Assembly (NCBI GenBank): GCA_963804955.1
Contig: CAWDSQ010000018.1
Location: 1-24,212, forward strand
Origin: an uncultured delta proteobacterium
GTDB taxonomy: Bacteria; Desulfobacterota; WTBG01; CAIYCZ01; CAIRTM01
Direction of reading: 5' to 3'
Length of the DNA stretch: 24,212 bases
The position numbers and the translations under genes were made by a program. Below, piece after piece: positions 1 through 24,212 of this stretch (the stretch's first letter is position 1; every line of letters begins with the position of its first letter). Below the pieces are notes generated by a model that was not told where the DNA came from, ran no database searches, and saw only the letters and a program-made list of their open reading frames with translations.

Positions 1-2
1 GC

Positions 3-583
3 GCACTGAAAAACGGCGACTACACCATAAAGCCTGCTGAAGTGAAATACTGGGCGCGGGGAGAAGAAAAAGAAAGCACCTCTGTAAGTGGAGAAATAAC
101 CTTTAAAGCGGTGCGGTTTGCGCTGTTAGAAAATAATGCCACACGTATTTTCATTATTGTGTGGCGCCGCCGGCCGGTGCGGTGTCCGGCACGGGCTTTT
201 TCGTGCTCAGAAGAAAAAAGGCCCTGAGGCAGCAACAGGCTGCCGGTGGCGAGACCGGGGCAGACACGCAGGCTGCGGAGCTGTGGCAGATCTGCCGGCA
301 GAGCAAGCTCCAGGGCGACCATGCGGGATTCTGCACAGCAGCCCTCGATCTTGCGCGCATGGTTGCCCCGCAGGACAGCGCGCTTACCGGCAACCTTGCC
401 GCCATGCTTGAAAAAGTGCAGTTCGGCGGGGTTCGGCTGCCGGCCGAAGAAATTGAGCGGCTGCTGCGGCAGCTTGAAAAAAGTTCGGAGGGACTTCTGT
501 CAGGGAACAAAAAAAACGAGCCCGACTACCTAGAAATACTGCAAGTAAAACCTTGTGTTCTTGGTTGGATTAGAGTTTTTTAA
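3..583 (+). CDS. 3' part of a BatD-like membrane-anchored protein (starts before window; frameshift near 155-165, possibly another near 535)
   Basis: Frame from 3 reads ALKNGDYTIKPAEVKYWARGEEKESTSVSGEITFKAV (beta-rich, BatD-like); the next frame gives a hydrophobic stretch, FFVLRRKK and a helical tail. It lies directly upstream of moxR. Confidence 0.5.
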
Positions 584-680
584 TTTGATTGGTTCCTTTG
601 GTTTTAGTATTATTGGCCGCCGGTACAACCCGTCTGCATAGATTAAAATACAACAAAAAATTAAACGCATACAATAAACC
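553..680. repeat. Degenerate tandem-inverted array (T-rich arm, then A-rich arm)
   Basis: ggttggatt, ggttccttt and ggttttagt units are followed by A-rich aatacaac/aattaaac/aataaac units, resembling the arrays at 5227-5334 and 6343-6369. Confidence 0.4.
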
Positions 681-702
681 GAGCACTCGTTTGGAGGTTT
701 CA

Positions 703-1688
<986 letters not shown>

Positions 1689-1700
1689 GCGGGGAACAAA

Positions 1701-1783
1701 GTTTCAACTGTTTCAGCCGTTCCAACCATTTCAACGGTTAATTAAAAGGCTGAAACAGTTGAAACAGCTGAAACGGTTGAAAC
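1701..1783. repeat. 9-nt tandem-inverted repeat hairpin (4+4 units)
   Basis: gtttcaact gtttcagcc gttccaacc atttcaacg, an 11-nt centre, then ggctgaaac agttgaaac agctgaaac ggttgaaac; the right arm is the reverse complement of the left consensus. Confidence 0.9.
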
Positions 1784-1793
1784 AATTTTATTC

Positions 1794-2669
1794 ATGATTT
1801 CAAAAGACGTCTTAAAAAACATCCGCCGCATTCATATCCGCACCAATCATATCGTCAATGATATTTTTGCCGGAGAATATGAAAGCGCGTTCCGCGGCCG
1901 CGGCATGGAGTTTGAGGAAGTGCGCGAATACGCCCCCGGCGACGATGTGCGCGACATCGACTGGAATGTCACAGCACGCTTCGGCCACCCCTTTGTCAAG
2001 GTCTACCGCGAAGAGCGCGAGCTGACAATCATGCTGCTGGTGGATGTAAGCTCCTCCTGCTTTTTCGGCACGCACAAGCGGCTCAAGCAGGAGCTTGCCG
2101 CCGAGATCGCCTCTGTGCTGGCCTTCGCAGCCACGAAAAGCAATGACAAAGTGGGGCTTATTATTTTCAGCGACCATATAGAAAAATTCATCCCTCCAAA
2201 GAAGGGGAAGAACCATGTCTGGGCGGTCATCAAAAGCGTGCTTGAGCATCAGCCCGTGTCCCGCAAAACAGATATCGCCGGCGCCCTCAGCTATCTCAAC
2301 CGCGTGGCTCGGCGCAAGGCAGTCGCCTTCCTTATCTCCGATTTCATCGCCGCAGACTATGAGAAGCCTTTGCGGGTGGCGGGCAAAAAGCATGATCTCA
2401 TCCCCATCTGCATTACCGACCCGCGCGAGCTTGATCTTCCCAAAGTGGGCCTGGTTGAGCTGCAGGATGCCGAAAGCGGAGAAACCATTCTCATCGATTC
2501 CTCTGATGCCGATTTCCGCACCGGCTACGGGCTTCTTGCCCGCAAGCGCCTGCAGGACCGCTTTGACCTCTTTCGGGCATCTGGCATCGATGCCATCGAT
2601 ATCCGGACAAATGTTCCCTATATCGATCCGATCATGAAATTCTTCAGAATGCGGGAGAAACGGCTGTGA
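1794..2669 (+). CDS. DUF58 domain protein (MoxR partner)
   Basis: GEYESAFRGRGMEFEEVREYAPGDDVRDIDWNVTAR, VKVYREERELTIMLLVDVSSS and FLISDF motifs; directly after moxR. Confidence 0.93.
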   Translation: MISKDVLKNIRRIHIRTNHIVNDIFAGEYESAFRGRGMEFEEVREYAPGDDVRDIDWNVTARFGHPFVKVYREERELTIMLLVDVSSSCFFGTHKRLKQELAAEIASVLAFAATKSNDKVGLIIFSDHIEKFIPPKKGKNHVWAVIKSVLEHQPVSRKTDIAGALSYLNRVARRKAVAFLISDFIAADYEKPLRVAGKKHDLIPICITDPRELDLPKVGLVELQDAESGETILIDSSDADFRTGYGLLARKRLQDRFDLFRASGIDAIDIRTNVPYIDPIMKFFRMREKRL

Positions 2670-3910
2670 ACAAATCATCGCTGATTATAAGCATGGCAAG
2701 CCTGTGCGTGGCTGCAGCAGCTCTGGTGCTGGTATACACAACCGGCGGCAGGTCAGTTCCGGGCCAGGCCTGGACATCAGAGAACCAGCGGGAGCTTGCA
2801 AACAAGCTCAAAAGCGCGGGACTTGCGCGTCAGGCAGTTCACGAATATGAGCAGTATATCCATACTGCACGGCTCGAGCCCGGGCAGCTTGCAGGCCTGT
2901 TCTACACCATCGGCAAAATGTGCATGGAGGCCGGTGACTATGAAAAGGCCCTGGCCTGGCTCTACCGGGTAGAGCTTGCCGATCCGCAGACAAAGCTCAA
3001 GGCTGAGCTGGGATCAAGCATCATCAACTGCCTTGAGCGCACGGGCCGCCACAGCGCTGCCGAGTATGCCCTGGCCAAACGCACCTCCGCGGCGGATAAC
3101 GCCACACGTTCCGGCGGCACCGTGGTCGCTGAAATCGGCAATGACAAGGTATACCTTGAGGATATCAACGAAGCTTTTGACAATCTTCCCGACTTGATAC
3201 GCAGGCAGTTCGAAAACAAAAGCTCAAAAGCTGAATTTGCCAAAAAATATATTGCCGATGAGCTGCTGTTCCGCAAGGCGCTGAAGCTGGAGCTTGATAA
3301 GGATGCCGATATCCGGAAAAAGATGAAGATGGCTCAGCGCGAGCTTATGGTCAACCGGGTGCTTGAGTCCGAGCTGAAAGACAAGCTCAAGATCGAGGAA
3401 GATGATCTGAAAAACTACTTCGAGGCGCATAAGGCCGACTATGATCAGAAAGAAGCCGTAAAGGTAAGCTTGATCGAAGCGGTAAACCGGGAGGCGGCTG
3501 ATAAAATATTCAAAGAGCTCAAAGGCGGCAGAGATTTTAGCGCCTATGCCAAAGAAATATCCCTTAACAAAAATACGGCCAAAGACGGCGGCCGCTTCCC
3601 CAATTGGGTGCGCAGGGGCGAGGACGACCTCGGTATCGGTAGCCCCGAAGCTGTTGCAAAGGCGCTCTTTTCAGCAAAAAAGGGTGCCTTGCTCGAGCCC
3701 GTGCAGGCCGGAGAGTCCTGGTTTGTGTTCCGGATTGAGGACACGCGGGCTGAGCAGCCCACCACCTATGATGAAGCAAAAGAACGGGTAAAAAACGACT
3801 ACTCCATGCAGAAGCTCAAAAGCTCCTACCAGAGCCTGCTTGAGCAGACCCTCAAAAGCTCGGATGTGAAGCTGCACCTTGAGGCGGTTACGGGTGATGG
3901 GAAGAAATAA
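2666..3910 (+). CDS. Membrane-anchored TPR + SurA/PrsA-like parvulin peptidyl-prolyl isomerase
   Basis: N-terminal TM helix; TPR-like LFYTIGKMCMEAGDYEKALAWL; VVAEIGNDKVYLEDI; rotamase-like DFSAYAKEISLNKNTAKDGG and PVQAGESWFVFRIED. GTGA overlap with DUF58. Confidence 0.8.
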   Translation: MNKSSLIISMASLCVAAAALVLVYTTGGRSVPGQAWTSENQRELANKLKSAGLARQAVHEYEQYIHTARLEPGQLAGLFYTIGKMCMEAGDYEKALAWLYRVELADPQTKLKAELGSSIINCLERTGRHSAAEYALAKRTSAADNATRSGGTVVAEIGNDKVYLEDINEAFDNLPDLIRRQFENKSSKAEFAKKYIADELLFRKALKLELDKDADIRKKMKMAQRELMVNRVLESELKDKLKIEEDDLKNYFEAHKADYDQKEAVKVSLIEAVNREAADKIFKELKGGRDFSAYAKEISLNKNTAKDGGRFPNWVRRGEDDLGIGSPEAVAKALFSAKKGALLEPVQAGESWFVFRIEDTRAEQPTTYDEAKERVKNDYSMQKLKSSYQSLLEQTLKSSDVKLHLEAVTGDGKK

Positions 3911-3997
3911 AATTTTCAGCCAAGGATTTTTTATGCGTGAGAGCAAGTCTGCACGATATATTCAAGGATGAAGCCACTCCTGCATAATAAACGGAAA

Positions 3998-4122
3998 GTC
4001 AACGACCACCCGCATAGCGGTGGCTTGATTTCGCCCTGAAAGGGCGGAAGCAAAAAACACGGCGTGTTTGAGTTGCCTTCTTAAGGGAACCATCGCCATA
4101 GGCGATGGTTTTCGAAAGGCAA
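3998..4122. mobile_element. Putative non-autonomous IS200/IS605-like (Y1) miniature element
   Basis: GTCAACGACCACCCGC-ATA-GCGGTGGCTTG at one end and AACCATCGCC-ATA-GGCGATGGTT at the other, with two more hairpins between; no ORF. Confidence 0.5.
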
Positions 4123-4170
4123 TAAACTTATCGTAACGATTTTAAGATTTAAGCTTTGTAATCGCCTATT

Positions 4171-5241
4171 ATGCTCATCCAAACAAAAAATTTTTCCGGG
4201 CAGTATCTTCGTAGGGTGCGCTGTGCGCACCGCCTCAAATCCGACTATCTCCATCACATAAAAATCGGTGCGCGCAGCGCACCCTACCCCTGCATTTTTA
4301 TACTGTTTCTTCTCTGCCTTGCCTGCACGGGCAATAAACAGGAAGCACAGAAAAAATCCGGCATACCGCCGGTTGAGATCAGCGCCCAGACCGACCGCAC
4401 CACGGCCTCCCTCTCGGAAGCCGTCACATTTAGGCTCAGCGCCCAATATGACAAAAACATTGAGGTGAAGCTGCCTGAAGTAGGCACGCAGATTGCCGGC
4501 CTGCGCATAACCGACTTTGGCGAAGAAGGCCCCAAAAAAATCGATGACCGGCTGGTGCATAAAAAATGGTATAAGCTTCAGGCCGACATTGCAGGTTCCT
4601 ATATTATCCCCGCACAGGTCATATCGTATACCGGAGATAACGGCACGCGGGAGCTCAAAACGCCGCAGATATTCATTGAGGTTAAGTCGTCGCTCAAGCC
4701 GGGGCCTGATGCGCCGAAAGACATTATCGACATCAAAACGCTTGAAGAAGTTCCGTTCAACTGGCGGCCCTATATCTGGGCAGGCTGCGCAGCACTTGTG
4801 TTTATCTGTCTCGGCGCCGGCGGCCTCATGTATTACCGTAAACGCAAAAAGAATGCAGCCGTACTGAAAAGGCCCGCTCACATAATCGCCCTTGAAGAAA
4901 TTGAAAAACTCAAAAGCGAGCATCTCATCGAAAAAGGTGTTGTGCGCGAGCACTATTTCAGGCTCTCGGATATTTTCAGGCGCTATATCGAAAACAGGTT
5001 TTCTATACCGGCCGTTGAGCAGACCACGCAGGAGCTGCTGCCCGAGATTATGAGCCTTGACGCCATGCACACAACTGCTAAATCAGGCGCCCGGGATTTT
5101 TTGCACCATTCAGACATGGTGAAATTCGCAAAGTATGTGCCTGCTGACGATGAAGTAAAGCTTAACGAACAGAATGTTGTCAGGATAATCGACGAAACAA
5201 AAATAGAAGAGGTTCTGCAAAACAGCAGTTCGATTAGTTGA
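4171..5241 (+). CDS. Bat-operon putative lipoprotein (BatD-like Ig domain, TM helix, DUF4381-like C-terminus)
   Basis: Lipobox-like FILFLLCLAC; ISAQTDRTTASLSEAVTFRL; DIIDIK then TM helix and YYRKRKK; AHIIALEEIEKL and HYFRLSDIFRRYIENRFSIPAVEQTTQE...DMVKFAK, typical of the gene preceding batA. Confidence 0.8.
   Translation: MLIQTKNFSGQYLRRVRCAHRLKSDYLHHIKIGARSAPYPCIFILFLLCLACTGNKQEAQKKSGIPPVEISAQTDRTTASLSEAVTFRLSAQYDKNIEVKLPEVGTQIAGLRITDFGEEGPKKIDDRLVHKKWYKLQADIAGSYIIPAQVISYTGDNGTRELKTPQIFIEVKSSLKPGPDAPKDIIDIKTLEEVPFNWRPYIWAGCAALVFICLGAGGLMYYRKRKKNAAVLKRPAHIIALEEIEKLKSEHLIEKGVVREHYFRLSDIFRRYIENRFSIPAVEQTTQELLPEIMSLDAMHTTAKSGARDFLHHSDMVKFAKYVPADDEVKLNEQNVVRIIDETKIEEVLQNSSSIS
4211..4287. repeat. 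GTAG-type REP doublet (REPIN-like) inside a CDS
   Basis: GTAGGGTGCGCTGTGCGCACCG (4211-4232) and inverted copy CGGTGCGCGCAGCGCACCCTAC (4266-4287), 21/22 match. Confidence 0.9.
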
Positions 5242-5334
5242 ATTGTTTCAATTAGTTTTATTGGTTAAAAGCACCCAAACCAATCAAACGAATTGAACAA
5301 ATAAAACCAATATAACTAATAAAACCTATTAAAC
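5227..5334. repeat. 9-nt tandem-inverted repeat array
   Basis: agttcgatt agttgaatt gtttcaatt agttttatt ggtt..., then caatcaaac gaattgaac aaataaaac caatataac taataaaac ctattaaac. Confidence 0.85.
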
Positions 5335-5341
5335 AATTTTT

Positions 5342-6337
5342 ATGCTCCGTTTTCAATCACCTTGGCTGCTTCTGCTGCTTGCCGTCATCCCTCTTATGGG
5401 ATGGTACGGGCTGCGGCGTTTTGCAAGCGCGCAGATCAGGTTTTCATCGCTGAGCGTGCTTGGACAGCTAAAAACCCCGAAAACTCTCCTGTGGCGCAAG
5501 GGACTTGTGTTTCTGCGCTGCGCGGCCATGGTTCTCTTTATCATCGCCCTTGCCCGGCCACAGTCAGGCATAAAATCCACTGAGATCTCGACCGAAGGCG
5601 TCGATATCATGCTGTGCCTCGACACCTCGGGCAGCATGCAGGCCCTTGATTTCAAGGAAGACGACAACCGTGTGCCGCGCCTGCAGGTGGTGAAGCGCGT
5701 TGTGAACGATTTCATCAAGGGCCGCAAAAACGACCGCATCGGCATGGTGGTATTCGGGCAGGAGGCCTTCACCCAGTGCCCGCTCACGCTTGACTACGGC
5801 GTTCTCTTGAGCTTTCTTGAAAAAGTCCAGATTGGCATGGCCGGCGACTCCACGGCAATAGGCTCAGCACTGGCCGTATGCGTAAAAAGGCTGAAAGACC
5901 TTCAGTCGAAAGCAAAGGTTATTATTCTCCTGACCGATGGACGCCACAATGCCGGCAGCGTAACGCCTCCCACGGCAGCCGATATTGGAAAATCCTTCAA
6001 CATCAAAATCTACACTATCGGCGTGGGCACGGAGGGCGAAGCTCCGTTTCTCGTGGATTCATTCTTCGGCAAGCAGTATATCTATCAGAAAGTCGACCTG
6101 GATGAAGACACGCTCAAGGACGTGGCAAACCGCACGGGTGGAAAATACTTCAGGGCAACAAACACGGAAGCCCTTGAAAATATTTACAAGCAAATCGATG
6201 CCATGGAAAAAACCGAAGTGAAGCTCAAGGAGTACATGGAATTTGAAGAGCTGTTCGGCTGGTTTCTCGTGCCGGGGCTTGTGCTGCTGCTTCTTGAAAT
6301 ACTGTTGGCAAACACGCGACTCAGGAAAATACCATGA
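5342..6337 (+). CDS. batA: BatA-like VWA domain membrane protein
   Basis: MLRFQSPWLLLLL, ALARPQ, GVDIMLCLDTSGSM (MIDAS), DRIGMVVF, TQCPLTLD, ILLTDGRHNAG, IYTIGVG, TGGKYFRA and a C-terminal TM. Confidence 0.92.
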   Translation: MLRFQSPWLLLLLAVIPLMGWYGLRRFASAQIRFSSLSVLGQLKTPKTLLWRKGLVFLRCAAMVLFIIALARPQSGIKSTEISTEGVDIMLCLDTSGSMQALDFKEDDNRVPRLQVVKRVVNDFIKGRKNDRIGMVVFGQEAFTQCPLTLDYGVLLSFLEKVQIGMAGDSTAIGSALAVCVKRLKDLQSKAKVIILLTDGRHNAGSVTPPTAADIGKSFNIKIYTIGVGTEGEAPFLVDSFFGKQYIYQKVDLDEDTLKDVANRTGGKYFRATNTEALENIYKQIDAMEKTEVKLKEYMEFEELFGWFLVPGLVLLLLEILLANTRLRKIP

Positions 6338-6342
6338 AACCA

Positions 6343-6490
6343 AGTTCGATTAGTTGGATTGGTCGAATTAATTTTTTGTTGGGTTAAGCCCGAAAAAAAC
6401 CGTTGGGTTTCGTGCCTCAACCCAACGCAAAACAAATACTTACTTAGAAGTACTAGTACAAGGGCGAACCCAACAAATCATAATTAAATT
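6343..6490. repeat. 9-nt repeat arm plus nested palindromes (REP-like)
   Basis: agttcgatt agttggatt ggtcgaatt; TTTGTTGGGTTAAGCCC (6375-6391) pairs with GGGCGAACCCAACAAA (6462-6477); inner hairpin CGTTGGGTTTCGTGCCTCAACCCAACG (6401-6427). Confidence 0.8.
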
Positions 6491-6497
6491 ATTTTAT

Positions 6498-7508
6498 ATG
6501 GACTTTGGCAATCTAGCATATCTGTTTCTGCTCTGGCTCATACCGGCACTGGTATTCTTCTTCATGTATTCGTTTATGAAGAAGCAGCGCTGCATTCAGG
6601 AATTCTGCGGGACCGACCTGAGCCGGAAGCTGCTTCCCGAGGTGCAGCGGGGCCGCCAGAAGCTGAAGGCTCTGCTGGTCATTCTTGCCGTTCTGTTTCT
6701 TATCATGGCGCTGGTGCGCCCGCGCTGGGGCTTTCACTGGGAAGATATCAAGCGAACCGGCGTTGATGTCATGGTTGCGGTCGACGTATCCAAAAGCATG
6801 CTCGCCCGCGATATAGAGCCCAGCCGCCTCGAGCGTGCCAAGCGCAAGGTTCAGGACCTTGTGAAAATGCTCGAGGGCGACCGCATCGGCCTCATAGCCT
6901 TTGCAGGAGCCAGTTTCGTGCAGTGCCCGCTCACGCTCGACTACGGCGCGTTCAGCATGTTCCTTGACTATCTCTCGCCCGATCTGATTCCAGTGCCCGG
7001 CACGGCCATCGGCGATGCTATACGAAAAGCCGTTGAATCCTTCAGCCGGCAGGATCGCACTTCAAAAGCGCTCATCCTCATCACCGACGGCGAAGACCAT
7101 GACAGCAAGCCCCTTGAAGCTGCCGGGCTTGCCAAAAAAGAGGGTGTCCGGATATTTGCCATAGGCATCGGCAAAGAGGATGAGGGCGCGCCTATCCCCG
7201 CAGGCGAAGGCTCCGGGGGTTTTATGAAAGACAGGCAGGGGAATATGATCATGAGCAGGCTTGATGAAAAGACCCTGCAGAAAATAGCCCTTGAAACTGG
7301 CGGCAGCTATGTGCGGTCGGTCACGGGCGATCTGGACCTTGAGGCGATATACAAAAATGAGATTCGAAAAAGCATGGAGCAGAAAGAGCTGACCTCAACG
7401 CGCAAGAAACGCTGGGAAGAGCGTTTTCAGTGGTTCCTTGCCGCCGCCGTGCTCCTGCTGCTTGCCGAATTCTTTATCCGCGAAAAAAGCGCTGCCAAAG
7501 ATCAATGA
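6498..7508 (+). CDS. batB: BatB-like VWA domain membrane protein
   Basis: ALVRPRWG, DVMVAVDVSKSMLARDIEPSRLERAK, DRIGLIAFAG, LILITDGEDH, GAPIP, ERFQWFL. Confidence 0.92.
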   Translation: MDFGNLAYLFLLWLIPALVFFFMYSFMKKQRCIQEFCGTDLSRKLLPEVQRGRQKLKALLVILAVLFLIMALVRPRWGFHWEDIKRTGVDVMVAVDVSKSMLARDIEPSRLERAKRKVQDLVKMLEGDRIGLIAFAGASFVQCPLTLDYGAFSMFLDYLSPDLIPVPGTAIGDAIRKAVESFSRQDRTSKALILITDGEDHDSKPLEAAGLAKKEGVRIFAIGIGKEDEGAPIPAGEGSGGFMKDRQGNMIMSRLDEKTLQKIALETGGSYVRSVTGDLDLEAIYKNEIRKSMEQKELTSTRKKRWEERFQWFLAAAVLLLLAEFFIREKSAAKDQ

Positions 7509-7558
7509 AATAGCCTTTTAGCACTGAAACGGACCATCGAATATACCGGCGGCTGGTG

Positions 7559-9451
7559 TCATGTATTTTTTAAGACCTCTTCAAGTTCTTCCCACCGTGC
7601 ATAGACAAGCGGCAATTCCTGCTCGATCTGTTCATAGCGCGCTGTAACTTGGACGACGGCAGCACCATCCTGCCGGTAGAGCTCAGGGCTTGCAAGCCGT
7701 TCTTGCAGGGCCAGATGCTCTGCTTCCAGCTGCTCGATCAGCGCCGGCAGGGCCTCAAGCTCGCGCTGCTCCTTGAACGTAAGCTTTCGCCTGCCCGGCT
7801 GTTTTTCGCGTCGGGGTTTGGCAGCGGTTTTCTCCTGAGACTGGGCCTGCTGCAGCAGCGGCCGCTGCCGCAGCCAGTCGTCATAGCCGCCCACATACTC
7901 GCCAATGCTGCCGTCGCCTTCAAAGGCAATGGTGCTCGTGACGACATTATTAAGAAAATCGCGGTCATGGCTCACCAGCAGCACCGTGCCGGCATACTGC
8001 AAAAGCAGCTCTTCAAGAAGCTCCAGGGTCTCCACATCAAGGTCATTGGTCGGCTCGTCGAGCACCAGCAGGTTCGAGGGTTTGGTAAAAAGTTTGGCAA
8101 GCAGCAGCCGGTTGCGCTCGCCGCCCGACAGGCTGCTGACCGGGCTTCTGGCCCGCTCCGGCGCGAACAGAAAGTCCTGCAGGTAGCCGTGCACATGCCG
8201 GCTCCTGCCGGCTATGGTCACCATGGGATTGCCGCCGGCGATATTATCAAAGACGGTTTTATCTTCATCAAGCTGGCTGCGCAGCTGATCAAAATAGGCG
8301 GTCTCGATATTGGTGCCCGTGCGAACCTCGCCTGCCTGCGGCTTTAGCTGTCCCAGCAGCAGCCCGATGAGGGTTGTCTTGCCAGCGCCGTTGGGGCCGA
8401 TGATGCCGATGCGGTCCCCGCGCATGATAAGGGTTGAAAAATCCCTGATAATAGGCCTGCCGCCGTAGCCGAAAGTAGCGCCGATCACCTCGCAGACGAT
8501 TTTGCCGCTCATGCCTGCATCTACAGCGCTCATCTGCACCCTGCCCTGCACGAACCTGCGGCTGCGCCGCTGCAGGCGCATCTGCTCCAGCTCACGAACG
8601 CGGCCCTCATTGCGCGTGCGCCGCGCTCTGATGCCCTGCCTGATCCAGATTTCCTCCTGAGCGAGTTTTTTGTCAAACACCTCACGCTGGTTTTCTTCAG
8701 CCGCAAGCTCGGCCTCCCTGCGCCTGAGATAGGCATCATAATTGCCTGGCATGCTTATGAGTCTGCCGCGGTCAAGCTCCACGATGCGCGTGGCAAGGCG
8801 TCGCAGAAACATGCGGTCGTGGGTGACAAACAGAATGCTGCCTTCAAAACGCAGCAGGAAATCTTCCATCCAGCCGATAGAGTCGATGTCGAGATGGTTG
8901 GTGGGCTCGTCAAGCAGCAGCAGCCCGGGCTGCCGCACCAGGGCCCGGCCAAGCATGGTGCGGCGCTTAAGACCGGCAGACAAAGCAGCAAAAGATTCGT
9001 CAGGCGGAAGCTCAAGGCGCGAAATAACTGATGAAACCTTCTGCTCGATCTGCCAGCCGCCCTCAAGCTCCAGCCGGTGCTGCAGGTCGCCAAGGCGCCG
9101 GGTCAGACTTTCGTCATGCTCGGACTCCATACGGCGGCTCTGGGCATGATACTGCGCCACCAGCTCGCCAAGTCCGCTGATGCCGCCTGCCACAGCATCA
9201 TAGACCGTGCCCGGCATACCGCCCGGCACCTCCTGCTCCAGCAGCCCCACCCGCAGGCCCTGCCGGCATGCCAGTTCGCCCCGGTCGGGCTGCAGATCGC
9301 CGTTAATAATCCTTATGAGGCTTGATTTCCCTTCGCCATTCCGGCCCAGCAGGCATATGCGCTCACCCGGCTCGATCACCAGATCCACGCTGTCGAGAAG
9401 CTGCGGCCCGCCAAAGCTCAGACGGATGTTTTTCATGTCAATAAGTGGCAT
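7559..9451 (-). CDS. uup: ABC-F family ATPase Uup
   Basis: Two ABC domains (GRNGEGKSS, LLLLDEPTNHLD; GPNGAGKTT, LSGGERNRL, DEPTNDLD), linker WIRQGIRARRTRNEGRVR, and C-terminal coiled coil KLTFKEQRELEALP...RWEELE. Start at ATG 9451 with an AAGGA RBS. Confidence 0.93.
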   Translation of the reverse strand: MPLIDMKNIRLSFGGPQLLDSVDLVIEPGERICLLGRNGEGKSSLIRIINGDLQPDRGELACRQGLRVGLLEQEVPGGMPGTVYDAVAGGISGLGELVAQYHAQSRRMESEHDESLTRRLGDLQHRLELEGGWQIEQKVSSVISRLELPPDESFAALSAGLKRRTMLGRALVRQPGLLLLDEPTNHLDIDSIGWMEDFLLRFEGSILFVTHDRMFLRRLATRIVELDRGRLISMPGNYDAYLRRREAELAAEENQREVFDKKLAQEEIWIRQGIRARRTRNEGRVRELEQMRLQRRSRRFVQGRVQMSAVDAGMSGKIVCEVIGATFGYGGRPIIRDFSTLIMRGDRIGIIGPNGAGKTTLIGLLLGQLKPQAGEVRTGTNIETAYFDQLRSQLDEDKTVFDNIAGGNPMVTIAGRSRHVHGYLQDFLFAPERARSPVSSLSGGERNRLLLAKLFTKPSNLLVLDEPTNDLDVETLELLEELLLQYAGTVLLVSHDRDFLNNVVTSTIAFEGDGSIGEYVGGYDDWLRQRPLLQQAQSQEKTAAKPRREKQPGRRKLTFKEQRELEALPALIEQLEAEHLALQERLASPELYRQDGAAVVQVTARYEQIEQELPLVYARWEELEEVLKNT

Positions 9452-9522
9452 ACTAATCCTTTGTATACGTTTGGGGGGCCCGGCACATGGGCACTTCAAA
9501 CGAGATGTACGGAGTATTTTTC

Positions 9523-9551
9523 AGTGTATGCTATGTCAGGCTGCATTGCAA
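9523..9551 (-). promoter_or_regulatory. Putative sigma70 promoter of uup
   Basis: Minus strand TTGCAA-N17-TACACT, about 70 nt upstream of the ATG. Confidence 0.55.
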
Positions 9552-9689
9552 ATATCCTCTTAAAATCAAAAAATATGCGGCACTTCGCCAGCCTGCTCGC
9601 ACGGCCGCAATATGTACAAAACCTTGCAAACAGCAGCCCATAAGTGTACATACTAAATACAAAACTCCACAAAAGTGGGTAAAGGGAAA

Positions 9690-9768
9690 TCCCCCTTTAA
9701 CAAAGGGGGTGAGGGGGATTTATCCGAATGCAAAAAATCCCCCTGTATCCCCCTTTTTCAAAGGGGGA
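9690..9768. repeat. Inverted doublet of CCCCCTTT-n-AAAGGGGG palindromic repeats
   Basis: TCCCCCTTTAACAAAGGGGGTGAGGGGGATTT followed by AAATCCCCCTGTATCCCCCTTTTTCAAAGGGGGA (inverted relative). Confidence 0.8.
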
Positions 9769-9906
9769 TGAAACATGCTTCTTTTTTCGTATCAAATTAA
9801 TAGTGCCCCTTTATAGACGGGAGGGTGTACTGATCTTGGCTACAATCCCAACTGCGCGTTCCAGCGCTCCGGGGGCATAATCACGTATTGCGGAAAGGAA
9901 ATTTGT

Positions 9907-10470
9907 ATGCTGTCGATTGAAAAAATAAATCATCTCGATGATCTGCTTGAAAAAACCAGCCAGGAAACCATGAATGTTGAAGAGCTGCACGGACTGCTGA
10001 CAGCCATAGCCTGCGGCCCGGTTGAAGTAAAGCCCGAGGAGTGGCTGCCGCTGGTTTTCCTGCGCGAAAAAGGCCTCCCGCGCCTGGCTTCCCCGGCGCA
10101 GCTTACCGAGTTAAAAAAGCTCCTCAGCGATTTTTATGCCGATGTCGTCAAAGACCTTGACGCCAATGAATTCGCTCCGCTCATTGCCGCTGTTGAAGAA
10201 GAGGAGGAGGATTTCCTCGACCCCGGCTACTGGTGCTCTGGGTTCATGGTGGGGGCGCGGTTTGCGCCCGAGGCCTGGCATGACGAAACCGATACCGTGC
10301 TGCACGAACTGCTTGCGCCCATCGTTTTTCTCTCCGATCCCGAAGAAGTGTATGAGGGAATGGAGGAAAAATCAGACGAGGAAAAGCAGGACGTTGAAGA
10401 GGAGTTTATGGATAAAATTTCCGATGTGGTTCCCAAAATACGTGCCCACTTTAAAACAAAACACTCCTAA
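9907..10470 (+). CDS. YecA/UPF0149 family protein (no SEC-C tail)
   Basis: MNVEELHGLLTAIACGPVEVKPEEWLPLVF and WCSGFMVG motifs; AAGGA RBS. Confidence 0.8.
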   Translation: MLSIEKINHLDDLLEKTSQETMNVEELHGLLTAIACGPVEVKPEEWLPLVFLREKGLPRLASPAQLTELKKLLSDFYADVVKDLDANEFAPLIAAVEEEEEDFLDPGYWCSGFMVGARFAPEAWHDETDTVLHELLAPIVFLSDPEEVYEGMEEKSDEEKQDVEEEFMDKISDVVPKIRAHFKTKHS

Positions 10471-10644
10471 CAGAAATTAGCTCCGCAAAAAGGCCCATAA
10501 TCAAAATATTGAATACATTTCCTCAATTATGATACAATTTATTTCGGATCATAAAAAAGTGATTCAAAGCCATGAAAAATTTTTATTCCCTTCATACGAT
10601 CAACAAAAATTTCGAGGTACTGCATGCTCCTTGAGTCAATACCA

Positions 10645-11091
10645 ATGAAGGTTTATGTTGACACTTCTGTCTTTGGCGGGTGTTTTGACGATGAATACCG
10701 AAAATGGTCAACTCGTCTTTTTAGGGAATTACGGCAAGGGGTCAAGCACGCCATTATTTCCGATATTACAATCAAAGAGCTTGAGAATGCTCCGTAAAAG
10801 GTTAAAAAACTACTGGATATTCTCCCCGATAAGCACCTAAAAATCGTTTTTGCAGGGGCTGAAGACATAGCGCTGGCAAACGCATATATACACGAGGGCG
10901 CTATTACCGCAAGATTTTACAACGATGCTCTTCATATTGCTATTGCAACTATCAATAAGGTTGATGTATTGGTGAGTTGGAACTTCAAACATATCGTCAA
11001 CCTCAATCGCATCAGATTATACAATTCCGTCAATTTAAAAAGGGGCTATTCTCTCATAGAAATCAGAAGCCCCCATGGAGGTGCTGAATGA
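10645..11091 (+). pseudogene. PIN-domain (VapC-like) toxin interrupted by in-frame TAA at 10795-10797
   Basis: My translation: MKVYVDTSVFGGCFDDEY...ISDITIKELENAP*KVKKLL...NDALHIAIATINKVDVLVSWNFKHIVNLNRIRLYNSVN. Not in the supplied ORF track. Confidence 0.85.
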
Positions 11092-11282
11092 AGCATAAAA
11101 CATTTGATGCTGTTGCCATGATGAGAAAAATCCGCGATAAATTGGGAAAACGCTATTATGACCATCCCGATGTTTTATTAAAAGATTTGGATGAAATTAA
11201 GCAAAAATACGGGTTGAACGCCACCCCGGCCAAACGCTGCGCCTCACCTGCTGCACGCCAACAGCGTAGGCTTAATCCATAA
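11088..11282 (+). CDS. Small protein, putative antitoxin partner of the PIN gene
   Basis: GGAGG RBS; overlaps the PIN 3' end; MKHKTFDAVAMMRKIRDKL helical and basic. Confidence 0.65.
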   Translation: MKHKTFDAVAMMRKIRDKLGKRYYDHPDVLLKDLDEIKQKYGLNATPAKRCASPAARQQRRLNP

Positions 11283-11317
11283 AGACAAAAAAAACGAAAA
11301 CTGTACCGTTCGTTATG

Positions 11318-11341
11318 AAGCCGGTGCGCACCGGCTTTTTT
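11318..11341 (+). terminator. Rho-independent terminator
   Basis: AAGCCGGTGCGCACCGGCTT perfect palindrome running into a T tract. Confidence 0.8.
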
Positions 11342-11538
11342 CGTTACAGAAACCCCTTCCCATCCCTCAAAACCCATTCCACAAGCGTTATGCCCGGATA
11401 GCAGGCAAGTATCGAAGTAGTTGCGCTTTCCGTGCTCCCAAATCCATTTTTAAAAAAAATTCATATTGACACCAACCCGCATTGGGCTATAGGTATGAAT
11501 AGTTTATAAGAATTAATCATTTTTGTGTTAGGGGGGTT

Positions 11539-13788
11539 ATGCATTTCAAAAAACCGATATTCTTTATTTCCCATCTCGGTTCTTTTATTTTCTTGAGCCT
11601 CATATTTCTGCACCCTGCACAGGCTGCTGCAAAACAAAACGGGATGGGCAAGCTGGCTTTTGAGGGCCGATATGCATATGCCAACCCCGATAAAGGCTGG
11701 GAAGGCAGCGCCATGCATAAAGCTAAACTGACATCATCTGATGGTGATGAGCACAATGATCTGAAAGTCATTTCAGATCAGAATTCAGTTGCTACAGCCG
11801 AGGAACAAGGGGGGGGGTGGGAAGAGAGCCCAGAAGCCGTCATGTTGATCCCCCCCGATTTCGTGTTCGGTGATTTTTGGTGTGCGGTATCAGACAACAC
11901 TGTCACAATCACCCGCTATATCGGCACTGGTGGAGCTGTTCTAATTCCGGATAACATAACAGGCATGCCGGTTGTCGCCATCGGACAGTATTGTGCATAC
12001 GCCGATATATTCGACAATTGCTATGATTATAATGGTGCGTTTGAAGATTGCGCCAGTGTGACCAGCGTGAGCATACCTGCCAGCATCACGGGTATAGCGT
12101 ATAATGCGTTTTGGGGTTGCGCCGGTTTGACCAACTTTGATGTTGATACAGGCAATACCGCCTATAGCAGTCAGGATGGCGTGCTGTACAATAAAGCCAG
12201 GACATTGCTTCGTCAATACCCTCCAAGTAAAAGCGATGCAATCTTCACAATCCCCGGAACTGTTACGACCATTGGAGAAGTTGCGTTCGAAGGTTGCACC
12301 GATTTAACCAGCGTAACTATACCAAACAGTGTTTCTGAGATTGGATGGTCAGCGTTTCGGGGTTGCACCGGTTTGACCAGCGTGACTTTGCCAAATAGCA
12401 TTATGGCTATTAATGGCTACACCTTTGCTTTCTGCACGAGTTTAACCAGCATAATCATACCGAACAGCGTTGGGCGCATTGAAGATAATGCATTCGAAGG
12501 GTGCATCGGTTTAACCAGCGTCTCTATACCAAGCAGTGTTACTGACATTGGATCGTCAGCGTTTTGGGGTTGCACCGATTTAACCAGCGTAACTATACCA
12601 AACAGTGTTTCTGAGATTGGATGGTCAGCGTTTCGGGGTTGCACCGGTTTGACCAGCGTGACTTTGCCAAATAGCATTATGGCTATTAATGGCTACACCT
12701 TTGCTTTCTGCACGAGTTTAACCAGCATAATCATACCGAACAGCGTTGGGCGCATTGAAGATAATGCCTTCGAAGGGTGCACCGCCCTGGCCAGCATCAC
12801 TATCCTGGGCAGTTTAACAAGTATTGGGAGCAACTCCTTTGAAGGCTGCATTGGGCTAACCAGTATTAGCATACCAGGTAGCGTTACAAGCATTGGAAAT
12901 GGGGCGTTTCGATATTGCACCGGTTTGACCACCGTAACCATACCCGGCAGCGTAACAGATCTTGGGTGGTACGCCTTTGCCGGTTGCAGCGGATTGACAA
13001 GCATACATGTTGATGCACGCAATACCGTATACAGCAGTCAGGATGGTGTGCTGTACAACAAAAACAGGACAACGCTTATTCAGTATCCAGACGGAAAAAA
13101 CGATGCTGATTTTACAATTCCTGACGGCGTTACGAGCGTTGGTGACGGCGCATTTTATCAATGCCCTGCCTTGACCAGCGTGACCATACCTGCCAGCGTT
13201 ATAACCATGTATGGCTATTCGGAGTATTGTGAAGGTATTTGCGCCTATTATTACCAATTCCCTGTAGGGGGGTGCGCGTACTATACCTATTCATGTGCTA
13301 CTAAAAATTATGCTTCGTTTTATACCTGTAGTAATTTGACCAGCGCCTATTTCCTGGGACAAACACCTGAAACAATATATAGTTGTAATGGTTATTACCC
13401 TTACTCTTATTGCAATACAAACACAGGTCCCTTTCATAGTTGCGGAACGGATTTTAAGATTTTCTATATTCAACCAACAACAACCACCACAACAATAACG
13501 GCAGAAACCTGCACGATAGAAATTTTTCCCCGCAGGCTTAGCAAGGTGATGAATACTGTCATGCAGCTGCAGGCTTTTATAATCCGGGGCGATGAAAACT
13601 CTTCTTTTTCAAAGGCAACCGACATCGACTGGGGCACCCCGAGCATTGAAACACTGGTGCAGGCCGCTTTAAACAAAAGACTCATCATCGCCCTGGTGCT
13701 GGTTAACGGCAGCAATCAGGAGGTGGGGGATATCTACGACGTGACCGTTGACAATTGCTCGGGAGAACTTTCTGTGAAGATGTTCTAA
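11539..13788 (+). CDS. Secreted BspA-type (LRR_5/TpLRR) leucine-rich repeat protein with Thr linker and C-terminal domain
   Basis: Signal peptide ending AQA-A; 23-aa repeats of the form LTSVTIPNSVxxIGxxAFxGCTx; two YSSQDGVLYNK inserts; PTTTTTT linker. Confidence 0.92.
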   Translation: MHFKKPIFFISHLGSFIFLSLIFLHPAQAAAKQNGMGKLAFEGRYAYANPDKGWEGSAMHKAKLTSSDGDEHNDLKVISDQNSVATAEEQGGGWEESPEAVMLIPPDFVFGDFWCAVSDNTVTITRYIGTGGAVLIPDNITGMPVVAIGQYCAYADIFDNCYDYNGAFEDCASVTSVSIPASITGIAYNAFWGCAGLTNFDVDTGNTAYSSQDGVLYNKARTLLRQYPPSKSDAIFTIPGTVTTIGEVAFEGCTDLTSVTIPNSVSEIGWSAFRGCTGLTSVTLPNSIMAINGYTFAFCTSLTSIIIPNSVGRIEDNAFEGCIGLTSVSIPSSVTDIGSSAFWGCTDLTSVTIPNSVSEIGWSAFRGCTGLTSVTLPNSIMAINGYTFAFCTSLTSIIIPNSVGRIEDNAFEGCTALASITILGSLTSIGSNSFEGCIGLTSISIPGSVTSIGNGAFRYCTGLTTVTIPGSVTDLGWYAFAGCSGLTSIHVDARNTVYSSQDGVLYNKNRTTLIQYPDGKNDADFTIPDGVTSVGDGAFYQCPALTSVTIPASVITMYGYSEYCEGICAYYYQFPVGGCAYYTYSCATKNYASFYTCSNLTSAYFLGQTPETIYSCNGYYPYSYCNTNTGPFHSCGTDFKIFYIQPTTTTTTITAETCTIEIFPRRLSKVMNTVMQLQAFIIRGDENSSFSKATDIDWGTPSIETLVQAALNKRLIIALVLVNGSNQEVGDIYDVTVDNCSGELSVKMF
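12292..12781 (+). repeat. Intragenic direct duplication, 214 bp, offset 276 bp
   Basis: 12292-12505 vs 12568-12781, identical except 12492 A / 12768 C. Confidence 0.95.
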
Positions 13789-13864
13789 AATCTGGTCATG
13801 TTTTGTCATTTTTATGCCGAAAATACAATAACGATTCAAACCCGACCAACATAGAGGCGCGATA

Positions 13865-14729
13865 ATGAAAAAAGGTTTTTCTTGTCTCACGGCACCAAAC
13901 TTGTTTCTTGCGGCAGTCATCATTTTTGCCTGTTCAATCACCCTCCCGCCGCACACCGCCTGTGCTCAAGACAACAAGACCGCTCAGGTAAAAAAGAAGG
14001 TTGTTCTCGCGGCTGACGAATGGTGCCCGTATAACTGCGAACCCGGCTCCGCTAAGCCCGGCTATGTGATTGAGCTGGCAAAAATCATTTTTGAAAAAAA
14101 GGGTTACGAATTTGACTACAAAATGATGCCCTGGGAACAGGCAAAGTCCGATGCCCTGCAGGGCAAAATGTCCGGCGCTATCGGCATGGATAAAGAAGAA
14201 GGGGAAGAAACAGAAAAAAAAGATGACCCGTCAGGGGAAAAAGAAATTTCAATACCCGCAGAATGAAATCACCGTCAACACGAGCTGCTTCTTTGTACTG
14301 ACAGAGAACAAATGGCAATTTGATCCTGAAAATCCCGATAAATCCCTTGCCGCCCTCGGCGGCAAAGTCGGAATTGCCCAGGGGTATGCCTTTGACCTGC
14401 GCGATACGCTTTTAAAAAAAAACGTGCTTGTGGAAATCGGCGGCACGAGCCCCCTGCGGGAACTGCTGATCATGCTGCTTGAGGGCAAAATCAAGGCCCT
14501 TATCGATGATCGAAATGTCGTTACGTACAAAGCTTACAGCATGAAGTGCGCCCGCAAAATACGAAGCGCGGGCATAGCCGAAGAGCCGGCAAAACTGTAT
14601 ATTGGGTTCTGCCCTGACTGCAAAGCTGAGGCAGCTGTTTTTTCGCAGGGCCTTGATGAATTACGGGCTTCAGGAAAACTGAAGACAGTGCTGTCAAATT
14701 ATTACCTTGATGACTGGAAAAACAAATAA
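13865..14729 (+). CDS. Periplasmic substrate-binding protein, family 3-like (frameshift ~14210-14245)
   Basis: Signal peptide, VVLAADEWCPYNC, PGYVIELAKIIF, MPW; the second frame continues with KVGIAQGY, LLEGKIKALI and GLDELRASGKLKTVLSNY. The break lies in A/G runs. Confidence 0.8.
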
Positions 14730-14826
14730 CACGGACGCGGTCGTTAAAAAATCCTCTGCCCGCGCAGTACAGCCGTGAGATCATCGCGATCGCCCGACGG
14801 CACTGTCAGCCATCTGGCTGGCCGGA

Positions 14827-15588
14827 TTAATTGTTTCCCTCATCACTATCGTGCATCTGCTTGTGCAGCCTCACCGGCTCAACCCGTTTATTCCGCATGC
14901 GGATATTGAGCATCTCCACGACCACTGAAAACGCCATGGCAAAATAGATATACCCCTTCGGGACATGTACATCGAAGCCTTCCACCATCAGCGTGACGCC
15001 CACTAAAATAAGAAACGAAAGAGCCAGAACCTTAACCGTCGGGTGCTCATCAACGAAATCCCCTATGGATTTTGCGGCAAACAGCATGACCACTACAGCC
15101 AGGATGATGGCTGTCGCCATAACGGCAAAATGCCCGCCAAGGCCGACAGCCGTTATCACTGAATCCAGCGAAAAAACAATATCCAGCACCGTGATCTGCA
15201 CCAGCACCATGCCTATGCTTGCGGCGATAGCAATGCCGGCCGTATCCTCTATGCCTTCCAGGCTGTTGTGTATTTCATGCGTCGCCTTGGCAAGAAGAAA
15301 CAGCCCGCCCCCGATAAGAATAATATCGCGGCCTGAAATTTCCTGATTGAAGATTACAAACCACGGCTCGGTCAGCTTCAAAACCCAGGCAATGGAAAAC
15401 AGCAGAGCCAGACGGCTGATCATGGCCAGCCCGAGCCCCATACGCCTTGCGAAAGCACGCTGATTCTCGGGAAGGCGGCCTACAAGAATAGAGATAAAAA
15501 TAATATTGTCTATGCCCAGTACAATCTCCAGGGCTGTCAACGTTCCGAGCGCTATCCAGGCTTCGGGGTTTGTGAGCAGTTCCAGCAT
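14827..15588 (-). CDS. TerC family membrane protein
   Basis: LTALEIVLGIDNIIFISIL, RDIILIGGGLFLLAKATHEIH, DIVFSLDSVITAVG, PKGYIYFAMAFSVVVE; GGAGG RBS before ATG 15588. Confidence 0.93.
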   Translation of the reverse strand: MLELLTNPEAWIALGTLTALEIVLGIDNIIFISILVGRLPENQRAFARRMGLGLAMISRLALLFSIAWVLKLTEPWFVIFNQEISGRDIILIGGGLFLLAKATHEIHNSLEGIEDTAGIAIAASIGMVLVQITVLDIVFSLDSVITAVGLGGHFAVMATAIILAVVVMLFAAKSIGDFVDEHPTVKVLALSFLILVGVTLMVEGFDVHVPKGYIYFAMAFSVVVEMLNIRMRNKRVEPVRLHKQMHDSDEGNN

Positions 15589-15655
15589 GAAATCCTCCGA
15601 TCTTTTTTTCCATCCCGCAGTTATTAAGAAGGTCATTAGTAAGCGGACAGAATTG

Positions 15656-15732
15656 GAGAATCGCCACGGCCTTCGGCCTGCGATGACAACACTCTGGTGT
15701 CATTGCGAGGAGTGAAGCGACGAAGCAATCTC
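15656..15732. repeat. GTC-tagged palindromic repeat pair
   Basis: GAGAATCGCCACGGCCTTCGGCCTGCGATGACA, then TGTCATTGCGAGGAGTGAAGCGACGAAGCAATCTC. Confidence 0.75.
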
Positions 15733-15837
15733 GTCATACAAAGTCTAAATCATCTGGGCAATAAAACTAAATCAATTTCATATTGTCCGGGTACTTATGA
15801 CCATCTTCAGTAATCGAGCAGAGAGGCGATCTAATTC

Positions 15838-16539
15838 TCAAACAGCTAGTTGCAGACAGCTGCTTGCTGCCGCGGTGGCATTGTCCGGGATGATCCATTC
15901 GCATTCAGTATGCATAACGCGGTCACTCAAGATTCCCGGCAGGTTGATGAAGCATTTAAGCCCGTCCCCGGGATCAAAAGAATCTTTCACGCCCCAGAGG
16001 GCCAGATAATCGCCGCCAACGTTATAAGGGTCCCAGTAATATAAATACCAGGTTCCGGGCGCGGTTATCGTATAGTCATAGTAATCCGTAATGTAATAGG
16101 ACTTTTTGCTGTACTGCTCATAGAAAAAGTTTCTTTCCGCTCCCGGCTCCGTATTTTTTATGACAATTGCCCCATAGCCTTCAGGCAATGTAAAGGGGAT
16201 ATCTTCTGTTGGCGCCGGCAGCCCCTGACCGGCAATGGCCAGCCATGGTAAAAATTCCGGCCCACCCTCACAGGCAGGGACATTCACCCTGACGCGCAGG
16301 GTCACGCTGCCTTTTTCGCTGATCTCCTTTTGGGGAACGGTAAACCGGTACACATCGATATCGCTGCCTGAATTGAGATAGGCGTAAACGGCCTGACCCT
16401 TTTCTATAGTCCCCTTGATTCTAAAAGGCCATTTTTCTGTCAAATCCCGGCGTTCAACATTTGGCATATGGGCGGCAGCAGGCATGGAAAACACGCATAG
16501 CCCGGCAATGAGAACACATAAACTCAATATGGTTTTCAT
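15838..16539 (-). CDS. Secreted hypothetical protein (beta-sandwich-like)
   Basis: AAGGAGG RBS, signal peptide ending AAA-H, SGSDIDVYRFTV and APGTWYLYYWD resembling PPC-like strands. Confidence 0.75.
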   Translation of the reverse strand: MKTILSLCVLIAGLCVFSMPAAAHMPNVERRDLTEKWPFRIKGTIEKGQAVYAYLNSGSDIDVYRFTVPQKEISEKGSVTLRVRVNVPACEGGPEFLPWLAIAGQGLPAPTEDIPFTLPEGYGAIVIKNTEPGAERNFFYEQYSKKSYYITDYYDYTITAPGTWYLYYWDPYNVGGDYLALWGVKDSFDPGDGLKCFINLPGILSDRVMHTECEWIIPDNATAAASSCLQLAV

Positions 16540-16888
16540 ATTAAAACCCTCCTTTTCAGTTACTGTTCAATTGTTTCAGTGCCGTTAACCCTGTGAAAGC
16601 ATGGTTCGCAGGGGGATGAATCAACGGCTGTAAAAACGCAGACTTTTTCCTTTGAGCACATGCAGGATAGGGGCTTTTCTGCACAGCCGGCATTTCCCTT
16701 CTGGATAATGCGTATTTCTTAGTAGTAAACATTGGACCTGTTGTCAATTTTTTACTGAGCCGCTCATCACGGATTCCCTTTGCGGCATGTCCCTGTGCAA
16801 GTCATGTGTCGTCATCTTGCAGCTGGTGCCAGAGCATTTTTCTAAATAGTGTAGCCTTCATAAAAAACTCTCTTCTGAAAACCCTCTA

Positions 16889-16968
16889 CGTTCGCCCTAA
16901 GCCCTGAGCTTGGCGAAGGGTCGAAAGGTGACTTTCCGTTCATGGTTCTACGTGCTCACCACGAACGG
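16889..16968. repeat. Degenerate CGTTCG...CTGAGCTT..CGAAGG / GCTCACCACGAACG palindromic repeat pair
   Basis: CGTTCGCCCTAAGCCCTGAGCTTGGCGAAGGG ... TGGTTCTACGTGCTCACCACGAACGG; the ends are complementary. Confidence 0.65.
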
Positions 16969-17030
16969 GCCTGCCCTGGAAATAAACTGCGGCTACAAAA
17001 TAATGAAAAATGCTCCATCAAAGAAAAAAC

Positions 17031-17064
17031 AAAAAGCCTGCCATGAATCACGACAGGCTTTTTT
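17031..17064 (-). terminator. Rho-independent terminator (potentially bidirectional)
   Basis: AAAAAGCCTGCCATGAATCACGACAGGCTTTTTT, about 30 nt after the reductase stop. Confidence 0.75.
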
Positions 17065-17096
17065 GATACCAAAAACAGACAAGGAGACTGCCCTTT

Positions 17097-18780
17097 TTAT
17101 TTCATCCCATGGACCTTCTCATAGGGCCACATCACAATGCCGCCGTCCATGACGCGCACCCGCGAAAACCCTGCGGCTTTAAGAATGAGTGCGGCCTCAT
17201 AGCCGCGGATTGACAGGCGGCAAAACGTGACTATGTCTTTGTCTTTCGGGATTTCCGAAAACCGGGAGCGCAGGGCGCCCGACGGAATATGCATCGAGCC
17301 GGGCAGCCGCACTTCTTCGTACTCCTGCGGCGAGCTCACGTCCAGCAGCACGAAATTTTCATGGCGCTGCAGTCTTGGCATACACTTCCATGGGACTGAT
17401 GCTTTCAAAAACGCCGGCAAGCTTGTTTTTGGCAATATTGGCGCCGGTGATGAGATTGTCCATGGCAAGGGAATACGGCGGAGCATAGCAGAGATCGAGA
17501 TTGGCAATCTGATCCACCGTCATGCCTGCAGTGATTGCGGTCGTGGCCACATCGACGCGCTTGTCGCCCTGCCCCGGGCCTGCCGCCTGCACGCCCAGGA
17601 GCCGTCGCGATGGCGCATCGACGATCAGTTTCAGCATCAGAGGTTTTGCATTGGGCATAAAATGCTCGCGGTCGGGACGCGCCGGTAAGCACCGTCACCA
17701 CATCAAATCCGGCATCGCGGGCATCGGCTTCGGTAAGCCCTGTACGGGCGATACAGTAATCAAACACCTTGCAGACCACGGTGCCGAGCACGCCGGGAAA
17801 GGTTTCATTGCCGCCGCAAATATTGACGGCAGCAATGCGGCCCTGTTTATTGGCCGTTGAGCCCATGGGCACGTATATGGGCAGCCCGGTCATGATGTCG
17901 ATATTTTCCACGCAGTCGCCTGCGGCAAGATATCGGGGTCGGAGGTCATCATGCGGTTGTCGACTCTGATGGCCTGCATGGGGCCGATTTCAAGGCCTGC
18001 ATTGCGGGCAAGTTCCACCTGGGGGCTTACGCCCACGCCCGAGTATCACCATATCGGCCGGCAGCGTGCCCTTGTCAGTCACCACGCCCTCAACAAACTC
18101 GGCGCCGGCAAATGACATGACGCGGGTATCGGTCATGACGCGCACGCCATTTGCCTCCATGTGCAGCTCAAGCAGCTGCGCCATTTCCCAGTCAAGGGTG
18201 CGCATGATCCGATTCAGGGCCTCAACGATGGTCACGCGGGCAGCCGCGGGCCACCAGCGCTTCGGTCATTTCAACACCGATGAGGCCGCCGCCGACGATG
18301 ACTACGTCGCGCGCCTTTCGGCTTGCAAGATGAGTGCGCACGCCTTCGGCATCGCGCACGCCGTGCAGGGTATAGATATTGTTTAAATGCGCGCCGGGCA
18401 GAGGCGGTATGATGGGTGTGGCGCCTGTAGCCATCACGAGCTTGTCATAGCCGATCCTGCTTTCCCTGGATGAAATAAGATTTTTGATGCGCACGCGCTT
18501 GGCCGCGCGGTCGATTTCAAGGGCCTCGGTTCGGTTCAGAACACTTCACATTTTTCAGATTTTGAAAAAAAACAGGGTCGCGCACGCAGCCGAGAGGCGT
18601 GCTCATGAGCTCCTTCTGGTCCTTCACGACGCCCGAAACATAGTAGGGAAGGCCGCAACCGGCATAGGAGAGAAACTCGCCCCGCTCAATGATGGTAACG
18701 GCGGTTTCAGGCTGGAGGCGAATGACCTTTGATGCAACCTTGGGACCCGCAGCAACGCCGCCGATGATGACCACCTTCAT
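17097..18780 (-). CDS. CoA-disulfide/persulfide reductase-rhodanese (CoADR-RHD/Npsr-like flavoprotein); about six frameshifts
   Basis: MKVVIIGGVAAG (FAD), SYAGCGLPYY (redox Cys), YDKLVMATGA, VVIVGGGLIGVE (NADH), GSTANKQGR, LDLCYAPPYS, and a C-terminal rhodanese IVTFCRLSIRGYEA...MDGGIVMW. Confidence 0.9.
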
Positions 18781-18790
18781 GCGGTCCTGG

Positions 18791-19534
18791 TCAAACAGCT
18801 CCGACTCCCCGGGGGACCTGGTCGTCGGCAATGCGGGGCAGCACCATGGAGAACTCAGCCCCGCCGAAATCGGCCTTCTGAACCGAGATTCTGCCGCCGG
18901 CGGCATCAACCACAGCCTTAACAAAGGCAAGCCCGAGGCCCACGCCCGGAAGGGTCGTGTTCTGAACGCTTGCCGAACGGTAGAAGGGCTCGAAAATCCT
19001 TTCGCGCTGGTCTTCGGGCACGCCGATGCCCGAATCAGCCACTGAAATGCATATGGAATCGTTGTGGCACGAAGCAACGAGTGTCAGGCGAACCTTACCA
19101 TTATCGGGGGTGTATTTCAGGGCATTGTTCACCAGGGCATTGATCACCTCGGCAAAACCGGATTCGGCTATGCGTATATAGGCGGGCTCTATCTGGATAT
19201 CAAGGCTCAGGGCTATATGGCGGCTACGGGCTTCCTCTGTCAGCTGATGCTGTGCGCGGCGAACCACGGCTGCGGCTTCGCAGATGGAGTTGCCGTCGCC
19301 GCCGCTTGTTTCAGGCCGCACAATGGCCAGCATCCTGGTTACGGCATCAAGCGCCTCCTCGATGCGCCTGTCCGCCCGTGACACCAGATCTTTCTGCTTT
19401 GAATTGAGGCGGCCTGCATACTCGCCCAGTATCGTTTTGAGCAGCGATGCAGCCGCGCCGACAGGAGAGCGCAGCTGGTGGGCAACCAGAGCGGCAAATT
19501 GCAGGGGGTCTTCATGTCCTTTTTTTTCAGTCAT
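18791..19534 (-). CDS. Histidine kinase core (HisKA + HATPase_c) with no N-terminal sensor; possibly fused to the downstream reductase
   Basis: H-box AHQLRSPV at residue 19, N-box LVNNALKYT, G1 DSGIGVP, F IFEPFYR, G2 GVGLGLAFVK. Confidence 0.9.
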   Translation of the reverse strand: MTEKKGHEDPLQFAALVAHQLRSPVGAAASLLKTILGEYAGRLNSKQKDLVSRADRRIEEALDAVTRMLAIVRPETSGGDGNSICEAAAVVRRAQHQLTEEARSRHIALSLDIQIEPAYIRIAESGFAEVINALVNNALKYTPDNGKVRLTLVASCHNDSICISVADSGIGVPEDQRERIFEPFYRSASVQNTTLPGVGLGLAFVKAVVDAAGGRISVQKADFGGAEFSMVLPRIADDQVPRGVGAV

Positions 19535-19577
19535 GGCTGCCTGCTGCTACACGGAGGAGGTTTTCAATAAGGGATAA

Positions 19578-19607
19578 AGTATAGGCGAAGACCGGCCCGG
19601 GTGTCAA
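19578..19607 (-). promoter_or_regulatory. Near-consensus sigma70 promoter of the kinase-reductase unit
   Basis: Minus strand TTGACA (19607-19602) -N18- TATACT (19583-19578), 43 nt upstream of ATG 19534. Confidence 0.7.
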
Positions 19608-19627
19608 CGGAAATGCCTCGCAGGCCG

Positions 19628-20560
19628 TCAGCCCTGAGCAAGGATGTTGACAAGAGAATTGATCTTCTGCCGCGCATCATCCAGAAAAACGCGCAGGTTG
19701 CTGCTGTGGCTGGCAAATATGCCGCTTTTGCCCCCATTGGTGACCACCAGCGGGTCAAAGGCGGTTTCCTCAAGGGAGGAAATAATTTCCGCTATGATGA
19801 TATCGGCGTTTTTGTCTTTTAAAACCTGCGCAAAATCAACCCGGACGGCTTTAAACATCTGATATAAGCCATAACCCACGCCGCGGGCAAAATAAAAATT
19901 ATCGTCGATTTTCAGCCACGGCACCCGTGTATACCGGGGCATACCTGAAGTCGCAGAGGCATTGTCAGGGGTGGTCGATTGCGTGCGCGAGGCATTCAGC
20001 AGGCGCGTATTCACCCCGCCCAGCAGCGAGGCATACTGCTCCAGCAGCTGAATGAGATTGTCGCTGCGGGGATAAAAATATGCGCTTCCGGATTCAAGAT
20101 GCAGTTGGTAGTTTTCAAGGCGACCGATGCCCTCTTGATATTTGCTTTCGGCGCTCGGAAATATCCATTTCAAAGGATCATTGCTGAAGCTTGTGAAGGC
20201 CTTGTCGCAATCGGCATCGATTGAGTCGGTGCTGCGCTGGCGCGACAGGCCGTCGCGCAGCACGCGGGTATTGTAGCGAACCACTTCGAGCACGCCAAGC
20301 TGAAAATTCTGCTTATTGTCAAGCAGCCAGGTGGGCGACAGGGCCGTATCATTGGGCAGCCAGCCGCCGCTGCTGATGGTGAGCTCATTGTCCATCAGGC
20401 TGATCGTCGTATTGATAAAAGCTATGCCCGGCGGCGAACCGGTCTTTTTATCAACAGTAAAATAATCGGGCAGCAGCGAAAAGTAGAGCATATTGAGGAT
20501 ATACAGAAGCACAATGGCTGTGCCCACACTCAGAGCAATAATGGTTTTTTTCTCCAGCAT
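19628..20560 (-). CDS. DUF2333 family protein
   Basis: N-terminal TM; GGWLPND, WLLDNKQNFQLGVL, SRQRSTDSID, WIFPSAESKYQEG, FYPRSDNL, VPWLKIDDNFYFARG. Confidence 0.8.
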   Translation of the reverse strand: MLEKKTIIALSVGTAIVLLYILNMLYFSLLPDYFTVDKKTGSPPGIAFINTTISLMDNELTISSGGWLPNDTALSPTWLLDNKQNFQLGVLEVVRYNTRVLRDGLSRQRSTDSIDADCDKAFTSFSNDPLKWIFPSAESKYQEGIGRLENYQLHLESGSAYFYPRSDNLIQLLEQYASLLGGVNTRLLNASRTQSTTPDNASATSGMPRYTRVPWLKIDDNFYFARGVGYGLYQMFKAVRVDFAQVLKDKNADIIIAEIISSLEETAFDPLVVTNGGKSGIFASHSSNLRVFLDDARQKINSLVNILAQG

Positions 20561-20750
20561 GCCTGGCTCCCTGAATGGGTTTATTGAGGTTTACCTAGAG
20601 TAAGTATATATAACAAAAAATAATCATTCAAGCCTTTTAACAAAAGACCGGCAGCTATTGTCCGGCAGCGCCCTTTCTATCTTATGTTGCCCCGCAGCAG
20701 GCTTCTGTGATAGCCTCGTTGCCGGTGTTTCAGAGGCAGGGGTTAAAATC

Positions 20751-21884
20751 ATGCAGACCGTAGACAGCGTTATTATCGGCGGCGGCGTCGTAGGGCTAGC
20801 CGTTGCCGCTGAACTGGCCCGGAGGTTCCCTGGCCGGTCAGTTGCGCTGCTTGAGCGCAATACCGCATGCGGGCAGGAAACCTCAAGCCGTTCCAGCGAA
20901 GTAATCCATGCCGGCATCTACTATGCCCGCGGCTCTCTCAGGGCGCGGCTCTGCGTGGAGGGAAAAAACCTGCTCTATCATTTCTGCCGGCGCTGGAATG
21001 TTCCCCACCGCCGTATCGGCAAGCTGATTGTCGCCAAAAGCCCTGAAGAAGCCGCAACACTCGATGACCTGATGAACTGCGGCATGCTCAATGGCGTTGA
21101 CGATCTGGAGCTTCTTGACCGAAGACAGGTGCAGGCCCTGGAGCCCCATGTGGAGGCCATAAGCGCTCTATGGTCGCCCTCAACCGGCATTATCGACTCC
21201 CACGGCCTTACGGCCAGGCTTGCCTGGCGCGCTGCTCTGAGCAGGGCGCGACTGTTGCATGCCGCCATGAGGTTTTCGGCATCGACAAGGCAGCCGATGG
21301 GTATGATGTATATTTCCTCTGCCCGGATTCGGCGCAGGACCTCCTGCGCTGCTCCTGGGTTGTCAACTGCGCAGGCCTCGGCGCCGAGCGCATTGCGGCA
21401 TCCGCCGGCATTGATAGTGCTGCGGCAGGCTACCGGCTCTATTACTGCAAAGGTGAATATTTTCGCATACCCCCGTCAAAGGGGCAGCTTGTCAGCCATC
21501 TTGTCTACCCGCCGCCGTACAAGGATCTGCTGGGCCTTGGCATTCATGTGACAAAATCACTTGACGGCATGACAAAGCTCGGGCCCAATGCCTTCTATGT
21601 TGACGGGCTTGACTATGATGTCGACGATCCGGGCCATGCCCGGGAATTTTACGACGGCGTAAAGGACTATCTGCCGTTTCTCTCGCATGACGACCTGCAG
21701 CCGGATACCGCGGGCATACGGCCCAAGCTGCAGGCGCCCCGGCACTCCGGCCAGGGACTTTGTCATCCGCCATGAGGCTGATAAGGGGCTTCCGGGCTTC
21801 ATTAACCTCATCGGCATCGAGTCGCCGGGCCTCACTTCATGCCTTGCCATCGGAAACATGGTGGCTGATATGATTGAACTCTAA
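20751..21884 (+). CDS. FAD-dependent oxidoreductase, L-2-hydroxyglutarate oxidase (LhgO)-like; frameshifts ~21250 and ~21740
   Basis: [77 protein letters not shown]. Confidence 0.88.
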
Positions 21885-21895
21885 GGATGCATGCA

Positions 21896-22731
21896 ATGTT
21901 TGTCCTGCCTCCAGGATACGAGCTGATAACGAAAGGCCGCACGTCCATTGCCCTGCACGAGCGCTACCGCGACTGCCTGCTCGGCCAGGGAATTGACGAT
22001 CCGGAGGGCCTCTGGCTGCCGATCCGCAGCAGTGGCCCTCCGGCAGGGGAGCCGTACCTTCACTGCCTGTAAACGGGTTCCCGGGTGAGCGCATGATGGC
22101 ACGGCGGTATCTGCGCGGCGGGCTTCTACGGTTCATCAACCGCGACCTGTATCTTGACGGAGAGCGGTCCTTTGATGAACTTGCCATAACCGCTGAGGCC
22201 GCGCGCAGCGGCATCCCCACGGTGGAGGTTCTTGCCGCGGTCAGCATCAAAGCGGCAGTCCCGCTCTACCGCTGCTTTCTTTTTACCAGAGAGCTGCCCG
22301 GCTGCATCGATCTGCCCGCCTATCTGCGGGGCCGCGCAGCAGCAACAGGTTTTTCGGAGGATAAAAAGGCCGTGCTTGAACGCGCAGCTGCTGCCGTCAG
22401 GCTCATGCACGACCATGGATTTTTTCATGCTGATCTGAACATGAAAAACATTCTCGTCGATGCAGCCAGGCCGGAAAGCCTCTACATCATCGACTGGGAC
22501 AAGTCGCAGCGCCTTGACCTGCTGAGCGATGCCCTGCGCATGGCAAACATAGTTCGCTTCGGCAGGTCCATGATAAAGCTTGCAGGCAAGGGTGTGCCCG
22601 TGTATGAAGAAGACACTCAACTGTTCCTGCGCGCCTATCGCGACGACGGGCAGTTTGTGAAGACCTGCAGGGAGCAGCTGTTGCGCAGCGTTTCAGTTCG
22701 CAAAAATTTTTGGAAAGTATTGGGCGAATAA
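21896..22731 (+). CDS. Kdo kinase / LPS kinase (KdkA/InaA-like); frameshifted ~22010-22090
   Basis: RRYLRGGLLRFINRDLY, RSFDEL, HADLNMKNILVD, YIIDWDKS; the N-terminus is in ORF 21887..22072. Confidence 0.75.
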
Positions 22732-22734
22732 ATT

Positions 22735-24212
22735 ATGGGAACTATACAGGTCCTCTCAGAAATTGTTGCCAATAAAATTGCCGCGGGCGAAGTTGTCGAG
22801 CGCCCCGCGTCCATAGTGAAGGAACTGGTTGAAAACTCGCTTGACGCCGGAGCGCGGACCATCGCTGTATGGGTGGGCTATGGCGGCAAGGGGCTTATCC
22901 GGATAAAAGATGACGGTTGCGGCATGGACGCCGACAATATTGCCGAACCTGCCTGCTGCGGCATGCCACCAGCAAAATCACCGATGCCGATGATATTGAG
23001 CGCATCGCCACACTGGGCTTCCGGGGCGAAGCCCTGCCGAGCATCGCATCGGTATCGCGCCTCACGCTCATCACCCGCAGGCCCTGCGATGACGCCGCAA
23101 CCATTATTAAAAGCTCAGGCGGCGTTGTCGAGTCTGTAAGCCAGTGCGTAGCGGAGCCCGGCACAACACTGGAGGTTGCGGATCTTTTTTTCAATACTCC
23201 TGCCCGCCGGAAATTTTTGAAATCCGACCCGGCAGAATACAATGCCATTGCCGAGATATTCATGACCATCTGCCTTTCCCGCAGCGACGTCTCCTTTACC
23301 CTGCGCCGCAACAATGACATTGTTGCCGACTACCCGGCATGCCCGGGCCTTCTTGAGCGCATCGGCCAGCTGTATTCGCCCGACGTTTTCGAAAAGCTGT
23401 ACCGCGTCACCATCGACAAAACCGATTTCAAACTTGATGGCTATGTAAGCGCCCCCGACACCACGCGCGTAAACCGCACCGGGCAGAAGTTCTTCATCAA
23501 TGGCAGACCGGTGCAGTCTGCGGGTCTCAGCATGGCCCTTACCCGCTGGTATCGCGAGTTTCTGCCCCGGGGCCGTTTTCCTGTTGCCTTTCTCTTTCTC
23601 GGCATCCCGCACGATTTTGTCGATGTGAATGTGCATCCTGCCAAGCGCGAGGTGCGGCTGCGGACGGAAGACTATTTCAGGATCTTATTGTGCGGGCAAT
23701 AAAAAAGGAGCTGCATGGCAAAGGTTTTTTTCTTGAAGTACCCTCCAGCCGCATGCCCAGGATTTGCTGCGCGAACACGCAGTGGACGGTCGCCCTTGTT
23801 CCGTTTCAACTTGCTGCGGGAGGACTCGACGACCTGGCTGATACAGGAAAAAACAACTGTTCCCGCAGGAGAAGGCGCCTGGAGCAGCAGACCCCGGCTG
23901 CCATCCTGCTCGAAGAGGCCATCAGCCGTCAGCGCGCCGACGCTCGGTGGGTTTTCCGTTCGACTCGGTCAGGGTGACCGGCCAGGTGCTGGGCATGTAT
24001 ATTATTGCTGAAAAAGACGGAGAGATTGCCGTGTTTGACCAGCATGCGGCACATGAGCGGATTTTGTACGAAGAGCTGCTGGCCTCTCTGAAGCAGAGTA
24101 CGGGTGCGGCACAGAAAATGATTTTCCCGGTCACGCTGCATCTGGGCATACAGGAAGGGCCTATCATGGAGGGCGCCGTTGGCTACTTTCAGCAGCTCGG
24201 CTTCGGCATAAA
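22735..24212 (+). CDS. mutL: DNA mismatch repair protein MutL (runs off window; several frameshifts)
   Basis: [76 protein letters not shown], and endonuclease motif [12 protein letters not shown] from 24037. Confidence 0.95.

Follow-up and report, generated by a model that had tools for sequence, protein, structure and literature searches.

Several histidine kinases are known to sense redox state or flavin, among them MmoS and the LOV kinases, ArcB and RegB, and persulfides are read by the regulators CstR, SqrR, BigR and FisR. The redox-sensing kinases use small PAS or LOV flavin domains, or cysteine or quinone switches, which precede the kinase in the polypeptide. CstR, SqrR, BigR and FisR are one-component transcription factors. 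In anaerobes, the sensing of reactive sulfur and of NADH/NAD+ is known mainly from one-component repressors, and a literature search found no histidine kinase tied to either. The characterised flavoenzymes of the Npsr/CoADR-RHD type are stand-alone dimers of approximately 550-575 residues. No description of a HisKA-HATPase_c-CoADR-rhodanese fusion was found in the published literature, in keeping with an earlier, sequence-only reading of the present DNA, which knew of no characterised protein with this architecture.

The locus is located on the minus strand (19534..17097) of the window, i.e., the whole 24,212-nucleotide stretch of DNA that was analysed, and is almost certainly one gene for a predicted soluble protein of about 810 residues. 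As it stands in the window, the sequence contains a kinase ORF (19534..18791, minus strand; 247 residues, coding part 18794..19534), which ends with a TGA at 18791-18793, and after 10 nt the ATG of a reductase at 18780-18778, as had been described before. The kinase core (HisKA (DHp) and HATPase_c; 18794..19534, minus strand) scores 28.9 bits for HisKA over residues 12-75 (Pfam cutoff 26.9) and 86.5 bits for HATPase_c over residues 125-234. The H-box histidine is His19 (codon 19478-19480) and is preceded by 18 residues and no N-terminal sensor, in agreement with the sequence-only reading. The same holds for the two upstream signals: an in-frame TAG (19547-19549) lies four codons 5' of the kinase ATG, and a sigma-70-like promoter, TTGACA-N18-TATACT (19578..19607, minus strand; 11 of 12 positions match), is present inside the 93-nt gap that follows the DUF2333 gene. 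Promoter-like sites in the upstream region number five, against 2.3 ± 1.3 in shuffles. Contig C3 of the same assembly also has the TTGACA-N18-TATACT site, with a repeat of ~175 bp between site and gene. The flavoenzyme module of Npsr/CoADR-RHD type (Pyr_redox_2, Pyr_redox_dim and Rhodanese; 17097..18780, minus strand) is broken in the window contig and keeps both key cysteines, as was first noted, namely Cys42 of SYAGCGLPY (codon 18655-18657) and the rhodanese Cys (codon 17220-17222). In the in-frame C3 copy (P0001) the three domains score 214.6, 65.0 and 53.2 bits, respectively, all above the Pfam cutoffs. The two halves are joined by a linker of ~16 residues (18781..18830, minus strand; approximately residues 236-251 of the fused protein), with a high content of E, A, P and S. 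An intrinsic-terminator-like hairpin of 15 pairs with a T-run (17031..17063, minus strand) is found 34 nt past the fusion stop codon.

Two further copies of the locus, on contigs C17 and C3, are present in the same assembly and are 94-97% identical. Both have CCC at 18807-18810, where the window copy (C18) has CCCC adjoining GGGGG at 18811-18815; the one extra base of this C-run creates the apparent TGA at 18791-18793. The junction in C17 and C3 is uninterrupted (...DDQVPRESELFDQDRMKVV...) and reads, without the extra C, ...DDQVPRESELFDQDRMKVVIIGG... The open frame of C17 (708 residues) begins at the kinase start and continues past the junction, and that of C3 (660 residues) extends from the middle of the CA domain to the rhodanese end. 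The sequence-only reading had proposed that deletion of one base within 18807-18815 would join kinase and reductase. The deletion does restore the frame, and the surplus base, which that reading had left between CCCC and GGGGG, is one C of the plus-strand C-run; the junction is the ...VPRESELF... of the sister contigs and not the ...VPGESELF... given originally. Stop-free frames of 819-841 codons are present in genomes of the same genus (G002, G004) and of the same family (G005, G011, G012, G013). The order DUF2333 gene, then fusion, is confined to the closest relatives (L007 and L024), and the ORF of L007 is intact at 810 residues.

In a protein search, 118 of the best 120 matches had both HATPase_c and the reductase domains. 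The same five domains in a protein of 780-850 residues were counted in 111 of the 120. Such single polypeptides were what the sequence-only reading had suggested searching for, and its HisKA-HATPase-CoADR-rhodanese protein of ~810 residues is borne out by them, by the open same-genus frames and by two of the three assembly copies, in which the junction is in frame. The fusion is carried by Thermodesulfobacteriota, Planctomycetota, Verrucomicrobiota, Hydrogenedentota and others; full-length fusions account for 55 of the 80 genome loci kept, in at least six phyla. The design is widespread in anaerobes and uncharacterised in the literature. The lineages in which it occurs, sulfate reducers, Planctomycetota and Verrucomicrobiota among them, are ones that drive the cycling of sulfur and hydrogen. 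Intact fusions are labelled only 'FAD-dependent oxidoreductase' in public annotation. Conservation was counted over 148 distinct full-length family members. The phospho-accepting His19 is present in 147 of these, and the remaining one has a gap at this position. Residues conserved in 148/148 are those of the N, G1, F and G2 boxes (N137, D167/G169/G171, F184 and G197/G199/G201), the flavin-proximal Cys (Cys293), Glu437 and the glycines of the FAD and NAD motifs. The rhodanese Cys is kept in 129 fusions, with Ser (10) or Gly (9) in the rest, and in all 15 close stand-alone relatives. Judged from this motif conservation, both halves of the fusion look active, and the enzyme module is a complete NADH-dependent flavoenzyme of persulfide-reductase type, with predicted activity. 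C431, C572 and C587 were considered as fusion-specific cysteines and rejected, being common to the stand-alone relatives too.

The kinase core belongs to a distinct subfamily: at 41-48% identity, its nine closest representatives comprise fusions, fusion fragments and kinase-only ORFs of ~239 residues, beyond which there is a steep fall to generic kinases. The residue following the histidine is Gln in 147 of the 148 fusion members, compared with Glu (226), Asp (32), Gln (5) and His (1) in 264 related kinase domains. Here the family departs from the acidic residue (Glu/Asp) that is usual right after the His in HisKA kinases, a position that is part of the E/DxxT/N kinase-phosphatase motif. The invariant Gln beside the His suggests an altered kinase or phosphatase chemistry and could make the protein a weak kinase. 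In a crude neighbour-joining tree (62 sequences, 50 bootstraps, rooted with the C14 paralogue of the same genome as outgroup; 11 input loci without a single ORF under a simple gene caller; mis-extracted long branches L045 and L047), the 15 stand-alone relatives were interleaved with fusions, without strong support.

The best explanation as a whole, favoured with some confidence, is a single fused gene in which the flavoenzyme is the input module of the kinase. An N-terminal sensor has no room, because 144 of the 148 members have 34 or fewer residues ahead of the His. That the flavoenzyme reports the NADH or persulfide state to the kinase is held with roughly even confidence, from predicted function. 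The more specific proposal of a 'trigger-enzyme' histidine kinase is tentative, at somewhat short of even: here the catalytically competent flavoenzyme behind the kinase would be the sensor, the phosphorylation of His19 would depend on how NADH and persulfide or polysulfide are turned over at the FAD/Cys-CoA site, and the output would pass through an orphan CheY-like receiver. Two inputs would determine the state of the flavoenzyme, namely NADH/NAD+ and the turnover of persulfide or polysulfide at its Cys-CoA/FAD site. This state may shift the grip or the contacts of the enzyme dimer on the kinase dimer, by which autophosphorylation of His19 would be tuned. The phosphoryl group would then move from His19 to a stand-alone single-domain receiver, for which C24:154295-154663 is the candidate in the same genome.

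The receivers found near the fusions, the receiver that they share as best match in the own genome, and the hydrogenase-operon flanks were counted for the sensor proposal. None of the 21 window ORFs of at least 100 residues tested had a REC domain, which agrees with the earlier remark that the window holds no response regulator. Flanking REC ORFs were found at 13 of the 55 fused loci and at none of the 18 stand-alone loci; the former number does not exceed what chance would give in a receiver-rich genome (the own genome has ~105 REC open-frame matches in 4.26 Mb). In 6 of the 55 fused loci a single-domain receiver immediately adjoins the fusion. The downstream convergent receivers of three loci (L008, L025, L030) have the same best match in the own genome, at 91-102 bits compared with 49-66 for the runner-up, and the candidate orthologue is the receiver on C24. 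REC matches of at least 114 bits were obtained in 9 of the 10 family genomes with the fusion (the own genome, G000, included) and in 0 of the 7 without it, a difference confounded by kinship. NAD-linked hydrogenase operons flank the fusion in four loci (L013, L025, L030, L067). Apart from the receivers and these four cases, every neighbour cluster was limited to at most 5 of the 55 fused loci.

The same features can be read with the arrow reversed, or as a plain bifunctional protein. The flavoenzyme would then be metabolic (persulfide or polysulfide reduction, NADH re-oxidation) and not a sensor, and the kinase would regulate it through ATP binding or phosphorylation state, or would itself be controlled by other proteins such as a receiver or a second kinase. 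This reading is considered unlikely, and it is the strongest of the alternatives. It accords with the column entropy, which is ~1.0 bit in the reductase half and 1.7 in the kinase half, so that the enzyme, with all its catalytic motifs kept, is the better conserved part. It accords also with the linker, which has a column entropy of 3.3 bits in the family alignment, against 1.0-1.7 in the domains, and a G225-G258 spacing of 32 residues in 90 of the 148 members (range 28-36). Such a poorly conserved linker is probably flexible and counts against the sensor proposal, as does the general observation that most sensor kinases have rigid signalling helices and that a sensor C-terminal to the kinase is unusual. 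The operon of L040, where the fusion follows a GAF-domain kinase and a receiver, suggests a multi-kinase network with input from other sensors. Against a metabolic role, the rhodanese Cys has been lost in 19 of the 148 fusions and in none of the 15 stand-alone relatives, which fits a relaxed enzymatic constraint in the fused state and was counted in favour of the sensor proposal. The stand-alone reductase paralogue on C14 is available in the same genome for a metabolic role, and to our knowledge there is no precedent for an enzyme regulated by a covalently attached DHp-CA core.

A further question concerns the state of the gene in the window strain. The C18 copy has seven frame-breaking one-base indels within 2.4 kb, near 17372, 17675, 17929, 18037, 18238, 18544 and 18807; the six besides 18807 agree with the earlier description of a reductase gene full of such indels. 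The copies on C17 and C3 have three and two breaks, respectively, and the only one in common is that at 17675 (C18 and C17). A true pseudogene, with real frameshifts in a decaying locus, would account for the number of breaks and for the common one and is nevertheless highly improbable. The indels look like consensus errors and not decay because the substitutions between the contigs are mostly synonymous: over 652 codons, 67 synonymous and 26 non-synonymous differences were counted for C18 compared with C3, and 42 and 6 for C17 compared with C3. Moreover, C17 and C3 are broken at other places, and neighbouring genes are split likewise. Contigs from four other public runs, which like the same-genus genomes hold an intact frame, lack or add, among the indels listed for them, the odd bases of the window near 17372, 17675, 17929, 18037, 18238 and 18544; for 18807 the evidence from these runs is the length of contig 29 of run X5, which has 246 letters for 247 places over 18673-18919, a span that includes this position. 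The most probable source of the seven indels is consensus error in a noisy assembly rather than biology; the break at 17675 may be a real mutation shared by C18 and C17. No run with this sequence was found among the public sequencing runs: the closest contains a fraction of 0.15 of the words sampled, and none of RNA origin is listed. Other split genes of the window are those for MoxR, a DAO-family oxidase and MutL. Error-rich assemblies break such fusions into apparent pairs of 'orphan kinase plus broken oxidoreductase'.

Scarcely credible is a pair of separate, translationally coupled genes, i.e., a sensor-less kinase with a real TGA and a reductase that starts from AGGA-N4-ATG, which the window sequence as it stands, the kinase-only ORFs of ~239 residues among the nearest representatives (P0126, P0128, P0131) and a Met at the start of the reductase module (position 252 in 58/148 or 248 in 56/148) would allow, but which is contradicted by the in-frame sister copies and all intact relatives, and by the 18 stand-alone reductase loci, none of which has an adjoining kinase-core gene; the ~239-residue ORFs may themselves be fragments or similar splits. 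The 'tightly coupled pair' offered as an alternative in the sequence-only reading is given up on the same grounds. That reading had also allowed that the closest homologs might be neither fused nor adjacent and the AGGA before ATG 18780 a ribosome binding site; the closest homologs are fused, and the AGGA falls within the Gln-Asp codons of the linker.

The fusion is soluble, well defined and widely conserved, and a single purified polypeptide suffices to assay both the kinase read-out and the chemistry that generates the signal. If the sensor proposal is true, it would be the first known case of a histidine kinase that reads the NADH or sulfane-sulfur state by way of an enzyme, and outputs such as NAD-linked hydrogenases would be coupled to the reducing power of the cell or to its load of reactive sulfur; the His-Gln motif, which is conserved, would be the signature of a distinct catalytic variant.

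Compared with known kinases, the fusion matches HK853 (3dge) and WalK/YycG (3sl2) over residues 5-234 (E ~1e-18), with the DHp and CA core, the His and the N, G1, F and G2 boxes in common. Unlike kinases of the HK853/WalK type, it lacks a transmembrane, PAS, GAF or HAMP input ahead of the DHp domain, and in contrast to HisKA sensor kinases its only additional domains are C-terminal and form an enzyme. MmoS, the LOV kinases, ArcB and RegB, together with CstR, SqrR, BigR and FisR, are conceptually nearest, in that a redox or reactive-sulfur state is converted into a regulatory output; we know of none among them with a whole pyridine-nucleotide-disulfide oxidoreductase fused behind a kinase. Residues 252-810 of the fusion align end to end with the A. 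fulgidus enzyme AfNpsr (6pfz, E 2.7e-145), the best solved relative, followed by the B. anthracis CoADR-RHD (3icr, 7e-109), the Shewanella loihica Npsr (3nta, 1.7e-101) and a CoA-persulfide reductase (8a56, 2.3e-90). The fusion scores below the cutoffs of the CoA-disulfide reductase equivalogs (NCBIfam TIGR03385 and NF007123; 414 vs 578.8 and 374 vs 458 bits). Its flavin-proximal Cys aligns with Cys42 of AfNpsr, and its rhodanese Cys with that of the AfNpsr rhodanese motif, numbered Cys519 in the AfNpsr report (PMC7969121). AfNpsr is reported there to be NADH-specific. The Glu at the predicted NADH site of the fusion fits this. The domain order of the enzyme module is that of the Npsr/CoADR-RHD enzymes. 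The fusion family differs from the characterised enzymes of this type in the absence of the rhodanese Cys from 19 of its 148 members, and in the addition of an N-terminal histidine-kinase core of 250 residues.

On the minus strand of the window, which is the entire contig C18 of an assembly (G000) of 36 contigs and 4.26 Mb that is 87% complete, lies a kinase ORF of 247 aa (19534..18791) with HisKA and HATPase_c domains, in which the phospho-accepting His is residue 19. A TAG stop is found in frame four codons 5' of its ATG, and a promoter-like TTGACA-N18-TATACT site, matching at 11 of 12 positions, occupies 19607-19578 of the same strand. The apparent kinase stop is a TGA at 18791-18793; ten bases past it, at 18780, is the ATG of a CoADR-rhodanese gene split over several frames on this strand, and a strong terminator-like hairpin (17063-17031, minus strand) stands 3' of the last stop. 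The statements of the sequence-only reading on the kinase ORF, promoter, stop and split reductase all check out on re-examination. The region has two further copies in the assembly, on contigs C17 and C3 (94-97% identity), and both read through the junction as ...PRIADDQVPRESELFDQDRMKVVIIGG..., because a three-way alignment gives CCC in both of them instead of the CCCC of the window (18807-18810). The C17 copy has a frame of 708 aa from the kinase start to past the junction, including a garbled stretch between two compensating indels, and the C3 copy has a single open frame of 660 aa that begins midway through the ATP-binding domain and runs to the rhodanese end. The window locus is one gene, as that reading had proposed: C17 and C3 are in frame at the junction, and full-length fusions are common among relatives.

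A search of 5.8 billion proteins with the C3 frame as query recovered HATPase_c together with Pyr_redox_2, Pyr_redox_dim and Rhodanese in 118 of the best 120 matches, and 111 of the 120 are 780-850 aa long. Where these 120 matches are named at all in their sources, it is only as 'FAD-dependent oxidoreductase' or 'NADPH-dependent 2,4-dienoyl-CoA reductase/sulfur reductase-like enzyme'. The species-representative genomes gave 463 stretches coding for relatives; the 80 kept comprise 55 full-length fusions, 18 stand-alone reductases (62-67% identity across residues about 240-806) and seven cut by contig ends. The hosts, known from MAGs, belong to Thermodesulfobacteriota, Planctomycetota (Phycisphaerae, Pirellulales, Brocadiia), Verrucomicrobiota/Lentisphaerae/Victivallales, Hydrogenedentota, Anaerolineales and Myxococcota. 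In a comparison with 40 relatives of the window's genome, stop-free single frames of 819-841 codons were found in two members of the same genus (G002, G004) and four of the same family (G005, G011, G012, G013); the fused gene is split near residue 156 in G003, lies in pieces at contig ends in G001 and G006, and seven further family genomes have the stand-alone paralogue alone. Two loci (L007, L024) share the window's gene order of divergent DAO oxidase, DUF2333 and fusion; the fusion is an intact 810-aa ORF in L007 and is cut at residue 322 by a contig end in L024. No kinase-core gene was found in the flanks of the 18 stand-alone loci, and G000 itself encodes a stand-alone paralogue, 46% identical, on contig C14. 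By these comparisons the fused gene represents a real, widespread and conserved family.

Both halves of the predicted protein keep their catalytic motifs. Across 148 distinct full-length members, His19 is kept in 147 (one gap). All 148 retain the N, G1, F and G2 box residues, the flavin-proximal Cys (Cys42 of the module, residue 293 in the fused protein), the FAD and NAD glycines and the Glu at the end of the NAD beta-strand. The rhodanese Cys is found in 129 of the 148 fusions (Ser in 10, Gly in 9), in the window copy (codon 17220-17222) and in 15 of 15 close stand-alone relatives. In HisKA kinases, an acidic residue at His+1 assists autophosphorylation and is part of the phosphatase motif. 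This residue is Gln in 147 of the 148 fusions, compared with Glu in 226, Asp in 32, Gln in 5 and His in 1 of 264 other kinase domains from the 150 nearest representatives; given this replacement, the fused family is probably a catalytic variant. The kinase core also forms a subfamily of its own: each of its nine nearest representatives (41-48% identity) is a fusion, a fragment of one, or a kinase-only ORF of about 239 aa, itself perhaps a fragment, and past these nine the scores drop to generic multi-domain kinases. At most 34 residues precede the His in 144 of 148 members (mostly 14-34, mode 18), and the fused protein has no other possible sensor domain. The inter-domain linker, rich in Glu, Ala, Pro and Ser, is variable in sequence (3.3 bits per column versus 1.0-1.7 in the domains) and fairly constant in length, with 32 residues between two fixed glycines in 90 of 148. 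Many members keep a Met where the reductase module begins (window ATG at 18780), 58 of 148 at position 252 and 56 of 148 at position 248; it is either left over from the ancestral start codon or might be an internal start that would also give free reductase.

The flavoenzyme may serve as the input module of the fused kinase, as the sequence-only reading had suggested. NADH/NAD+ and persulfide/polysulfide turnover at the FAD/Cys-CoA site would set its redox or ligand state, this state would modulate autophosphorylation of His19, and the output would pass to a CheY-like receiver; this scheme is held with roughly even confidence. The relaxed rhodanese Cys of the fusions and the separate stand-alone paralogue both fit a move away from catalysis and towards sensing. 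A classical signalling-helix mechanism is disfavoured by the flexible linker and by the enzyme lying C-terminal of the kinase. The same two features leave room for a rival arrangement, considered rather unlikely, in which the enzyme is no more than tethered to a kinase under control from elsewhere, or is regulated by it.

The window contains no receiver (REC) gene, in agreement with the earlier observation. Of 55 fused loci, 13 have a REC ORF in their flanks, versus none of 18 stand-alone loci, a rate not above chance for receiver-rich genomes, since G000 alone gives about 105 REC open-frame matches. The signal lies in adjacency: six of the 13 loci have a directly adjoining single-domain receiver, convergent downstream in L008, L025 and L030 and upstream on the same strand in L040, L052 and L062. 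The first three receivers share one best match in G000 (91-102 bits versus 49-66 for the runner-up), an orphan single-domain receiver of 123 aa at C24:154295-154663 (L087:7293-7664, minus strand) between MsrB and aldehyde:ferredoxin oxidoreductase genes. A frameshifted second copy of it lies at C7:480127-480493. Nine of the ten family genomes that carry the fusion, counting G000, have matches of at least 114 bits to this receiver, against none of the seven that lack the fusion, a comparison confounded by kinship. In L040 (7200-11405) the fused kinase-reductase (815 aa) is preceded in its operon by a GAF-domain histidine kinase (449 aa) and a single-domain receiver (131 aa), suggesting a single receiver served by two kinases. 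Only four of 62 fused or partial loci have NAD-linked hydrogenase operons flanking the fusion. Those of L013, L025 and L030 are of the NiFe type, with large, small and NuoF-like subunits (a NuoG-like subunit is confirmed only in L025), and in L067 a NuoF-like subunit accompanies FeFe hydrogenase genes; the single-domain receiver of L025 and of L030 stands between the hydrogenase operon and the fused gene. Clusters with MinD/ParA-type Fer4 NTPases, DUF5320, NifX-like (Nitro_FeMo-Co) and ARMT1-like genes are frequent around the closest stand-alone reductases (L034, L070, L072, L077, L079 and L083, mostly stand-alone).

Seven one-base indels break the frame of the window copy, near 17372, 17675, 17929, 18037, 18238, 18544 and 18807. 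C17 has three and C3 two, located elsewhere except for that near 17675, which C18 and C17 share. In related-strain contigs from four unrelated public runs the odd bases of the window are missing or added near the first six of these sites, and one related-run contig spans 18673-18919 with 246 letters for 247 places; no run holding the exact window sequence was found among the public sequencing runs searched. In the fused-ORF frame, C18 differs from C3 by 67 synonymous and 26 non-synonymous codons of 652, and C17 from C3 by 42 and 6; as the differences are mostly synonymous, the three copies represent strain variants, and the gene they carry is under purifying selection. Several further genes of the window are similarly split, namely MoxR (589-1688), a DAO-family oxidase (20658-21775) and MutL (22735-23702). 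The junction stop is read as a probable artefact and the indels as likely consensus errors; the window copy is simply mis-assembled, and a real pseudogene in the strain behind the contig is very improbable. Nearly the whole of C18 occurs twice more in the assembly (C17, C3; 89-98% identity), and since substitutions and numerous one-base indels separate these copies, the bin contains haplotypes of several strains, and the consensus of their assembly is noisy. Scattered over the genome are at least 30 copies (73-90% identity) of a repeat of about 175 bp, one at 6372-6478 of the window, between the two BatA/VWA genes of a Bat/aerotolerance-type operon (589-7508: MoxR AAA ATPase, DUF58, PpiC-type PPIase protein, unknown gene, two BatA-VWA proteins), and one at C3:18743-18921, an insertion that in the C3 haplotype separates the promoter-like site from the fused gene's start. 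A 214-bp direct repeat (12292-12505 and 12568-12781, 99.5% identity) lies inside a BspA-type leucine-rich-repeat gene (11539-13788, 749 aa).

A full-text search of open-access papers and preprints returned no description of the kinase-reductase fusion, in line with the earlier remark that the architecture was not known as characterised. The reductase half aligns end to end with the solved persulfide reductases 6pfz (E 2.7e-145), 3icr, 3nta and 8a56, and the fusion scores under the NCBIfam equivalog cutoffs for CoA-disulfide reductase proper. In passages of PMC7969121, AfNpsr is described as an NADH-specific dimer which reduces persulfides and polysulfide and employs the rhodanese Cys, bound CoA and Cys42. 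In its workings the fused protein would combine a HisKA sensor kinase with an Npsr/CoADR-RHD enzyme, and it lacks one defining feature of each, the acidic His+1 residue of the former and the stand-alone architecture of the latter.
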